This document shows positions 1 to 64,000 of a stretch of 64,000 nt of DNA, one piece after another. The DNA is taken from contig CAWGHO010000002.1 of the NCBI GenBank assembly GCA_963822445.1, positions 448,001 to 512,000 of the forward strand. The letters run 5' to 3'. Position 1 is the first letter of the stretch. Every line of letters begins with the position of its first letter. The stretch is from an uncultured Acidobacteriota bacterium (GTDB lineage: Bacteria > Acidobacteriota > Thermoanaerobaculia > Gp7-AA8). The position numbers were made by a program, and so were the translations under genes. The notes under the pieces are model-generated. The model ran no database searches. It was given only the letters and a program-made list of their open reading frames with translations, and had not been told where the DNA came from.

Positions 1-227
1 TTCTCGAGCGACGTGTCCGTGATGCCAAGAAGCAGCAAAGAAATGGCCTCGCCGGTCGGATCCTTCTGCGCGGCGAAGGCATCGCGGGCTTTCAGAAGTT
101 GCGCGCGCGCCTCTTTGTATTGGTGGGCGACGATCTTCTCCCGCACGCCGGCCAACGGATCGTCCGCGGCAAAGATGAAGGTCGGGAGCAACAGGACGAC
201 CAGAAAAATCGCGCGGAAACCTCTCAT
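1..227 (-). CDS. Partial (5' end only) exported TPR-like protein, possibly TPR-CHAT
   Basis: ATG at 227 overlaps the caspase stop (ATGA). Reads MRGFRAIFLVVLLLPTFIFAADDPLAGVREKIVAHQYKEARAQLLKARDAFAAQKDPTGEAISLLLLG: signal peptide then TPR-like helices. Runs off the window. Confidence 0.65.
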   Translation of the reverse strand, partial: MRGFRAIFLVVLLLPTFIFAADDPLAGVREKIVAHQYKEARAQLLKARDAFAAQKDPTGEAISLLLLGITDTSLE

Positions 228-2437
228 GGCGAGCTTCTCCTCGGCGGAACGGATTCGAGAGTGACCTTGTCGATCGACCAGGTAGCCGGCGTCCGGAACA
301 CTTCTTTCGGCGTGCGCGTGCCCAGGAACGTCATCGCCAGCAACTCCTCGAGCGGCTGCTTGTTCGCGGACGCATCAGGGCCGCGCACTCCGGTCCATTC
401 GAAAGCCGTGAGGCTCGGCAACGGCTCTTCTGTGGAAAGCAGGAAGTAGGTGTCGACTCCGTAGGGCTCGCCAACGACGAACGACCGCGTGCCGATCAGT
501 GGAACCTCGGCGGGCGGCTGCTCCAACGGCTGTCCCGGAGTGCGGGTGATCGGCAGGAGATTCTCAACTGAGCCGGCCGCGGGACTGGGGAACAGCAAAA
601 CACCTCGCCCGTCACTGTCGATGGCAAAGACGTAGACGTATCGCGCATACACGGGCCGCGAAGATGGTGGCTGCCGTTCACGCAGAACGAGCTGGTAGCG
701 GTTACCGCCGACGAGTTTTCCGTCCTCGACAAGCGCTCCCGCGACCGTGCGGAAGGCAAGGCGGTAGTGGGAGCCGGCTGCTCCTGGCGACGTGAGCGCG
801 TGCCAGCCCTGCACCCTCCGCAACCGCACCAGCCCTTCCCGAAGCGCGAACGCGTCGTTCGTCGTCCACGCCGTGCGCAACGGCAGAGTGCTCCGCGCGC
901 GATCGCGCGCCGTTACCAGGGGCCGGACCCACGCGTACTCGACGCGATCGCGGGTCAGGCGTCCGGTCAGTATGTAGTCCGCCGATCGCGGCTCGGCGGT
1001 GAGCTCGACGCCGTCGACACTGCCGACGGCGTCGACGATCGCCGGCGGCACCGGCAGTTGCAGGAAGAGTGACGCTTCAGACGAAACACCGGCCAGCGAC
1101 GCGGCGCCGATCTTCACCTGCCGTTCGGCAGTGACCATCTCCCACGCGCCTCTGTTCCAGCGGAGGAGATGCGTGGGTGTTTCCACGGTCGGATCGTCGA
1201 TCCAGCGGATGCCGCGCCGGGCCGCTTCATCGCGAAGTGCGACTGCGGCCGCCAGCTGCTTCTGTTCCGCGCGGGGAACCCACACCCGCAACGGCGGGCC
1301 AGGCGGAGCGGCCCACGTCACCAGTTCCAGCAACGCGCCCGGCTTCAGCGTTGCGTTGCCGCGGGCGACACGCGCTTCGGAACGCGCGACCCCAAGCAGA
1401 GAAGTAACTTCCAAGCGAACGCCGTCCCGGCCCGGAACGCGCAACTCACTGCCGGCTGTCACGCCGTTCGCCCAACCGCCTTGCAATACGTACGTGCCAA
1501 CGCCGCTCGCTTTTTCCACCGCGATGACGGCCCGTTGATTGCGACGATCGGCTCGCACGCCGAACAGAGGCCTCGATTGCGTCAGCACACTCCCGGCGAT
1601 CACCGGTTGTTGCGCGGGCCTTTCCGTGTGCAGCCACGCCCGGGCGCGGAGAAACGTGTCGCTCGCCGGCTCACCGGCATCGGCGTCGCGCATGGCACGG
1701 ACGAGCGCCCAGGTGAACGCGCCGCGGATCTGTCCGCGATCGTCGAGCATCTCGAACGCGAGGTCGAAATCCTCCGCGGCGGAGAGAATCAACGCGCCAC
1801 GCTCCTCCGGGCGAGCGCCTGCCGATGGATCGCGCACGTCGCGCGGATCGGGCTCGATGCCGCGATGACCGATGCCGCCGGCGAGGCCGCGCACTCCCGA
1901 TCCGCTATGACACGCATCGAGAACGATCGTCAGCCGCCCGCCGCGGTCGAGAATGCGACCGAACAACGGACGCAGTTCCTTGTCACGGACGTCCGACGCA
2001 CCGCTGCGCGAGTCCGCCGGCACGAGCGATTCATCGAGAGTATCGGCCTCGCGCGACAGTGAGTTGCGAACCTGCGATCCGTGTCCCGAGAAATAGAAGA
2101 GGACCACATCGCCCTTGCGCGTCTCTCTTGCGAGCCGCTCGATGGAGCGCAGGATCGCGTCGCGTGTGGCCTGCTGGTCCGTCAGCGCGACGATGTTCGT
2201 GGGCTCGAACGCATAAAGCGCCACGAGCATGTCGCGCATGATCGCGATGTCATTGAGCGCGCCGTCGAGATTGGACCATTCGCGTTCGGGGCCGATGTGG
2301 CGGCGCGGGTCCGGCAGGCGCGACGCCGAATAGTCGTTGATGCCGATCAGCAGCGCACGACGCCGAACCGGCTCCGCATTCAGTCGCGCCGCCAGAAAAG
2401 CTCCGAGCGCCGCCAGGATCCATCCCCACTTTCGCAT
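224..2437 (-). CDS. Exported caspase-family (peptidase C14, metacaspase-like) protein with a long C-terminal region, DUF4384-like at the end
   Basis: RALLIGINDY, FYFSGHGS and LDACHSG (His/Cys dyad); N-terminal signal peptide MRKWGWILAALGAFLAARLNA. Confidence 0.9.
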   Translation of the reverse strand: MRKWGWILAALGAFLAARLNAEPVRRRALLIGINDYSASRLPDPRRHIGPEREWSNLDGALNDIAIMRDMLVALYAFEPTNIVALTDQQATRDAILRSIERLARETRKGDVVLFYFSGHGSQVRNSLSREADTLDESLVPADSRSGASDVRDKELRPLFGRILDRGGRLTIVLDACHSGSGVRGLAGGIGHRGIEPDPRDVRDPSAGARPEERGALILSAAEDFDLAFEMLDDRGQIRGAFTWALVRAMRDADAGEPASDTFLRARAWLHTERPAQQPVIAGSVLTQSRPLFGVRADRRNQRAVIAVEKASGVGTYVLQGGWANGVTAGSELRVPGRDGVRLEVTSLLGVARSEARVARGNATLKPGALLELVTWAAPPGPPLRVWVPRAEQKQLAAAVALRDEAARRGIRWIDDPTVETPTHLLRWNRGAWEMVTAERQVKIGAASLAGVSSEASLFLQLPVPPAIVDAVGSVDGVELTAEPRSADYILTGRLTRDRVEYAWVRPLVTARDRARSTLPLRTAWTTNDAFALREGLVRLRRVQGWHALTSPGAAGSHYRLAFRTVAGALVEDGKLVGGNRYQLVLRERQPPSSRPVYARYVYVFAIDSDGRGVLLFPSPAAGSVENLLPITRTPGQPLEQPPAEVPLIGTRSFVVGEPYGVDTYFLLSTEEPLPSLTAFEWTGVRGPDASANKQPLEELLAMTFLGTRTPKEVFRTPATWSIDKVTLESVPPRRSSP

Positions 2438-2524
2438 CGTCGTGGAGTGACACGAAAACGCGAGAGGCGTTCGATCCGACCTTTCTCAGGATTCGGTGTC
2501 CATTCTGCGGGAAAAGGAGGAATC

Positions 2525-2860
2525 ATGAGTACTTCGGTCGTTCAGGTTGAGAGTTTTTGCCGCGATTGCGGCGCCACCATTCAGTCGCGGGCAGAGATCT
2601 GTCCCAAGTGCGGCGTACGCCAGAAGATGATGACCAGCACCGGAGGGCGCAACCGCACGAGCGCGGCGATCCTCGCCTTGTTTCTCGGTGGGCTGGGCGT
2701 CCACAAGTTCTACCTCGGCCAGTCAGGTCTCGGCATCGTCTACCTGTTGTTCTGCTGGACGTTCCTGCCGTCGATCGCCGGCTTCATCGAAGCCATCGTC
2801 TACCTCTCGATGTCCGATCAGTCGTTCAACGCCAAATACAACAGCATGGCGTACGCGTGA
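2525..2860 (+). CDS. TM2-domain membrane protein with N-terminal zinc ribbon
   Basis: CRDCG...CPKCG then AILALFLGGLGVHKFYLG; RBS AGGAGG upstream of ATG 2525. Confidence 0.9.
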   Translation: MSTSVVQVESFCRDCGATIQSRAEICPKCGVRQKMMTSTGGRNRTSAAILALFLGGLGVHKFYLGQSGLGIVYLLFCWTFLPSIAGFIEAIVYLSMSDQSFNAKYNSMAYA

Positions 2861-2869
2861 TTCGCTCGA

Positions 2870-2899
2870 TTCCTCGCCCCGCGACTACGGGGCGAGGAA
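2870..2899. terminator. Hairpin between convergent genes, likely terminator
   Basis: 12-bp stem TTCCTCGCCCCG / CGGGGCGAGGAA. Confidence 0.6.
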
Positions 2900-2909
2900 C
2901 CGGGTCCCT

Positions 2910-3974
2910 TCAGTCGCGGATGATCGGACAGAACGTGACGTCGTACGGCGATTTGCTGCGCGGGCTCAGATTGATCTGCTCGAGCAGATTCGACCAGAGC
3001 ACCTGCTTCGGATGCAACGCCGCCCAGTCGACCTGAGGCTCGGAGGATGACAACGAGGCCGTGTGCGGCACCAGCCGCTCCGCCGAAGCCGGCGGTGTCT
3101 TCACGAGATCGTAATAGATCTGGAAGTGCTGGCCGGGCGCTGGCAAGGGCGTTTCCGCACCGGCCGCGGGAGCCTCGAACGGCGGGAGATTGAGGATCGC
3201 CATCTCGACGAGGCCGTTCTGTGGATACAGCTTCATCGACCGCTGCTGCGTGCAGTCGCTGAATTTGCTCTCCACGAGCTCCACGAACTCCCCGGAAATG
3301 CGAATGTCCGCGGCCACCCAGTTCGCCAGGGCCTGCGTGTATGGCGCGTCCGGGCCTTCGCCGGAAGGCTTGCGGAAACGCACCGGACGAGCTTTGCCGT
3401 CGATCTTGACGAGCGAATAGGTGAACAGTTTTCCGCTGCGCAGTTTGAAGCGGGCGACGATCATGGGATCGGACGGAACCGCTGAGCCGGTGAGCGCCGC
3501 CCTGAAGCCCTCCGTGCCGGGCGCGATGGCGCTCAGATCAGCGACCCAACTGAAGTCCTCACGCTCCTGCACGGTCGTCGGCACGAGTTGCATCGTTCCG
3601 TTCTCAGCATGGCCCCGAACATCGCTGACGATGTTCAGCGGCGCCTCGGCACCGACGAGCTTCAGATCGGATCCCGCAAGTTTCCACGCCCCACCACCAA
3701 GGAGCGCACCAGTGAGTGCCGTGGACGCCTGCTGCGGGGTCTTGTTCGCATAAATGAACTGCGCGATCGACGCCTGGGCGTCCGTAATGCACGTCCCCTG
3801 GCAACTCGCCGCGCGCGCGAGAACAATCGGCGTGTGATGGGCGAGCGTCGCACCTCCAGCCATCGTGTACTCGTGCGGCGTGTTGACCAGCAGCACGGTC
3901 ACTTCCTTACCGTCCGAGCTCGGCTGGAGCGCAATCAACCCACTGAAAAAGATTCGCAAAACAAACTCGGTCAT
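2910..3974 (-). CDS. Hypothetical protein translationally coupled to the CHAT gene
   Basis: ATG 3974 overlaps the CHAT stop (ATGA), with GAGGAG upstream; 354 aa, MTEFVLRIFFSGL...FCPIIRD; no family recognised. Confidence 0.8.
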   Translation of the reverse strand: MTEFVLRIFFSGLIALQPSSDGKEVTVLLVNTPHEYTMAGGATLAHHTPIVLARAASCQGTCITDAQASIAQFIYANKTPQQASTALTGALLGGGAWKLAGSDLKLVGAEAPLNIVSDVRGHAENGTMQLVPTTVQEREDFSWVADLSAIAPGTEGFRAALTGSAVPSDPMIVARFKLRSGKLFTYSLVKIDGKARPVRFRKPSGEGPDAPYTQALANWVAADIRISGEFVELVESKFSDCTQQRSMKLYPQNGLVEMAILNLPPFEAPAAGAETPLPAPGQHFQIYYDLVKTPPASAERLVPHTASLSSSEPQVDWAALHPKQVLWSNLLEQINLSPRSKSPYDVTFCPIIRD

Positions 3975-6900
3975 TTCTTTCTCCTCGTTTCGTCGTCCGA
4001 AGCTGCAAAAGGGGACGAGGCGTAGCCGATCATCTGAAAAGCCGCCCAACTCCGCACCGGGTGCGTCGCGCTCTGATAGGCGAGCATTTCCAACTGCGCG
4101 TTGCGTAAGGCCTCATCGGCCGCCTGACCATCCCGATAGAGTTGATGAAATCGCACGAGCAGATCCTCGGTATTGGCGTCGTCGGTTACGTTCCACAACG
4201 TGCCGACCACTCCGGGCACGCCCGCCGCGATGAGCGGCCGTACCAGCGGAGCCAGCCCTTCTGGACCTACGGGGGTCCCTCCCGCGCTGCTGCAGGCCGA
4301 CAGGACGGCCACTCGGGTTCTCTTCAATTGCAATTGCTTCAGGAGACGCTCCGCGTCAATGACTCCCGAGTCGCCGTCTGCCGCAGGTGCCATCAGCAAG
4401 AACGACCATGGCGGAACATCCGGATCGGCTACACCGTGCGCCGCGACGTGAAGAATCGTGCTTTCCGCGGCACGGCGTAGAAACTCGGGCACGGTGGCGT
4501 CAGCGTCCATCACCGGCGGGATCACGTCGGCGATCGATGAGTAAAGCGCCGCGATACGCGTCGCCTCACTGCGCGCAGCCGGCAGGCGCTTCAATCCACG
4601 CGTCAATTCGCCGGCCTGGAACGCCGGATCGGCGAACAGACGTACCGCCGTTCTTTTGTCCTTCGACCGCTGCCGGTCCTGCTCCAGGGCGAACGCGTAG
4701 AGCGTTGCGCTTCCAGCGACCGAGACGGCGTGGTCTTCAATCAGGTACCGGCCGTCAACCTTCAACGCGGCGAACGGCAGCCCGTGCATCGAGCGGTCGG
4801 GAACGATCACGAGCCTGGCGCTGTCGCCGGACGGTTTCGATTTCGCGATGAGGGCGAGCGGTTCCGCCACCAGCGCCCGGGAAGGGGCAGCCAATGCGGC
4901 TTCGAAGCGCTCGTCGTCTCCGAGGCTGGCGAAGCGTTGCAGGGCCCGCGTCCAGGATCGGATCTGGCGCTCGCCGACCGGCAGCACCCTCAGGTCGGAA
5001 CCGCCGCCCGTCACGATCCAGACATAGGTCCGATCCTCGAGCACGGCGTATTGCAACAGCGTCGTTCCGGCCGGCAGGATCCGTTCGACGTCCTGGAGCT
5101 GCAACGGCTCGCCGCCACGAATCAGATTACGAAACACATCCGGCAATTCATTCCGCTGCAGCAGGAGGTGCAGCGGCTCGTAGGCCCGTGCCTTCTCCGC
5201 ATAGTCGAATGCTTTCGCGTCCGCGCCGTCTTCGACATAGAGCTGGATCAGGCGGCGATACACTTCCTGACCGCGGGAAAAATACGCGGACCACAGAAGA
5301 CCGGCTTCTTTTTCCTGGCCCGATCGCACTGCGACGCCTTCCTGAGCGCGCAACGTCGCTACGACGCTCTCCAGATCCGCAGTCATCGCGGAACGGTTGC
5401 CTTCGAGCCGGTACAGGTCAGCACGCTGCATCAAAAATGACGCGACCAGAGCTCGGTAACGGGTATCGCCAACGAGCTGGATTGCCTCGGACATCGCGGC
5501 AATGGCGGCCTTGCGATTCGAGCCGGCCAATGACTGACCTTCAATCTCCGCCAGCAGGGCGCGAAAGCCGCGCTCCACTTCCGTGTCCGGCTGGTCGGAG
5601 CTAAGCCCTGCCGCTTCGCCGAGATCGGCACGAGCCCCTGCGCGGTCGCCCAGTTTCAGGCGAATCGCACCGCGATTGAGCACGGCAACGCCCAGGTGGC
5701 GGCGGAGCCCCTCGATTTCCTCTTCAGCTGCACGCGAAAGCCCATCCTCGATCGCTTTGACGGCTAGGTTCTGGTAACGAAGAGCGACCGACGGATATCC
5801 CAGTTCGAGTGCCGAAGCTGCGATCTCGCCGTATCTCGAATGCCGTGCCTGTACATTGACTATGTCGGCGATGCGTTGCTGATCCTGAAAAACCGCTTGC
5901 CACGTGAATTCCGCATGGCCAACGCGACGGTACAAACCAATGATGTTGTTCTGGGTGGTGCTGATATTTTCCCGGTCGTTGATGGTCTTGAAGATCGCCT
6001 GGGCCTTCTTGTATTCGGCGAGAGCATCGATGCTCAGTCCCTCGACCATGAAACAATACCCGCGTCCCGCATGAACGCGCGCGATCACAGATGGATGACG
6101 GCCCTGCGCCTCGCGCTCGATGGCGCGCAAGCCGTCAGCGACCTCGCTGTAACGCCGGTCCATCGCGAGCACGGAAAGGCGGCCCAACGCCGCTCCGACG
6201 CGCAATGGACTGCCCGCCGCGCCCAATGCCGCTTCGGCCTGCTTGAACGCCGCCCCGGCCTTGTCACCAACCCTCAAGGCTCTGCCCGACTGCAGCGCCA
6301 GATGCCCCTCTCGCAACAACGCAAGAACGCGAGGATCGCTTGCTTCACGAATGCGGCGCACCGCATCGAGCAGATACCGGTCACGCTCCAGTTCGGCGAG
6401 CGCGGATGCGATCATTTCCGCAAGAGCGAGGTTTCGTCCCGCCTCTTCAGCGCCGCCTTCACGCGAAGCCGTCGCCCACGCCGGCAGAAGCTCTTCTTCG
6501 ACGTACCTTTGCGCCGCGTTGTGATACGGCGCCACCAGTTCACGCACTGCCACGCGATCGCCGGCCGCGCCTGCGATCGGCAGGCGCTCTTTGTTGAGCT
6601 CCCACAGCGTTGCAGCCTTGCGGCTGCGCTCCGACATCAGCCGGGCATAGTGCTGGCCCGCCTCGCTGGCCCACGAAGGGTCCGCGTCCTTGCGTAACGC
6701 ATCCCATGACCGGATTGCATCGTCAGTGAATCCGAGCGCTTCCTCGGCGAGTGCCCGATTGAACCGTGCCGCGATCGACGACGATGAGCCCGCCACCGCG
6801 CGGTCGGCGGCGGCAAGCGAGCGGACCAGGTCGGACGGCTGATCCTTCCGCTGCGCCCGGACGTAGTACGCACCGGCCAGATCACTGAGGAACGCCGCGT

Positions 6901-7267
6901 CGGATCGGCTCCCGGCGAGCGTCTCCAGTCTCTCGACCGCTGCGTCGGTGCATTGTTCGACTCGGGCGAGTAATTGCACGGCGTCCGTCGCTGTATTCAT
7001 CCTGTCGTCACATTCACTGACGGCAAGAGACACGAGTTCTCTGGGAAGGTTGATCGGCCCGCAATCGGCGGTTTCGAGGACCGAGCCGGCGTGCGGAAGC
7101 CGCTTGGTGCAGGGCCGCCAACGCTCGAATCCGCTCAAGAACGCTTCCGTCGTCCTCAGAGCAGTTTGCTCCTGCCGTTCGCGGCTGCAGAAGAAGCCCG
7201 ACATACAAAGAACGAGGAGGAAGAGCAGGACAGGCTGCCGCCATCGAGCAATGTAGGAAGGGCTCAT
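3971..7267 (-). CDS. TPR-CHAT domain protease (clan CD) with N-terminal hydrophobic export/anchor segment
   Basis: AFDYAEKARA, LVIVPDRSMHGLPFAAL, LHVAAHG, VLSACSS, VVGTLWNV, WAAF; start set at MSPSY to avoid overlapping the sigma gene. Confidence 0.92.
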   Translation of the reverse strand: MSPSYIARWRQPVLLFLLVLCMSGFFCSRERQEQTALRTTEAFLSGFERWRPCTKRLPHAGSVLETADCGPINLPRELVSLAVSECDDRMNTATDAVQLLARVEQCTDAAVERLETLAGSRSDAAFLSDLAGAYYVRAQRKDQPSDLVRSLAAADRAVAGSSSSIAARFNRALAEEALGFTDDAIRSWDALRKDADPSWASEAGQHYARLMSERSRKAATLWELNKERLPIAGAAGDRVAVRELVAPYHNAAQRYVEEELLPAWATASREGGAEEAGRNLALAEMIASALAELERDRYLLDAVRRIREASDPRVLALLREGHLALQSGRALRVGDKAGAAFKQAEAALGAAGSPLRVGAALGRLSVLAMDRRYSEVADGLRAIEREAQGRHPSVIARVHAGRGYCFMVEGLSIDALAEYKKAQAIFKTINDRENISTTQNNIIGLYRRVGHAEFTWQAVFQDQQRIADIVNVQARHSRYGEIAASALELGYPSVALRYQNLAVKAIEDGLSRAAEEEIEGLRRHLGVAVLNRGAIRLKLGDRAGARADLGEAAGLSSDQPDTEVERGFRALLAEIEGQSLAGSNRKAAIAAMSEAIQLVGDTRYRALVASFLMQRADLYRLEGNRSAMTADLESVVATLRAQEGVAVRSGQEKEAGLLWSAYFSRGQEVYRRLIQLYVEDGADAKAFDYAEKARAYEPLHLLLQRNELPDVFRNLIRGGEPLQLQDVERILPAGTTLLQYAVLEDRTYVWIVTGGGSDLRVLPVGERQIRSWTRALQRFASLGDDERFEAALAAPSRALVAEPLALIAKSKPSGDSARLVIVPDRSMHGLPFAALKVDGRYLIEDHAVSVAGSATLYAFALEQDRQRSKDKRTAVRLFADPAFQAGELTRGLKRLPAARSEATRIAALYSSIADVIPPVMDADATVPEFLRRAAESTILHVAAHGVADPDVPPWSFLLMAPAADGDSGVIDAERLLKQLQLKRTRVAVLSACSSAGGTPVGPEGLAPLVRPLIAAGVPGVVGTLWNVTDDANTEDLLVRFHQLYRDGQAADEALRNAQLEMLAYQSATHPVRSWAAFQMIGYASSPFAASDDETRRKK

Positions 7268-7333
7268 CGCAGCTTCTCCACAGGTACCGTGTTTGCGAAT
7301 TGAATGATTCGACCGATGATATACAAGACACGT

Positions 7334-7879
7334 ATGGGCGGCGACCGCGAGAAGCAGTTCGAAGAGCTGTACGCCTACTATCCGGCCGTCGTGAAATTGC
7401 TCCTCGAGCTCGGACTCGAGCTCGAGGACGCCAGAGATCTCGCTCAGAAAGTGTTCGTTCGTGTCTATGAACACATGGATGCGTATCGCGGCGAGTCGCG
7501 ATGGAGTTACCTGCAGAAGGTGACCCGACGTCTTGCCTACAATAAGAACCGCGACGACCACGCCACCAAACGGCAGCACGGCATTGAGGTTCAGACCGAG
7601 GAGATTCTCGAGCTGGAGGACACCCGGACCCCGGCGCCGGACGCGGTATTGCAGAGCAAGCAGGAGACCGAACGCTTGCGACGCGCCATCATTCAGCTCG
7701 AACCGAAAGACCAGACGAGCATTCGTTTGAAGCTGGCCGGATACAGCCTCGACGAGATTGCCCAGGTCGTCGGCACCACCGCTTCGGCACTGAAATCGCG
7801 CCTCAATGGCGTCCGGAAGCGATTGCGCGAGCTGTTGGGTGACGATGTGGAAGGATTGGGTGGGAGCGATGATCAGTAG
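7334..7879 (+). CDS. ECF sigma-70 factor
   Basis: Region 2 DARDLAQKVFVRVY...WSYL; region 4 GYSLDEIAQVVGTTASALKSRLN. Confidence 0.92.
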   Translation: MGGDREKQFEELYAYYPAVVKLLLELGLELEDARDLAQKVFVRVYEHMDAYRGESRWSYLQKVTRRLAYNKNRDDHATKRQHGIEVQTEEILELEDTRTPAPDAVLQSKQETERLRRAIIQLEPKDQTSIRLKLAGYSLDEIAQVVGTTASALKSRLNGVRKRLRELLGDDVEGLGGSDDQ

Positions 7880-8612
7880 GGAAGCGTGGGAAGAGGCGAC
7901 TCGCGATCTGATCGCCGAAGGGCGCGGACGCGTCGGACCGCCGCCGACCTTCGAAGAAGCGGAGGCCCTTTCTCTCGGCCAGCTTTCGGAGGCCGAGACG
8001 GAGCGCGTCCGCGAACGACTTTCCTACTATCCGGACATGCTCGCCATCCTCGTTCACCCGTTCCCGGAAGATGCGGACGGCGTGTTGACTCACGAAGAGC
8101 TCGCGGCGGATCTCGCGAAGATCCGCGAACAGATCCGGCGCGTACCCGAACCGCCGATCACCTTCCCTCGGCGCAATTTCTCGCCCCGCACGATGGCTCT
8201 CGCCGCGGGGATCGTGATCGCGATCTCGATTGGCAGCATCGCCATGTGGCGATTCAGTTCGGAACCGAGGTCCATCTCGACGAGAGTGCTTTTCCCGGAT
8301 GGAGTCCGTGGAGGCACGCGTGGCGTGCCGGAACAGCCGCGCACCCCGCTCTCCACGAAAACCGACTATGAACTGGAACTGCTTTTCAGCGCAGATCGAC
8401 GATCCGGCGAATCGCACATCGAGCTTTACGACGTCAGCAGCAAGACTCCGCGTCTGCTCTGGACTCGCGAACACGTGCAACAGCAGCCCAACGGTGCCTT
8501 CCACGTCAGGCTGGCAACGGACGATCTGGAGCCGGGTCTTTATCGGCTGGTCATCACGGATGAGAAGAACGAGAAACTGGCGGAGTACACGCTACGACTC
8601 TCGGCTCCGTGA
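7869..8612 (+). CDS. Membrane-anchored anti-sigma-like protein
   Basis: Overlaps the sigma 3' end; ASD-like N-terminus (GQLSEAETERVRERL), one TM (MALAAGIVIAISIGSIAMW), Ig-like C-terminus (LEPGLYRLVI). Confidence 0.75.
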   Translation: MISREAWEEATRDLIAEGRGRVGPPPTFEEAEALSLGQLSEAETERVRERLSYYPDMLAILVHPFPEDADGVLTHEELAADLAKIREQIRRVPEPPITFPRRNFSPRTMALAAGIVIAISIGSIAMWRFSSEPRSISTRVLFPDGVRGGTRGVPEQPRTPLSTKTDYELELLFSADRRSGESHIELYDVSSKTPRLLWTREHVQQQPNGAFHVRLATDDLEPGLYRLVITDEKNEKLAEYTLRLSAP

Positions 8613-8633
8613 TCGTCGCTTCAACTACCTTCT

Positions 8634-9500
8634 TCAGAACAAATCCGGCAAATGCATGAAGTTCCGCATCGCCGCGACGGTCCTCGGCGAGATCTCGCTC
8701 AGAAAAAACGTGAGCGCCTCCACGGTCGCCGCGGGAATCGCGTAGCGCGTCACGAACTCCACTTCGACGTCGTGAACCGCACCCTCGGCTCGTGGAAAGA
8801 GATCGTCGACGGCACGCTCGTTGGGATTGATGACTGTCGCGGTGACTCCCGCGTCCGCGAAGGCGGTTGAAAATTGATCGCGACGGTAGCCGTAGTGCGT
8901 GCAGGCGAGACAGGCGACGATCGGTGCGGCGGGACGGTCCACCTTGTCCAGTGCTGTTGCAACCCAGCGGCGGATCTCCGAAGCCGTGCGCGAGCCCTCG
9001 CGATCCTCGGAGATCGTGTCGGCCAGGCCGGGACAGGCCTGGCTCACGATGCGTGACGGCTCGACTCCGCGCGCGACGAGAAGGCGCGGATACGTACCAG
9101 CGTCGATCGTCGTCTGCGTTCCGAAGATGATGGCCACACTCGCCGGATCCGCCTCGAGCTCCTTCAGCACCAGATCGACTCCGGTCTCGACGATGCCCTT
9201 CACCGGAATCACCGCGTCGCGAAAGTACGGCGTGTCGGGAAGCAGCACCGAGAGGGTGTTGCACGCGACGTAAATCGAGTCAGGCTCGAACCGCTCCGTC
9301 ACGTTCCGCAGGAAGCGGTCGAAGGTCTCGATCTTCACCTCGCGGGACGGCATGGAGTTGTAGCCGTAATCGTTTTCCGGCGCAGCGTTGGCGAATGTCA
9401 GGCGCACCGGCTCCGTGAAACCGTGCGTGCGCACGAACCGCTCGGCATACGCGACGACGGAGAGACCGCCCACACCCGAATCGGTGATGAGGATGTGCAT
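8634..9500 (-). CDS. Glutamate racemase-like (Asp/Glu racemase family)
   Basis: DSGVGGLSV, ACNT and LACTHY catalytic Cys motifs. Confidence 0.85.
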   Translation of the reverse strand: MHILITDSGVGGLSVVAYAERFVRTHGFTEPVRLTFANAAPENDYGYNSMPSREVKIETFDRFLRNVTERFEPDSIYVACNTLSVLLPDTPYFRDAVIPVKGIVETGVDLVLKELEADPASVAIIFGTQTTIDAGTYPRLLVARGVEPSRIVSQACPGLADTISEDREGSRTASEIRRWVATALDKVDRPAAPIVACLACTHYGYRRDQFSTAFADAGVTATVINPNERAVDDLFPRAEGAVHDVEVEFVTRYAIPAATVEALTFFLSEISPRTVAAMRNFMHLPDLF

Positions 9501-9503
9501 CGC

Positions 9504-10223
9504 TTATGTCTCGAGCTCGAAGCGGCCGGTCATCAGGTCGAGCACGATCGGCACGTGACGATCCTTGAGCGTGTACAGCGAAGCGTCTTCCAGCTCCAGC
9601 GTGACGAGATTCAGCCCCCGTTCGCCGGCCCACGTGCCCATCGAGCCCGGCGTCGGATAGCCGATCTCCGTGAGAAACGGGAGCGCGCAACGGTCGGCCA
9701 GTTGGCGGCCGAGGTGGGAGGCGCCGGAGTCGTCGACACAGGCGAGCGCCGAATGCAGGCTGACCACGGCGCGAGGTTTCAGCCGCTCGATGAGAGCGAT
9801 CAGTGCCGTCGTTTCCGGTTCCGACGCCGGTTGCGGACCGGGACTCAGGGCGATGTCGCGCGCGTCGTTCGCCCGGCTCTTGTAGCAGACCGGGTCGGGA
9901 CTCCAGCTCGACGTCGGAAAGTTGCGGTTGAGATCCACCCCGCGGGCATTGCCGCGCGTGCCGCGCAGCATCCCGTCCGGATTGCCGCAGAGGATCACCG
10001 CGGCCCGCAGATCGCCGGTCGGCAGACATCGAAGCGCTTCGGAGACGACGACCGTCGTCTCCGCTTCATCGCCATGGATCGCCGCGAGAATGACGATCTC
10101 CGCGCTTCCCGAATCAGGCAGGTAGACAGTGAGAGGAATGCCTTCGGCTGAGGTGCCGTACTCGGTGGTGGCGTGGTGGATCACGCCGCGATCGCGCCGC
10201 GCCACGAGTCGCTGCTCGGTCAT
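9504..10223 (-). CDS. mpaA: Murein tripeptide amidase MpaA (M14 zinc carboxypeptidase)
   Basis: IHGDE, NPDG, RGNARGVDLNRNFP, SEPET, IGYPTPGSMGTW. Confidence 0.88.
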   Translation of the reverse strand: MTEQRLVARRDRGVIHHATTEYGTSAEGIPLTVYLPDSGSAEIVILAAIHGDEAETTVVVSEALRCLPTGDLRAAVILCGNPDGMLRGTRGNARGVDLNRNFPTSSWSPDPVCYKSRANDARDIALSPGPQPASEPETTALIALIERLKPRAVVSLHSALACVDDSGASHLGRQLADRCALPFLTEIGYPTPGSMGTWAGERGLNLVTLELEDASLYTLKDRHVPIVLDLMTGRFELET

Positions 10224-10241
10224 CGCCGCGACTATAGAGGA

Positions 10242-10901
10242 TCACCAGCCGTGGTTTGGAGCCGGCGGCACCGGAGGGACGGGAGGCAGCGGCGCGATCG
10301 CCGGCAATCCCGGCCGGATCTCCGAAAGCGGCTTCCCGGCATCCGCAGGCCTTCCTCGCTGCACGACTCCGCCGTCGCGTACTGTCCGCTCGACGCGAGG
10401 ATCGCCCCAGTAAGTGACAGCTCCGCCCGAGTTGATCGTGGCGCGCAGGTCGCGGCGAGCATTGGTGAAGATTCCGCCGCCTGATTCGATGGAAGCGACG
10501 ACGTCATCCGCGGCAATCGATCGAATGTCGACCGTCCCGCCCTGTTCGACGGTGGCGCGGATGGATGCCTGGCTCGGAAACGAACCGGACGCCTGTAAGG
10601 TCCCGCCGTTGAAAACGGAAGCCTCGGCGATCTCCGGCGTGACGACCTCGATGTCCACGCGATAGCCGCGCGGACACGCTTCCCTGTCGCTGCCGATCAC
10701 CAGCTTTTGGCCTTCGACTTCGACGCGGGTGTATCGCGGATCGCCGGTGAGCATCGTCACCCGCTGCACCGGGCCGTACCGGACGATGACCGTCCCTCCG
10801 TTGTGAAGCTCGATCGATCGGAACCGTTGAAGGGGAATGACAGTCTCCGCTGCCGCAGCCGCCGACAGAGTCACCAGAACGAGCAGTCTCAACGCGCGCA
10901 T
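10242..10901 (-). CDS. DUF2807 / GIN-domain exported protein
   Basis: Signal peptide, repeated xxxGG beta motifs, INSGGAVTYWGDP, Pro-rich tail. Confidence 0.75.
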   Translation of the reverse strand: MRALRLLVLVTLSAAAAAETVIPLQRFRSIELHNGGTVIVRYGPVQRVTMLTGDPRYTRVEVEGQKLVIGSDREACPRGYRVDIEVVTPEIAEASVFNGGTLQASGSFPSQASIRATVEQGGTVDIRSIAADDVVASIESGGGIFTNARRDLRATINSGGAVTYWGDPRVERTVRDGGVVQRGRPADAGKPLSEIRPGLPAIAPLPPVPPVPPAPNHGW

Positions 10902-10978
10902 AGTCGTCCTCCGTACTTCGATAGACGTGCGGATCGGGCCGGGGTTAGAGACTCGTGTGGGTGTAAGGTGCGCGCTCC

Positions 10979-11953
10979 ATGACAAAGCAAGCTGTTGCAT
11001 TTCTGATCGCGCTCGGTCTGATCGCGTCCGGCTGTCAAACGACCAGGTCGAACGATCACGGCTTCCTCGCCAGGCGGTCTCCCGACGCGATCCGGGTCAT
11101 GACCTGGAACATCGGACGCGATTCGATCTTCGCCGGGACTGAGTTCGCGCGAACGGAGCAGTTCGCGCGGGTCATGCGCGCCGTTCAGCCGGACATCGTC
11201 TGTCTGCAGGACGTCTGGGCCGGAGCTGAGCGGGCGGCGAGTCTCTTCGACGCGATCCTTCCCGATCGCGAAGGTCGGAAGTGGCAGCACCACGGCGTCA
11301 TCGACAACGTGATCCTCTCCGCCCGCTTCGATCTGAGCCAGCGGGACTCGGGCACTCTCCAGCTCACACAACGCCGCATCCCCGCTCACGCGATGGCGCT
11401 CGCGCGCGACGCCTCGGGCCGCGCGGCATATCTCATCTGCGGACACTTCCAGTCGGGCGCGGGCGTCGCGCACCGCGAGCAGCAGGCCGATCTCGTCGCC
11501 GAGCGAATCTATGCACTTCAATCGACCGCCGCTGTTCCGCTCAGCACTCCGATCGTCATCCTCGGCGACCTGAACTCGAACGCCTCATTCCCCGCCGATT
11601 TCATCACCAACCTGCGCTCGGGACGGATCCGCGGCACCCCGGCGGCTTCCGGCAAGTCGCCGGACTGGGACGGAAGCGAGCTCGAAGACGCGCTTCCACG
11701 CCACAACGGCCGTGGCGAGGACGTCTGGACCTGGAAAAACGAGCGAAGCGAGTTCGCCCCCTCGACGATGGATCGTGTTCTCTATACGGGAAGCGTGGCC
11801 GTCGCGGAGCACTCGTTCGTCCTGAACACCACGACGATGACAGAGGAAGAGCTCACCGCGTCCGGCCTTCAACGAGACGACGTCATGTTCCGGGCGAGCG
11901 AGCGGTTCCATGACCACATCCCGGTCGTCGTCGACTTTCGCATGCGGAAGTGA
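10979..11953 (+). CDS. Endonuclease/exonuclease/phosphatase (EEP) family lipoprotein
   Basis: Lipobox ASGC; RVMTWNI, DIVCLQD, ILGDLN, DHIPVVVDF. Confidence 0.88.
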   Translation: MTKQAVAFLIALGLIASGCQTTRSNDHGFLARRSPDAIRVMTWNIGRDSIFAGTEFARTEQFARVMRAVQPDIVCLQDVWAGAERAASLFDAILPDREGRKWQHHGVIDNVILSARFDLSQRDSGTLQLTQRRIPAHAMALARDASGRAAYLICGHFQSGAGVAHREQQADLVAERIYALQSTAAVPLSTPIVILGDLNSNASFPADFITNLRSGRIRGTPAASGKSPDWDGSELEDALPRHNGRGEDVWTWKNERSEFAPSTMDRVLYTGSVAVAEHSFVLNTTTMTEEELTASGLQRDDVMFRASERFHDHIPVVVDFRMRK

Positions 11954-11960
11954 ACGGCTC

Positions 11961-14171
11961 TCAGTCCCGGTCGACCTCAGGCGCGCGCAGGTTGAGCGAG
12001 CCGTGGCGCGCCAGCACGCCGGAAACGCAGCGCGATTCGGGCAGTTTCGCGCCAAGGCGCACGCTTCGTTCCTCGTCGTTGGAGAGCAGGCAGAGGCTGT
12101 AAGCCCCCTCTTCCGCCCGAGGAATCTCGAACTGAAGGCGTTGGTCGGGGTTGCCGATCAAACGCCCTCGCGCGAGATAGGCAACGGCAAAACCGTTCAG
12201 GACGGCGCCGTTGTGAATCACATACGGCCGGAACGGTTCTGCACGTGCTCCGACCCTCCCATCAATCGTGAGCACGCCTCCGTTCTGGTCGACCACGAGA
12301 TCCATGCTCGTTGCCGGGGCTGGGAGCCGCATCATCCTGAAGGAAAAGCCGGGTGCCGCCGCTGCAACGAGAACTTCGCGAGTCTGCGGAGGCAAACGGA
12401 ACTCAAAGACGCCGGTCGTGTCGACCGGGATGGAACCGATGACCGACTGCGCGTGGTTCGCCGGCGAGATGAAGACGGAAGCGCCGATGACGGGCCCCGT
12501 GGCCGAGGCAATCGAACCGCGCAACGGCGAAATGGGCGCGACTCTCAGGACCACGTCGCGTTCTACCGCGCTCTCCGCCAGGTCAACGAACAGCGGCTCC
12601 TCGGTTTCCCGATCGGGCGTGGCCGCCGTCAACGAGTACCGTCCCGGCTGTAGCGCGTTGATGGTGAACGTCCCGCCCGATAACTCGAACTGGTGAAAAC
12701 CATCCGGTGCGGTCAGGTTGATGAATCCCTCGCTCACGGGACGATCGTTCTCATCGACGACCTTTCCTTCGATCCGGATCTCAGGGAGGCGGAGGTCGAT
12801 GGTCGCAACGCCTTCGTCGTCTCGGTGGAGCGCGACTCGTTCGAGCAACCTTTTCACGCGAGGCTGCGCCGATTGAATCTCCACCTCTTCCCAGACTTCC
12901 TGGTCCAGGTCGGGCAGAAATACGAGAAATGTACCGTCGGCCTTCGATCGCGCCGGAATGCGGAATCCGTTTTCGCGGGAGCGGAAAAGGAGTTGCGCCT
13001 GCAGAGGCGTTTCTCCCAGCACGATCGATCCGCGGCCTTTCATCACCCGCACCGGCATGTCGATCGTTCTGTCGCCGTCGAGGTAAAAACTCTCGGAGAA
13101 CCAGACGCTGTCTCGAATCCTGAGCTCCACCGTATAGGAGCCCGAGAGCTGGCGATCGAAGCGGCAGATACCGTCCGCGGGAAGCGGCAACGGCGGCTGG
13201 GGAGCCGCATGGCGCTCCGCGTCGAAGCGCGTAACCGCGACCGTCCACGGCATCTTCGACGCTTCCGGCGGTACCTGAACGTTCACCTTGAGCGTCCAGA
13301 GCCGCTCGAGGATGAGGGGCTCGTCGAGAAGTGATTCGCGGCCTTCGATGACCGTCACCTCACGCTCTTCGGACACCAGATCGCCCGACGAAGCGGACAC
13401 GATGTAACTTCCCGGCAGCACGTCGAAGGAGAAAAATCCCCGTTTGTTTGCGCGTGTGACCGTGCGCGTAACAGACTGGCTGTTGCGCATCGCGTCATTC
13501 CGCTCGCTGGCCGCGGCGTTTCTGAGCGTGACTTCGACAATGTCGGACTCCTGGCGCTTGCCATCGGCACCTTCGACGCGACCGCTGAGCGTCGCCCCGC
13601 GGCGAAAGCCGAGCGTCCCGAGATCCACCGACGGCTTTTCTCGCAGATCAATACCCCATCTGTAGAGCGAAGCGTGACCCGGGATTCTGAAGGCGAGGTC
13701 GTAGGTGCCCATCGGCAGCTCACAGTCGACATGACCATCTGTAACCGGGCAGGACTCGGAGCCCCGCGGAGCACGGGAAGCCGGATCAGTCGGATTGAAG
13801 TAGACATCCAACAGACGCGCCTGGCCGGGCGAGGGAATCGTCACGCGCGTACGAAGCCGGGTCGATCGGTACAAGATGAGAGTCGCCTCCGCCGGCCGGT
13901 CGGCAACGGAGACCAGCACCGGTGCACTCCAGTAGCCGGGGCTCGTCGCACTCACGAACCACTGGCCGCTGGATAACGTGATCGACGCCTCGGAGCCATT
14001 GATCGTGAGCTTGAGCGGATCCATCGCGGCCGCCGCGTTGCGGGCGTGCAGCGTGACCGCGGCTTCTCCGAGCGGGGACTCGTCCCACACCAATTGGATA
14101 GCGACGCGTTGGTCGGCAGCGTAAACCTGCAGGCCGGCGACCAGCGTCGCGAGCAGCAGAACGAATTTCAT
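11961..14171 (-). CDS. Exported multi-domain protein with carboxypeptidase-regulatory-like (prealbumin-fold) repeats
   Basis: Signal peptide; repeated LSGRVEG / IEGKVVDENDRPV / PGxYxxxA units. Confidence 0.8.
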   Translation of the reverse strand: MKFVLLLATLVAGLQVYAADQRVAIQLVWDESPLGEAAVTLHARNAAAAMDPLKLTINGSEASITLSSGQWFVSATSPGYWSAPVLVSVADRPAEATLILYRSTRLRTRVTIPSPGQARLLDVYFNPTDPASRAPRGSESCPVTDGHVDCELPMGTYDLAFRIPGHASLYRWGIDLREKPSVDLGTLGFRRGATLSGRVEGADGKRQESDIVEVTLRNAAASERNDAMRNSQSVTRTVTRANKRGFFSFDVLPGSYIVSASSGDLVSEEREVTVIEGRESLLDEPLILERLWTLKVNVQVPPEASKMPWTVAVTRFDAERHAAPQPPLPLPADGICRFDRQLSGSYTVELRIRDSVWFSESFYLDGDRTIDMPVRVMKGRGSIVLGETPLQAQLLFRSRENGFRIPARSKADGTFLVFLPDLDQEVWEEVEIQSAQPRVKRLLERVALHRDDEGVATIDLRLPEIRIEGKVVDENDRPVSEGFINLTAPDGFHQFELSGGTFTINALQPGRYSLTAATPDRETEEPLFVDLAESAVERDVVLRVAPISPLRGSIASATGPVIGASVFISPANHAQSVIGSIPVDTTGVFEFRLPPQTREVLVAAAAPGFSFRMMRLPAPATSMDLVVDQNGGVLTIDGRVGARAEPFRPYVIHNGAVLNGFAVAYLARGRLIGNPDQRLQFEIPRAEEGAYSLCLLSNDEERSVRLGAKLPESRCVSGVLARHGSLNLRAPEVDRD

Positions 14172-14536
14172 CGACGGAACCGGCAGGAACCCGACGTATT
14201 ACAACGTGGATACTTAACCCCACCACCTTTGTCGATGACAGTGTTCGTACCGCTGCAGGTGCAATAGCCGTAACTTCCGTACAACGTGTAGCAGACGGAT
14301 GCCGTCTGGTTGGCGTCCAGGCCGCACTGCGAGCAGTAAGTCTTGGTGCACAGGGTGGTTGTGGTCCCGCCCCCGGTCGAGCCGGTCCCGCTGCCCCATG
14401 TGTCGTTCAGCCAATCGCACATGGTGTCGCCGACCGTATCCCGGTCGCAATCGTCTTCGAGCGCGTACGCCGGTCCAGGGAAAAGGATCACGCCAAGAGC
14501 AATGAGGAGGACTGCCGTCCAAAATGGAGCTTTCAC
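14168..14536 (-). CDS. Small secreted cysteine-rich protein
   Basis: GTG start with GGAGGG RBS; signal peptide ending AYA; 10 Cys; G/T linker; stop overlaps the next ATG. Confidence 0.8.
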   Translation of the reverse strand: MKAPFWTAVLLIALGVILFPGPAYALEDDCDRDTVGDTMCDWLNDTWGSGTGSTGGGTTTTLCTKTYCSQCGLDANQTASVCYTLYGSYGYCTCSGTNTVIDKGGGVKYPRCNTSGSCRFRR

Positions 14537-14606
14537 GAGTCAATCCCTCCGTTTCGGTAGAAGGGCATAACCCTATACTTCAGGCCGGTTGCGCGTCAAC
14601 CGCCCC

Positions 14607-16517
14607 TCACCACCCTCCCCCACCCCCGCCCCCGCTGCTGCTCGAGCTGCTGGACGAGCTGCTGCCCCCGCCCCCGCCACCGCTGCTCGACGGCGCCGAC
14701 ACACCCGCGCCGACGGCCGCGGCGGCAAGCGCCCAGGACGCGGTTGCGCCCGCGCCGCCGAATGCGCCGCCGCCGCCCGTCCAGCTCGCCCCCGCCGAGG
14801 AAATCGACGAGGACGATGAGGAGCTGAACGAGCTCGATGAAGAGCCCGAGGCCGCGGCGACACTTTCCGCGCCGCCGTGCGAGCGAAACCAGGACTCGAC
14901 GTTTCGGCCGAGGCCGAGGGCCAGGAGGTAGGGGAACCAGTCGTCGCGCAGACGCGGTTGCGCGGAGCGAAGCTGCGCGCGCAGATACCGCCGCGCGGAG
15001 ATCACTTTCTTGCGGAAGGCGTTCTTCTCTGGCGAGTCCGTCGTCCGCAGCGTATTGAGAACGAGATTCACCAGCGCCAGCAGCGCCGTCGCGCACGCGA
15101 GCATCGCCGGAACGCTGAACAGATACTCGCTGGACTGCATCAGGTAACGGAAGACGCTCGCGAACACCGGGACCGAGAATGCGAACACGATCGCAAAACG
15201 CAGCGGGATCCGGTTCATGGCATTCGAGTGGACCCGCGCCGCGATGGTGCTGCCGATCAATGCGAAGAATCCCAGGAACATCGTGATCGCCACGAGCGCG
15301 GCGTCGTTACCGCCACGGAACGCGATCACGATCATCATCACGACGGCGACGACCAGTGCAATGACAGGGATCTTCCAGTCGACAACGTTCTCCTTCGACG
15401 CCCACTTCGGAATCCGCTGCAACTCGGCTTCGATCGGCGAATCGATCAACGCCGCGAGGTTCAGCCCCGTCGAGCGGTAGTGTTTGCGAATCGCATCGGT
15501 ATCGGTCTCTTTCCGTCCACCGAAGAAGAGCTTTCGCAGGACCGCGCCGTGATGCCCGTCGGTCTCTCCGCGATCGCCGAGCAAACGCATCTTCAGCCGC
15601 GAGCGCCGGAGGAGCCGCTTCTCCACGCTGGTCTCGATCTTCTTCGCCTGCGCCAGCGAAGCAATCACCGCCGCAACTTCGGCCGCCCCTACTTTCCCAT
15701 CCCACGCCGCGCCGATGGCTTCCGGCGAAAACTCGAGGATGTTCGTCTCCAGCCAGGCATCGTCGATGGCCGACACAGGTGTGAGTCCGCCGAAACGCCC
15801 GCGCTCCCGTTCGTGGAGGTAGAAACTGAAAGCGAGCGTGGCGATGCCGATGACGATCAGCGCGATCGCGGCCTTGCCAAGTGCGGGAGACGGCAGAATC
15901 GTGACCGCGGCCGGCTTGCCGCGTCCCCTCCAATCCACAGTCCTCGTGACGAGGAATCCTTCGCCGGGCTGCAGACCTCGCGCGCTGGCGGTGAGGACCG
16001 GCTCGATGCCGACCCACTCCGGGGCAGTCGTGAGGCGCAGGGAGAAGTGCTCCACGACGCCGGTGCGCTCGGGAAACAGGAAATCGTGATTGAGGCGGTA
16101 CTCGTCGTTGCGTCCGCGAAGGACGCCGGTGAGCTGATAGCGGATGCGATACGTCAGCGCTTTCGCTTCGAACTCGGGGTCCGTCGGAAGGCGGCTGCGC
16201 CACCGCAGCACGTTTCCATCCATCAGCTGATACTGGTCGACCGCCGACAGATTGCCGACGGAAAGCGGGACGATGGTCTCGCCGTCGATCCGGTCCACGC
16301 CGAGGATCTTCAGCGATTGTCTGGGGCGGACGTTGAAGGTGCGCTCGCCGCCGTTCCAGTCGCCGTCGAAGACGTAAGCCTGGGTCTCGCTGACCTCCAG
16401 CACGCCATCGCGATCGAGCCGCGCGTCGACGGCCACCGACGACCAGTAAAGCGAGCGAGCCTGCGCGGACAGCGCGGAGAAAAGGAGAAGGGCACCGAGG
16501 AAATACGGCCGATGCAT
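14607..16517 (-). CDS. DUF2207 family membrane protein
   Basis: Signal peptide, LDRDGVLEVSET, several TMs, PYLLALG, terminal SSGGGGGGGW. Confidence 0.88.
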   Translation of the reverse strand: MHRPYFLGALLLFSALSAQARSLYWSSVAVDARLDRDGVLEVSETQAYVFDGDWNGGERTFNVRPRQSLKILGVDRIDGETIVPLSVGNLSAVDQYQLMDGNVLRWRSRLPTDPEFEAKALTYRIRYQLTGVLRGRNDEYRLNHDFLFPERTGVVEHFSLRLTTAPEWVGIEPVLTASARGLQPGEGFLVTRTVDWRGRGKPAAVTILPSPALGKAAIALIVIGIATLAFSFYLHERERGRFGGLTPVSAIDDAWLETNILEFSPEAIGAAWDGKVGAAEVAAVIASLAQAKKIETSVEKRLLRRSRLKMRLLGDRGETDGHHGAVLRKLFFGGRKETDTDAIRKHYRSTGLNLAALIDSPIEAELQRIPKWASKENVVDWKIPVIALVVAVVMMIVIAFRGGNDAALVAITMFLGFFALIGSTIAARVHSNAMNRIPLRFAIVFAFSVPVFASVFRYLMQSSEYLFSVPAMLACATALLALVNLVLNTLRTTDSPEKNAFRKKVISARRYLRAQLRSAQPRLRDDWFPYLLALGLGRNVESWFRSHGGAESVAAASGSSSSSFSSSSSSSISSAGASWTGGGGAFGGAGATASWALAAAAVGAGVSAPSSSGGGGGGSSSSSSSSSSGGGGGGGW

Positions 16518-16538
16518 GAGTGCAGGATACGCGCTCGA

Positions 16539-16633
16539 TCTGGACTGCGGCGGCAATAGCCGCCGCTCTGGCTCGCGGCAGCAGAGCTGCCGCCGGGCGA
16601 GAGAGAGCGGCAGCTCTGCTGCCGCAGTCCAGA
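16539..16633. repeat. REP-like palindromic element
   Basis: TCTGGACTGCGGC...GCCGCAGTCCAGA terminal inverted repeat with internal hairpins; intergenic. Confidence 0.7.
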
Positions 16634-16647
16634 GCCGCCGCACTCCA

Positions 16648-19230
16648 TCACCCCGTGTTGCGCATGCCCGCGGCGATGCCATTCACGGTCACCACAAACG
16701 CCTCGCGAAGCGATTCGTCGGGCGACTGGCGCAGCCGCCGCAGGATCTCTGCCTGCACGACGTTGATCGGATCGACGTACGGATTGCGCACGTCGATCGA
16801 GCGGCGCAACGCGTGATTCGTCTCCAGCAGGCGCTCGTGGCCGGTGACGCGTTTCACGAGCTCGACAGTCGTCGCGAGCCGCGCTCGAAGCGTTTCGCCG
16901 AGGCCGCGGAGATCGTCGGGAACGAGCAGGCGGTCGTAGTACGCGGCGATCTTCGCCTCCGCTTTCGCGAGGACCATCTCGATCAGCTCGATGGTCGAGC
17001 GGAAGAACGGCCACTCCTCCATCATCGCGGCGAGCGTTGCTGCGTCGCCGGCTTGCAGCGCGTCATCGACGCCGAGCCACGACGGCAGGAGCAAACGGTT
17101 CTGCGTCCAGGCGAACTGCCACGGAATGGCGCGCAGCGACTCCACGCCTTTCTTCGCGCCGCCCCGTCGCGCCGGACGGCTCCCGATGTTGATCTCCCCC
17201 AACTCCACCTCCGGAGTCGCGGCGCGGAAGTAATCGATGAACGCCGGCGTCTCGTACACGACCTCGCGGTATCCGCTGACCGAGGCGTCGGCCATGCGCT
17301 GGATCTCGCGGCGCCATTCGTCGCGCGGCGCGGGTGACGGCGCGAGCGTCGCGTCGAGCGTGGCCGTCGTGTAGACCTCGAGCGTGCGCAAGGCGATACC
17401 AACCAGCCCGAACTCGGCCTGGATCATTTCTCCCTGCACGGTTACGCGGAGGCGGCCTTCGATCGAGCCGGGCGGTTGGGATCGGATCGCGAGATAGGTC
17501 GGCCCACCGCCTCTGCCCACACTTCCGCCGCGGCCGTGGAAGAGCGTGAGCTCGACTCCGGCGTCGCGGCACGCGGCGACGATCTGTTCCTGCGCCTGAA
17601 AAAGCTCCCAGGCCGCGGCGAAGCGGCCGGCATCCTTCGAGGAGTCGGAGTAGCCGATCATCACTTCCTGGCGGCCGTCGATTGCATCGCGATAGGCGTC
17701 GAGAGCTAACAGTTTCGACATCGTCTCGCCGGCGCCGCGAAGATCGTCGCGGGTCTCGAAAAGCGGGACGACACGCAGTGGCTCGCGCGCGCCGGCTTCC
17801 TTCTGCAGCAACGCCACCGCGAGCACGTCCGACGCGGTGCGGGCCATGGTGATGACGTATGCGCCGAGGGATTCGCGGGGGATGCGGGCGATGGCGCGGA
17901 AGGTGTCGAGGTCTTCGCGGGCGTCTGCGTCGAGCTCGAGATCGGGCGGAATCAGCGGATCGTGTTCGCGCAGGAGAAACTCCACGCGCTGCTCTTCACC
18001 CCATTTCGAATACTTTCCGCCGGTGATCGCGTCGAGCAGCGCGGTGTGCCGCGCAGAGTCCTGCCGCACGTCGAGACGCACCAGCGTGAGACCGAACGCG
18101 TGGACGCGGCGGATGACGTCGAGGAGATGACCGTCGGCGATCAGGCCGTTGCCGGTGTCGTGAAGGGAGCGGTAGCAGCGGAGGAGCGGTTCGAGGAGGT
18201 CGTTGCTTTGAACATAACCGTTGAACTGCGAGCCCTCCAGCGCGCCCTCGATCGATTCGCGGGTAAGGAGCAACTGGTCGCGCACATCCTTTAATAGTGC
18301 GCGATACGGTTCGCGAACCCGCGGCAGCTCGTCGGAACCGGATTGCATCGAAAGCTCGGAGCGGAGCGCATCGATCTCGCGAAGATACAGATCCGCCGCG
18401 ACCCAGCGCGCGAGCAGGCAGGCTTTCTCGGTCACGGCCGCGGTGACGTTCGGATTACCGTCGCGATCCCCGCCGATCCACGAACCGAAGCGGATCGGCG
18501 CGGCGTCGATGGGAAGCGCACGGCCCGTGCGCGCGCGCAAAGCGTCGTCGAGCGCGCGGAGATACCGCGGCAGCGCGTCCCAGATCGTCTGCTCGAAGAT
18601 GAACAGCCCGCCCTTGACCTCATCGAGCGGCGTCGGACGCTCACGCCGCACCTCGTCGGTCTCCCATGCCGAGGTGATCTCGCGGCGCAGCTCGTCGACG
18701 TTCTCGCGCCGTTCGGGGATGGTCAGGTCCTGACGATCGCCGCGCGCGAGCAGCTCGCCGATGCGGCTGTACTTCTGCAGCAGCGTCCGTCGCACGACTT
18801 CAGTGGGATGCGCGGTGAGCACGAGCTCGATGCGCAACGCGACGACGCTCTCGAACAGCTTGTCCGGTTCGACATCCAGCCGCGCGAAGACTTCTTCAAA
18901 TGATCCGGGCTGCGGTGATGCGTCCGGATCGCGTTGATACTCGCGGCGCCGCCGCACGCGGTGATGCTGCTCGGCGATGTTCGCGAGATTCAGAAAATGC
19001 GCGAACGCCCGCGCCACCGGCAATGCATCGCACGTCGGCCGGGCCGCCAGCAGCTCCGCGAGCTTGTCGAAATCCGCGTCGTTTCCCGCCCGCCCGCTTT
19101 TCGCCAGCGCCCGCACGCGCTCGACCATCTCGAACAGCTCGACGCCTTCCTGCGCGCGCAACGTTTCGCCGAGGAGGTCGCCGAGAAGATGAACGTCGTC
19201 GCGAAGGGGTTGGTCGGGGGCGGGAGGCAT
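16648..19230 (-). CDS. ppc: Phosphoenolpyruvate carboxylase
   Basis: VLTAHPTE, WIGGDRDGNP, VMIGYSDSSKDAG, FHGRGGSVGRGG, LRAIPW, terminal GMRNTG. Confidence 0.98.
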   Translation of the reverse strand: MPPAPDQPLRDDVHLLGDLLGETLRAQEGVELFEMVERVRALAKSGRAGNDADFDKLAELLAARPTCDALPVARAFAHFLNLANIAEQHHRVRRRREYQRDPDASPQPGSFEEVFARLDVEPDKLFESVVALRIELVLTAHPTEVVRRTLLQKYSRIGELLARGDRQDLTIPERRENVDELRREITSAWETDEVRRERPTPLDEVKGGLFIFEQTIWDALPRYLRALDDALRARTGRALPIDAAPIRFGSWIGGDRDGNPNVTAAVTEKACLLARWVAADLYLREIDALRSELSMQSGSDELPRVREPYRALLKDVRDQLLLTRESIEGALEGSQFNGYVQSNDLLEPLLRCYRSLHDTGNGLIADGHLLDVIRRVHAFGLTLVRLDVRQDSARHTALLDAITGGKYSKWGEEQRVEFLLREHDPLIPPDLELDADAREDLDTFRAIARIPRESLGAYVITMARTASDVLAVALLQKEAGAREPLRVVPLFETRDDLRGAGETMSKLLALDAYRDAIDGRQEVMIGYSDSSKDAGRFAAAWELFQAQEQIVAACRDAGVELTLFHGRGGSVGRGGGPTYLAIRSQPPGSIEGRLRVTVQGEMIQAEFGLVGIALRTLEVYTTATLDATLAPSPAPRDEWRREIQRMADASVSGYREVVYETPAFIDYFRAATPEVELGEINIGSRPARRGGAKKGVESLRAIPWQFAWTQNRLLLPSWLGVDDALQAGDAATLAAMMEEWPFFRSTIELIEMVLAKAEAKIAAYYDRLLVPDDLRGLGETLRARLATTVELVKRVTGHERLLETNHALRRSIDVRNPYVDPINVVQAEILRRLRQSPDESLREAFVVTVNGIAAGMRNTG

Positions 19231-19288
19231 TGGGGGAGTCTATGCCTCAGACCTTGACCGGCGGCCTGCGCTGGCGCAGGGTGTGGCC

Positions 19289-19507
19289 ATGAGCGCGCTC
19301 AAGATCATCGCCATTCTGCTGATCGTCGCCGGCATTGCCGGACTGGTTTACGGCCAGTTCACCTACACGAAGAAAACCCACAACGTGGACCTCGGCCCGA
19401 TCGATCTCTCCGTGAAGGAGAAGCGGACAGTCAACGTACCGCTGTGGGCGGGGATCGCCGCAATCGTCGGCGGCGCCGCACTGCTGCTCGTGCCGAAGCG
19501 GACATGA
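19289..19507 (+). CDS. Small two-TM membrane protein
   Basis: 72 aa; two hydrophobic helices flanking YTKKTHNVDLGPIDLSVKEK. Confidence 0.75.
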   Translation: MSALKIIAILLIVAGIAGLVYGQFTYTKKTHNVDLGPIDLSVKEKRTVNVPLWAGIAAIVGGAALLLVPKRT

Positions 19508-19510
19508 CCC

Positions 19511-20533
19511 TCACACCACGCAAATCGCGTTGATGCGCGGCTCCACTTCTTCCACGTCGATCTGCACATCCACGAACTTCCGGATGATCTCGATGTTCGT
19601 CAGCGTGTGCTCGGTCAACGGTCCGGTGGTGAACGTGCCGCCGGCGCCGATGGCCATCGGCACGAGAAGCTGATCGGCGAGATGAGGTCCCGCGGCAACG
19701 GGCGCGACGAGATAGTCCTTCACCTCCGCGACCGCAGAATCAGCGACGTCCTCCGCGCGAACGCCCCTCGCGCCGAAGCCGGTGAAGATTTCAGTTACCT
19801 GCTCGGACTCGATCTCGATGGTGAGGACATTCCCCGGACCGGCTGAATCGACAGTCGCCTCGGCAAGCAGCCACTCCGGCGGCCAGGACATGCGCTCGGC
19901 GACGACGGCGAGCTCGCGCTCGGCGATGGACAGCGGAAGATGCGCGACCAGGGCGGTCGCGCGTCGCGACACGATCTCGCCGCGCGCCTCGAGGTTCAGC
20001 GGGCGGAACGTCGTCGGGCCGTCGACGCGCACCGAGACTCTTCCGCCGCCGGCAGGATAGAAACCGTGGCGGAGCAGTTCGACGTCGACGGTCGCGCCCA
20101 TCGTTCGCAGAAGCGGCACGAACGCTTTCACGAAGAAGTCGAAAGGCGGAGCGCCGGAGTTGTGCGTGCCGCCTTCGACGACGATCGAGCAACTGCCGTT
20201 CATCGTGAGCAGCACCGGCAGAACGGTCTGCACGACGAGCGTGGTGCTGCCGGCGGAGCCAATGGAGAAGAAGTAGTCGCCGCATTTCGGCTGGCCGGGA
20301 AGGAAGGTGAGCTGCTTCGATCCGAGCTCCGCGCCTTCGACAACGCCTTGCCCGATGACCGCTGCGGCGTTCACGGCCGCCAGATGCTGCCGGAGCAATC
20401 CCGGCTTGCTGCGTCGGGCGCGCACGTTTTCGAGGCGAAAGGGCTTCCCGGTGATGATCGAAAGGGCGAGCGCGGTCCGAAGAACCTGCCCTCCCCCTTC
20501 ACCGTGGGAACCGTCGATGACGATCGGATTCAC
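19511..20533 (-). CDS. rtcA: RNA 3'-terminal phosphate cyclase
   Basis: IDGSHGEGGGQVLRTAL, RSKPGLLRQH, GFYPAGGG, HLADQL, HTLTN. Confidence 0.96.
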   Translation of the reverse strand: MNPIVIDGSHGEGGGQVLRTALALSIITGKPFRLENVRARRSKPGLLRQHLAAVNAAAVIGQGVVEGAELGSKQLTFLPGQPKCGDYFFSIGSAGSTTLVVQTVLPVLLTMNGSCSIVVEGGTHNSGAPPFDFFVKAFVPLLRTMGATVDVELLRHGFYPAGGGRVSVRVDGPTTFRPLNLEARGEIVSRRATALVAHLPLSIAERELAVVAERMSWPPEWLLAEATVDSAGPGNVLTIEIESEQVTEIFTGFGARGVRAEDVADSAVAEVKDYLVAPVAAGPHLADQLLVPMAIGAGGTFTTGPLTEHTLTNIEIIRKFVDVQIDVEEVEPRINAICVV

Positions 20534-20562
20534 GGCACCGCTGATAACACTAAACTCGCCGC

Positions 20563-21273
20563 ATGACCCAGCACATCGGCATCGTGGCCTGCTCGGCCGA
20601 GGGCGCGGCGCTTTGTTATCGGACGATCTGCATCGAAGGCGCGGCGCTGCTCGGACCGCACGATCATCCCGAGGTGTCCATGCACACGCACTCGCTTGGC
20701 GAGTACATGAAGTGCATCAACCGCGACGATTGGGAAGCCGTGGGCGAACTGATGCTCTCGTCGGCGAACAAGCTGGCGGCAATCGGCGCCGACTTCCTGA
20801 TCTGTCCCGACAACACGATTCATCAGGCGCTGCCTCTCATCGCATCCCGATCGCCGCGGCCATGGCTGCACATCGCCGAAGTGGTCGCCGCGGAAGCAGC
20901 GGCGCGAGGGTTTCAGCGCCTCGGACTCACCGGCACGCGCTACCTGGTCAGCAGTGAGGTGTACCCGCAGAACTACGTACGCCCAACCGCGGATGAACGG
21001 GAGGAGATCAACCGGATCATCTTCGAGGAACTGGTTTACGGGGTGTTCAAGCCGAAGGCAGTCGTAACGTTTCAACGGGTCATCACAAGAATGAAAGAGG
21101 AGGGCTGCGACGCGGTAGTCCTCGGCTGCACAGAGATCCCGCTGATCATCAACGACTCGAATTCGCCTCTGCCGACTATTGACTCCACTCGCCTCCTCGC
21201 CCGCGCTGCTTTGCGGCGGGCAACAGGGAACGACGAGGGGCCTCCGGCGGGCGGCCACGGGCCGCAGCGCTGA
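20563..21273 (+). CDS. Aspartate/amino-acid racemase
   Basis: GADFLICPDNTIH and VVLGCTEIPL. Confidence 0.88.
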   Translation: MTQHIGIVACSAEGAALCYRTICIEGAALLGPHDHPEVSMHTHSLGEYMKCINRDDWEAVGELMLSSANKLAAIGADFLICPDNTIHQALPLIASRSPRPWLHIAEVVAAEAAARGFQRLGLTGTRYLVSSEVYPQNYVRPTADEREEINRIIFEELVYGVFKPKAVVTFQRVITRMKEEGCDAVVLGCTEIPLIINDSNSPLPTIDSTRLLARAALRRATGNDEGPPAGGHGPQR

Positions 21274-21378
21274 TGTTGGCGTGAGCGCGATCCGCGCCAG
21301 CTACCGCGAGCTAGGCAGAAGGCACGACCAGCGCTGCCGGCCCGTGGCCGGCCCGCCGGAGGCCTCCTGGTCGTCCCC
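21226..21378. repeat. MITE/REPIN-like palindromic element, copy 1
   Basis: Long inverted arms GGCCTCCGGCGGGCGGCCACGGGCCGCAGCGCTG; a near-identical inverted copy lies at 60987-61149. Confidence 0.85.
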
Positions 21379-21405
21379 TTTTGCAACCATTCATAATCGC
21401 GGGGC

Positions 21406-22275
21406 ATGGAGATCACGCTGTCGTACCGGCCGCCGTACGACTGGGACGCGCTGTCGCGATTCCTGGCGGCGCGGGCGGGACGCGGGGTGGAGGTCGTCGA
21501 CGGGCACCACTACGCGCGGACGTTCGAGATCGATGGCGCGGCGGGGCATATCGAAGCGACGCCGACGCAAGAGCACCATCGCTTCGAAGTTGCCATTCAC
21601 GCCGCGCGTGTTACCGCGATTCCGAAAGTCGTCGCGCGACTGAGGCGGTTGCTCGATCTCGATGCGGATCCCGCGGTGATCTCGTCGCATCTGGGCGAGG
21701 ATCCCGCGCTCCGGAAGCTCGTGTCGGCGCGTCCCGGGCTGCGTCTTCCCGGCGCGTGGGATGGCTTCGAGATCGCGGTGCGCGCGATTCTCGGACAGCA
21801 GGTCACCGTCGCCGCGGCGACGCAGTTGTCAGGAAAACTGATCGCCGCGTTCGGCCAGCCGTACGACGCGTCGCCGCGAACGGAGGGGCTGACCCATCTC
21901 TTTCCGACCGCGGAGCGGCTTCGCGAGGCCGACATCGCGTCGATCGGAATGCCGAAGGCGCGCGCAGCATCGATCTCGGCGCTGGCCGCGGCGACGCTGA
22001 ACGATCCCACGCTGTTCGAAGCCGGTCAGGATCTCGGCGAGGCCATCGCGCGATTGCGGATGATTCCGGGGATCGGTGAGTGGACGGCGCAGTACATCGC
22101 CATGCGCGCGCTGCATGGCAGCGATGCCTTTCCGTCGGGCGACGTCGCGTTGCAGCGGGCGCTGGCTGATGGAAATGGCCGGCCGAATGCAAACCAGACC
22201 GAAGCACGCGCGGAAGCATGGCGTCCGTGGCGTGCGTACGCAGCGATTCATCTCTGGACAGGAGACTCACAGTGA
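21406..22275 (+). CDS. alkA: DNA-3-methyladenine glycosylase II (AlkA-N plus HhH-GPD)
   Basis: LSYRPPYDW, AVRAILGQQVTV, IPGIGEWTAQY, WRPWRAYA. Confidence 0.92.
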   Translation: MEITLSYRPPYDWDALSRFLAARAGRGVEVVDGHHYARTFEIDGAAGHIEATPTQEHHRFEVAIHAARVTAIPKVVARLRRLLDLDADPAVISSHLGEDPALRKLVSARPGLRLPGAWDGFEIAVRAILGQQVTVAAATQLSGKLIAAFGQPYDASPRTEGLTHLFPTAERLREADIASIGMPKARAASISALAAATLNDPTLFEAGQDLGEAIARLRMIPGIGEWTAQYIAMRALHGSDAFPSGDVALQRALADGNGRPNANQTEARAEAWRPWRAYAAIHLWTGDSQ

Positions 22276-23066
22276 CCTTTCGAAGCCTTCATGAATCAGG
22301 ACAATTTCTCATCCTTCCCAACGCGTGGGATGCGGGCAGCGCGCGGATCATCGAATCGAGCGGCGCGAAGGCGATCGCCACGTCCAGCGCGGCGGTGGCG
22401 TGGGCGAACGGCTATCCCGACGGCAACGCTCTGCCGCCGGAGATGCTCACGCGCACGATCGAGGCAATCACGCGCGTCATCGGCATCCCCCTTTCGGTGG
22501 ACAGCGAAGGCGGCTACTCGAACGATGCCGCGCAAGTCGGCGAGAACATTCTTGCGTTCGTGAATGCCGGCGCGGTCGGCATCAACATCGAGGATGGAAG
22601 CGAGTCGCCCGATCTGATGTGCGCGAAGATCGAGGCCGCGAAACGCGCGGGCGAAAAAGCGGGTGTGGATCTCTTCGTCAACGCCCGCGTCGACGTGCTG
22701 CTGAAACAGCTCACACCGCCGGAGCAAGCGATCGAGGAGACGCTCGCACGTGCGGCGCGCTACCGCGATGCCGGATGCGACGGCATCTTCGTGCCGATGT
22801 TGACGCGCGAGCACGAGATCGAGGCCGTCGTTCGCGGGATCGATCCGTTGCCGCTCAACGTGATGTGCGTGCCAAACCTCCCTCCCGCTTCGGAACTGCG
22901 GCGGCTGGGCGTGCGCCGGTTGAGCGCGGGAGCTTCGATCTCGAAGGCGGCGATCAGTCTGACCAAGCAGCTTGCCACTGAGTTTCTGGCGGATGGCGAC
23001 TCCGCGGCCGTGTACCGGCACGTCACGGACAAGACGGACATCAACGCGTTATTCCGGGGTCGCTGA
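22272..23066 (+). CDS. Isocitrate lyase / PEP mutase family protein
   Basis: LPNAWDAGSA, VDSEGGY, GINIED, VNARVD; GTG overlaps the alkA stop. Confidence 0.9.
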   Translation: MTFRSLHESGQFLILPNAWDAGSARIIESSGAKAIATSSAAVAWANGYPDGNALPPEMLTRTIEAITRVIGIPLSVDSEGGYSNDAAQVGENILAFVNAGAVGINIEDGSESPDLMCAKIEAAKRAGEKAGVDLFVNARVDVLLKQLTPPEQAIEETLARAARYRDAGCDGIFVPMLTREHEIEAVVRGIDPLPLNVMCVPNLPPASELRRLGVRRLSAGASISKAAISLTKQLATEFLADGDSAAVYRHVTDKTDINALFRGR

Positions 23067-23130
23067 GGTGTGGTGCAGGCTTCCAGCCTGCCCTTACCGT
23101 CACAGGCAGGCCAGAGGGCTGCACCACACC
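23067..23130. repeat. REP doublet (GTGG-type)
   Basis: GGTGTGGTGCAGGC...GCTGCACCACACC; same family as 25652-25721. Confidence 0.8.
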
Positions 23131-23135
23131 CGCAG

Positions 23136-24398
23136 TTAAACAGCGAGCAATCCCGGATAGAGCACGCCGTCGGGCGTGTCGAAGTCGAGTCCGAGAAGCT
23201 CGGCGATGAGCGGGGCGATGCAGGTCAGCGGTAATTGCGTGACGGATGCGCCGGCGCGGATGCCCGCGCCGCAGGCGACGAAGCCGGTGTGCATGTCCGG
23301 CATGTCTGGATGGTGGCCGTGGCTCATGCCCGGATTCGGTTGCATGTCCGGCGCTTCGAAACGGTCGTCGATCACGAATCCCGCTCCGGCGGCGAGTGCG
23401 AAGGGCGATTCGCTGTCGCTTCCCAGCTCGATCAATTCATCACGCTCGACGATGCGGAACGTCTCCCGCTTTCCGCGCGGCAACTCGTCGAGCACGCGGC
23501 GCACCGCGTTCACGTTGTCGTCGGCGGGATCGTTGACGCGCAAGAACGCCGATCCGCCCAACGCGAAGAATCGCGCGCGATCGCGCAATCCCGCCTCGCT
23601 GAGCCACACGTTCGGCCGCAGCTGTGTGTGCACTTCGGTGTTCCCATGGTCGCCCGTGACGATGATCGCCGTCGTGTCCCAGGCCTTCGTCCGCTCGATG
23701 ACTTCGAGGAGCACGCTGACCACCTGATCCGAGGCGGCGACGGCTCGCTCGCGGCGGGGGTTGCGCCAGTCTGGTTCCTGCAGGACCTGTCCCGCGGCCT
23801 GCGTGTGCAGCATCAGCAACGTGGGGCGGTACTGTTCGAAGAGGTAGCGCGCGATCAGCGCGACCTGCAGATCGTGCATGAGGAACTTGTTGTTGAAGTT
23901 CTCCGGGGTCATGCGGCCGGTGGCCTCGCGCTCGAGCTCTTCGAGCAGTCCGCGAGGCTGATCGTTGCCGCGGAGGGCGGCCACGAGATCCTGCTGCTCG
24001 CCGGGCCAGATGTCCGGGATGCAGCGGTCGATGGCCGCCCCCACGGTGAGCGGCCAAAGGATGGACGCGGACGTACCGCCGCGTGCGCGAACGGCATCCC
24101 AGAGCGCGGGCACGCGAATGAGGCTCGCATCCTTCAGCCAGGGCGCGTTGCCCGGCTTGAATTCGCGGTTATGAAAAATGCCGTGACGCGCGGGCAACGC
24201 GCCGGTAGCGAGGGTGGTGTGTCCGGGATACGACAGCGCGGGGAACACGGCGCGCACCGATTCGGCGTGCGCGCCTTCGCGGTAGATCTGCTGGATGGCA
24301 GGCGCCGGCCATCGCTCGTCGAGATAGAACGCCGGCAACAGGCCGTCGACGCTCACCAGGATCACGTGCTGCGCTCTGGGCGTCTTCTTCGTCTTCAC
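23136..24398 (-). CDS. Alkaline phosphatase superfamily nucleotide pyrophosphatase/phosphodiesterase
   Basis: VILVSVDG, FPALSYPGH, TGDHG, SHG; start at GTG 24398 is an estimate. Confidence 0.85.
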   Translation of the reverse strand: MKTKKTPRAQHVILVSVDGLLPAFYLDERWPAPAIQQIYREGAHAESVRAVFPALSYPGHTTLATGALPARHGIFHNREFKPGNAPWLKDASLIRVPALWDAVRARGGTSASILWPLTVGAAIDRCIPDIWPGEQQDLVAALRGNDQPRGLLEELEREATGRMTPENFNNKFLMHDLQVALIARYLFEQYRPTLLMLHTQAAGQVLQEPDWRNPRRERAVAASDQVVSVLLEVIERTKAWDTTAIIVTGDHGNTEVHTQLRPNVWLSEAGLRDRARFFALGGSAFLRVNDPADDNVNAVRRVLDELPRGKRETFRIVERDELIELGSDSESPFALAAGAGFVIDDRFEAPDMQPNPGMSHGHHPDMPDMHTGFVACGAGIRAGASVTQLPLTCIAPLIAELLGLDFDTPDGVLYPGLLAV

Positions 24399-24432
24399 GT
24401 CGCGATGTTCCCTGCAGCGATGGGGCCACGCG

Positions 24433-25614
24433 TCAGTGGCGCGCGGATCGCCTGCGGTTCGGCTGCTGGGACGCGGTGCGGAAGACTTCGATGCCGCCGC
24501 CCGTCGGGCAGCCGGATTCGCCGGCGAAGGTCGCGATGATCTCGGCGCGGCCGTCGGCGTCGAGATCGGCCACGCGCACGGCGTACGCGGGGCAGCCGGG
24601 ACGCCACGCCGAGGGACTGATGTCGCCGTCGCGCACGACCGATCCGCGGCCGTCGCCGCGGAACGTGAGCAGCCGGCCGTCCTGCAGGGCGGCGACGACG
24701 TCCTTCGCGCCGTCGCCATTGAGATCGCCCGTTGCGACCGCGGCGATCACCGCACCTTCTTCCGTCCAGAGCTGCAGCGGCGGGCGTGAGCCGGCCGGGA
24801 ACGACACCAGCTCGAGCGACGCCGCGCGCGGGGCGCTGGCGGAATAACCGATGACGATCTCGTCGAGACCGTCGCCGTCGAAATCCGCCATATCGACGCC
24901 GCGCACGGTGGAAGGCGTAAGCACCGTTTCGATCTCGCGGCGCGCGAGCGCGCCATCGGAGCCGAGTCGCAACACGCGGTGATCGCCGGCGTTGTAGGTG
25001 GCGGTGACGAGATCGGGAAGGCCGTCGCCATCGACGTCACCCGCGGCGATGGCGTCGCCGTGGATCAAGTCGGTGCTCTTCGAATGCGTCGTTCTCCAGG
25101 CCGATCCGAGATTCTCGAAGACGGTCACGCCCATCTGCACGCTGTACAGCGGCCGCGGCCCATCGCTCAGCGCGGCAACGTCGAGGCGGCCATCGGCGTT
25201 CCAGTCGATCACCGTGAGCGCGCGCGAGGAGAACGTGGACGGATACGTGAAGCCGTCGGACACGGCGGTGAACTTCCCCTGGCCGTCGCCCAGCAAAACG
25301 ATCACGCCGATGTAGTGCGAGCCGACGGCGAGGTCCATCGCGCCGTTGCCGTCGAAATCGGCCGCGGCGACCGCGCCGTAATCGAACAGCATCGCCGGGA
25401 ACTTCGTCCCCATCCAGCGCTCGAAGCGGCCCTTCCCGTCATTGAGAAAGATCACCGGAGGGCCGGGCTGTTTGCGCGGCGAGGTGAAAACGAGATCGGG
25501 ATGACCGTCGCCGTTCATGTCCGCGACGGCGAAGCCGTGGCGCCACATGCCGGTTTGCGGCAAACCGGTGTCGACGGGATGGAACGTGAGAAGGGCGGCG
25601 AGGACCAGGAGCAC
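24433..25614 (-). CDS. FG-GAP/VCBS repeat exported protein
   Basis: Repeated D-x-N/D-G-D-G-xx-D motifs; C-terminus RRRSARH. Confidence 0.88.
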   Translation of the reverse strand: MLLVLAALLTFHPVDTGLPQTGMWRHGFAVADMNGDGHPDLVFTSPRKQPGPPVIFLNDGKGRFERWMGTKFPAMLFDYGAVAAADFDGNGAMDLAVGSHYIGVIVLLGDGQGKFTAVSDGFTYPSTFSSRALTVIDWNADGRLDVAALSDGPRPLYSVQMGVTVFENLGSAWRTTHSKSTDLIHGDAIAAGDVDGDGLPDLVTATYNAGDHRVLRLGSDGALARREIETVLTPSTVRGVDMADFDGDGLDEIVIGYSASAPRAASLELVSFPAGSRPPLQLWTEEGAVIAAVATGDLNGDGAKDVVAALQDGRLLTFRGDGRGSVVRDGDISPSAWRPGCPAYAVRVADLDADGRAEIIATFAGESGCPTGGGIEVFRTASQQPNRRRSARH

Positions 25615-25651
25615 TGGGAAGTTATTTTACATGCACCGGCCGGGGTGCTGC

Positions 25652-25721
25652 GTGTGGTGCAGGCCTCCGGCCTGCCTCCGGGCGGGGGTAACCAGAGGCA
25701 GGCCGGAGGCCTGCACCACAC
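25652..25721. repeat. REP doublet (GTGG-type)
   Basis: GTGTGGTGCAGGCCTCCGGCCTGCCTC...GAGGCAGGCCGGAGGCCTGCACCACAC. Confidence 0.8.
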
Positions 25722-25731
25722 CACTAACAAC

Positions 25732-26340
25732 TCAGAAGCGGAGCTTGATGCCGCCGGAGATGATCAGCGGGTTGAGGTCGATCGCTTCGCCGTCGCTGTC
25801 CCCTTCGCCGCGGGCCTCGTACAGGATGTACTTGCCGTCGAGGAACACCGCGAAGTTCGCGCCGAGGCCGACGTTGATCCCTGCGTTCGCCAGGAATTCG
25901 AGCTCGCTCTCGAGATCGGTGTCCTCCAACTCGTCCTCATCGATCGAGCCGGCATCGCCGCTGATGTAGGCGACACCGCCGCCGATGTACGGGCTGATCA
26001 TGCTGCCGCGCGCGAAGTGAAGCTGCGCGGTGCCCGAAAGGATGTCCAGATTGAGGTCACCCGCCTCCTCGGCGATGTCCTGGAACGACACCGTCAGATC
26101 GGCGCCGAGCTTCTGATAGGCAAACTCCGTGGAGAGGCCCCCCATCCAGAAACGGTTGTAGAGAAGGCCGTAGCCCATGTCCTCTTCCCATTCGAGGTCG
26201 AAGAGATCGCCGGCGTCCTGGATCTCGCTGTCATCGAGCTGTGACGTGGAGATGAAGACGCCGAGCTCGTTGTTGTGCTGGGCGGTGGCGAAGAGAGGGA
26301 GAAGAAGAAGAGAGAGAACGACCAGAGTCCGTTTGATCAC
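25732..26340 (-). CDS. OmpW-like outer-membrane beta-barrel
   Basis: GTG start with GGAGG; signal peptide; SPYIGGGVAY; terminal NPLIISGGIKLRF. Confidence 0.88.
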   Translation of the reverse strand: MIKRTLVVLSLLLLPLFATAQHNNELGVFISTSQLDDSEIQDAGDLFDLEWEEDMGYGLLYNRFWMGGLSTEFAYQKLGADLTVSFQDIAEEAGDLNLDILSGTAQLHFARGSMISPYIGGGVAYISGDAGSIDEDELEDTDLESELEFLANAGINVGLGANFAVFLDGKYILYEARGEGDSDGEAIDLNPLIISGGIKLRF

Positions 26341-26407
26341 AATGCCTCCAGGTAACACGACGTGGTCCGCATGACGGAGTCGCGTTCTTGCCAAGGTGAT
26401 GCCTGCA

Positions 26408-27961
26408 TCACATTGTGGAGATATCTGCGGCCTTCCGGAGACGCGCCTCCTGAAGAGCTCGTGTAAGACCTGCCGCCTCGGATCCCGCCGCGGCAAGCGC
26501 GTCACGCAACTGTTTCTCCGCCGCATTCGTGGTTTCCAGCCTGCTGGTGAGGCGCGCCAGCGTCGATTCGAGCGCGCCCGCGGCGGCGCGATGCTCGGCG
26601 AGCCGGCGTACGGTTTTGCTGCGGCTGCCGATCAGCAATTGCTGATCGCGCAGTGAAAGGTCGTCAGCAAAGTCGTAACGGAAATCATCGAGGGCCTGCT
26701 GTTCGTCGGCAATCTTTGCGTTCAGCGCGGCCAGCTCCTGCCGGGACGTCAGCATCTGCTGCTCGATCTCATCGCCGGTTTTCGAAGTCGTGGCGAGATC
26801 GTCGCGCAGGCGGGCGATGTCGGAGTGGAGCGTTCCGCTGAGCGACTGCAGCGCGCCTTCCTGCGTTTCCAGCCGTTCGATCGCTGTCGCGGTCTGGTCG
26901 CGGAGACGATCCGTCGCGTCGCGCATCTGCTGCCCGTTCTCGAACCAGTCGGCGAAACGGATCGGATTCATGAGACCCGGCTGCTCGCGCGGATCGAGGC
27001 GATGGCTGAACGCGCCAGCCAGCATGCGCGCGTACGCAGCCTGCAGCCGCGCGTTGTAGTAGATGCGCACCGATTCGGGTTGGAACAGCTTCAGACAGAC
27101 CAGGCCGAGGAACATGAAGACCAGGAAGGCTTTGATGTTGCGGCGGGTCGTGCGAAACGAGGGAGAGGTTTCCATCTCCGCGAGCACGCGGGCGCGCGTG
27201 TCCGGACCCTGCCGCACGAGATCGACGCCGTAGCGATTCGCCAGCACTTCCGGCGTCGCCCGATCGAATGATTGCAACTCGACCGACTTCGCCGATTCCA
27301 GCGCCGCGATCTGAGTCTGCAGCGCCTGAATGTCGCCGGTGATGGCGTCGGAGGTCGGGCCTTTTCCATACCGTCCGCTCGCGCCAGTGCCGGCGATCTC
27401 CCGTTCCAGATCGCGATGACGGCTCGTCAGAAGAGTGCGCGCACCGTCGATGCGTTTGTCGAAGTTCGTCGCGACTTCCGCTCGCTTCGAGGCAACGGTC
27501 TGATCGTTGCGGCGCTTGATGTTCGCCTCGATGTCGCGGGCGAAGAACAACTGCGTCAGAAAAGGCGCAGTCACCGTGAACGTGAGCACGACCAGGATGA
27601 TCCGGGCGACCACGGCGACGTGATCGCGATGCACGTTCCGCCGAATGCGCTGCCAGAAGCCCGCGTCGGCAGGCTCTTCCTCCTTCTCGTCCGTGCGCCG
27701 CCGCGAGCGGTCGTGCATGACGAACATCGCATCGACGCTGCCGACGAGCATCAGCACGACCAGTCCCGCAACCGCGGCCGAGACATACGCCGCGGTGCCG
27801 GTGGCTGTGGTGTAGCCGAAGTAAGCCCAGGCCACGGCGTCACAGAAGGCAATCGAGAGGATGTTCAGCGCGGCCAGGATCATCCAGGTCTCGGCCACGC
27901 CGTCGAGCAGATTGTTTCCGTAAGGTTTGAGGGTGAACAGTTTCCGAAGGGTTCCGAGCAT
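26408..27961 (-). CDS. DUF4407-like membrane protein with long coiled-coil C-terminus
   Basis: N-terminal TMs, PFLTQLFFARDI, EIAGTGASGRYGKGP, heptad-rich tail. Confidence 0.7.
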   Translation of the reverse strand: MLGTLRKLFTLKPYGNNLLDGVAETWMILAALNILSIAFCDAVAWAYFGYTTATGTAAYVSAAVAGLVVLMLVGSVDAMFVMHDRSRRRTDEKEEEPADAGFWQRIRRNVHRDHVAVVARIILVVLTFTVTAPFLTQLFFARDIEANIKRRNDQTVASKRAEVATNFDKRIDGARTLLTSRHRDLEREIAGTGASGRYGKGPTSDAITGDIQALQTQIAALESAKSVELQSFDRATPEVLANRYGVDLVRQGPDTRARVLAEMETSPSFRTTRRNIKAFLVFMFLGLVCLKLFQPESVRIYYNARLQAAYARMLAGAFSHRLDPREQPGLMNPIRFADWFENGQQMRDATDRLRDQTATAIERLETQEGALQSLSGTLHSDIARLRDDLATTSKTGDEIEQQMLTSRQELAALNAKIADEQQALDDFRYDFADDLSLRDQQLLIGSRSKTVRRLAEHRAAAGALESTLARLTSRLETTNAAEKQLRDALAAAGSEAAGLTRALQEARLRKAADISTM

Positions 27962-28054
27962 CGGGTCAGCGGGGCTCCATACCGGCTAGTTACGCGCGGG
28001 ATGGCGTTTGGTGCACACGGAACCTTTGGCTGTTTTGTGCGTAGTGTGTTCGTC

Positions 28055-29116
28055 ATGATCAAACGCCTCGCACTTCTCGCGCTGTTCGCAACCACACCGC
28101 TCTTCGCGCAGTTCGGCCCGGAGCCCGACTTCACCATCACCGCCGCCGACCGCGCCCAGGTGATCGACAACTCGATCGCGAAGCTCAACCAGTACTACGT
28201 CTTCCCGGAGACGGCGAAGAAGATGGAGCAGGCCGTCCGCGCCCGCGCCGCCAAAGGCGAGTACGACAAGATCACCAGCGCCCGCGAGCTGGCCGACAAG
28301 CTGACCGCCGACTTCCGCGAAGTCAGCAAGGACAAGCACCTCGGCATCCGCTACAGCAACAACCCCATCCCCGATCGCCCGTTCAACGAAACGCCGTCGC
28401 CCGAGCAGATCGAGCAGCAGAAGGCCTTCGCCGCGAAATTGAATTACGGATTCGAGAAAGTGGAGCGGCTGCAGGGCAACATCGGCCTCGTCGACATCCG
28501 CGGGTTCATTCCGCCCGAGGTTGGCGGGGAGACGGCGGCGGCGGCGATGACGTTCGTCGCGAATACCGACGCGCTCATCGTCGACCTCCGTTTCAACGGC
28601 GGCGGCGAGCCGGCCATGATCGCCTTCCTGACGAGCTACCTCTTCGACGAGCCGACCCACCTCAACGACATCTACGAGCCGTACAGAAACATGACCCAGC
28701 AGTGGTGGACGGCCGGCTTCGTCCCGGGACGGCGCTTCGGTGGCAAGAAGCCGGTGTATGTGCTGACCAGCAATCGCACGTTCTCCGGCGGTGAGGAGTT
28801 CGCGTACAACCTCAAGAACCTGAAGCGCGGCACGATCATCGGCGAGACCACCGGCGGCGGTGCGCATCCGGTGAACGGAGTGAAAGTCAGCGAGCACTTC
28901 GAGATCGGCGTTCCCTTCGCGCGGGCGATCAGCCCGATCACGAAGACGAACTGGGAAGGCACCGGCGTCACGCCCGACATCAGCGTTCCCGCCGATCAGG
29001 CGTTCGACAAGGCGTACGTCTTGGCGCTGGAGCAGGTCGTGGCGGCGACGACCGATCCGCAGCGGAGGGCGGGATTGCAGCGGGTGCTGGACGAAAAGAA
29101 AAAGAAGACCATTTAG
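28055..29116 (+). CDS. S41 family peptidase (IRBP-like)
   Basis: Signal peptide; LIVDLRFNGGG, TFSGGE, IGETTGGGAHP, NWEGTGVTPD. Confidence 0.93.
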   Translation: MIKRLALLALFATTPLFAQFGPEPDFTITAADRAQVIDNSIAKLNQYYVFPETAKKMEQAVRARAAKGEYDKITSARELADKLTADFREVSKDKHLGIRYSNNPIPDRPFNETPSPEQIEQQKAFAAKLNYGFEKVERLQGNIGLVDIRGFIPPEVGGETAAAAMTFVANTDALIVDLRFNGGGEPAMIAFLTSYLFDEPTHLNDIYEPYRNMTQQWWTAGFVPGRRFGGKKPVYVLTSNRTFSGGEEFAYNLKNLKRGTIIGETTGGGAHPVNGVKVSEHFEIGVPFARAISPITKTNWEGTGVTPDISVPADQAFDKAYVLALEQVVAATTDPQRRAGLQRVLDEKKKKTI

Positions 29117-29126
29117 AATTCAGGCC

Positions 29127-30809
29127 ATGCGTCCAAGCCTGATCGCTGTCGCGCTCACTCTCTCCATCGCAACGGCAGTAGCAGCTCAGCAAACCGCGTT
29201 CGTGGTCGACGCGGACGGCAAAGCCATCGCCGTGGTCAACCTCGATAACGGCTCCGTCCCGTCGAAGATCGCCCTTCCTTTCACTCCGGACCGGGCCCGT
29301 CTCGCGCCGGACGGCAAGACCCTGCTCGTGCTCGATCAGGGCGAAGGGACGATGGGGTTCTGGGTGGCGGAGTTCCGGCCGAAGACGAAGGCCAACGCCG
29401 CGATCATTCGCGACGGGAAGCTGGTCGCGTCGACGGAGCTCGGATGGGGTCTGGCCGAATCAGCATTCTCCGCGGACGGCCAGTCCGCTTACGTGCTCAC
29501 CACCGGCTACGAATCGAACAAAGAGCCGGAGCGCAAAGCGTCGGAGCTGGTTCGCATCAGCCTCACCGACGGCAAAGTTACGGGCCGCATCCCGCTCGAT
29601 GCGGCCGCGGAAGCGTTCGCCGCCGATGACGCGTCGACGACCGGCATCATCTATTCACCGCCTTATCCGAAAAAGAAACCGACACCGCTGCCGGCGCGAT
29701 TGACGTTCGTCGATCTGGCCAGTTTCGAGGCGAAGGAGCGGATCGAGATTCGCGGCGCGGACGTGAAGCGACCCGTGTCCGCCGGCGGACTGCTGTACAT
29801 CGCCGACGCGGGAACGAAGACCGCGCGCGGCAGCATCACCGTCGTCGATCCGAGTAAGCGCGCCGTCGCCGAGAAGATCGACGTCGGGCCGGAAGCGCTG
29901 ATCAGCGGCAGCGACAAGGCCGAGCGCCTGTTCGTGCTGAGCCAGGGCGCGGACAAGAACAGCGGCGCTCTTCGCATCATCAAGGGAACGAAAGTCGAGG
30001 CCGAATACAAGACCGCGGCCGCGCCGCGCATGGCCCGGCTGTCCGACGACAGCAAGCGCGCCTACGTCCTGGGTTGGAAGGAGTTCTCGGTCGTCGACCT
30101 CGAGAAGGGTACGTCCGGCCCGGTCATCGAGCAGGCTCGCAATCCGTTCGCCGTTCTCGGCACCGCCGACGGCAAGCGCGCCTTCACGATCAACATGGAC
30201 GGCGATCAGTGCTGCCGTCTGACCGCGTTCGACCTGAACGGTCCGAAGCGCCTGACCACATTCCTCGGCGGCAGCAAAGGCGAGCGCATCGGACAGGCGA
30301 TGGTGGCGGTCGCGCTGTCAGTGGCGTCGTATCAGGCCGGGCGATCGATCGCCGCGGCCACGGGCTCCAACACGTTCTATTACTCGATCTACACACCACA
30401 GTCGCACGGCGCCGCGCGCGGTCCGCTGACGTTCGGACCGGGCGAGAAGAAGGTCTACTTCGTCGACACGCAAACGAGCGACGTCACCGTCGCCGACATC
30501 GAGACCGGCGAGCGCCTGCGGACGCTCGACGCCGGATCGGGACTGCAGGAAGTCGTGCCACTGCACGACGCCGGTGTGATCGCCGGCATCGCCGACAGTG
30601 AGATCACGCTCGTCGACGTGAACACGGATGAAGTGAAATCGACGATCAAGCTGGAAGGCGGCGTCACCGACGCTGTGCTGACCGCGGACAACAACCGGCT
30701 GGTCGTGTTCGGAAAGAAGAACCTGGTGGTGATCGACGCGAAGACGGCGAAGGAGATCGCGCGCATCGGTTCGCTGCAACAGCCGGTGCAGGTGGTGTTC
30801 GCGGAGTAG
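29127..30809 (+). CDS. Exported YncE/YVTN-type beta-propeller protein
   Basis: Signal peptide; repeated xPDGKxxxV / VxVxD blades. Confidence 0.8.
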   Translation: MRPSLIAVALTLSIATAVAAQQTAFVVDADGKAIAVVNLDNGSVPSKIALPFTPDRARLAPDGKTLLVLDQGEGTMGFWVAEFRPKTKANAAIIRDGKLVASTELGWGLAESAFSADGQSAYVLTTGYESNKEPERKASELVRISLTDGKVTGRIPLDAAAEAFAADDASTTGIIYSPPYPKKKPTPLPARLTFVDLASFEAKERIEIRGADVKRPVSAGGLLYIADAGTKTARGSITVVDPSKRAVAEKIDVGPEALISGSDKAERLFVLSQGADKNSGALRIIKGTKVEAEYKTAAAPRMARLSDDSKRAYVLGWKEFSVVDLEKGTSGPVIEQARNPFAVLGTADGKRAFTINMDGDQCCRLTAFDLNGPKRLTTFLGGSKGERIGQAMVAVALSVASYQAGRSIAAATGSNTFYYSIYTPQSHGAARGPLTFGPGEKKVYFVDTQTSDVTVADIETGERLRTLDAGSGLQEVVPLHDAGVIAGIADSEITLVDVNTDEVKSTIKLEGGVTDAVLTADNNRLVVFGKKNLVVIDAKTAKEIARIGSLQQPVQVVFAE

Positions 30810-31004
30810 CGACGTCAGCCGGCGCACGGCGGAAAACGCCGCGATCTCACGCGCAGAATCCCAGCAACCATTCCGAACCCCGCCCCGGCCACTGCAGCGA
30901 ACCAAACCTCAGGGAACATCCAGACCAAACTGCCGGGAAACTGCCGGACACCGTGGCCAAAACAACGTTCCGGTGGGGCTGAGAGTGGGATGCATACTCT
31001 GCCG

Positions 31005-31349
31005 TCACTGTGGATGTTCGTTTGCATCTGAGGAATCCGGCCACTCATAGTCTCTAATTGCACGCTCACGTTGCTGCGTGAGTCTCTCGCGATCTCGTTC
31101 TGAGATCGTCTGGTTACTCAGTTCACGGTCGAGTCGCTCGATCCATGACTCGTAAATTCGCTGCCGTTCCTGAATGAGCAAGTCGACAGGCAGACCCTTG
31201 CGACGGGCATCTCCGATCTGTCGTTCCAGCTCAACTATTTGAGCCTCCTCTTTGGATCCGTATTCCAGCCGCAAAGGTTGGCTGACGAGAAGGCCGGACA
31301 CAGCAGGAAAAGCCACAACATTTGAAGAGCATGCTGGTGTGTATTGCAT
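31005..31349 (-). CDS. Hypothetical protein (cassette region)
   Basis: GAGG RBS 13 bp after the upstream stop; charged helical 114-aa ORF; lower GC than flanks. Confidence 0.5.
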   Translation of the reverse strand: MQYTPACSSNVVAFPAVSGLLVSQPLRLEYGSKEEAQIVELERQIGDARRKGLPVDLLIQERQRIYESWIERLDRELSNQTISERDRERLTQQRERAIRDYEWPDSSDANEHPQ

Positions 31350-31361
31350 TCGAGTTTCCTC

Positions 31362-31856
31362 TCAAACCGGGCTCGATGGTTCGGTAGACGCTGGTTCCGC
31401 TATTGCTGTTGCGACAAACGACACGCCTCGCGATACAACCCTAAAGTCAATGAGAACGGGGGACCGATGATTGAGCGGTAGCGTGAGCAGGTTTTGTTCC
31501 TTCAGGACTTCACCCGCTTCAACCCAGGTATGTGCCAGAAGAACTCGAGACGTGTCCAACCAAAGACGGCGCGGCAAGACGGCGATCTCCGGAACAGGCT
31601 CGGCAGAAAGCGAGCACGCCCTAAGTGTCGCAGCGTCAATATCGATCTTCGAAAGACCGACGTTAGACAACTCAATAGTCGATAGGAGATAAGTCGTTGC
31701 CTCGATGCGCAGCTGTTTCGCATTTGCAGTCAGTATCAGTCGAGGATGAAACACGCGACCTTTGACAAACCGATAATAGGCCCAGCCGCCTGCCAGAATG
31801 GTAGCGAGCGCCGTAATACTCTTGGCAAGGACGTCGACGATGTCCTTTATGGACAT
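31362..31856 (-). CDS. Hypothetical single-TM protein (cassette cargo)
   Basis: GGAG RBS; TM ILAGGWAYYRF followed by a beta-rich domain. Confidence 0.75.
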   Translation of the reverse strand: MSIKDIVDVLAKSITALATILAGGWAYYRFVKGRVFHPRLILTANAKQLRIEATTYLLSTIELSNVGLSKIDIDAATLRACSLSAEPVPEIAVLPRRLWLDTSRVLLAHTWVEAGEVLKEQNLLTLPLNHRSPVLIDFRVVSRGVSFVATAIAEPASTEPSSPV

Positions 31857-31967
31857 AGAGTTCTCCAAAACACGACCGAGCCTCTAAACAATATCACCGG
31901 AGCCGATCAATCGATCAAGTTGTTGCAGGCTCGCAGACGCGAGGGACAGCGTCGAGACGCTCCGTCT

Positions 31968-32075
31968 GCCTAAGGTCTATCGCCTGAGCTGCAGCGAGGC
32001 CCGGCGCGGGTGTAGGCGGTTCGGCCGCCAGGCGCGGCAAACGGCCTACTGCCAAGCCTCTGGCAGTAGTTAGCG
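31968..32075 (-). mobile_element. Degenerate, shortened attC-like site
   Basis: Same ends as the 198-bp family (GCCTAAGGTCTATCGCCTGAGCTGC...CTGGCAGTAGTTAGCG) but AAC>AAG and a rearranged interior. Confidence 0.7.
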
Positions 32076-32389
32076 CGGGGCTCGCTTGGACCCCACGCAC
32101 TTCTTTCAAAAGTTCTCGGTTGCAACACGACGCCGACACCACGTGCCTTTGTGGTAGCGCCGATGAACAAGCGGCCACGGCATGATGAGCCGCGGCGTTG
32201 AAACAAGAGGCTGGAAGTAGCCTAAGGGCGCGTCCGCAGGACTCCTCAAGGCGATGGCGCTTCAACAGGTGGTTCCTCTACGACACCCTTGGCAGGTCGA
32301 CGTAGAAATCAGTGTTCTCGGTGTGACCTGGTAAGAGTCAGCTCAACACGTGGCGCCGCCGAAGTATCATGAGTTAGGAGGCACGCCCG

Positions 32390-32845
32390 ATGCCCGATCC
32401 TACCGAAACGCCAATCGTAACGTTGGCTAGGAAATACTTCGATGAGCATAGCCTGCAGTTTCGAGCCGTTTGGGAGCTTTATCTTTCGTTCTATGTTGCG
32501 TTTATCACTTTGAACGGAGCCGCGCTCGGCTTGACTGTTCAGTACGTGAAGGCGCCTCGAGCGAAAGGCATCATCGCGATCACCTTCATCCTGCAGAATG
32601 CGCTGGCGGCTGGAACTGCAATAATGATCAGTCGTTACTCGGACCTGGCGGCACGTCGGACACAGGAACTCGGAGAGTTAACAATGGGTGACGTTGGAGC
32701 GGATGCGCCGAGCCTCCCGCCCGCACTTCGTGAGTCCCCCATACCGGGCCATATCGGCCGTTGGGGTGGCATCGCAAATCTCCTTGGCCACATTCTGTTC
32801 GCGATCCTTTGGTCCGTCGTCGGACTCATCGACATCCACGTTTAG
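32390..32845 (+). CDS. Hypothetical three-TM membrane protein (cassette cargo)
   Basis: AGGAGG RBS; three hydrophobic segments; lies between attC-like sites. Confidence 0.75.
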   Translation: MPDPTETPIVTLARKYFDEHSLQFRAVWELYLSFYVAFITLNGAALGLTVQYVKAPRAKGIIAITFILQNALAAGTAIMISRYSDLAARRTQELGELTMGDVGADAPSLPPALRESPIPGHIGRWGGIANLLGHILFAILWSVVGLIDIHV

Positions 32846-32933
32846 TATCAGTCGTGCATCGCCACGAGAAACGCCTACCGCAGACATGTTCTCGGCTTCT
32901 GACCCGTGCGATTCGCGGTGATTGACTGCGTCG

Positions 32934-33131
32934 GGCTAACGTCTATCGCCTGAGCTGCGCGGCCAGGGCCCGCGTGCCGAAGCCGGAGCGGCGCGGCGGT
33001 TGCCGCGAGCAACGTGCGAAGCACCGCGCCGCGAACTGCAACCGCCGTGACGCCGTCACGCTGGCGAAAAAGCAGCCGGCTCGGCCGGCGGGCCGGAGCC
33101 GGGCCGCGACAGCTCCTGGCAGTAGTTAGGC
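32934..33131 (-). mobile_element. attC-like recombination site, 198 bp
   Basis: GGCTAAC...GTTAGGC ends with imperfect internal palindrome; about 5 internal differences from 45684-45881 by eye. Confidence 0.85.
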
Positions 33132-33193
33132 GCCGGTTTATCAACGTCCGATGGCATAATGCCATCGTTGACGTGGTGCGCCAAGGGAGGACG

Positions 33194-33841
33194 ATGTCCG
33201 GCAAGACCTCAGCACTTGAGATCGCAAGGCTTTCATACAAGCAAGGCATAGCGGTGGCTCTGATCAGCGCCTTTGCTGGGGTTGCGACTACCGTGATCAG
33301 CAAAGAGATTGCAGAGCGCCGGGCCGCTGATGCGCGGCCGACAGCGACCGCTGGAAGTGCGGCGAACCAGGATAGTCGCACTCCCGAGTTACAGAAAGTG
33401 GTTGACAACACCCGTACACCGCCGAGCGAGGCAGATCAACGCGAAAGCGCGACGGCGTTAGCCTCAGCAAATGAAGCGCTTAGACGCTTGAAACAGCAAT
33501 TGGACAAGGCGAGTTCATTGTCCGTTTCTCTGACCAAGGAGCGAGACGAACTGCAGGCTGAACTAGAGGCCGGTCCAGATTTCGGATGGCGGAGTCTGAC
33601 AACGGAATCGAGTGGGGAGAAATGCGTCGCCAGAGTCATTACGTCAATGAAAGCAGCTGGCGTAACAGTTGCGCACCGCGACGGTATGTACGTGCATGGT
33701 CGCAAGGGCGCAGTAGCGGTCTCGATGGAATGTCCGATAGACGAAACGGGCGAAGCTTTGCTGTTTACTGCGTGCCGCGACATCTCAAACTGTGATGAGT
33801 TGGCCGATCAGATAGAAGTAGAGTTCACATCGAGCCACTGA
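33194..33841 (+). CDS. Hypothetical TM-anchored coiled-coil protein with Cys-containing C-terminal domain (cassette cargo)
   Basis: GGAGG RBS, upstream TGGCATAAT, one TM, coiled coil, 4 Cys. Confidence 0.75.
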   Translation: MSGKTSALEIARLSYKQGIAVALISAFAGVATTVISKEIAERRAADARPTATAGSAANQDSRTPELQKVVDNTRTPPSEADQRESATALASANEALRRLKQQLDKASSLSVSLTKERDELQAELEAGPDFGWRSLTTESSGEKCVARVITSMKAAGVTVAHRDGMYVHGRKGAVAVSMECPIDETGEALLFTACRDISNCDELADQIEVEFTSSH

Positions 33842-33855
33842 CCGTGACGTCGTGC

Positions 33856-33873
33856 GCCTAACTTACATTTCGA
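33856..33873 (-). mobile_element. attI-like entry site of cassette cluster 1
   Basis: Minus strand TCGAAA-TGTAA-GTTAGGC; no attC body attached. Confidence 0.5.
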
Positions 33874-34013
33874 CCGACTCCACGTGTCCATAATTTCTAC
33901 ATACGCGCACCCTTGCGACGCCGTGCCTTGCAAGCGCTAGCCGTTCGTAAACAGGCGCGCCTCTCGGCTTTCCGCGAGCTAGCAACTACGAGCGCGGAGC
34001 GGAGCATCCGTTC

Positions 34014-34214
34014 GAGAAGAAGGCGTACGGCGTCAATACCAACGCAGCGACGTTACCGTAGCTGACACCATACGGGCGAGCGCCTGCGGACGCTTGACGC
34101 GGGATCGGGACTGCAGGAAGTGGGGCCGCTGCACGGCGCGGGTGTGATCACCGGCATCGCCGAAAGCGAAATCACATTCGTCGACTTGAACACGAATGAA
34201 GTGAACTCGACCAT
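34014..34214 (+). pseudogene. Degenerate duplicate of part of the beta-propeller gene (30444-30646)
   Basis: Shares GGCGAGCGCCTGCGGACGCT, GGATCGGGACTGCAGGAAGT and CCGGCATCGCCGA; contains indels. Confidence 0.85.
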
Positions 34215-34309
34215 TTGTCAGCAGCCGGGAGAGAGGCAACCTCGACCTGGAGCGCCGCCGTCCGCCGGCGGCTGTACCGCAGGCGTCCGGCGACGCACTT
34301 GCAGGTTCG

Positions 34310-34762
34310 ATGTCCATGAGAATCCTCGTCGCCGTCGATCACTCCCCGCATTCCCTTGCCGCCGTGGAGACAGTCATGGCGCGCCCCTGGCCCGAATCGA
34401 CGAAAGTCCGTCTGCTGACCGTCAACGCGCCTCCCTACGTGGCGTTTGCGCCGTGGGTGGAGCTGCAGGCAACGATGGCGGACTTCGATGCCGAGGTGAA
34501 AAAGCAGGCCGAGGAGCTCGTGAGCACGATGGCGGCGCGAGTTCGGGAGAAGGCTCTCGACGTCGAGGTCGTGATTCGAGACGGTGACCCGCGTACGGAG
34601 ATCGTCGATGAAGCGATCAAGTGGGACAGCGATCTGATCGTGATCGGCTCACACGGCTATACCGGCATCAAGCGGCTTCTTCTCGGCAGCGTCGCGCAAT
34701 ACGTAGTGGCTCACGCGCCCTGCTCGGTGGAAGTCGTGCGGCGTCCTGCAGGAAACGCGTGA
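34310..34762 (+). CDS. Universal stress protein
   Basis: RILVAVDHS, GDPRTEI, DLIVIGSHG, LLGSVAQYVVAHAPCSV. Confidence 0.95.
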   Translation: MSMRILVAVDHSPHSLAAVETVMARPWPESTKVRLLTVNAPPYVAFAPWVELQATMADFDAEVKKQAEELVSTMAARVREKALDVEVVIRDGDPRTEIVDEAIKWDSDLIVIGSHGYTGIKRLLLGSVAQYVVAHAPCSVEVVRRPAGNA

Positions 34763-34778
34763 GCTGCAGCCCACCCCC

Positions 34779-36525
34779 CTAAACCATTTCCTTGACCTTG
34801 TCGGCGAGCAGAGTCAGCGCGATCTCCTTGCGGTTCGGCTCCCCCTTCGCCAACGACTCCGCCAGATGCAGGGCCTGCTTGGCGGTGATCTTCGACGGCA
34901 TTGGCGGCTCGACCGGATCGACGATCGCTTCGATCACGACCGGACCCGGCATGCGCAGGGCCTCGTCGAGCATCGAGCCGCAGAGCAGCGGATCGTCGAT
35001 GGTCATCGCCGCGGCGCCGCATGCGCGCGCGAATGCGGCGAAGTCGATCGGGTGCAGCTCGCAGCCGTACTCGGGATTGCCGAGGAAGACCATCTGCTCC
35101 CACTTGATCATCCCCAGGGTGTTGTTCTTGATGACGATGACCTTGATCGGCAGGCCGTACTTGACCGCGGTCGCCAGCTCGCCCATGAGCATCGTGAAGC
35201 GCCGTCGCCGACGAACGCGACGCATTGACGATCCGGATACGCGACCTGCGCGGCGATGGCGTACGGCAACCCGTTGGCCATCGAGGCCAGCGTTCCCGAA
35301 AGCGAGAACATCTGCCCCTTGCGCGCTTTGATCTGCCGGGCGAACCAGGTCGCGATCGTTCCTGAATCGCTCGACACGATGGCGTCGTCCGCGAGCCGCT
35401 TGCCGAGCTCCCACGCCACCACCTGCGGTTTCATCGGCTTGTCGGTGCGCGTTCCGCGCGTCTCCATCAGCTCCCACCACTCGCGCATCCCCGCTTGCGC
35501 TTTCTCCAGAAACGCGCGGTCTTCCCGTTGCGCGAGCAGCGGAACGAGCTTCTCCAAAGTCCGTTTGCTGTCTCCCGCCAAACCGACTTCGATGGGATGA
35601 CGCAGTCCGATGCGCACCGGGTCGACGTCGATCTGAACCGCGCGCGCCTGGCCGGGCTTGGGCAGGAACTCGATGTACGGAAACGAGGTGCCGACCATGA
35701 GCAGCGTGTCGCATTCCTCCAACGCTTCTTGAGAAGGCCGGGTGCCGAGGAGGCCGATGCCGCCGGTGGTGTACGGACTGTCGTCGGGAACGGCGGCCTT
35801 GCCGAGCAGCGGCTTCACGATCGGTGCGGCCATGCGCGCCGCGGCCTCTTCGAGCAGATCGCCCGCGCCCAGCGCGCCGCGGCCGGCCAGGATGACCGTC
35901 TTGTTTCCCTCGTTCAGAAGATCGGCGGCGCGGCGGATATCGTCATCGCACGGAACGTGAGCGCCGAACGCGAGGACCTCCGACGTGTGATTGGGGATGT
36001 TCCGCTCCGACCCTTTTCGACCTTGATCGATTGCAGGTCGACGGGAAAGTTGATGTGGGCGACGCTGCGGCGGGAGATCGCCATCCGGCAGGCCAGCGTG
36101 GTCACGTTTTCGACGTGCGCCGGACCCATGATGCGCTGGCTGTACACGGCCACGTCGGCGAACACACGATCGAGATCGACGTCCTGCTGCGCGAACGTTC
36201 CGATGAGGTCGTGGTAGTGATGGCCGGTGATGGCCAGCACCGGCTGTCCATCGAGCTTCGCGTCGTAAAGACCGTTCAGCAGATGGAGTCCGCCTGGACC
36301 TGATGTGGCCACGCAGACACCGAGCTTGCCCGTGTACTTGGCGTACGCGCAGGCCATGAACGCCGCCGACTCTTCATGACGAACCTGGATGAATCGGATC
36401 GTGTCGGCGCGCTGGCGGAGCGATTCCATGATTCCGTTGATGCCGTCGCCGGGCAGGCCGAACACCACGTCGACGCCCCACGACTGCAGCGTGTCCACCA
36501 GAACATCGGAAGCGGTTTTGGCCAT
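34779..36525 (-). pseudogene. Pyruvate oxidase/dehydrogenase (PoxB-like TPP enzyme) split by two frameshifts, possibly sequencing errors
   Basis: FGLPGDGING, RHEESAAF, SGTLASMANGLP, GDG..FTMLMGE..NN spread over three frames; shifts near 36012 and 35200. Confidence 0.85.
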
Positions 36526-36534
36526 GACCGATGA

Positions 36535-37017
36535 CTACCGCGCAGGGCCGCTGAGAGAGCTCGGCGCATCGAGGTGTGCACCATCGTCGACGCCCACTGA
36601 GAGCCGGCCCACGAGCTCACCGCCGAGCCATCCGGTGATCGTGGCCAGCCCCGCGCCGAGTGCGCCGAGGAGGATGGCCAGGGTTGCGGGGTTGGCGGGA
36701 TGCTCGCGGCGCAGGAACCAGCTCGCGGCAAACAGCACGACCACGATGACGTTTCCGATGCCGTGCAGACGGCCGATGCGTTTCGCGCGCGTGCCGTCGG
36801 GGATCTTCAGATAGTCGATCAATCCGAAGACCGCGGCGATGAGGCCGGCCGCGACACCGGCCGCGATCATGTAGTACGACGCGCTGAAGAGGCCCTGATG
36901 GCGATCGAGAAACAGAGCGATCACGTCGAAGAACAGCGCCATCGCCAGAACGCCCAGGGGAAACACGATCAACATCTGATGAATGGGATGCCCGAACAGC
37001 TTTGCCCTTGCTTCCAT
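36535..37017 (-). CDS. DUF2231 membrane protein
   Basis: GHPIHQMLIVFPLG, LHGIGN, GWLGGELV; GAGGAG RBS. Confidence 0.88.
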   Translation of the reverse strand: MEARAKLFGHPIHQMLIVFPLGVLAMALFFDVIALFLDRHQGLFSASYYMIAAGVAAGLIAAVFGLIDYLKIPDGTRAKRIGRLHGIGNVIVVVLFAASWFLRREHPANPATLAILLGALGAGLATITGWLGGELVGRLSVGVDDGAHLDAPSSLSGPAR

Positions 37018-37089
37018 GGCTCCTCCTCCGTCGCGCAGCAGCCGTGCAAGAGCGGCTCCCATTTCCCCACGCAACCGTTGGAAAACTGA

Positions 37090-37848
37090 TCAGGAAGTTT
37101 TCGGCGGCTCGCGCTCGAAACGGACCTTCTCGTTCTTCCGCGAGGCCGTTGCCGCTCGCACGTGAAACTCGCATCGACCGTCGCCGTCCTGAAACCGCCG
37201 CTCGCGCACGACCTCGCAACCGGTCAACCGCCGCAGCGTGCTGACCGTCGTGCTGCAGATGTCCGGCCGCTCCATGGCTACATTCAGATACGGACAATTC
37301 CGCTCGGTGAGCACGAAGTCGTCGCCACGCCGCTCAACCTCGGTGAACGGATCGCCGGCCATGTAGATCGCCCGAAGCTGCTCCATCTTTTTCTCGAGCG
37401 GCAGTGCAGCGAGATGGGGCTCGAGCCAGCCGACCCGCGCATCGGTCAATCGTGTCAACGCGGCGGCCAGCGACGCATCGCCTTCGACGGCAATCGTGTC
37501 GAGCAGGCCGATCGTCAGTGAGGCGTACTGCTTCGGGAAGAGGTGATCGCCTGCAGCGGTGAGGCAGTACATCGCCGGCGGTCTGCCCGGCGCCGGCTCG
37601 CCGCGTTCGGAGAGATCGGGCTCGCAGTTCGATTTGATCCATCCGCCTTTGTGCAGATCGCCAACCTGCTTGCGCGCCGCCTCATGACTCATCCCCAGCG
37701 CCTCGGCGATTCGAGGGATGGACACGAAGCCTTCGAGCTTCAGCAGACGGAGGATGTTCGCGCGCGTGACAGAAAGCTCATCGAGAACATCGCGGGACGC
37801 CACGGGTGCGAGCTGCTTCAGAAACCATGCCCTGGGAAGCAGCCCCAT
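37090..37848 (-). CDS. Winged-HTH transcriptional regulator, SufR-like with three C-terminal Cys
   Basis: IAEALGMSHEAARKQV, GRPPAMY, FPKQY, NCPY...ICS...RCEF; start codon uncertain. Confidence 0.82.
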   Translation of the reverse strand: MGLLPRAWFLKQLAPVASRDVLDELSVTRANILRLLKLEGFVSIPRIAEALGMSHEAARKQVGDLHKGGWIKSNCEPDLSERGEPAPGRPPAMYCLTAAGDHLFPKQYASLTIGLLDTIAVEGDASLAAALTRLTDARVGWLEPHLAALPLEKKMEQLRAIYMAGDPFTEVERRGDDFVLTERNCPYLNVAMERPDICSTTVSTLRRLTGCEVVRERRFQDGDGRCEFHVRAATASRKNEKVRFEREPPKTS

Positions 37849-37917
37849 CCAATTTCCCAACTTGCCGGTTGGGAATTGTGAACGCGATTTGCACCACCGA
37901 TGTCAGGAGGTGCTGAC

Positions 37918-39269
37918 ATGGTTCGTACGGAGAGAGCGCGGGCGGGCCTCGCGCTCGGCCTCATTTTCGTGCTTTCGGCATGCGTCGGAATGCCGACGTA
38001 TGCACCACAAAATCCGGCAGTCAAGAACGAGATGCACAGCGGCCGGTATCGCGACGCCGTGGCCGACTACTCGGAGAAACTGTTCAACGAAGGACGGCAG
38101 ATCTTCCGCCACGACACGTTCGGGAGCGAGGCGTTCTGGAGCGGCAAGCTTCGCCTGCACGAGGCCATCGCCGGCGAGCGATTCGGAGGCGTGGGTCACG
38201 GCTCGAGCCGAAGGACGCGCTGAAGCTCGGTCTCAAAGTCGACACGGGCGTCCTCCCGAAAATCCTCGGCGAAGCAGTCAAGGGCGGCGGCGTCGATCTC
38301 GGCGACGTCAAGACGACCATGGAGCTGCTCAAGGCCGATGCAGTCGTCGGCGTTGCCGCGAAGTTCGACGGCGACAAGCTCGTCTCGGTCGGCATCACCT
38401 GCGCGCTCTGCCACTCGACCGTCGACGACTCGATCATGAAGGGCGCCGGCAATCGTCTCGACGGATGGCCGAATCGCGATCTCGACGTCGGCGCGATCGT
38501 GGCCTTAGCCCCCGACCTCAGTCCCTACCAGGATCTCCTCGGCGTCGATCGCGCGGCGGTCGAGCGCGTTCTGAAGAGCTGGGGACCGGGCAAGTACGAC
38601 GCGGAGCTGAACCAGGACGGCAAGGGCTTCCGGCCCGATGGGAAATCCGCCGCCACTGTCCTGCCGGCCGCGTTCGGACTGGCCGGTGTGCATCTGCACA
38701 CGTACACGGGCTGGGGATCAGTCACGTACTGGAACGCGTATGTCGCCACGACACAGATGCAGGGCGTGGGGACGTTCTTCGATCCGCGGATCAAGACATC
38801 AGGGAAGTTCCCCATCGGCGTGAAGGGCGGGTTCGACAACATCCGCCGCACACCCGATCGCGTGACGGAAAAGCTCGCGCCGCTGCACTACTACCAGCTG
38901 TCACTGCCGGCGCCGTCGCCAAAGAGCGACTCTTATGACAACGCGGCCGCCAAACGCGGCGAGGCGATCTTCAATGGGAAGGCGAACTGCGCTCGCTGCC
39001 ACGTACCGCCGCTGTTCACCGAACCGGGATGGGCGATGCACACACCGGAGGAGATCGGCATCGACGATTTCCAGGCGAAGCGCTCGCCGGACGGGATGTA
39101 TCGCACGACGCCGCTGCGCGGTCTGTTCGTTCGCGAAAAGGGCGGGTTCTATCACGATGGCCGCTTCCCCACGTATGGCGCGGTCGTCGATCACTACGAC
39201 GGTCACCTCAGACTCGGACTGACCGCGGCTGAGAAAAATGACCTCATCGAATTTCTGAAGTCGCTGTAA
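37918..39269 (+). CDS. Di-heme c-type cytochrome lipoprotein with one frameshift near 38200
   Basis: GGAGG RBS, lipobox LSAC, FRHDTFGSE in the first frame; CALCH, CARCH, YRTTPLRG and YHDGRF in the second frame. Confidence 0.8.
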
Positions 39270-39288
39270 ACCGATAGGAGAGACTCCA

Positions 39289-39945
39289 ATGCGCAGCACA
39301 ATATCCATCCTCGTCATTTGCACGTTTTTGTTGTCCGGGTGTGCGTCGCAGCCTTACGGCACAACGTCAGATCACTCGTCAATGCACGCAGGAATGCCGG
39401 CCGATGACAGCCGCACCGCACTGTCGAAGGCAATGCGCGATCTCTGGGCGGATCACGTCATCTGGACGCGCAACTACATCATCGCGGCCGCATCGGATCA
39501 GCCGGATGCGCAGGTAGCAGCGAACCGCCTGCTCGCGAACCAGGACCAGATCGGACAGGCCATCGTTCCTTATTACGGGCAGGAGGCCGGAACGAAGCTC
39601 GCCGGTCTGCTCAGAGACCACATCCTGATCGCGGTCGATCTCGTCGCGGCCGCGAAAGCGAACGATCAGACCAAGCTCGGAGATGCCGACCGGCGCTGGA
39701 AGGCCAATGCCGCCGACATCGCGACATTCCTGAGCGGCGCGAATCCGAACTGGCCGCGTGAGGCCGTGCTCAACATGATGAACGAGCACCTCGCCTTGAC
39801 CACCCAGGAAGCAACCGCGCGGCTACAGAAGAACTGGAGCGAGGACACGGCAACGTTCGACAAGATCTTCGATCAGGCCATGATGATGGCCGACGCATTG
39901 ACGGACGGGATCATCAAGCAGTTTCCGGATCGCTTTCGCGGGTGA
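39289..39945 (+). CDS. Helical His-motif lipoprotein of unknown function
   Basis: Lipobox LSGC; LWADHVIWTR, LRDHI, MNEHL. Confidence 0.8.
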   Translation: MRSTISILVICTFLLSGCASQPYGTTSDHSSMHAGMPADDSRTALSKAMRDLWADHVIWTRNYIIAAASDQPDAQVAANRLLANQDQIGQAIVPYYGQEAGTKLAGLLRDHILIAVDLVAAAKANDQTKLGDADRRWKANAADIATFLSGANPNWPREAVLNMMNEHLALTTQEATARLQKNWSEDTATFDKIFDQAMMMADALTDGIIKQFPDRFRG

Positions 39946-39965
39946 CTTACACACACGCCGGTGAC

Positions 39966-39997
39966 ATCCGACCCTTCGTCGGCATGAAGGGTCGGAT
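39966..39997. promoter_or_regulatory. Intercistronic hairpin upstream of nrfH
   Basis: 12-bp stem ATCCGACCCTTC / GAAGGGTCGGAT, no U-tract. Confidence 0.5.
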
Positions 39998-40011
39998 AAG
40001 CTCCACCGCGC

Positions 40012-40464
40012 GTGAAGTCTCTGCTCCTCATCGGAACCGCCGTCCTCCTCGGAATCGCGGGGGGCGTCGGTTTCTTCACGTTCGGCTACGCACGCGGCGC
40101 GTCGTATCTCACCAACGATCCCGCCGCGTGCGCGAACTGCCACGTGATGCAGAGCCACTACGACGACTGGCGGCATTCGAGTCACCGCTCGGTCGCTACG
40201 TGCAATGACTGCCACACGCCGCCCGGCCTGATTCCCAAGTACGCGACGAAGGCCTCGAACGGGTTCTGGCATTCGTTCGCGTTCACGACCGGCCGCTTTC
40301 CCGAGCCGCTGCGGATCAAGCCGCACAATCGCGAGATCGCCGAGAAGGCCTGCCGCAAATGTCACGCGGCGATCGTTCAGGCGATCGATCCCGTTCCCCG
40401 GCATGACCCGGCCGATGCGACGTCCTGCATCCGCTGCCACTCCAACGTCGGACACATGAGGTAA
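40012..40464 (+). CDS. nrfH: Cytochrome c nitrite reductase small subunit
   Basis: TM anchor, SYLTNDPAACANCHVM, four CxxCH, terminal VGH. Confidence 0.95.
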   Translation: MKSLLLIGTAVLLGIAGGVGFFTFGYARGASYLTNDPAACANCHVMQSHYDDWRHSSHRSVATCNDCHTPPGLIPKYATKASNGFWHSFAFTTGRFPEPLRIKPHNREIAEKACRKCHAAIVQAIDPVPRHDPADATSCIRCHSNVGHMR

Positions 40465-40468
40465 GCAA

Positions 40469-41860
40469 ATGGCCAAGGACACTCTCGATCCCGAGCGCAG
40501 CAAGCGCCGCCGCCGCTTCTGGATTCTTCTGAGCGCGATCGTCGCCGGCGTCGCGGTCATCACCGCCGGCCTGACCGCGCTGCTCGTCGACATTTTCGAG
40601 CACAAGCAGGAGGCCCGGAATCCGTTCTACCGAGTGTCCGAGCTCACCGACGAGACTGTCGATCCCGCGAAGTGGGGAGAGAACTTCCCGCTGCAATACG
40701 ACGGGTACAAGCGGACCGTCGATCAGGTGCGCACGCGCTATGGCGGCAGCGAGGCTGTTCCTCGAACGCCGACGTCGGCCGACCCGCGTTCGATGGTCGC
40801 GCAGTCGCGGCTCGAGGAGGACCCGCGGCTGAAGACGATGTGGGCAGGCTACGCGTTCTCGGTCGATTTCCGCGAGGAGCGCGGCCACGCCTACATGCTT
40901 CAGGATCAGGAGTTCACGGAGCGGCAGCATTTCGCAAAGCAACCCGGCACCTGCCTCCACTGCCACGCGTCGGTCTACGTTCCCTACAAGCGCGCCGGCG
41001 GCGGCGATCTGATCAAAGGCTTCGAGAAGCTGAATCAGATGACTTACTTCGAAGCCCGGAAGCAGGTCAGCCATCCGGTGGCCTGCATCGATTGCCATGA
41101 TCCGAAAACGATGCAGCTTCGCATCACCCGTCCGGGCTTCCTCGAGGGAATCCGCGTCGCCAAGGCCGCGGCAGGCATCGCCGATTACGACGTGAACAAG
41201 ATGGCCACGCGGCAGGAGATGCGCTCGTTCGTCTGCGGGCAATGCCACGTCGAGTACTACTTCAAAGGTCCGGAGAAACGCCTCACCTATCCCTGGTTCA
41301 AGGGCCTCAAAGCCGACGAGATCCTCAGCTATTACGAAGAAGTGAAGTTCAAGGACTGGACGCACGAGATCAGTGGAGCGCCGGTCCTGAAAGCGCAGCA
41401 CCCGGAGTTCGAGATGTGGAACCAGGGCATTCACGCGCGCTCGGGCGTGGCCTGCGCCGACTGCCACATGCCCTACGAGCGCGTAGGCGCGATGAAGATC
41501 AGCAGCCATCACGTGCGCAGCCCTGTGCTCAATCTCAACAACGCCTGCCAGACCTGCCACAAGTGGCCGGAGGAAGAGCTGAAGTCCCGCATCGAGATCA
41601 TCCAGACGCGCACGCACGAAATGCGCGGCATCGCCATGGACGCGCTGATCGCCCTGATCAAAGACATCGAACAAGCCCGGACCGCCGGCGCGACCGACGC
41701 CCAACTCGAGAAGCCGCGCAATTTCCAGCGACGCGCGCAGTTCCTCCTCGACTTCATCGAAGCGGAGAACTCGATGGGCTTCCACGCGCCGCAGGAAACG
41801 GCGCGGATTCTCTTGCAGTCAGTGGACAACTCGCGCAAAGGACAGGAGGCACTGCGGTGA
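40469..41860 (+). CDS. nrfA: Ammonia-forming cytochrome c nitrite reductase c552 (CxxCH first-heme type)
   Basis: WAGYAFS, RGHAY, five CxxCH, CGQCHVEYYF, LKAQHPEFE, AENSMGFHAP. Confidence 0.96.
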   Translation: MAKDTLDPERSKRRRRFWILLSAIVAGVAVITAGLTALLVDIFEHKQEARNPFYRVSELTDETVDPAKWGENFPLQYDGYKRTVDQVRTRYGGSEAVPRTPTSADPRSMVAQSRLEEDPRLKTMWAGYAFSVDFREERGHAYMLQDQEFTERQHFAKQPGTCLHCHASVYVPYKRAGGGDLIKGFEKLNQMTYFEARKQVSHPVACIDCHDPKTMQLRITRPGFLEGIRVAKAAAGIADYDVNKMATRQEMRSFVCGQCHVEYYFKGPEKRLTYPWFKGLKADEILSYYEEVKFKDWTHEISGAPVLKAQHPEFEMWNQGIHARSGVACADCHMPYERVGAMKISSHHVRSPVLNLNNACQTCHKWPEEELKSRIEIIQTRTHEMRGIAMDALIALIKDIEQARTAGATDAQLEKPRNFQRRAQFLLDFIEAENSMGFHAPQETARILLQSVDNSRKGQEALR

Positions 41861-41893
41861 CACGTGGCCGGGAGTCTGCTCCGCGTGCCGGTC

Positions 41894-42237
41894 ATGAACA
41901 GCAAGCTGGAACGCTTTCATGACCTGGTGAAAGACATCGAAGTGGCCATGATGACCACTCAGCGTGGCGACGGTCTGCTGGTTTCGCGACCAATGGCCAC
42001 GCAGGTTTTCGCCGAAGGTGCCGATCTCTGGTTCGTGACGACGAAGGGCAGTCCCAAGTTATCGGAGATCGCGCAGAGCTCCGGCATCAACCTCTCCTAC
42101 TACAAAGACCGGACGCGGGAGTGGATCTCAGTTTCCGGCGACGCCCGCGAACCAGGCCCTCCAGTCGGGACGGTAGAGCTCGTGAATCTTCGCGCGATCC
42201 TCCACGACGCGGCAAGAGTCCCGAATTCCCCGACGCG
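41894..42237 (+). pseudogene. Pyridoxamine 5'-phosphate oxidase-like general stress protein, internally inverted and truncated
   Basis: AMMTT, VSRPMATQ, DLWF, WISVSGDAR; the continuation VVEDRAKIHELYRPDWRAWF is on the opposite strand. Confidence 0.8.
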
Positions 42238-42275
42238 CAGACCATTACGGGCGATTTCCAACGCGAACGTTGATC

Positions 42276-42824
42276 CTAAGCACCGTCTCGTGGGCGGTTC
42301 CTGCCTTTTCGCCAGGCAACCGAACCGATCGACACGAAGCATGCAAAAGAAAACAAAATCACAAAACCGGCGGCAAACCATCGAGTTGGGTCGGTAAAAA
42401 GCTTCCACAACCCAACGCCTGTGAAGAACGCAGAGATCAGCGCAAGGCACGCGACCCAGAGCCAGCCCAACGCTCTTGCCTGCGCTTCCGTCGCATCGCT
42501 CCATTTCATGTTCGATACGGCGGGTGGAAGGCCACGCACTCGCCTCCGGACGCGAAACTCGAACCAGAGGGCATACAGGAGCAGAAGCACAATCGCCGCA
42601 AACACAGCGGCCTGGATGCTTTGGCGACGGGCGACCACTAATGAAATGACGGTGAAGACAAGCACTACGACATAGGACACCTTTAGATCACGCCGCAGAT
42701 CCGACTCGAACGTCGGGTCGGGCAGAACGTAGCCTCGCCCCAAAACGCCGTACGGATAAAAGGCCGTCGAACCATCCGGTTGACGCTTGAAGGAAGGGTC
42801 GGTCAGGGCATCGAGATAGCTCAT
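42276..42824 (-). CDS. Hypothetical four-TM membrane protein (cassette region)
   Basis: GGAG RBS; FYPYGVLGRGY then four hydrophobic segments. Confidence 0.75.
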   Translation of the reverse strand: MSYLDALTDPSFKRQPDGSTAFYPYGVLGRGYVLPDPTFESDLRRDLKVSYVVVLVFTVISLVVARRQSIQAAVFAAIVLLLLYALWFEFRVRRRVRGLPPAVSNMKWSDATEAQARALGWLWVACLALISAFFTGVGLWKLFTDPTRWFAAGFVILFSFACFVSIGSVAWRKGRNRPRDGA

Positions 42825-42848
42825 CCCAACTCCAGGTTCGCGCCGGCG

Positions 42849-43499
42849 TCAGGATGCTGGCTTGTTTCGGTGCCAACGGCCTGCAAACGGCAGATCCCAC
42901 AGACTTCTGAGCGGAATGTTCAGGTACGAGCACGTGTCCCGGAGGAGTGGCCAGCCAAAGCCGAACACAATCGACCAGTACACGACGTCGAATAGTAATC
43001 TCAGCACCGCTGCAATGAGGGCAGCGCTGAAGAACGACCATGAGCTCGTGTCCAGGTCGGCCAGCCGGTCCCGGAAAGCGAACAGCCCGACATTTGTGGC
43101 GATTCCGGTGACGGCCCTCACCGCAGCTGGAACGACGTTCCATAGCCGCAGCGTGAGCTCCAGCACAACGAAACGAACAATCAGAAGCAGGACCCGCTGG
43201 CCCTCCACTACCGGAGACGCCAACGTTTGCAACGTCACCTCTCCTGCGGTCGCAGCCCGAACCTCGGCATGCTTCTGCTGAATTTCGAGCTCGAGCTTCC
43301 GCGATTCCAGCGTGGTCTTTCGGAGGATGTTGAACGTAAGGATGAGCCCAAGCAGCGCCGCCGGTATCGCGAGGACACCTGTTGCCACCTTGTACCAGAC
43401 CTCTCCCGCCTTCGCGTTCGCCGCTGCCCCGTCCTGAGCGATCGCGTCACTTGCGAAGATGCAGATGACCACCGCGCACGTCAAAACCGTCCGTCGCAC
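42849..43499 (-). CDS. Hypothetical membrane protein (cassette region)
   Basis: GTG with GGAGG; signal-like N-terminus, TMs, ESRKLELEI. Confidence 0.7.
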   Translation of the reverse strand: MRRTVLTCAVVICIFASDAIAQDGAAANAKAGEVWYKVATGVLAIPAALLGLILTFNILRKTTLESRKLELEIQQKHAEVRAATAGEVTLQTLASPVVEGQRVLLLIVRFVVLELTLRLWNVVPAAVRAVTGIATNVGLFAFRDRLADLDTSSWSFFSAALIAAVLRLLFDVVYWSIVFGFGWPLLRDTCSYLNIPLRSLWDLPFAGRWHRNKPAS

Positions 43500-43583
43500 C
43501 GTGAGACCTCCATTGCTGATGTGCTCGGAATTGTACGCGGATCGGCCTGAGGGCTTCAGCGTCACGACGTAGCCAGGGTCTCG

Positions 43584-44081
43584 CTACTGAATCTTCTTGT
43601 CTTCCCGTTTGGCGTCTTCCATGGCCTCAGGCTCGAGCTCTTCCGCCGCTCGATTCAGCCTGATGAATACGCCCCAGGCCGCCAATAATGCCGCCGTTGC
43701 CAACCCGATTGAAGACGCGCTCCACAGCATCCGCGGGTCTCCTTCGAGGAAGCGCACGACGGCAACGAGATATTTGATCGACAGTGCAACCACAACCACG
43801 ACGAGGAAACGCGAAAGGTAGCGGCGTACGCGCGTCGGGGCGCTGACTTGCGAGCGACGGACGACTTCCTCCTCCATCACCGTCTGCGCAATCTCGAGAG
43901 CAACAAGGGCGATCGCAAGAATCCCGATGCTCTCGATGACCTGGGATACGTGTGTTGGCGAGTGGGCCACAGCCTCCCAAAGCGTCACGACAGCGCGGAC
44001 GACGAGCACCACGGCTGCCGCGCCGAAGAAGAAGGCGATGGCCGAGTAGATCAACGTGAACACGCGCATGATCCAGGTCAT
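43584..44081 (-). CDS. Four-TM membrane protein, PsiE-like
   Basis: ALEIAQTVMEEEV, VRRYLSRFLVVVVVAL. Confidence 0.7.
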   Translation of the reverse strand: MTWIMRVFTLIYSAIAFFFGAAAVVLVVRAVVTLWEAVAHSPTHVSQVIESIGILAIALVALEIAQTVMEEEVVRRSQVSAPTRVRRYLSRFLVVVVVALSIKYLVAVVRFLEGDPRMLWSASSIGLATAALLAAWGVFIRLNRAAEELEPEAMEDAKREDKKIQ

Positions 44082-44139
44082 GACTCCGTTATACATCAGG
44101 AGTTAGAAGCCGGGCGCGTCAGCGGCGAGCGGCCCGCCC

Positions 44140-44304
44140 ACGGGTGCTGGCGATTTGGGCGGGCCACGCTCACAAGCGATGGAATAGCACGACACAACTT
44201 CGTGTACACCGGCCCAAGTCGAAGAGTACGTGCCCCGCCCCCGAGAAGTGAATGAAGACCTCGCGCGAGCAATCGTGCGCAAGGTATGCAAGGACCGAAC
44301 ATGA
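44140..44304 (+). pseudogene. HicA-like toxin remnant
   Basis: In-frame TAG at 44185, then HD...EEYVPRPREVNEDLARAIVRK; its TGA overlaps the HicB ATG. Confidence 0.6.
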
Positions 44305-44714
44305 GATTTGAGGGCAGAGTAGTGCGTGATGGCCGGTGGTGGCTGGCTGAGATTCCGCTTCTCGATGCAAGAACTCAAGGCCATACACGACGCGAGGCCT
44401 TTGAAATGATCAAGGACTGGGTGGAGACAGCGATCAATCGCCCCGAGTTTTGCGCGACCGTACACCCGCAAGGACGCAAGGAGTTTGAACTCGAAGGGTC
44501 TGATGCTGCTGCAATGATTGCGCTTCTCTTGCGTCGGCGGCGCGAGGCAAGCGGCGCATCCCTGCGAGATATGGCGACGCGACTCGGCTTGAACTCTCGC
44601 AATTCGTACGCTCGTTACGAACGTGGCGAAGCTGTGCCGACTGTTGAGAAGCTCGACGCGCTGCTCCGAGCTACCTCGCCGGGCGGGGATTTCGTTATCC
44701 GAGAGATTCGGTAA
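44301..44714 (+). CDS. HicB-like antitoxin with C-terminal XRE HTH
   Basis: WWLAEIPLLDARTQGHTRREAFEMIKD; SLRDMATRLG...YARYERGEAVPT. Confidence 0.85.
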   Translation: MRFEGRVVRDGRWWLAEIPLLDARTQGHTRREAFEMIKDWVETAINRPEFCATVHPQGRKEFELEGSDAAAMIALLLRRRREASGASLRDMATRLGLNSRNSYARYERGEAVPTVEKLDALLRATSPGGDFVIREIR

Positions 44715-44846
44715 GCAGCGTGTCAGCGGTACGGGCGTCTCCGTGATTCCCTTCAGGTTGGCGACACGGCAGTCACTCCGAGTAGGAAGTCCGCCGCGAG
44801 GCAATCTCGCCGATGGCTTTCGACACGCACCGCGCGATCTCGGTCT

Positions 44847-45044
44847 GCCTAACGTCTATCGCCTAAGCTGCACGGCCAGGGCCCGCGTGCCGAAGCCACA
44901 GCGGCGCACCGGTTGCCGCGAATGACGTTCGAAGAACCGAGTCGCGATATGCAACCGGCGTGACGCCGCCCCGCTGGCGATGCTGTACGCGGCTCGGCCG
45001 CCGGACCGGGGCCGGGCCGTGCCAGCTTCTGGCAGTAGTTGGGC
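44847..45044 (-). mobile_element. attC-like recombination site, 198 bp (more diverged copy)
   Basis: GCCTAACGTCTATCGCCTAAGCTGC...CAGCTTCTGGCAGTAGTTGGGC. Confidence 0.85.
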
Positions 45045-45049
45045 AGCGG

Positions 45050-45280
45050 TTACTTAACTGCGAGTTCGTGCAGCAACTGCTCGATGTTTTCTGGTACGGA
45101 GACGGGCACGAACCACGAACGAGGGTACAGATAATCTTCCCCCGATTCGTCGATTACGCGCACATAGTTTCGCTGGGCAGCACTGGAATCTTCGAGTACT
45201 TCGTAGACCTTGCGCAGGTGAAGCGTGCCAGCGTATTCGCCGTTCTGAATGCAGATTGCGAAGTGCGTCGTTTGACTCAT
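45050..45280 (-). CDS. Small hypothetical protein, putative antitoxin/immunity
   Basis: RKVYEVL...VRVIDESGEDYLYP; ATG overlaps the upstream TGA. Confidence 0.8.
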   Translation of the reverse strand: MSQTTHFAICIQNGEYAGTLHLRKVYEVLEDSSAAQRNYVRVIDESGEDYLYPRSWFVPVSVPENIEQLLHELAVK

Positions 45281-45531
45281 CGGACTTGATCGAAAAAGCG
45301 CTTGATCTTCACCCATCGCTTACCGATGCCGTCGGCTTCGTACCAGTGGATCTCAGCTTCGTGCATCGTACCATCCTCGAGCCGAACGATTGCGAGGCCT
45401 TTCAGCTTTCGCCAGTCACCGAGACCGAAGTGTTCTTCCAGATACACCAAGTCGCGGATTCCCTCGCCGCTGGCGATCGTTTCGGCTCGGCGAATCGGCC
45501 CAACGATTTCGAACGACTCCCACACATCCAC
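45277..45531 (-). CDS. Small hypothetical protein, putative toxin
   Basis: ETIASGEGIRD, WRKLKG, AEIHWYEADGIGK; start uncertain. Confidence 0.78.
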   Translation of the reverse strand: MDVWESFEIVGPIRRAETIASGEGIRDLVYLEEHFGLGDWRKLKGLAIVRLEDGTMHEAEIHWYEADGIGKRWVKIKRFFDQVR

Positions 45532-45683
45532 GAAGCCAAGGCTAGCACACGCCTCATGACGTGAGTTGATAAGCGCCGCTCACGGAGACATTATGCGTCC
45601 CATGCATCGATGAGTCGCAGTCTAGATCTTCTTGCTGGCACGGGGAAAAGCTGGCCTCCAGCCGTTACACGAGGCTTACGTCT

Positions 45684-45881
45684 GCCCAACGTCTATCGCC
45701 TGAGCTGCGCGGCCAGGGCCCGCGTGCCGAAGCCGGAGCGGCGTGGCGGTTGCCGCGAGCAACGTGCAAAGCACCGCGCCGCGAACTGCAACCGCCGTGA
45801 CGCCGTCAAGCTGGCGAAAAAGCAGCCGGCTCGGCCGGCGGACCGAAGCCGGGCCGCGACAGCTCCTGGCAGTAGTTAGCC
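45684..45881 (-). mobile_element. attC-like recombination site, 198 bp
   Basis: GCCCAAC...GTTAGCC; on the minus strand the TAA stop of the upstream gene lies inside GGCTAAC. Confidence 0.88.
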
Positions 45882-46775
45882 GGCACGGAGCCGTACGCGA
45901 ACGAGAATGTTGCGTTCCACGCGCTGATGCGCAAGCCACGCGAATATTTGCTGAACCGGTGAACGAGGCGCAGGTGAGCGAAGATATACCCTTAGTCGAT
46001 AGACGCCAGGAGCAAGACTATTGGTATCGAACCAAGTTACGTAAGTTCCCGCTTCTTCAGTGTGAAATTTCGCAGGAGCGGATCTCCATGTCGATCGGGG
46101 CGCTACTTGAATGAACTGCGCGCTGAGATGATCGTGGTTTGTGATTCTGCCCGACAAATGCGCACGCACTTCAAGGGAGTCTGGGCCGCTGACCATCGTG
46201 GCAGAAGGCGTAACGTCAAACTTGTACAGAGAATGCACGTAAGTGTGGCCAACGGCCGTCATGGCGACAAAGATCATGACGCTTCGTTGCCATCCAAAGT
46301 AGTTCGTCGGGTCAAAGTGCGCCGAGATCTGCCAGAGCTGGTTCGGAAGAAAGCGTCGAAAAAGTATGAGCAGTACGACAGCCGCGACCGTGCCGGTGAT
46401 GCCGCCGCCGATATTTCCCATCCTGGGGATGAGGTACAGCACAGATGTAACGCCAACCAGAAAGGGAGCAGTCCACAGCAGGAGCCATCTGACCAGGAAC
46501 CAAAGTGCCAGATCTTGCATGAACATGGCGAATCCGGGCCAAAACCCCTCGTCGATGCCACTGGCGGTCGAAACCAGGCGGCCCGTCGCCGCCAACGCGA
46601 GGGCCAAGGCTATCGTTGAAAGGAAGATGACAAGTACAGATAGCACGTGCGCGGTAAAGACGAGTTCGGAACCCGGACTCACGATGCGCGTCAACGCCGC
46701 ACCGGCCGCAAAGGCAAGTGCCGCCACGGTGCCGGAGAGTGAGGCCAGCGTTCCTGCCTCGAGTTGTCGGTTCAT
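45876..46775 (-). CDS. Hypothetical multi-TM protein with soluble C-terminal domain (cassette cargo)
   Basis: Several TMs then LAPGVYRLRV; fills the cassette; stop lies in the R'' box. Confidence 0.75.
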   Translation of the reverse strand: MNRQLEAGTLASLSGTVAALAFAAGAALTRIVSPGSELVFTAHVLSVLVIFLSTIALALALAATGRLVSTASGIDEGFWPGFAMFMQDLALWFLVRWLLLWTAPFLVGVTSVLYLIPRMGNIGGGITGTVAAVVLLILFRRFLPNQLWQISAHFDPTNYFGWQRSVMIFVAMTAVGHTYVHSLYKFDVTPSATMVSGPDSLEVRAHLSGRITNHDHLSAQFIQVAPRSTWRSAPAKFHTEEAGTYVTWFDTNSLAPGVYRLRVYLRSPAPRSPVQQIFAWLAHQRVERNILVRVRLRAG

Positions 46776-46817
46776 GTCCCGAGCATAACAAGAGACCGCC
46801 CGATCACGTGGGTGTCC

Positions 46818-46835
46818 GGCTAACTAATATTTACA
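46818..46835 (-). mobile_element. attI-like entry site of cassette cluster 2
   Basis: Minus strand TGTAAA-TATTA-GTTAGCC, same spacing as attI1 TAAA-ACAAA-GTT. Confidence 0.55.
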
Positions 46836-46893
46836 CTTCTCCCCCTCTTTTCACCTGAATCCCACCCCCTCCCGCCATTGCGCCGCCCAAAAC

Positions 46894-46924
46894 AAAAAGG
46901 CGGAGCCTCGCGGCTCCGCCTTTC
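46894..46924 (-). terminator. Rho-independent terminator of the M6 protease gene
   Basis: AAAAAGGCGGAGCC-TCGC-GGCTCCGCCTTT. Confidence 0.88.
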
Positions 46925-46946
46925 CTTTACAGCGTTGTAATGCCAG

Positions 46947-49460
46947 CTAGTTCGCGTTCACCTGCAGGTGCATGAACGAATCGTGCGCGCTGGTGGAGAT
47001 CACGCGGATCGTCGTGCCGGTCTTGGGGACGATGACGCTCGAGGTCGGGATGGTGGCATCCCAGTAATTGAGCAGGTCATTGAAGAACGGCTCCGCGGCC
47101 TTGGACGGAACTTCGATCTCGAACTGCACGCGGCGGTTCGGGGTGCCGGCCGGGCTGCCCGGGAGCGGCGGCAGGTTGCCGACGAACGGGAAGACCACGG
47201 TGTCGGTCGGATCGATGCCGAACGTCGCATCGAAGACCTGCAGGGTCGGGGTCCAGGCCGAGAAGTTCCAGAAGCGATCCGTGCCCGGCTCGTTGACGCC
47301 GAGACGCGTCATTGCGACCGAACGCGCGTCGACAGGAAGCGCGAAACCTTCGCCCGGGTGCGCGGACGTGTTGTTGTTCGTCCAGTCGTCATCAGCGTAG
47401 GTGACGAGCAGGCCGTCCTGGTACGGATAGTGGCCGACCTTGCCGCTCAGGTAGCTGGTGCCCGAGTACGGTCCGGTCTGCAGACCCGTGTCGTAACCGC
47501 GGTACTGGCGGAACTCGGCGATGTAGTAGTGCTGCTTGTTCGTGATGCGCTTGCCTTCCGACTGCGTGAACTTGTTCAGCGTCCACCCATTCGGCGAAAC
47601 CTCGGCGTCATCCGAGAACGAGCCGACAGTGATGTTGTCGACCACAACGCCCCAGGAGAAGGTGAAGGCGTCAGTCTTGTACATGATGCGCAGCAGGACC
47701 GTCTGACCGGCATAGGCCGACAGGTTGAAGGAAACGTTGCGCCAGGTGTTGCTGGCCCCGGTGAAACCGTTGCCGAGGTTCTGTCCGTTCGCGTTGGTGG
47801 TCGTGGTCAGGCCCGCGCTGGCGAGGTTCGTCCACGACGTGCCGCCGTTGGTCGAGATCGAGACGTAGCCGTAATCCCAGTTCGCCTCGGTATTGAACGC
47901 CAGGCGCATGCTCAGGGTCGGGCTCACCGTCGGGACGTCGATCGAGCGGATCATCGTCGCCTCGTGGTTGTTGCCCGTGCCGCTGAACCAGACCTTGCCG
48001 GTCGCGGCAGCCTGGGTCAGCGCGGGGTAATCAAACGACACGTTCTGATTCGCCGGAAGCGGGATGACCACGGCCTGCGCGGCCTTGGTGGTGTTCTCCG
48101 CCGGTCCGACTTTGTGCATCGAGAACTTGCCGTGGTCGGCCAGGTCGTAGGCCAGCCAGCCCAGCTGGAGCTTGTCCCAGCCACTCATGTCGCCCGGGCG
48201 CGTGCCGATGTCTTCGCCGCCTTCGCCGAGGTAAGAACCGCTGGACATGATGGTCCAGAAGCCGGTGCCGTTCGTGCCGGCGTTGCTCGTGTCGTAATGA
48301 TCCGGAAGGCCGAGGTCATGGCCGTACTCGTGCGCGAAGACGCCGAGGCCGCCGTTCTCCGGCTGGACGGTGTAGTCGCCGACCCAGATGCCGGTCGGGG
48401 TGACCGGGTAGCGGTTCTGCACCGCGGCCGCGTTCACGCTGGTGCTGTTGATGCCGCGCACGACGCCGCCGGTGGCACCGGACGTTCCGCCGTTCGGGTT
48501 CGCGCCCCAGCCGCCGCCGAACTGCACGCCGCCGTCCTTGTTGTAGGTCGGGCCGACGACGCCGCCGAAGTTGTACCAGGCCTGCCAGCGGTGCGACCAG
48601 ATCGCGTCGGCGCCGAGGATGCCGCCGCCGGTCTCTTCACCAGCGCCGGCGTGGACGATCTGGAAGTGATCGATGTAGCCGTCCGGCTCATTGAAGTTGC
48701 CGTCCTGGTCGTAGTCGTAGCGGTCCTGAACGTCGAAGGTCTTCAGGTAGTCGGCGACCTCGGCCGCCGTCTTGCCGGACGCGATCTCGTTCGCGGTCCA
48801 GGTGTTGATCGTGTCGGCGATCAGCGTCCACATCTGCGCATCGCCGACGAGGTTCGAGCCGTAGCGCGGACCGTTGAACGGCACTTTCACCCAGTGGGCC
48901 ACTTCGCCGTTGAACGTGTAGCGACCCGAGGACTGCGACTTGTAGTACTCAACCATCTTGTTGAAGTACATGTCGACGTAGTGCTCGCGGTTGTAGTCCG
49001 CCTGCCAGATGGTCGTGTTGTTCGTTTCACGGTTCGGCTGGGCGATGGTGTTGTGAAGCGGGCCGGGGATCTGGGAAAGGCCCGGGACGGCGGGATTGCT
49101 GCCGATGAAGCCGCCCTGCGTGCCGTATTCGACCAGCATCACGAAGATGCGGTCCGTGCGCTCGACCGGAAAATCGACGTACTGGCCGCGAGCGACCTCG
49201 TGCGTCTTTCCGCCCTGGTTCTGCCGAGTTGCGATGCGCTGGCTCACGGCCTGACGGCGGAGCTCGGCTTTCGCGTTCGCGTTCGGAGAGAAGAAGTTGT
49301 CGCTGCCGACGAGCTGCATGTCGCCGTCTTCGTTGGGGGCCAGCGACAGGCCGCCGCGATGGCCGGGAAGAGCAGGAGTTGCTTCCTCTTCTTCCTGGGC
49401 TGCCATGGGAAACGCCGCGAGCAGCACGGCGGTAAGGCACAACATGAGGGCTTTTTTCAA
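46947..49460 (-). CDS. Immune inhibitor A-like M6 metalloprotease
   Basis: TTG with GGAGG; signal peptide; DGYIDHFQIVHAG, IWSH, HEYGHDLGLPDHYDT. Confidence 0.95.
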   Translation of the reverse strand: MKKALMLCLTAVLLAAFPMAAQEEEEATPALPGHRGGLSLAPNEDGDMQLVGSDNFFSPNANAKAELRRQAVSQRIATRQNQGGKTHEVARGQYVDFPVERTDRIFVMLVEYGTQGGFIGSNPAVPGLSQIPGPLHNTIAQPNRETNNTTIWQADYNREHYVDMYFNKMVEYYKSQSSGRYTFNGEVAHWVKVPFNGPRYGSNLVGDAQMWTLIADTINTWTANEIASGKTAAEVADYLKTFDVQDRYDYDQDGNFNEPDGYIDHFQIVHAGAGEETGGGILGADAIWSHRWQAWYNFGGVVGPTYNKDGGVQFGGGWGANPNGGTSGATGGVVRGINSTSVNAAAVQNRYPVTPTGIWVGDYTVQPENGGLGVFAHEYGHDLGLPDHYDTSNAGTNGTGFWTIMSSGSYLGEGGEDIGTRPGDMSGWDKLQLGWLAYDLADHGKFSMHKVGPAENTTKAAQAVVIPLPANQNVSFDYPALTQAAATGKVWFSGTGNNHEATMIRSIDVPTVSPTLSMRLAFNTEANWDYGYVSISTNGGTSWTNLASAGLTTTTNANGQNLGNGFTGASNTWRNVSFNLSAYAGQTVLLRIMYKTDAFTFSWGVVVDNITVGSFSDDAEVSPNGWTLNKFTQSEGKRITNKQHYYIAEFRQYRGYDTGLQTGPYSGTSYLSGKVGHYPYQDGLLVTYADDDWTNNNTSAHPGEGFALPVDARSVAMTRLGVNEPGTDRFWNFSAWTPTLQVFDATFGIDPTDTVVFPFVGNLPPLPGSPAGTPNRRVQFEIEVPSKAAEPFFNDLLNYWDATIPTSSVIVPKTGTTIRVISTSAHDSFMHLQVNAN

Positions 49461-49735
49461 ACGAGATCCTCCTGGTAAGTGTTGAGACAGCAGACCTTTA
49501 AGGCCGCGGCTGCGCCACGGCATGAACCGACTGCGAGGGTGAAGCGCCACCGCCTTGCCGCTACTGCGGTACAGCTCTCTCTGGTGCTGGAACTGATGTT
49601 TTTGGAAGGCCGCGAGAGTACGGGCGACCGCCTGACTTTGTCAACAGCTCGATCTTTTCTTGTGAGGGAACCGTCAAAAACTGGCACCGGGCGGACACAA
49701 TTCCACCTGTGAGGGAATCCTTACGGATGGCGGAT

Positions 49736-50941
49736 TCAACGCAGCTGGCGGGTCGCTTCGGCGATGCGGGCCACGCCTTCGCGGAGGCGATCCATCGACG
49801 TGGCGTAGCTGATCCGGATGAAGTTGTCCGCGCCAAAGGCCGCGCCAGGCACGACCGCAACCCGGGCCTCATCGAGGAGGAAGTTCGCGAAGCCCTGGGA
49901 GTCGGTGATTCCGCGGCGGCCGAAGAACTCGCTCACGTCGGGGAAGACGTAAAACGCGCCGTCGGGATCGGCGCAGCAGATACCGTCCACGGCCTCGAGC
50001 GCCGGTACGAGCCACGCGCGGCGCTCCGAGTACGCGTCGTACATCCGCTTCACATCCTCGTCGACGCCGTTCAAGGCCTCGACCGCGGCGAGCTGCGAGA
50101 TGGTGCTGGGGTTCGACGTCGAGTGGCTCTGGATCTTGCCGAGGGCGGTGATGATCTCGGGATGGCCGATGGCGTAGCCGAGACGCCAGCCGGTCATCGC
50201 GAACGTCTTCGACATCGAGTTCACGACCACGATCGTCTCCGGATAGCGCTCGAACCACTTGATCGCCGAGACATGCTCGTTGCCAGCGTAGACGAAGAGC
50301 TCGTAGGTCTCGTCGAAAACGAGGAAGGCGTCGCGCGATGCGCACCACTCGACGATGCCGGCCAGCTCCTGCTCGCGGATCACGGCGCCGGTCGGATTGC
50401 AGGGGGAGTTGAGAATCACGCCGCGGGTGCGATCGGTGGCCACTGCGCGAATGTCGTCCAGCGTCGGCCGGAAGTGATTTTCCGGCGTGGTGCTGGCGAA
50501 AACCGGAGTTCCCCCCGCGAACGCGACCTGGTCGGGGAAGCTGACCCAGTACGGCGACGGGATGATCACCTCGTCCCCTTCGCGCACCAGGGCCAGCATC
50601 AGGTTGAAGAGCTCCTGCTTGCCGCCGCTGCCGGCGATCACGTTTTCGAGGCCCAGCCGCGTGCCCCAGCGGCTGTTGTAGCGATTGGCGATTCCCTCGC
50701 GCAACGCTTTCGTTCCGCTGGCGTTCGTGTACTTGGTGAAGCCGCGATCGATGGCGCGCTTGCCGGCCTCGCCTACCGCCGTGGGCGTCGCGAAGTCAGG
50801 CTCGCCCGGTCCGAAGTCGACCACGTCGACGCCCTGGGCGATGAGCGACGTGGCCCGGTTGAGGACGGCCAGCGTCGGCGACTCCTGCATCGCGGAGACA
50901 CGATCCGAAAAGCGGATGCCGGCGCGGGCCGTGGTGGTCAT
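49736..50941 (-). CDS. PLP-dependent class I aminotransferase (aspartate aminotransferase-like)
   Basis: GEPDF, NSPCNPTG, DETY, SMSKTFAMTGWRLG. Confidence 0.95.
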   Translation of the reverse strand: MTTTARAGIRFSDRVSAMQESPTLAVLNRATSLIAQGVDVVDFGPGEPDFATPTAVGEAGKRAIDRGFTKYTNASGTKALREGIANRYNSRWGTRLGLENVIAGSGGKQELFNLMLALVREGDEVIIPSPYWVSFPDQVAFAGGTPVFASTTPENHFRPTLDDIRAVATDRTRGVILNSPCNPTGAVIREQELAGIVEWCASRDAFLVFDETYELFVYAGNEHVSAIKWFERYPETIVVVNSMSKTFAMTGWRLGYAIGHPEIITALGKIQSHSTSNPSTISQLAAVEALNGVDEDVKRMYDAYSERRAWLVPALEAVDGICCADPDGAFYVFPDVSEFFGRRGITDSQGFANFLLDEARVAVVPGAAFGADNFIRISYATSMDRLREGVARIAEATRQLR

Positions 50942-50960
50942 CTGCTCGCCATTCTTATCA

Positions 50961-51968
50961 TCAAAGCTCGTCCGCGGGCTCTTCGTCCTTGATGACCGTC
51001 GTGTGATGCTCCGGTATGTGGGTCGGATCCGGCAAAGCCGGCTCCTCGGGGACCATCCGCGCGTGAATGAGCGAGGCCACGATCGACGCGACCAGAACGC
51101 CGCAGATGACCACGAGCGACCAGACCACCGGGATGTGATAGACGCCGGAGATGAGCATCTTCACGCCGACGAAGACCAGCACCACCGCCAGGCCGACTTT
51201 GAGGTAGTGGAACTTGTCCATCGAGCCGGCGAGGAGAAAGTAGAGCGAGCGCAGTCCGAGAATGGCGAAGACGTTCGAGGTGTAGACGATGAATGGGTCG
51301 GTGGTCACCGCGAAGATGGCCGGAATCGAATCGACGGCGAAGATCAGATCGCTGGTCTCGACGATCACCAGCACCAGCATGAGCGGCGTCGCCCACCACT
51401 TGCCGTCCCGTTTGACGAACATGTGGTTCTTTTCGTACGTGGGCGTGATCCGCGCGAACTTCCGGAACAGGCGCACCACCGCGTTGTCGGACGGATCCTC
51501 CGACTCGTTGTCGCGGGTCAGGAAGATCTTGATGCCGGTGTAGACCAGGAACGCGCCGAAGATGTAGAGGATCCAGCTGAACCGCTCGATCAGGGCCGCG
51601 CCCAGGCCGATGAAGATGCCGCGCATGAGCAGGGCGCCGAGGATTCCCCAGAACAGAACGCGGTGCTGATAGGCGGCCGGCACGCGGAAGCTCGAAAAGA
51701 TCAGGATGAAGACGAAGATGTTGTCGACGCTCAGCGACTTTTCGATGATGTAGCCGGCCAGGTACTGCATGCCGGCCTCGTTGCCCTTGTAGTAGAAGAC
51801 GCCGGCGCCGAAGAGCAGACCGAAGCTGATCCAGATCACCGTCCAGAGCAGCGCTTCCTTCATCGAGATGACGTGCGACTTCCGATGAAAGATGCCCTGA
51901 TCGAGGGCGAGCATGGTCAGGATCAGAAGGGTGAACAACACCCAGGACAGCGGACCACCAGCAAACAT
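50961..51968 (-). CDS. TerC/Alx family membrane protein
   Basis: EKSLSVDNIFVF, QHRVLFWG, DLIFAVDSIPA, SNVFAILGLRSLYF. Confidence 0.95.
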   Translation of the reverse strand: MFAGGPLSWVLFTLLILTMLALDQGIFHRKSHVISMKEALLWTVIWISFGLLFGAGVFYYKGNEAGMQYLAGYIIEKSLSVDNIFVFILIFSSFRVPAAYQHRVLFWGILGALLMRGIFIGLGAALIERFSWILYIFGAFLVYTGIKIFLTRDNESEDPSDNAVVRLFRKFARITPTYEKNHMFVKRDGKWWATPLMLVLVIVETSDLIFAVDSIPAIFAVTTDPFIVYTSNVFAILGLRSLYFLLAGSMDKFHYLKVGLAVVLVFVGVKMLISGVYHIPVVWSLVVICGVLVASIVASLIHARMVPEEPALPDPTHIPEHHTTVIKDEEPADEL

Positions 51969-52079
51969 TCAGGCTCCAGTCGGGAAAAGCGAGACTCCAC
52001 GCCTTGACGGGGGTGCCTCGCCGTGGGGCGCGGATTATACAAGCGCGCCGGGAGCGGGGTTGAGTAACATCGGCCGCCC

Positions 52080-52772
52080 ATGCCGCCGATCAGCAGCCGC
52101 CAGAATCCGCTCTTCAAGCGAATTCGCGAGGCCATCCGCGAGCATGCCGCGGAGATCGTGATCGAGGGACCGAAGCCGGTCGCCGACGCGATTGCCTGCG
52201 GATGGAAACCGATCGAGGTCATCGAGCGCGGCGTTCACTTCACGCCCGAGCTGTTCGACGCGCTCGCGGAAACGAAAACGCCGCAGAACACGATCGGGCT
52301 CTTCGAACGGCCGTCGGCCTCGGCGGCGGCGATTCTCGATCGGCGCGAGACCATCGCCATCGCCCTCGATGCGGTTCAGGATCCGGGCAATGTCGGAACG
52401 ATCGTGCGGCTGGCCGCGGCGTTCGATGCCGCGGGCGTGCTGCTGCTGCCCGGTTGCGCCGATCCGTTCGGACCGAAGGCGATCCGCTCGTCGGTCGGCG
52501 CGATTCTGAACGTGCCCGTCGCGCCGATCACCGTGCGCGAACTGCTCGATGCGCGGGTGAATCTCGTCGCCGCGGACATGAGCGGCGCCGTCGGCGATCC
52601 GCCGTCGCGCGACGCGGTGTTCGTCTTCGGCAACGAAGGCGCGGGTGTGTCGGATGAGTTGATGCGTGCCGCGCGCACGATCGCCATTCCCATGTCCGCA
52701 CGTGTGGAATCACTCAACGTCGCATCGTCCGCGGCGATCCTGCTTTCTCGCAGCTTCACCCTACGAACATGA
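52080..52772 (+). CDS. TrmH/SpoU family RNA methyltransferase
   Basis: VQDPGNVGTIVR, FGNEGAG, ESLNVA. Confidence 0.93.
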   Translation: MPPISSRQNPLFKRIREAIREHAAEIVIEGPKPVADAIACGWKPIEVIERGVHFTPELFDALAETKTPQNTIGLFERPSASAAAILDRRETIAIALDAVQDPGNVGTIVRLAAAFDAAGVLLLPGCADPFGPKAIRSSVGAILNVPVAPITVRELLDARVNLVAADMSGAVGDPPSRDAVFVFGNEGAGVSDELMRAARTIAIPMSARVESLNVASSAAILLSRSFTLRT

Positions 52773-53593
52773 CCGGCAAGCTCCTCATCGTCGGCACCCC
52801 CCTCGGCAATCTCTCCGACATGTCGCCGCGAGCCGTCGACGCGCTCAAGTCCGCGGATCTCATCCTCTGCGAAGACACGCGGCACACGCGGAAGCTGCTC
52901 AATCACTTCGGCATCGATCGGCCGACCGACAGCTATCACGAGCACAACGAGGACGCGAAGGCGGCGTCGCTGATCGAGCGGATCGAAGGCGGCCAGACCC
53001 TCGCGCTGGTGAGCGACGCGGGCATGCCGGTCGTCTCCGATCCCGGCTATCGCATCGTTCGCCTGGCGCGCGAGCGCGAGCTCACCGTCGAGCCGATCCC
53101 CGGTCCGTTCGCGGGAGTCCTCGCCCTCGCCGCGAGCGGCATCGCCCCGCTTCCCTTCACCTTCCTCGGCTTCACACCGCATCGCCAGGGCGAGCGTCTC
53201 GATTTCTACCGGACCGCGGCGGAGCTCGGGCACACGGTCGTGATCTACGAATCGCCGGAACGCGTCATCGCCTCCCTCGAGGACGCCCTCGAGGTCCTCG
53301 GCGACACAGACGTCACCGTCGCCCGCGAGATGACCAAGATGCATGAGGAACTGCTGAACGGGACGATCTCAGAAGTGCTTGCGTCCTTGCGCGAACGCGA
53401 CCGCGTGCATGGCGAGATCACGATCGTCCTCGGAGCGCGGGCACGCGAGGCTGCGGAAGTCTCGACGGAAGAGTTGCGCGCGGAGTTCGACCGACTGCGC
53501 GAGAGCGGCATGCGCCGGAACGACGCGGTGAAGGCGGTCGCGGAGAAGTTCGGGATGCGGAAGAACGACGTTTACCGTTTGCTCGCCGGCTGA
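52769..53593 (+). CDS. rsmI: 16S rRNA C1402 2'-O-methyltransferase
   Basis: VGTPLGNLSD, CEDTRHT, VSDAGMPVVSDPG, YESPER, REMTKMHEE. Confidence 0.96.
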   Translation: MTGKLLIVGTPLGNLSDMSPRAVDALKSADLILCEDTRHTRKLLNHFGIDRPTDSYHEHNEDAKAASLIERIEGGQTLALVSDAGMPVVSDPGYRIVRLARERELTVEPIPGPFAGVLALAASGIAPLPFTFLGFTPHRQGERLDFYRTAAELGHTVVIYESPERVIASLEDALEVLGDTDVTVAREMTKMHEELLNGTISEVLASLRERDRVHGEITIVLGARAREAAEVSTEELRAEFDRLRESGMRRNDAVKAVAEKFGMRKNDVYRLLAG

Positions 53594-53601
53594 TCGATTT
53601 T

Positions 53602-53716
53602 CAGTTTATCCCGCGCGAAGACGCGGGATCTCTTCGTGCACCGGCACGACCGCAGCGACGGGCGCGAGCTGCATCAGTGCGCGGTGAGATCCCGCGTCTG
53701 CGCGCGGGATAAACTC
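53602..53716. repeat. REP-like palindromic doublet
   Basis: AGTTTATCCCGCGCGAAGACGCGGGATCTC ... GAGATCCCGCGTCTGCGCGCGGGATAAACT. Confidence 0.75.
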
Positions 53717-53726
53717 TGAACGGTTG

Positions 53727-54347
53727 TCAGTCACGCTTATCCAACAACACCGCCCGCGCGAACTTGATGAAGTAGTCGACGCCGGACGACAGCGCGAACA
53801 ACATCACCGCCCACAGCGCGATCTTGCCGGTCAGGCGCAGCTCGCCGAGGGTCGCGCCGAGGATCAGCAGGCCGATGGCGATGACCTGGGAAATCATCTT
53901 TCCCTTCCCCAGCGGCGACGCGGCGATGGTCACCCCCTGCTGCGCGGCAATGGAGCGGAGGCCGGAGACGGCGAACTCCCGGCCGATGATGATCACCACC
54001 ATCCAGGCCGGCACGTGTACGGGATCCATCTCCACCAGCGAGATGAACGCGGCCGACATCAGAAGCTTGTCGGCGATGGGATCGAGCAGGGTTCCCATCC
54101 TGGTGATCTGCCCCCGCCGGCGGGCGAAGTAGCCGTCGAGGAAATCGGTGACCGCGGCCACGAGGAAGATGGCCAGCCCGACGAACTCGCGGCCGTCGAA
54201 CTTGGTCAGCAGGACGACGACCAGGAAGGGGACGAGGAAAATGCGCAGGAGGGTAAGCGAGTTCGGGAGGTTCCAGATCTCGGTTGAAATGCTCTCGCGC
54301 GGGGCGGGCTCTGGCCGCTCGACTAGACGCGGCGTGGGGGTCGACAT
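53727..54347 (-). CDS. pgsA: CDP-diacylglycerol--glycerol-3-phosphate 3-phosphatidyltransferase
   Basis: NLPNSLTLLRI, TDFLDGYFAR, LDPIADKLL, GKGKM. Confidence 0.93.
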   Translation of the reverse strand: MSTPTPRLVERPEPAPRESISTEIWNLPNSLTLLRIFLVPFLVVVLLTKFDGREFVGLAIFLVAAVTDFLDGYFARRRGQITRMGTLLDPIADKLLMSAAFISLVEMDPVHVPAWMVVIIIGREFAVSGLRSIAAQQGVTIAASPLGKGKMISQVIAIGLLILGATLGELRLTGKIALWAVMLFALSSGVDYFIKFARAVLLDKRD

Positions 54348-54414
54348 CCGCTCGCCAGAATAGTGATTTCCCTCGAAAGTGGGAAGCTTTGCGAATGGAA
54401 TTTCACTCTCTCAA

Positions 54415-54442
54415 TTGACATTCCTCACCCTGCCACTACAAT
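54415..54442 (+). promoter_or_regulatory. Sigma-70 promoter of tRNA-Leu
   Basis: TTGACA-N16-TACAAT, 13 bp upstream of the tRNA. Confidence 0.85.
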
Positions 54443-54455
54443 CGCGGTCCCTCTT

Positions 54456-54542
54456 GCCCGGGTGGCGGAATTGGTAGACGCGCAGGTCTCAGAAGCCTGT
54501 CCTCATTAGAGGGTGCTGGTTCGATTCCAGTCCCGGGCACCA
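54456..54542 (+). tRNA. tRNA-Leu(CAG)
   Basis: GCCCGGG/CCCGGGC acceptor stem, anticodon loop CTCAGAA, long variable arm, GGTTCGATTCC, encoded CCA. Confidence 0.97.
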
Positions 54543-54630
54543 GCCGGCCGGTACGACCGGCAGCGCTGAAGGCGCCGCAACGCGGTGCGAATCCTTCCCC
54601 TTGGCTCATGCTTCGCAAGATTGCTAAACG

Positions 54631-55059
54631 ATGAAGCGCCTCGTTTTTCTCACCGCGTTCGCCGTTTTGGCCTGCGATTCCAGCCCTTCCGGCAAGGCCG
54701 CGGCCGCCAAAACGCAGTCGGAAATGCGCACCATCAATGAAGTGGCGCCGCAGCCCGCGAAGCTCGAGCCGCCGCCGATGCTGACCGACGAAGCGCCTCC
54801 GCCGAAGCCGAAGGTTCTGCCGTGGGAAACGCCGACGGCGATCGTCTTCAGCCCCGAGGACGAGAAGCTCCGCGGATCGCTTCCGTTCACTCCCGCCATC
54901 GCCATGGACCCAATCGACGGCAGCAAGCTGTCGATCCGCGCGGTCACGCCGACGGTCGACTACAAAGGCCGCATCTACTACTTCTCGTCCGAGGAGAACA
55001 AGCGGACGTTCATGGCCAACCCCGCTCAGTATCTGACGGGCAGGTTCACGAAGCTGTAG
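54631..55059 (+). CDS. YHS-domain lipoprotein
   Basis: Lipobox VLAC; DPIDG...YKGRIYYFSSEENKRTFMANPAQY. Confidence 0.85.
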   Translation: MKRLVFLTAFAVLACDSSPSGKAAAAKTQSEMRTINEVAPQPAKLEPPPMLTDEAPPPKPKVLPWETPTAIVFSPEDEKLRGSLPFTPAIAMDPIDGSKLSIRAVTPTVDYKGRIYYFSSEENKRTFMANPAQYLTGRFTKL

Positions 55060-55068
55060 ACCGCGGCG

Positions 55069-55524
55069 CTACGGCGCCGGTCGCGGGGCGGGCGGCGGTG
55101 GCATCTCCGGCTCGGTCTTTCCGCGATGGCACGTCCAGCACAACACGCGCGGCTCGGCAGGAGCGGTTGCCTCGTGGCCTTCCGCGGCTTCGACCCGTGC
55201 CATCCAGGTCGTGTTGATCTCTCTGGCCATCGTGTACATCACCCGCGCGACGCGCTTCTCTTCCTTCGTGTCGGCGGCGAAGTCGAGCTTCTCTTCGGGC
55301 TCGGTCGCGGTGACGACGTGGCAGTGGTTGCAGCGCACGCCGAGGCCGCGGGTGAAGCCTCGCATCGTGGCGAGGAGCTGCTCGCGGGTGATGTCCGGGG
55401 GAAGGACCTGCAGGTTCTTGAATTCTGGGTTCTTCACCACCGTGGCGGGTGCGGTTGCCGTGGGGCTGGTGGATGTCGTACATCCAAGGATGAGGAACCC
55501 GGCGAGAGTTAACGTCTTGTACAT
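55069..55524 (-). CDS. Di-heme c-type cytochrome lipoprotein (reaction-centre cytochrome c-like family)
   Basis: KNLQVLP, LGVRCNHCH, CWTCHRG. Confidence 0.88.
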   Translation of the reverse strand: MYKTLTLAGFLILGCTTSTSPTATAPATVVKNPEFKNLQVLPPDITREQLLATMRGFTRGLGVRCNHCHVVTATEPEEKLDFAADTKEEKRVARVMYTMAREINTTWMARVEAAEGHEATAPAEPRVLCWTCHRGKTEPEMPPPPAPRPAP

Positions 55525-55566
55525 TGCGCCTCCCGCCGGGCGTCTGTGCAGAAGTCGTGCAGCCCG

Positions 55567-55908
55567 CTACGGAGCCGCCTCGGCCGGCTCGACTCTGACC
55601 GCGAATGCCTGCCCGAGCGTGCAGCCCGCGGCGTCGCTGAGGAGGATGAGAACGGTCGTGTCCATCACCGTCGTCGGCACGCCGCGAATCCGGCCGTTCG
55701 CGGTCAGGTGCAGTCCGTCGGGTAAAGCGCCGTCGATGATCTCGAAGCGGTAAGGGGGTGTCCCGCTCACGGCTTCAATGGTGAAATTGGCGGGCTGGCC
55801 GACGTAAAAAGTGGGAAGCGATTCGGTCTGGTACGTGAGCAGGCACTGGCCTGATGCGAATGTCGGAGCGAGAAGTAAGACTGCGGCGATGAGCAAGAGC
55901 TTCTTCAT
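55567..55908 (-). CDS. Small exported putative Ig-domain protein
   Basis: Signal peptide; GTPPY...GALPDGLHLTANGRIRGVPT. Confidence 0.82.
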   Translation of the reverse strand: MKKLLLIAAVLLLAPTFASGQCLLTYQTESLPTFYVGQPANFTIEAVSGTPPYRFEIIDGALPDGLHLTANGRIRGVPTTVMDTTVLILLSDAAGCTLGQAFAVRVEPAEAAP

Positions 55909-55982
55909 GATGTTCTCCTCTCGAAAGGGGGAAATCGTACGTCAACGCCATCCGGACGGCAGCGCGTAAAGATGGAATCTAA

Positions 55983-56423
55983 ATGACAGACATTCCTCAC
56001 AAACGGGGCCGCGGACGTCCACGGCGCGAAGGTGCCGATGACGAGATCCTCGCCGTGACCCTGGCCATGCTGCGCGAGAGCGGTTACGGCGCGCTGACCG
56101 TCGACACGATCGCCGAGCTGGCCGGCGTCGCCAAGACCACGCTGTACCGGCGGTGGCCGTCGAAGAGCGCGCTCGTGGCCGCGGCAATCGCGCCACTGGC
56201 GAATGAGTCCGGCGCGAATGACGTCGACGGCATCCTGCGCGAGACCGCCGCGCTGCTGCGATTGTTCGAGGGCGCGGATGCGGAAGCGATCGAGGTGATC
56301 GCCGCGATTTTGCGGCCGCGGCACGAACGGCTGCGCGCTCTGGCCGGCGACGGACGGGCGGACGAGCTGCTCGGCGCGCTGCTGGTGCGGCTGCTCGTTA
56401 CGCGCGAGCCGATGGTACTTTGA
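55983..56423 (+). CDS. TetR/AcrR family regulator
   Basis: RGRPR, TVDTIAELAGVAKTTLYRRWPSK. Confidence 0.9.
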   Translation: MTDIPHKRGRGRPRREGADDEILAVTLAMLRESGYGALTVDTIAELAGVAKTTLYRRWPSKSALVAAAIAPLANESGANDVDGILRETAALLRLFEGADAEAIEVIAAILRPRHERLRALAGDGRADELLGALLVRLLVTREPMVL

Positions 56424-56430
56424 CGCGCGC

Positions 56431-57543
56431 ATGGCCCTCTCCGACATCGAGCTGCTTCAGCGCCTCGTAGCGATCGACTCGACCAGCGCGATCAGCAATC
56501 TGCCCATCGCCGCCGAGCTGGCGAATTACGTCGAGGGCGCCGCGCAATCGATCGAGTACGTGCGCTCTCCGGACGAGGAGAAAGCGAATCTGCTGATCCG
56601 CTTCGGTCCGGAAGGCGACGGCGGTCTGATTCTCTCCGGACACATGGACGCGGTTCCCGCGGTCGAGCCGGACTGGGAGAGCGATCCCTTCACGCTGACC
56701 GAGCGGGAGGATCGCTACGTCGGACGGGGCGCCGCGGACATGAAGGGATTTCTCGCCGTCGCCACGAACGCGGCGGTGGCCGCGGAGTCCCTGCGCGCGC
56801 CGCTCTACCTTCTCTTCACGTACGACGAAGAAGTGGGCACCCTCGGCGCGCGGCATTTCGCCAAGACCTGGGATCGCGAGCGGCCCCTGCCGCGCCACTG
56901 CATCATCGGCGAGCCGACGTCGTTCCGCCCGGTCCGCGCGCACAAGGGACATCTGAAGCTGCGTATCACCACCACCGGCAAGTCCGCGCACAGCGGCTAC
57001 CCGCACCTCGGCGAAAACGCGATCGAAAAAGCGCGGCCGGTGCTCGACGCGCTTTCGAAGCTGCGGCGCGAGCTCGAAGCGGACCGCACCCGGCACGCCG
57101 AGCTCTTCGCCGACGCGCCGTACGTGCCTTTGAATATCGCGACGATTCATGGCGGCACGGCGGTGAACATCGTTCCCGACTCGTGCGCGATCGAAGTGGG
57201 GATCCGGTTGCTGCCGGGCATGACCGGCGAGGCGATGATCGAGCGTGTGCGCGCCGTGATCGGTAATGCAACGCTCGAAATCCTCAGCGAAAGCCCGCCG
57301 ATGCTTCTCGATGCGACCTCCGACATCTACCAGGCAGTTCTGCCGTACGCGACGCGCGGCCGCCCCGAGTCGGTCTCCTTCGCCAGCGACGCCGGCTGGC
57401 TCCAATCCCTCGGCATCGAATGCCTGCTCTTCGGACCGGGCGCGATCGAAGTAGCGCACCGCCCCGACGAGTTCACGCCGAAAGAGGAGTTCCATCGCGC
57501 CGGCGGTATCCTGCGCGAGCTGATCGCGAGGTTCTGCGCGTGA
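56431..57543 (+). CDS. argE: M20 acetylornithine deacetylase-like enzyme
   Basis: LSGHMDAVP, GRGAADMKG, YDEEVG, IGEPT, AHRPDEF. Confidence 0.88.
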   Translation: MALSDIELLQRLVAIDSTSAISNLPIAAELANYVEGAAQSIEYVRSPDEEKANLLIRFGPEGDGGLILSGHMDAVPAVEPDWESDPFTLTEREDRYVGRGAADMKGFLAVATNAAVAAESLRAPLYLLFTYDEEVGTLGARHFAKTWDRERPLPRHCIIGEPTSFRPVRAHKGHLKLRITTTGKSAHSGYPHLGENAIEKARPVLDALSKLRRELEADRTRHAELFADAPYVPLNIATIHGGTAVNIVPDSCAIEVGIRLLPGMTGEAMIERVRAVIGNATLEILSESPPMLLDATSDIYQAVLPYATRGRPESVSFASDAGWLQSLGIECLLFGPGAIEVAHRPDEFTPKEEFHRAGGILRELIARFCA

Positions 57544-57556
57544 CGCGGCAGGTCAT

Positions 57557-57658
57557 CGTAGGGCGGGCGTCCCGCCCGCACCGATCGGGCGGCCCGCCCG
57601 ATCGTATGAGCGCCGGGCGAGCCGCCCGCCGCGAGGCGGGCGAGACGCCCGCCGTACG
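57557..57658. repeat. GTAG-type REP doublet flanked by a 35-bp direct duplication
   Basis: CGTAGGGCGGGCGTCCCGCCCGC...GCGGGCGAGACGCCCGCCGTACG; direct repeats at 57524-57558 and 57661-57695. Confidence 0.85.
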
Positions 57659-57676
57659 CTTCGCGAGGTTCTGCGC

Positions 57677-58924
57677 GTGACGAGGCAGGTCATCGAAGCC
57701 GATCTCACCTGGACCGGCGGCGCGCTGACGCCCGGCGTGCAGGTGATGGTCGATCACGGCCGCATCGAAGTCGTCGGTGCCCTCGGATTCGACGCAACCC
57801 GGCGCATGAAAGGCCAGGCCCTCCTCCCCGGCTTCGTCAGCGCGCACTCGCACGCGTTCCAGCGCGCCTTGCGCGGACAGGGCGAGACCTTCCCCGCCGG
57901 CTCGGGCTCGTTCTGGAGCTGGCGCGAAGCGATGTATGAGCTCGTGGCCCAACTCGACGAGAACGCGTTTCACGACGCCGTTCGCGCGACGTTCGAAGAA
58001 ATGCGCGGCGCGGGCATCACCACCGTCGGCGAGTTTCACTACCTGCATCACTCCCCCGCCGGCGCCGACTACGCCTTCGATGAGCTCGTGCTGAACGCCG
58101 CGCACGAGGCCGGCATCCGCATCACATTACTCCTGACCTACTACAAGACTGGCGCAATCGGTCAGCCGCTCTCACCGGCGCAAAAGCGATTCGAAACGCG
58201 CAACCTCGAAGAGTTTTTCAAGCAGGTCGATGCGCTGAAACCCGATCCGCACACGCAGACGATCGGCATCGCCGCCCACAGCATCCGCGGCGTGCCGCTC
58301 GAAGACCTCGAGCCGCTGTACGTCGAAGCGAGACGGCGCGGCATGCCGGTGCACATGCACGTCGAAGAGCAGCGCAAAGAAATCGAGGACTGCATCGCCG
58401 CATACGGCCGCACGCCGATGCAGCTTCTCAACGAGCGCCTGCCGAGCTGCGAAGGGTTGACCGCGGTTCACGCGACGCACAGCGATCCCGCGGAGCTGCA
58501 ACGCTTCCTCGACCGCGGCGGCAGCGTCTGCATCACTCCCCTCACCGAAGCAAACCTCGGCGACGGCATCCCCGACGTCACCCCGCTCCTCGCCCACCCC
58601 GACCGCCTCTCCCTCGGCACCGACTCGAACGCGCGGATCTCCTTCCTCGAAGAAATGCGCTGGCTCGAGTACGCGCAGCGGCTGAAGAGCGAGAGCCGCG
58701 GTGTTTATCGCGATGAAGAGGGCCGCAACGCGCCGCGGCTCCTGCAGTTCGCGACCGCCGGCGGCGCGAGATCGCTCGGCATCGACGCGGGTCGCATCGA
58801 AGCCGGCGCGTGCGCGGACTTCATCGCCGTCGACGTCGCCGATCTCGAAACGCTGATCTTCGGCCGCGGCGATGACGCCATCCGCGCTACCTGCGTCGCG
58901 GGGCAGTGGCGGGATCGGGAATGA
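57677..58924 (+). CDS. hutF: Formimidoylglutamate deiminase-like amidohydrolase
   Basis: HSHAFQRALRG, FWSWREAMY, GEFHYLHH, TEANLGDG, LGTDSN. Confidence 0.88.
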   Translation: MTRQVIEADLTWTGGALTPGVQVMVDHGRIEVVGALGFDATRRMKGQALLPGFVSAHSHAFQRALRGQGETFPAGSGSFWSWREAMYELVAQLDENAFHDAVRATFEEMRGAGITTVGEFHYLHHSPAGADYAFDELVLNAAHEAGIRITLLLTYYKTGAIGQPLSPAQKRFETRNLEEFFKQVDALKPDPHTQTIGIAAHSIRGVPLEDLEPLYVEARRRGMPVHMHVEEQRKEIEDCIAAYGRTPMQLLNERLPSCEGLTAVHATHSDPAELQRFLDRGGSVCITPLTEANLGDGIPDVTPLLAHPDRLSLGTDSNARISFLEEMRWLEYAQRLKSESRGVYRDEEGRNAPRLLQFATAGGARSLGIDAGRIEAGACADFIAVDVADLETLIFGRGDDAIRATCVAGQWRDRE

Positions 58925-59933
58925 CCACCGTCACGCCGCCGAATCCACCGCCCGGGCGGCGCCGCACCGCGTAACGCGCGTCGTGAATCTCCACGCGAAT
59001 GCCGCGCGGATCGGGAAAGGTCTCGTACCAGGGAAACCGCGCCCAGGTGAGGAAACCGCGGACCGACGGCTCATCGCGCGCCGCCGCCCATTCCGGCGTT
59101 TCCCTCGCCACCGGAATGCGATGGTCGTTCAAACGAAGCGTGCGATCGAGCCAGGTGAAGCGGCCGTAGCGATACGCATCGCCCACTTCCGCGACGACGT
59201 CCCATCGCAGCGGATCGATCGGATGCGGCGCGGCCATCACCCGCTCGACGCCGGGCAACGTCCGCCGGACCTCCATCGCCGTGGCCGCGTGAATCGTCAA
59301 GCGCGCGCCGATGTAGATCGACGCGACGATCAGCGCCGTCGTCGCGAAGGAACGCTTCGCTCGCCACAGCAGCGCGGCGAGAAGAATCAGCGCGACGACC
59401 GCGACGACGATCAGGTATTGCAGATTTCGCCGCGCAACGACCCAGGAGATCGCCGCGGTGAAGAAGATCCATCCGCCGATGAGCCACGGCGTGGGACGAC
59501 GGCCGGCCAGCCATCCGCTTCCGAGGACCAGCCAGAGGAAGGGATCCATGATGTAGACCGAGTCGCCGTAGAACCACGTCCCGCGAAACGGCATCAGCCA
59601 GCGCATGCCGTAGTTGTTCAGCCAGTCCAGCGTCGGGTGGGTGAGGATGGCGATAAAAGAGAGGCCGAGGAGCCAGCGGAAATCGGCGCGGCGGTCGATG
59701 AGCTTCAGAGTCGCCGCCTGGATGAATGGCAGCAGCACGATCGCGAGCACGCCGTGCGTCCAGCCGCGGCGGAATTCGAGCGCGAAGTCCTGATGGCCGG
59801 TGAAGTAGAGGATCGCGTCGACATCCGGAAGATTCGCGCCGATCACCAGCGCCGCCGCGGCCAGCCGCGTTTTCTCACCGAGGGGCGTGGAGGCGAGGTT
59901 TGCGCCGATGAGAGTGTGGGTCAGCGGATCCAT
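58887..59933 (-). CDS. YdjM-like membrane metal-dependent hydrolase
   Basis: MDPLTH, NLPDVD, RGWTHG, HPTLDWLNNYG. Confidence 0.88.
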   Translation of the reverse strand: MDPLTHTLIGANLASTPLGEKTRLAAAALVIGANLPDVDAILYFTGHQDFALEFRRGWTHGVLAIVLLPFIQAATLKLIDRRADFRWLLGLSFIAILTHPTLDWLNNYGMRWLMPFRGTWFYGDSVYIMDPFLWLVLGSGWLAGRRPTPWLIGGWIFFTAAISWVVARRNLQYLIVVAVVALILLAALLWRAKRSFATTALIVASIYIGARLTIHAATAMEVRRTLPGVERVMAAPHPIDPLRWDVVAEVGDAYRYGRFTWLDRTLRLNDHRIPVARETPEWAAARDEPSVRGFLTWARFPWYETFPDPRGIRVEIHDARYAVRRRPGGGFGGVTVVIPDPATAPRRR

Positions 59934-60958
59934 CAGAGGAACAGATCGGCGATGGCCAGCGCGATCGGCTGCGGTGTCGGGTCGTTTCGATTGGTCAGAA
60001 CGATGACCGTCAGCCGGCGATCGGGAAAGCGCACGAGCGCGTTGCGAAAGCCGCGCGTCTCACCGGTATGCGAGACCATCCGCTCGCCGCGATGGCTGCT
60101 GATCCGCCAGCCGAAGCCGTAATCGACGCCGTTGGTGCCTGTCGGCGTGCGCGGAATGAACGCGGTCGCGAATCGCTGGTCGTACAGCGCCGCGTCCCAC
60201 TTCGCGAGGTCATCGATGGAGGAGTAAATGCCGCCGTCGCCGAGGACCGCGCTGGTCGTGCTCTGGTCGGTGCGTTTCCACGCGCCATTCTCAAACGAAT
60301 GGCCGTACGCGCGATGGGCGACGGTGGAGATCCCGTCCTCGAACGCCACGGTGTCGCGCATGCCCAGCGGCTCGAAGATGCGCTCGCGCAGGAAGGTCGC
60401 GAAGGTCTGTCCCGACGCGCGCTCGACGATGAGCGCGAGCAGGGAGTAGCCGCTGTTGCTGTACTGATACTTCGTTCCCGGCGCGAAGTAGGAGCGGTCC
60501 TGCGACTCGAGCAGCCGCAGCACATCGGCATCTTTCAATTGCGCGGTCTGCCCCTCGGGCATCACGTCTTCGTAGTCGATCACTCCCGAGGTGTGGGTAA
60601 GGAGCTGCTGGACGGTGATCGCATCCGCCGACGCCGGGAGCGACGGCAGCCATTTCCGCAGGGGATCGTCGAGCGTCATCCTGCCTTCATCGATCAGCGC
60701 AAGAATCGCCGCCGCGGTGAACTGCTTGGTGATCGAAGCAAGCCGGTAATTGGTGGCCTGCGTCGCACGAACCTTCGCGTCGAGATCGGCGAATCCATAC
60801 GCGTTGCGAACGATCGCCTGCCCGTCGCGGATGACCAGCACGGATGCGCCGGGAACGTCCCCGTCGTACGCGCGCATCAGAGTATCGACGTCGTTCGTCA
60901 GATCACGACCTCCGCTTGCGCAGCCGGCGAGAACGAGGAGCACGATGAGCATGCGCAT
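59933..60958 (-). CDS. Beta-lactamase-family serine hydrolase lipoprotein
   Basis: Lipobox LAGC; SITK, LLTHTSG, YSN, HTG. Confidence 0.92.
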   Translation of the reverse strand: MRMLIVLLVLAGCASGGRDLTNDVDTLMRAYDGDVPGASVLVIRDGQAIVRNAYGFADLDAKVRATQATNYRLASITKQFTAAAILALIDEGRMTLDDPLRKWLPSLPASADAITVQQLLTHTSGVIDYEDVMPEGQTAQLKDADVLRLLESQDRSYFAPGTKYQYSNSGYSLLALIVERASGQTFATFLRERIFEPLGMRDTVAFEDGISTVAHRAYGHSFENGAWKRTDQSTTSAVLGDGGIYSSIDDLAKWDAALYDQRFATAFIPRTPTGTNGVDYGFGWRISSHRGERMVSHTGETRGFRNALVRFPDRRLTVIVLTNRNDPTPQPIALAIADLFL

Positions 60959-60986
60959 GCGCGCGGGATTGTACGAGCTGTGTCGT

Positions 60987-61149
60987 TGGCACCGGCGACC
61001 GGGAGCGCCTCCCGGCGGGGCGGCCACGGGCCGCAGCGCTGGTTGTGCCTTCTGCCGAGATAGCGGTAGCTAGCGCGGATCGCGTTCACGCCAACATCAG
61101 CGCTGCGGCCCGTGGCCGCCCGCCGGAGGCCTCTCGGGCGCCGTTGCCA
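60987..61149. repeat. MITE/REPIN-like palindromic element, copy 2 (inverted relative to 21226-21378)
   Basis: Core matches the reverse complement of copy 1. Confidence 0.85.
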
Positions 61150-61150
61150 C

Positions 61151-61531
61151 CTACCGACTCTCGTTCAGCAGCAGTACCAACTCCTGCGTGCGCATGTCCG
61201 CGACGGCGCCGCCGGCCACGCGCCATTCGCCCTCGTGCTGTTCGACCAGCATCAACCGATCGAGATCGCCGCGGGAAAGGCCGTAGTCCTTCGCGAAAGT
61301 CGCCCATTCCGCGGGCACGTTCGCCTCGATCTCCGCTTCCGCGAAAAGAGGCTCGCCGGCGCAGTTGAAGTGATCGCAGCCGAACTGCTCCGAGCATTCC
61401 GGGCAGGGCGGCGGATCGTTGAAATCCTGCAGCTCGCTCTCCGTCAGCACGCGGGCCACGCCGCCGCGCTTTTCGCGAACGTAATGCAGGCCGCTTTCAC
61501 TGCGGGAGAGATGGTCGAAGCGATCCGTCAT
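61151..61531 (-). CDS. Hypothetical protein with Cys cluster
   Basis: CPECSEQFGCDHFNC; fits the gap between neighbours. Confidence 0.7.
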   Translation of the reverse strand: MTDRFDHLSRSESGLHYVREKRGGVARVLTESELQDFNDPPPCPECSEQFGCDHFNCAGEPLFAEAEIEANVPAEWATFAKDYGLSRGDLDRLMLVEQHEGEWRVAGGAVADMRTQELVLLLNESR

Positions 61532-61550
61532 GCCGCGAATCGTAAACCGC

Positions 61551-61574
61551 GGCCTGGGCCTCGCGGCCCAGGCC
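61551..61574. terminator. Hairpin after the collagen-like gene
   Basis: GGCCTGGGCC-TCGC-GGCCCAGGCC. Confidence 0.55.
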
Positions 61575-61588
61575 TTTGTGCACTTTCG

Positions 61589-62272
61589 CTAACGCGGCAG
61601 GAGTGAGCAGGGCACGGGGTGGAATCCGCTGAAGGTCATGTTCGTCCCGACCGCGGTCGGCTGATCGGAGACGATCCGGATCGTGGCCGGCACGTTGCCG
61701 CCGGCGGAAGGATCGCCCTGGGCCGAAGTCCAGTAGAGAACGTACGTGTTCGAAGCTAGCAGGGGAATGGTCGACGCGCCGCTCTGGCCCGGATACGTCG
61801 GCGCCGGATCGCCGGGATTGACCGGCGAGGCGCCCGGAACGGTGACGCCAGCCAGGTTCACGCCGTCCTTGTTGAGGAAGTGCACGGCGATGTTCGCGGT
61901 CAGCGCGCTGCCGTTGAAGACGTACAGCTCACTGTGGGTGGCGCTGCCGGAGTAATAGTTGCCCGGTGTGCAGACCCAGACGTACGGAGGGCCGCTCGCG
62001 GCATCTTCGCCGGCGGGTCCGGCAGGACCGACAGGCCCAACGGGTCCGGCAGGGCCAGCGGGGCCGATCGGTCCAGCGGGGCCTACGGGACCAACCTCAT
62101 TCCAGACAACGCGCGTCTCATTCCCGTTGCAAGCCACATCTGGCGCAACGAGCCGCATTCCGCCATTGCCCTTATTGATGCACGCTTCGAGAACGTCCGC
62201 CGACAGCGGAACAACCGGCATCAACAACAGGGCCAGGGCGAGAGCAACACCACGAACCGGGGCGATTCTCAT
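61589..62272 (-). CDS. Exported collagen-like protein
   Basis: GGAG RBS, signal peptide, about 10 G-X-Y triplets (GPVGPAGPIGPA...). Confidence 0.85.
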   Translation of the reverse strand: MRIAPVRGVALALALLLMPVVPLSADVLEACINKGNGGMRLVAPDVACNGNETRVVWNEVGPVGPAGPIGPAGPAGPVGPVGPAGPAGEDAASGPPYVWVCTPGNYYSGSATHSELYVFNGSALTANIAVHFLNKDGVNLAGVTVPGASPVNPGDPAPTYPGQSGASTIPLLASNTYVLYWTSAQGDPSAGGNVPATIRIVSDQPTAVGTNMTFSGFHPVPCSLLPR

Positions 62273-62321
62273 GGATCTCTCCTTCTTCGATTTGGGTGGA
62301 GGCAAAGTACCATTCGCCGCC

Positions 62322-63152
62322 ATGACCACGCGTGCGATCCAGATCACACCCGACATCGCTTTCGGCGGCGACAACCCGCCGCTGTTCATCGCCGGCCCGT
62401 GCGTCATCGAGTCGCTCGATCACGTCCTGAAGATGGCCCGCACCCTCGCCAAACTGCGCGATGAGCTGAAGATCAACCTCGTCTTCAAGTCGTCCTTCGA
62501 CAAAGCCAATCGCACCTCCGTGGAATCTTTTCGCGGCCCGGGCGTCGAAGAAGGGATGAAGATCCTCCGCGCGGTGAAGGAAGAGACCGGGCTGGCGCTG
62601 CTGTCCGACGTGCACGAGCCCTGGCAGACCGAGCCCGCCGCGGAAGTCCTGGACATCCTCCAGATCCCGGCGTTCCTCTGCCGCCAGACCGATCTCGTCG
62701 CCGCCGCGGCGCGCACGGGGAAAGCGGTCGGCGTGAAGAAGGGGCAGTTCCTGTCGCCCGAGGAGACGCAGAACATTTTGCAGAAAGGGGCGGAGGTCGG
62801 GAACGACAAGATCTTCATCACCGAGCGGGGAAGCTCGTTCGGTTATCAGAATCTCGTCGTCGACATGCGCTCCTTCCCGATCGTTCGCGGCTTCGGCGCG
62901 CCGGTCGTGTACGACATCACCCATTCCATGCAGAAGCCGGGCGGTGAAGGAAAGCAGACCGGCGGAACGCCGCAGTTCGCGCGACCGCTCGCCCGCGCCG
63001 CCGCGGCCGCGGGTGCGGATGGGTTCTTCATGGAAGTGCATGACAACCCGCCCGCCGCGCTGTCCGATCGCACCACGCAGATCCGCCCGGAAGCGGCGCG
63101 GGAGATCATCGAGGATGTGTTGAAGATCAGGGAGGCGTTGCCTTCGATATGA
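62322..63152 (+). CDS. kdsA: KDO-8-phosphate synthase
   Basis: IAGPCVIES, KSSFDKANRTS, QIPAFLCRQTDL, KKGQFL, ERGSSFGY. Confidence 0.97.
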   Translation: MTTRAIQITPDIAFGGDNPPLFIAGPCVIESLDHVLKMARTLAKLRDELKINLVFKSSFDKANRTSVESFRGPGVEEGMKILRAVKEETGLALLSDVHEPWQTEPAAEVLDILQIPAFLCRQTDLVAAAARTGKAVGVKKGQFLSPEETQNILQKGAEVGNDKIFITERGSSFGYQNLVVDMRSFPIVRGFGAPVVYDITHSMQKPGGEGKQTGGTPQFARPLARAAAAAGADGFFMEVHDNPPAALSDRTTQIRPEAAREIIEDVLKIREALPSI

Positions 63153-63247
63153 GTTGCGGGGTTTCGAGGTTACGGGGGTTCGGGGTGATGCGAGAACTCA
63201 GCGACCGGCAACCTCGTAACCCCGTAACCCCGTAACCCCGCAACCCC
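63152..63247. repeat. Inverted pair of 8-bp tandem-repeat tracts
   Basis: About 4 units of GTTNCGRG, a spacer, then about 5 units of YAACCYCG. Confidence 0.75.
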
Positions 63248-63248
63248 C

Positions 63249-64000
63249 ATGACAAAGCTCCGCCTCCTCCTCGCCATCCTCCTCGCCCTCTTCGGCATCC
63301 TCACCTATCTCGAGCGGTTCGTTCTCGTCGAGCTCCTCCTGCGCCGCGCGGCGGTGCCGATGCTTCTCGCGGTCGCCGTGGGACTGGCTGTCATCGCCGC
63401 CGGAGCGCTTGCGCGGCGATCGCGGCGCGTCGATGTTCCGGTCGACTTCCTCATCGGCTATCCGCTATTCGGCGCGCTCTGTTTTCTCGTGGCGCTGTTC
63501 AGGATCTCCGTCTGGACCATGGTGCCACTGCTCGTCCTTGGGGGTCTGGCCGGCATCGCGCTGTTGTTGATGGCTTACGCCGACGACACGAAGGTGCCGC
63601 GCGAGCCGCTGCCGATGCATCGCACGGCCTTCGCGGCGGTGATCACCGTCCTCGCCTGCGGCTTCATCGTCGCGCAGGCACCGCCGGCGTCGCTCGATGA
63701 AGTCGCGTATCACCTCGCCGTCCCGCAGACGTGGGTCCTGGAAGGGCGCGCCATCGAGCTGCCGCTGAGCTCGCACTCTTACTTTCCGCTGGGCATCGAG
63801 TCCGCCGACCTGCCCTTCCTCACACTCCTCGGACCATCGAGCGGCGGCATCGCCTCGCATTTCCTGCATCTCTTCGCGGCGATCGCCACTACCTTGCTGA
63901 TCGCGCGACGAACGCAGTCGTGGCTCGCGACCGCGGCGATCGTCACGACACCGGCCCTGGCCGTCACCGCGGGATGGTCGCTCGTGGACTGGCCGCTGCT
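63249..64000 (+). CDS. Partial polytopic membrane protein, GT-C glycosyltransferase-like
   Basis: Open frame from ATG 63249 to the window end; many TMs; SLDEVAYHLAVP...SYFP. Confidence 0.7.
   Translation, partial: MTKLRLLLAILLALFGILTYLERFVLVELLLRRAAVPMLLAVAVGLAVIAAGALARRSRRVDVPVDFLIGYPLFGALCFLVALFRISVWTMVPLLVLGGLAGIALLLMAYADDTKVPREPLPMHRTAFAAVITVLACGFIVAQAPPASLDEVAYHLAVPQTWVLEGRAIELPLSSHSYFPLGIESADLPFLTLLGPSSGGIASHFLHLFAAIATTLLIARRTQSWLATAAIVTTPALAVTAGWSLVDWPL

Follow-up and report, generated by a model that had tools for sequence, protein, structure and literature searches.

A conserved ECF sigma factor module with exported caspase-family proteases in Thermoanaerobaculia, probably a protease-gated gene switch

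The first kilobases of the window (i.e., the whole 64,000-nucleotide stretch analysed, from a soil acidobacterium) raise the question of why exported proteases of two caspase-related families are encoded beside a stress-type (ECF) sigma factor and its anti-sigma factor: do the proteases control the sigma factor, or does the sigma factor only control the proteases?

Gene content and conservation of the module

The module comprises five proteins. On the forward strand, the gene of the ECF sigma factor (7334..7879, 181 aa) is followed by that of a single-pass anti-sigma factor (7869..8612, 247 aa), which overlaps its stop by 11 nt. Divergently, on the reverse strand, a TPR-CHAT protease (3971..7267, 1098 aa), whose N-terminus is of the lipoprotein or signal type, is followed by unk354 (2910..3974), a 354-aa protein of an unannotated family. 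The unk354 start at 3974 and the CHAT stop overlap in an ATGA (translational coupling). An exported orthocaspase (224-2437, 737 aa) lies farther on the reverse strand. The five genes are thus confirmed at the places given by the original prediction. After the orthocaspase, on the same strand, come the 75 initial codons (3..227) of another exported TPR-CHAT protease, whose remainder is cut off by the start of the window.

Directly after the unk354 stop, a perfect 16-bp stem-loop (2867..2902, reverse strand) was found by RNA folding. It reaches −33.2 kcal/mol (z=−4.2; 0 of 200 shuffles equally stable) and has no U-tract. It is probably the end of the CHAT-unk354 transcript, i.e., a putative terminator. 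In the window, the caspase and the second CHAT form a separate unit, beyond this strong hairpin and an opposite-strand gene. The latter (2525..2860, forward strand, opposite to the protease genes) encodes a 111-aa TM2-domain protein with a zinc ribbon (Pfam TM2, E=1.8e-15); homologues occur in just 3 of 71 unk354 loci, and it is outside the core module.

The locus set contains 78 loci from 61 assemblies, all within Thermoanaerobaculia/Acidobacteriota and all retrieved via the unk354 protein; the counts are therefore frequencies of the partners at unk354 loci and do not give the frequency of unk354 at loci of the partners. CHAT is directly upstream of unk354 in 74/75 loci by script (75/75 once L068 is read by eye), the ECF gene is divergent from CHAT in 65/65, the anti-sigma gene is found in 64/64 and the caspase gene in 63/64. 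The co-occurrence in homologous loci on which the original prediction had been staked is therefore almost without exception. The most divergent linked locus (L077) has an unk354 of 30% identity. Moreover, 16 of the 61 assemblies contain 2-3 modules, whose copies within one genome have only 28-51% identity across all five proteins.

The caspase gene closes the protease operon in most loci. The module caspase gene of L068 and L070 follows the anti-sigma gene (immediately, at 3 nt, in L068), and an additional caspase gene occupies this place in L037. These placements suggest that, in these loci, the anti-sigma factor has its closest partner in the caspase and not in CHAT. A small lipoprotein gene precedes the caspase in 57 loci and is fused to it in L062; this suggests a membrane tethering of the caspase near the anti-sigma factor.

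The proteases and their 354-aa partner

The orthocaspase matches Pfam Peptidase_C14 (E=9.7e-24, residues 25-285) and contains the motifs FSGHGS (H119) and DACHSG (C176). Both residues are invariant in 24/24 aligned sequences; among 61 sequences, H119 is kept in at least 97% and C176 in 100%. The N-terminus MRKWGWILAALGAFLAARLNA is signal-peptide-like, and 62 of 64 homologues have a signal-like hydrophobic core. The C-terminal ~450 aa are conserved, with a weak DUF4384 match that stays under the cut-off (24.9 against 27 bits). Sequence matches in PDB are metacaspases (5e-14 and weaker). Three of the four equivalents of the TbMCA2 S1 pocket are kept (D63, S117 and D174, Ala replacing Cys92) according to an alignment with Yca1, whose residue correspondence to TbMCA2 is assumed here. 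These residues fit a predicted cleavage after Arg or Lys. The list of pocket residues comes from PMC4357240.

The CHAT ORF (3971..7579) has its likely start at ATG 7267, with GGAG in front. The protein is built of a Cys-rich N-terminal subdomain, a long helical repeat region and the CHAT domain (Pfam CHAT, E=8.1e-52, about 807-1081), with the motifs AAHG (H944) and SACS (C992). All of 33 sequences have both H944 and C992, and at least 97% of 66 keep them (C992 in 100%). One hydrophobic segment is present at the N-terminus. Of 61 homologues, 42 have a canonical lipobox, in which [GAS]C follows a hydrophobic stretch, and 60 have at least a Cys after such a stretch; four Cys of the mature N-terminus are kept at 68-88%. 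The lipobox in the window, SGFFC, is atypical, thus this protein could be signal-anchored. The family profile retrieves from PDB (E<=0.01) TPR proteins and separase only, the latter weakly, at the catalytic Cys.

The His/Cys motifs (H119/C176 and H944/C992) are thus intact, as claimed from the single sequence, and kept in at least 97% of the homologues; by residue conservation, both protease families are predicted to be catalytically competent. A location outside the cytoplasm, on which the original prediction also depended, is likewise predicted from the export signals of 60/61 CHAT proteins (hydrophobic stretch plus Cys) and 62/64 caspases. The original prediction stands on co-occurrence and on export; as a whole it is partly supported.

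The ORF at 3..227 had been described as a third exported TPR protein coupled to the caspase. The signal-like N-terminus and the coupling (an ATGA overlap with the caspase stop) hold, but homology makes it a second TPR-CHAT protease: in phmmer it matches the N-terminal ends (E 5e-16 to 6e-06) of ~1040-1250-codon ORFs directly after the caspase in 6 loci, and the two that were checked (L002 and L004, 1045 and 1129 aa) match Pfam CHAT (E=2.7e-68 and 6.5e-69) as well as TPR families. A second downstream CHAT occurs in 7 of the 53 loci with enough flank; it is a clade-specific accessory gene.

For unk354, zero matches were obtained in Pfam, NCBIfam and PADLOC, while 188 relatives were found at E<=1e-3 and 875 cluster representatives with the profile. 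The AF2 model (pLDDT 85.5, pTM 0.88) is beta-rich, with a Pro-rich stretch ahead of a C-terminal helical region, and had no match at E<=1e-3 in fold searches of PDB and BFVD. In 76 sequences, C58 is conserved at 99%, C62 and C349 at 100%, and H47, H283 and H321 at 97% or more. Searches for a signal peptide and a TM segment found neither. It is thus probably a cytoplasmic His/Cys-bearing protein of a new family. Its lack of an export signal makes it unlikely as a periplasmic substrate, and the N-terminus is the most conserved portion of the fold; the role of protease substrate previously proposed for it fits poorly. In a distant relative, P0233, the motifs TAAHV and GDSGA give the C-terminal region a serine-protease-like look, although its Pfam Trypsin_2 match has an E-value of 0.14 only.

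Sigma factor, control region and anti-sigma factor

The ECF sigma factor matches Pfam Sigma70_r2, Sigma70_r4_2 and Sigma70_ECF and NCBIfam sigma70-ECF (71.8 bits, cut-off 42.9); its PDB matches are SigE, SigW, SigH and CnrH. The divergent control region (7268..7333) separates the CHAT ATG (7267) from the ECF ATG (7334) by 66 bp, as predicted, a spacing that rests on the chosen starts (alternative ATGs at 7304 and 7316). Across loci, the median distance from the ECF start to the CHAT lipobox codon is 103 nt (40-170 nt in 57/61). The alignment of 10 related regions revealed a clade-specific conserved motif at 7302-7323, with an invariant TATCAT flanked by TTCC, CTCATTC and CGGTAAAC. The window has a single match to TATATCAT-N5-12-TCATTC (0/100 shuffles), and 6 loci have one match each, always in the control region. 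Other clades have different conserved motifs there. No standard ECF −35/−10 pair was recognised in the control region.

The AF2 model of the anti-sigma factor (pLDDT 85.7) consists of a four-helix N-domain, one TM helix (106-129; the TM segment was also placed at about residues 108-128), an exposed loop (142-158) of lower confidence (pLDDT about 75) and an ectodomain of ~90 aa (159-245) matching Ig/cupredoxin-like sandwiches. Pfam gave no match, and NCBIfam 'antisigma' just 19.5 bits (cut-off 100). The protein is devoid of Cys, i.e., it has no zinc-binding domain. The loop holds Arg151-Gly152, both invariant in 30/30 aligned sequences; an RG is found at most 60 aa past the TM helix in 60/62 anti-sigma factors (absent in L005 and L006). 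This Arg-Gly could be structural instead of a cleavage site.

The ectodomain co-varies with CHAT. In partial Mantel tests controlling for the other module proteins, r is 0.51 with the TPR part and 0.46 with the CHAT domain (p=0.002), compared with −0.15 and −0.02 for the caspase; matrix regression gives coefficients of 0.41 for CHAT (p=0.001) and −0.21 for the caspase. There is no strong co-variation with the sigma factor. It must be noted that such distance-matrix co-variation measures only indirectly and is known to be prone to false positives. No other parts diverge as fast as the ectodomain and CHAT (median identity 0.34 and 0.38), and this by itself could raise their correlation.

Known systems and competing readings

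Classical regulated intramembrane proteolysis of anti-sigma factors is exemplified by RseA/DegS/RseP and RsiW/PrsW/RasP. The module would share with it a single-pass anti-sigma factor, an extracytoplasmic site-1 cut removing a bulky ectodomain and an intramembrane site-2 protease (as outlined in PMC11506125). The site-1 candidates here differ in being clan-CD cysteine proteases (CHAT, C14) encoded by the module itself, not serine or metalloproteases. As for type III-E craspase, it combines Cas7-11 with the TPR-CHAT protein Csx29 (PMC10028731). Its substrate is Csx30, and there too a TPR-CHAT protease is tied to the control of an ECF-type sigma factor. However, craspase is cytoplasmic, RNA-guided and monomeric, whereas both protease families here carry export signals. 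PADLOC matched no Cas protein among the five module proteins, and no CRISPR or CBASS genes are among the module genes. With the metacaspases and orthocaspases Yca1, TbMCA2, AtMC4 and GSU0716, the caspase shares the C14 fold, SGHG, D-x-CHSG and an acidic S1 pocket, and differs by its signal peptide, its ~450-aa conserved C-terminal extension and its fixed linkage to an ECF pair. A genomic association of ECF sigma and CHAT has been published for ECF54 of Actinobacteria, whose conserved context includes CHAT, subtilase and carboxypeptidase genes and was read as possible proteolytic control (PMC8999054). That group belongs to another phylum and has no anti-sigma factor (PMC7826278).

In the DdvS-DdvA pair of Myxococcus xanthus, according to PMC11506125, the anti-sigma factor is fused to a periplasmic TPR-CHAT proposed as its own site-1 protease; the CHAT active site faces the juxtamembrane linker, and domain removal exposes DdvA to RseP. 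The same paper places fused DdvA-like forms in Myxococcota and one Comamonas only. The assumption that CHAT control of sigma factors is confined to the cytoplasm is thus outdated, and the extracytoplasmic arrangement proposed here is a variant rather than the first of its kind. Common to both are an ECF sigma factor, a single-pass anti-sigma factor, an extracytoplasmic TPR-CHAT with intact His/Cys, and the proposed logic of a CHAT site-1 cut at the juxtamembrane linker followed by RseP (PMC11506125 and PMC6061681). On the other hand, the TPR-CHAT forms the C-terminus of the anti-sigma factor in DdvA as there described, whereas here it is encoded by a separate, divergent gene with a lipoprotein-type signal; the anti-sigma factor here lacks a zinc-binding domain and has an Ig-like ectodomain of ~90 aa; no sequence relation is detectable past the Pfam CHAT domain; and orthocaspase and unk354 are extra conserved partners.

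The reading tentatively preferred, at somewhat less than even chances, is a self-contained ECF signalling module acting as a split, expanded DdvA-DdvS. Gene content, module conservation, export signals, intact catalytic residues, anti-sigma topology and co-variation are what the analysis establishes; binding, cleavage and its site, the direction of control and every function of unk354 are what we infer. The anti-sigma factor would hold the sigma factor at the membrane, with its Ig-like domain outside on the exposed loop, and the separate TPR-CHAT lipoprotein in the same extracytoplasmic space would be the cognate partner of this ectodomain. The long TPR region may sense a signal, upon which CHAT would cut the anti-sigma factor in the Arg-Gly loop, or license the cut; intramembrane proteolysis would next release the sigma factor. 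Freed sigma would drive the divergent promoter region and raise the CHAT-unk354 operon. By a direct or an indirect route, expression of the exported orthocaspase would rise too, as would that of the second TPR-CHAT in this clade. By this sigma-driven protease expression the circuit would feed forward. Orthocaspase and unk354 would be downstream or parallel arms, the former predicted to cut extracytoplasmically after basic residues.

It is somewhat unlikely that the anti-sigma factor senses alone or via an unlinked protease, and that CHAT, unk354 and caspase are a sigma regulon without a role in release, i.e., inducible envelope proteases for protein turnover, remodelling, or attack or defence outside the cell. 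ECF sigma factors usually regulate their own gene and those next to it, a single short conserved region is common to the divergent starts, and conserved ECF neighbours can equally well be targets or regulators (PMC7826278); a caspase and second CHAT unit after a hairpin and an opposite-strand gene also suits effectors. Against this, the ectodomain co-varies with CHAT specifically, which is unexpected for a pure target gene, and the DdvA precedent puts this domain type on the sensing side. Whole-module duplication in which every part is retained fits cognate pairs, though cis-linked targets would co-duplicate too. The lack of partial co-variation between caspase and ectodomain (r −0.15 and −0.02; coefficient −0.21) also makes it improbable that the orthocaspase is the site-1 protease, cutting after the conserved Arg in a two-step cascade with TPR-CHAT as upstream sensor or activator; moreover, the caspase is mostly last in the protease operon and a separate unit in the window. 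Its acidic pocket (D63, S117, D174) nevertheless fits the Arg151-Gly152 loop, the placements in L068, L070 and L037 are in its favour, and the small lipoprotein before the caspase (57 loci; fused in L062) suggests tethering.

A cell-death or anti-phage system, with unk354 as an executioner activated by proteases like bacterial gasdermins and the ECF pair controlling expression only, appears very improbable. An uncharacterised beta-rich protein does adjoin caspase-family proteases with repeat domains, its Pro-rich stretch precedes a C-terminal helical region, P0233 has the serine-protease-like TAAHV/GDSGA region, and DdvS/DdvA controls defence genes (PMC11506125). But the proteases carry export signals and unk354 none, the PDB search gave neither gasdermin nor any other fold match for unk354, PADLOC returned nothing but a generic caspase model for the module proteins, and the Trypsin_2 match of P0233 stays at E=0.14. 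In addition, the module is spread over a whole bacterial class and its divergence is deep and vertical, unlike patchy defence islands. Chance neighbours, or an arrangement of this genome only, without joint function, have a negligible probability: order and orientation are kept in 64-75 of 64-75 eligible loci from 61 assemblies, down to 30% unk354 identity. An ECF sigma factor, a membrane anti-sigma factor, exported caspase-family proteases and unk354 constitute a module that is probably a protease-gated gene switch.

Gene content, conservation and duplication of the module

The observation holds, and the module, i.e., a TPR-CHAT protein, the 354-aa unannotated protein unk354, a caspase (an exported orthocaspase), a divergent ECF sigma factor and its anti-sigma, is strongly conserved. 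The GC content of the region is 0.60-0.68, thus many ORFs are spurious; the real genes were told apart by family matches and conservation. On the reverse strand lie the start of an ORF cut at the window edge (3-227, 75 codons), the caspase gene (224-2437, 737 aa; Pfam Peptidase_C14, E=9.7e-24, plus a weak match to DUF4384 that stays under the cut-off), the unk354 ORF (2910-3974; no Pfam, NCBIfam or PADLOC match) and the CHAT gene (3971-7267, 1098 aa; Pfam CHAT, E=8.1e-52), starting with the ATG at 7267 after GGAG. ATGA overlaps are found between CHAT and unk354 and between the caspase and the next ORF. The forward strand carries a small TM2/zinc-ribbon gene recognised by Pfam (2525-2860), the ECF sigma gene (7334-7879) and the gene of the 247-aa anti-sigma (7869-8612), which overlaps the sigma stop codon by 11 nt. 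The original prediction had read protease motifs in both enzymes and a distance of 66 bp from the CHAT start to the ECF start: the caspase does contain FSGHGS and DACHSG, the CHAT protein contains AAHG and SACS, and the distance is correct, given the chosen start codons. Further along, a reverse-strand 288-aa ORF with a DSGVGGL motif and no Pfam match at E≤0.01 (8634-10223), the M14 peptidase gene that follows it and a DUF2807 gene (10242-11000) look like unrelated neighbours.

An alignment of 26 of the 188 relatives of unk354 at E≤1e-3 was used to retrieve, by a pattern-limited scan, at least 78 loci from species-representative genomes (61 assemblies). All 78 belong to Acidobacteriota/Acidobacteria, Thermoanaerobaculia or Ca. 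Gilichinskyi gelida (a Thermoanaerobaculia genus), and the 13 listed relatives with an organism name are all from Acidobacteriota or Thermoanaerobaculia. In each locus the stop-to-stop frames of at least 70 codons were translated and searched using the window proteins. Each partner count takes in the loci with enough flank and, the loci having been picked via unk354, describes the fidelity of the partners to unk354, never the converse. A CHAT gene ends at the unk354 start in 74/75 loci by script, and in 75/75 when L068, read by eye, is included (its CHAT ORF stops 6 nt ahead of unk354). The divergent ECF gene is found in 65/65 loci and the anti-sigma gene, adjoining it, in 64/64. A caspase gene lies downstream on the same strand in 61/64 loci and anywhere in the locus in 63/64, the exception being L011, which has none in 4.7 kb. 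The genes thus stay together in homologous loci, one of the points on which the original prediction had staked its refutation. The TM2 gene (3/71 loci) and a second CHAT gene after the caspase (7/53) are accessories of the window's own clade. On the basis of these counts among eligible loci, the core consists of five genes.

Two or three modules are present in at least 16 of the 61 assemblies. For each of the five proteins, copies from the same genome share only 28-51% identity; therefore whole modules were duplicated long ago and retained intact. Three modules (L001, L039 and L055) are found inside about 160 kb of CAVWUH010000002.1, and two (L015 and L027) lie about 15 kb apart on JALYJW010000002.1.

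Proteins of the module

H944 and C992 of the CHAT protein are invariant in 33/33 sequences and kept in at least 97% of 66 homologues (100% for C992). The corresponding residues of the caspase, H119 and C176, are invariant in 24/24 and kept in at least 97% of 61 homologues (100% for C176). All 24 caspase family members match C14, and the best PDB matches are metacaspases. The single CHAT sequence has no match among PDB sequences; besides TPR proteins, the family profile retrieves only separase, with a weak match, and DdvA, the Myxococcus xanthus anti-sigma fused to a TPR-CHAT domain, is not among its PDB matches at E≤0.01.

The export claimed for both proteases is supported by N-terminal signals at family level. 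In 60/61 homologues the CHAT N-terminus has a hydrophobic stretch and then a Cys, with a canonical lipobox (Gly, Ala or Ser before Cys) in 42/61; the box of the window's CHAT protein (SGFFC) is atypical. The mature N-terminus has four more Cys, kept at 68-88%, which may form disulfides; this would fit an extracytoplasmic site. The caspase has a signal-like core ahead of its domain in 62/64 sequences, according to an alignment-based count, and a lipobox in its place in L069 and L073. A third exported TPR protein had also been proposed next to the caspase. This protein is very probably a second TPR-CHAT protease, since the 75 residues encoded at 3-227 match, in six loci (E from 5e-16 to 6e-06), the N-termini of ORFs of ~1040-1250 codons placed after the caspase; the two of these ORFs that were checked (L002 and L004; 1045 and 1129 aa) give strong Pfam CHAT and TPR matches.

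The surroundings of the caspase are variable. In 57/78 loci (e.g., L017:11120-11524 and L051:11137-11529) unk354 and the caspase are separated by a gene for a small lipoprotein of ~130 aa without Pfam match, which is absent in the window's clade. One species has a 624-aa ORF (L062:11093-12967) in which this lipoprotein is joined to the caspase, in the order lipobox, small domain, C14; the fusion ties the two proteins together. In L068 (2179-5544, 3-nt gap) and L070 (2288-6088) the module caspase gene follows the anti-sigma gene, in the same orientation, instead of following unk354; in L037 (1-2700) an extra caspase gene lies 3 nt after the anti-sigma gene. Loci with a gap of 1.4-2 kb between unk354 and the caspase contain, on the opposite strand, an extra gene for an exported caspase-like protein (C14, E=4e-08 to 5e-07), i.e., L006:11114-13027 (-), L007:6698-8650 (-), L014:11464-12483 (-) and L016:11530-12519 (-); that of L006 has FG-GAP-like repeats.

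The family of unk354 is large: its profile retrieves 875 sequences at E≤1e-3 from 1.84 billion representatives, 326 of them at 1e-10 or better, and most have 330-390 aa among the 150 of the 875 that were listed. A Pfam scan of 39 distant relatives gave no match. The AF2 model is mostly beta (pLDDT 85.5, pTM 0.88), and a fold search with it returned nothing at E≤1e-3 in PDB or BFVD. A gasdermin identity was considered and rejected (Foldseek against PDB: 0 matches at E≤1e-3, TM-scores about 0.1). The ESM Atlas gave no usable match for unk354; for the relative P0039 its model has a pLDDT of 0.28 and the neighbours are meaningless. H47 is invariant in the wide family, and H283, C349 and an N-terminal G-L are nearly so. 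In module-linked sequences C62 and C349 are kept at 100%, C58 at 99% and H47, H283 and H321 at at least 97%; unk354 is perhaps metal-binding. No signal peptide and no TM segment were found, and the N-terminus, modelled as strands, is the best-conserved stretch; unk354 is therefore probably cytoplasmic.

Four rare longer relatives (P0082, P0088, P0091 and P0269; 568-776 aa) have N-terminal extensions, and P0082 and P0269 start with signal-like segments. The three whose sequences were read (P0082, P0091 and P0269) each lack H283 and/or C349. The search for longer forms gave one protein, P0269, with a C-terminus resembling read-through. Another relative, P0233 (669 aa), combines a distant unk354-like domain with a region containing TAAHV and GDSGA motifs, which looks like a serine protease; Pfam Trypsin_2 matches it with E=0.14 and no PDB sequence match was obtained.

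The sigma factor contains sigma2 and sigma4 only (Pfam Sigma70_r2, E=7.3e-08, Sigma70_r4_2, E=1.6e-07, and Sigma70_ECF; TIGR02937, 71.8 bits vs. a cut-off of 42.9), and its PDB matches are SigE, SigW, SigH and CnrH. The 247-aa protein has no Pfam match, its score for the NCBIfam model NF052375 «antisigma» is 19.5 bits vs. a cut-off of 100, and a search of PDB with its family profile gives no relative at E<0.05. Hydropathy gives a single TM segment. The AF2 model (pLDDT 85.7) consists of N-terminal helices (4-22, 28-35, 41-52 and 55-62), a TM helix (106-129), a strand (136-141), a loop of lower confidence (142-158) and a seven-strand sandwich (159-245) matching Ig/cupredoxin-like domains. Position, overlap with the sigma gene and predicted structure fit a membrane anti-sigma. 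This protein contains no Cys. Only four residues are invariant in 30 anti-sigmas, two of which, Arg151-Gly152, are in loop 142-158. RG is found within 60 residues past the TM segment in 60/62 anti-sigmas, a count in which the scripted TM pick for L024 is doubtful; it is absent in L005 and L006.

Control region and possible pairing of the proteases with the anti-sigma

The distance from the ECF start to the CHAT lipobox codon has a median of 103 nt and is 40-170 nt in 57/61 loci; the two starts are therefore separated, in every case, by only a few tens of bases. Ten regions aligned from the window's clade have TTCC-TATATCAT-N-CTCATTC-N-CGGTAAAC in common, followed by GGAGA and the CHAT start (window 7302-7323). 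The core of this pattern has a single occurrence in the window, is seen in 0/100 shuffles, and appears once in each of six loci, always between the ECF and CHAT starts. Other clades have different conserved strings at the same position, e.g., GCGAACCGCGTATCTTATG, and in several loci ATGATATAG is found on the ECF strand right before the ECF start. Such clade-specific motifs would fit paralogous sigmas each reading its own promoter. No convincing ECF -35/-10 pair was recognised in the conserved motifs, a sigma-70 promoter scan of window 1-9600 gave 0 sites, and no second copy of the motif was found upstream of the caspase. The convergent unk354 and TM2 genes are separated by a perfect 16-bp GC-rich stem-loop (2867-2902; -33.2 kcal/mol, z=-4.2, without a U-tract). 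In the window, the opposite-strand TM2 gene sets the caspase and the second CHAT gene apart as a unit of their own.

Pairwise distance matrices were compared for the 46 loci having all five proteins. With the other module proteins controlled, the anti-sigma ectodomain gives a partial Mantel r of 0.51 against the TPR part of the CHAT protein and of 0.46 against its CHAT domain (499 permutations, p=0.002), values that may be inflated since the ectodomain and CHAT are the fastest-evolving parts. The same ectodomain vs. the caspase gives -0.15 and -0.02, and the cytoplasmic N-domain of the anti-sigma is weakly correlated with CHAT (0.18 and 0.13). Matrix regression on corrected distances gives, for the ectodomain, a coefficient of 0.41 for CHAT (p=0.001) and of -0.21 for the caspase. 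The divergence of the ectodomain thus tracks CHAT and not the caspase, a result that comes from an indirect kind of test and is suggestive only. By matrix regression (46 loci), unk354 is predicted by the sigma factor (0.49, p=0.003) as well as by the caspase (0.37, p=0.03), and the best predictor of the sigma factor is unk354 (0.74, p=0.001), a hint that unk354 and the sigma factor may be linked in the cytoplasm.

Three readings have to be weighed. It is possible, and we tentatively prefer this reading, that the module works as a DdvA-like ECF switch, split into separate genes and gated by a protease, in which extracytoplasmic clan-CD proteases are expressed in a feed-forward manner. The main rival explanation holds that the proteases are targets of the sigma factor and nothing more; set beside the motifs conserved at the divergent starts on the one hand, and the co-variation of the ectodomain with CHAT on the other hand, it seems somewhat unlikely. 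A complex prediction for CHAT residues 220-1098 (the first 219 being omitted) and ectodomain 129-247 (score 0.00, mark 0.32) is evidence neither way. In a variant the orthocaspase would be the cutting enzyme. In an alignment to Yca1, A60, D63, S117 and D174 of the caspase align with S1-pocket positions; by a Yca1-to-TbMCA2 mapping these residues would be equivalent to the TbMCA2 pocket, three of the four residues being kept. The S1-pocket residues of TbMCA2 are listed as Cys92, Asp95, Ser156 and Asp211 (PMC4357240). An acidic pocket of this kind gives Arg/Lys specificity. The pocket of the caspase would fit cleavage after Arg or Lys. These residues are no evidence that Arg151 of the anti-sigma is cut and, with the caspase coefficients reported here, the variant appears quite improbable.

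Relation to known systems and significance

DdvS-DdvA, the ECF sigma/anti-sigma pair of M. xanthus, is the closest known system. According to its description, DdvA has a periplasmic TPR-CHAT domain fused to the anti-sigma, with the active site facing the juxtamembrane linker, so that protease and substrate are one polypeptide; DdvA is lost in an RseP-dependent manner once the TPR-CHAT domain is removed, and self-cleavage is proposed, unproven; DdvA-like fused forms are there restricted to Myxococcota and one Comamonas (PMC11506125). DdvA unites a zinc-binding N-domain, a TM helix and the periplasmic TPR-CHAT in one chain, whereas the module uses two genes on opposite strands, and its Cys-free anti-sigma is unlike the DdvA-type zinc-binding N-domain. 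No fused anti-sigma/CHAT form was seen in the 78 loci. In the type III-E craspase the CHAT protease is bound to the Cas7-11 effector in the cytoplasm, whereas the CHAT family of the module has export signals. PADLOC found nothing in the five module proteins besides a generic caspase model.

CHAT, subtilase and carboxypeptidase genes are reported near ECF54 sigmas, which lack an anti-sigma, in a review (PMC8999054), and the ECF classification paper likewise gives no anti-sigma for ECF54 (PMC7826278). The presence of an anti-sigma in the module argues against ECF54 membership. The main text of that classification contains no mention of CHAT or caspase (PMC7826278). In the full-text literature, no published description of the module was found for CHAT/orthocaspase with ECF sigma, Acidobacteria included, and no paper on the CHAT domain in Acidobacteria was found. 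The new features are: (i) the trans arrangement; (ii) the fixed orthocaspase and unk354 partners; (iii) the duplication into diverged copies. The protease and the anti-sigma are separate in the module; for this reason each can be expressed, mutated and titrated on its own, and the question becomes open to a direct test.

A wider proposal, which we consider unlikely as a whole, is that Thermoanaerobaculia possess paralogous insulated periplasmic protease switches. The TPR-CHAT lipoprotein would be the dedicated sensor-protease for its own anti-sigma ectodomain and would fire a self-amplifying ECF response, deploying more caspase-family proteases outside the cell. The switch would also engage unk354, a new cytoplasmic His/Cys protein co-evolving with the sigma factor, as its third, intracellular layer.

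The module offers a defined genetic setting for exported bacterial orthocaspases and for CHAT proteases, both of them poorly understood, and for a sizeable unannotated family (875 cluster representatives) with a confidently predicted fold without match in PDB/BFVD. The two or three diverged copies per genome suggest a sensor repertoire in a major, little-studied group of soil bacteria. If the paralogous-switch proposal is true, bacteria would possess a caspase-type signalling cascade that is extracytoplasmic and independent of CRISPR.
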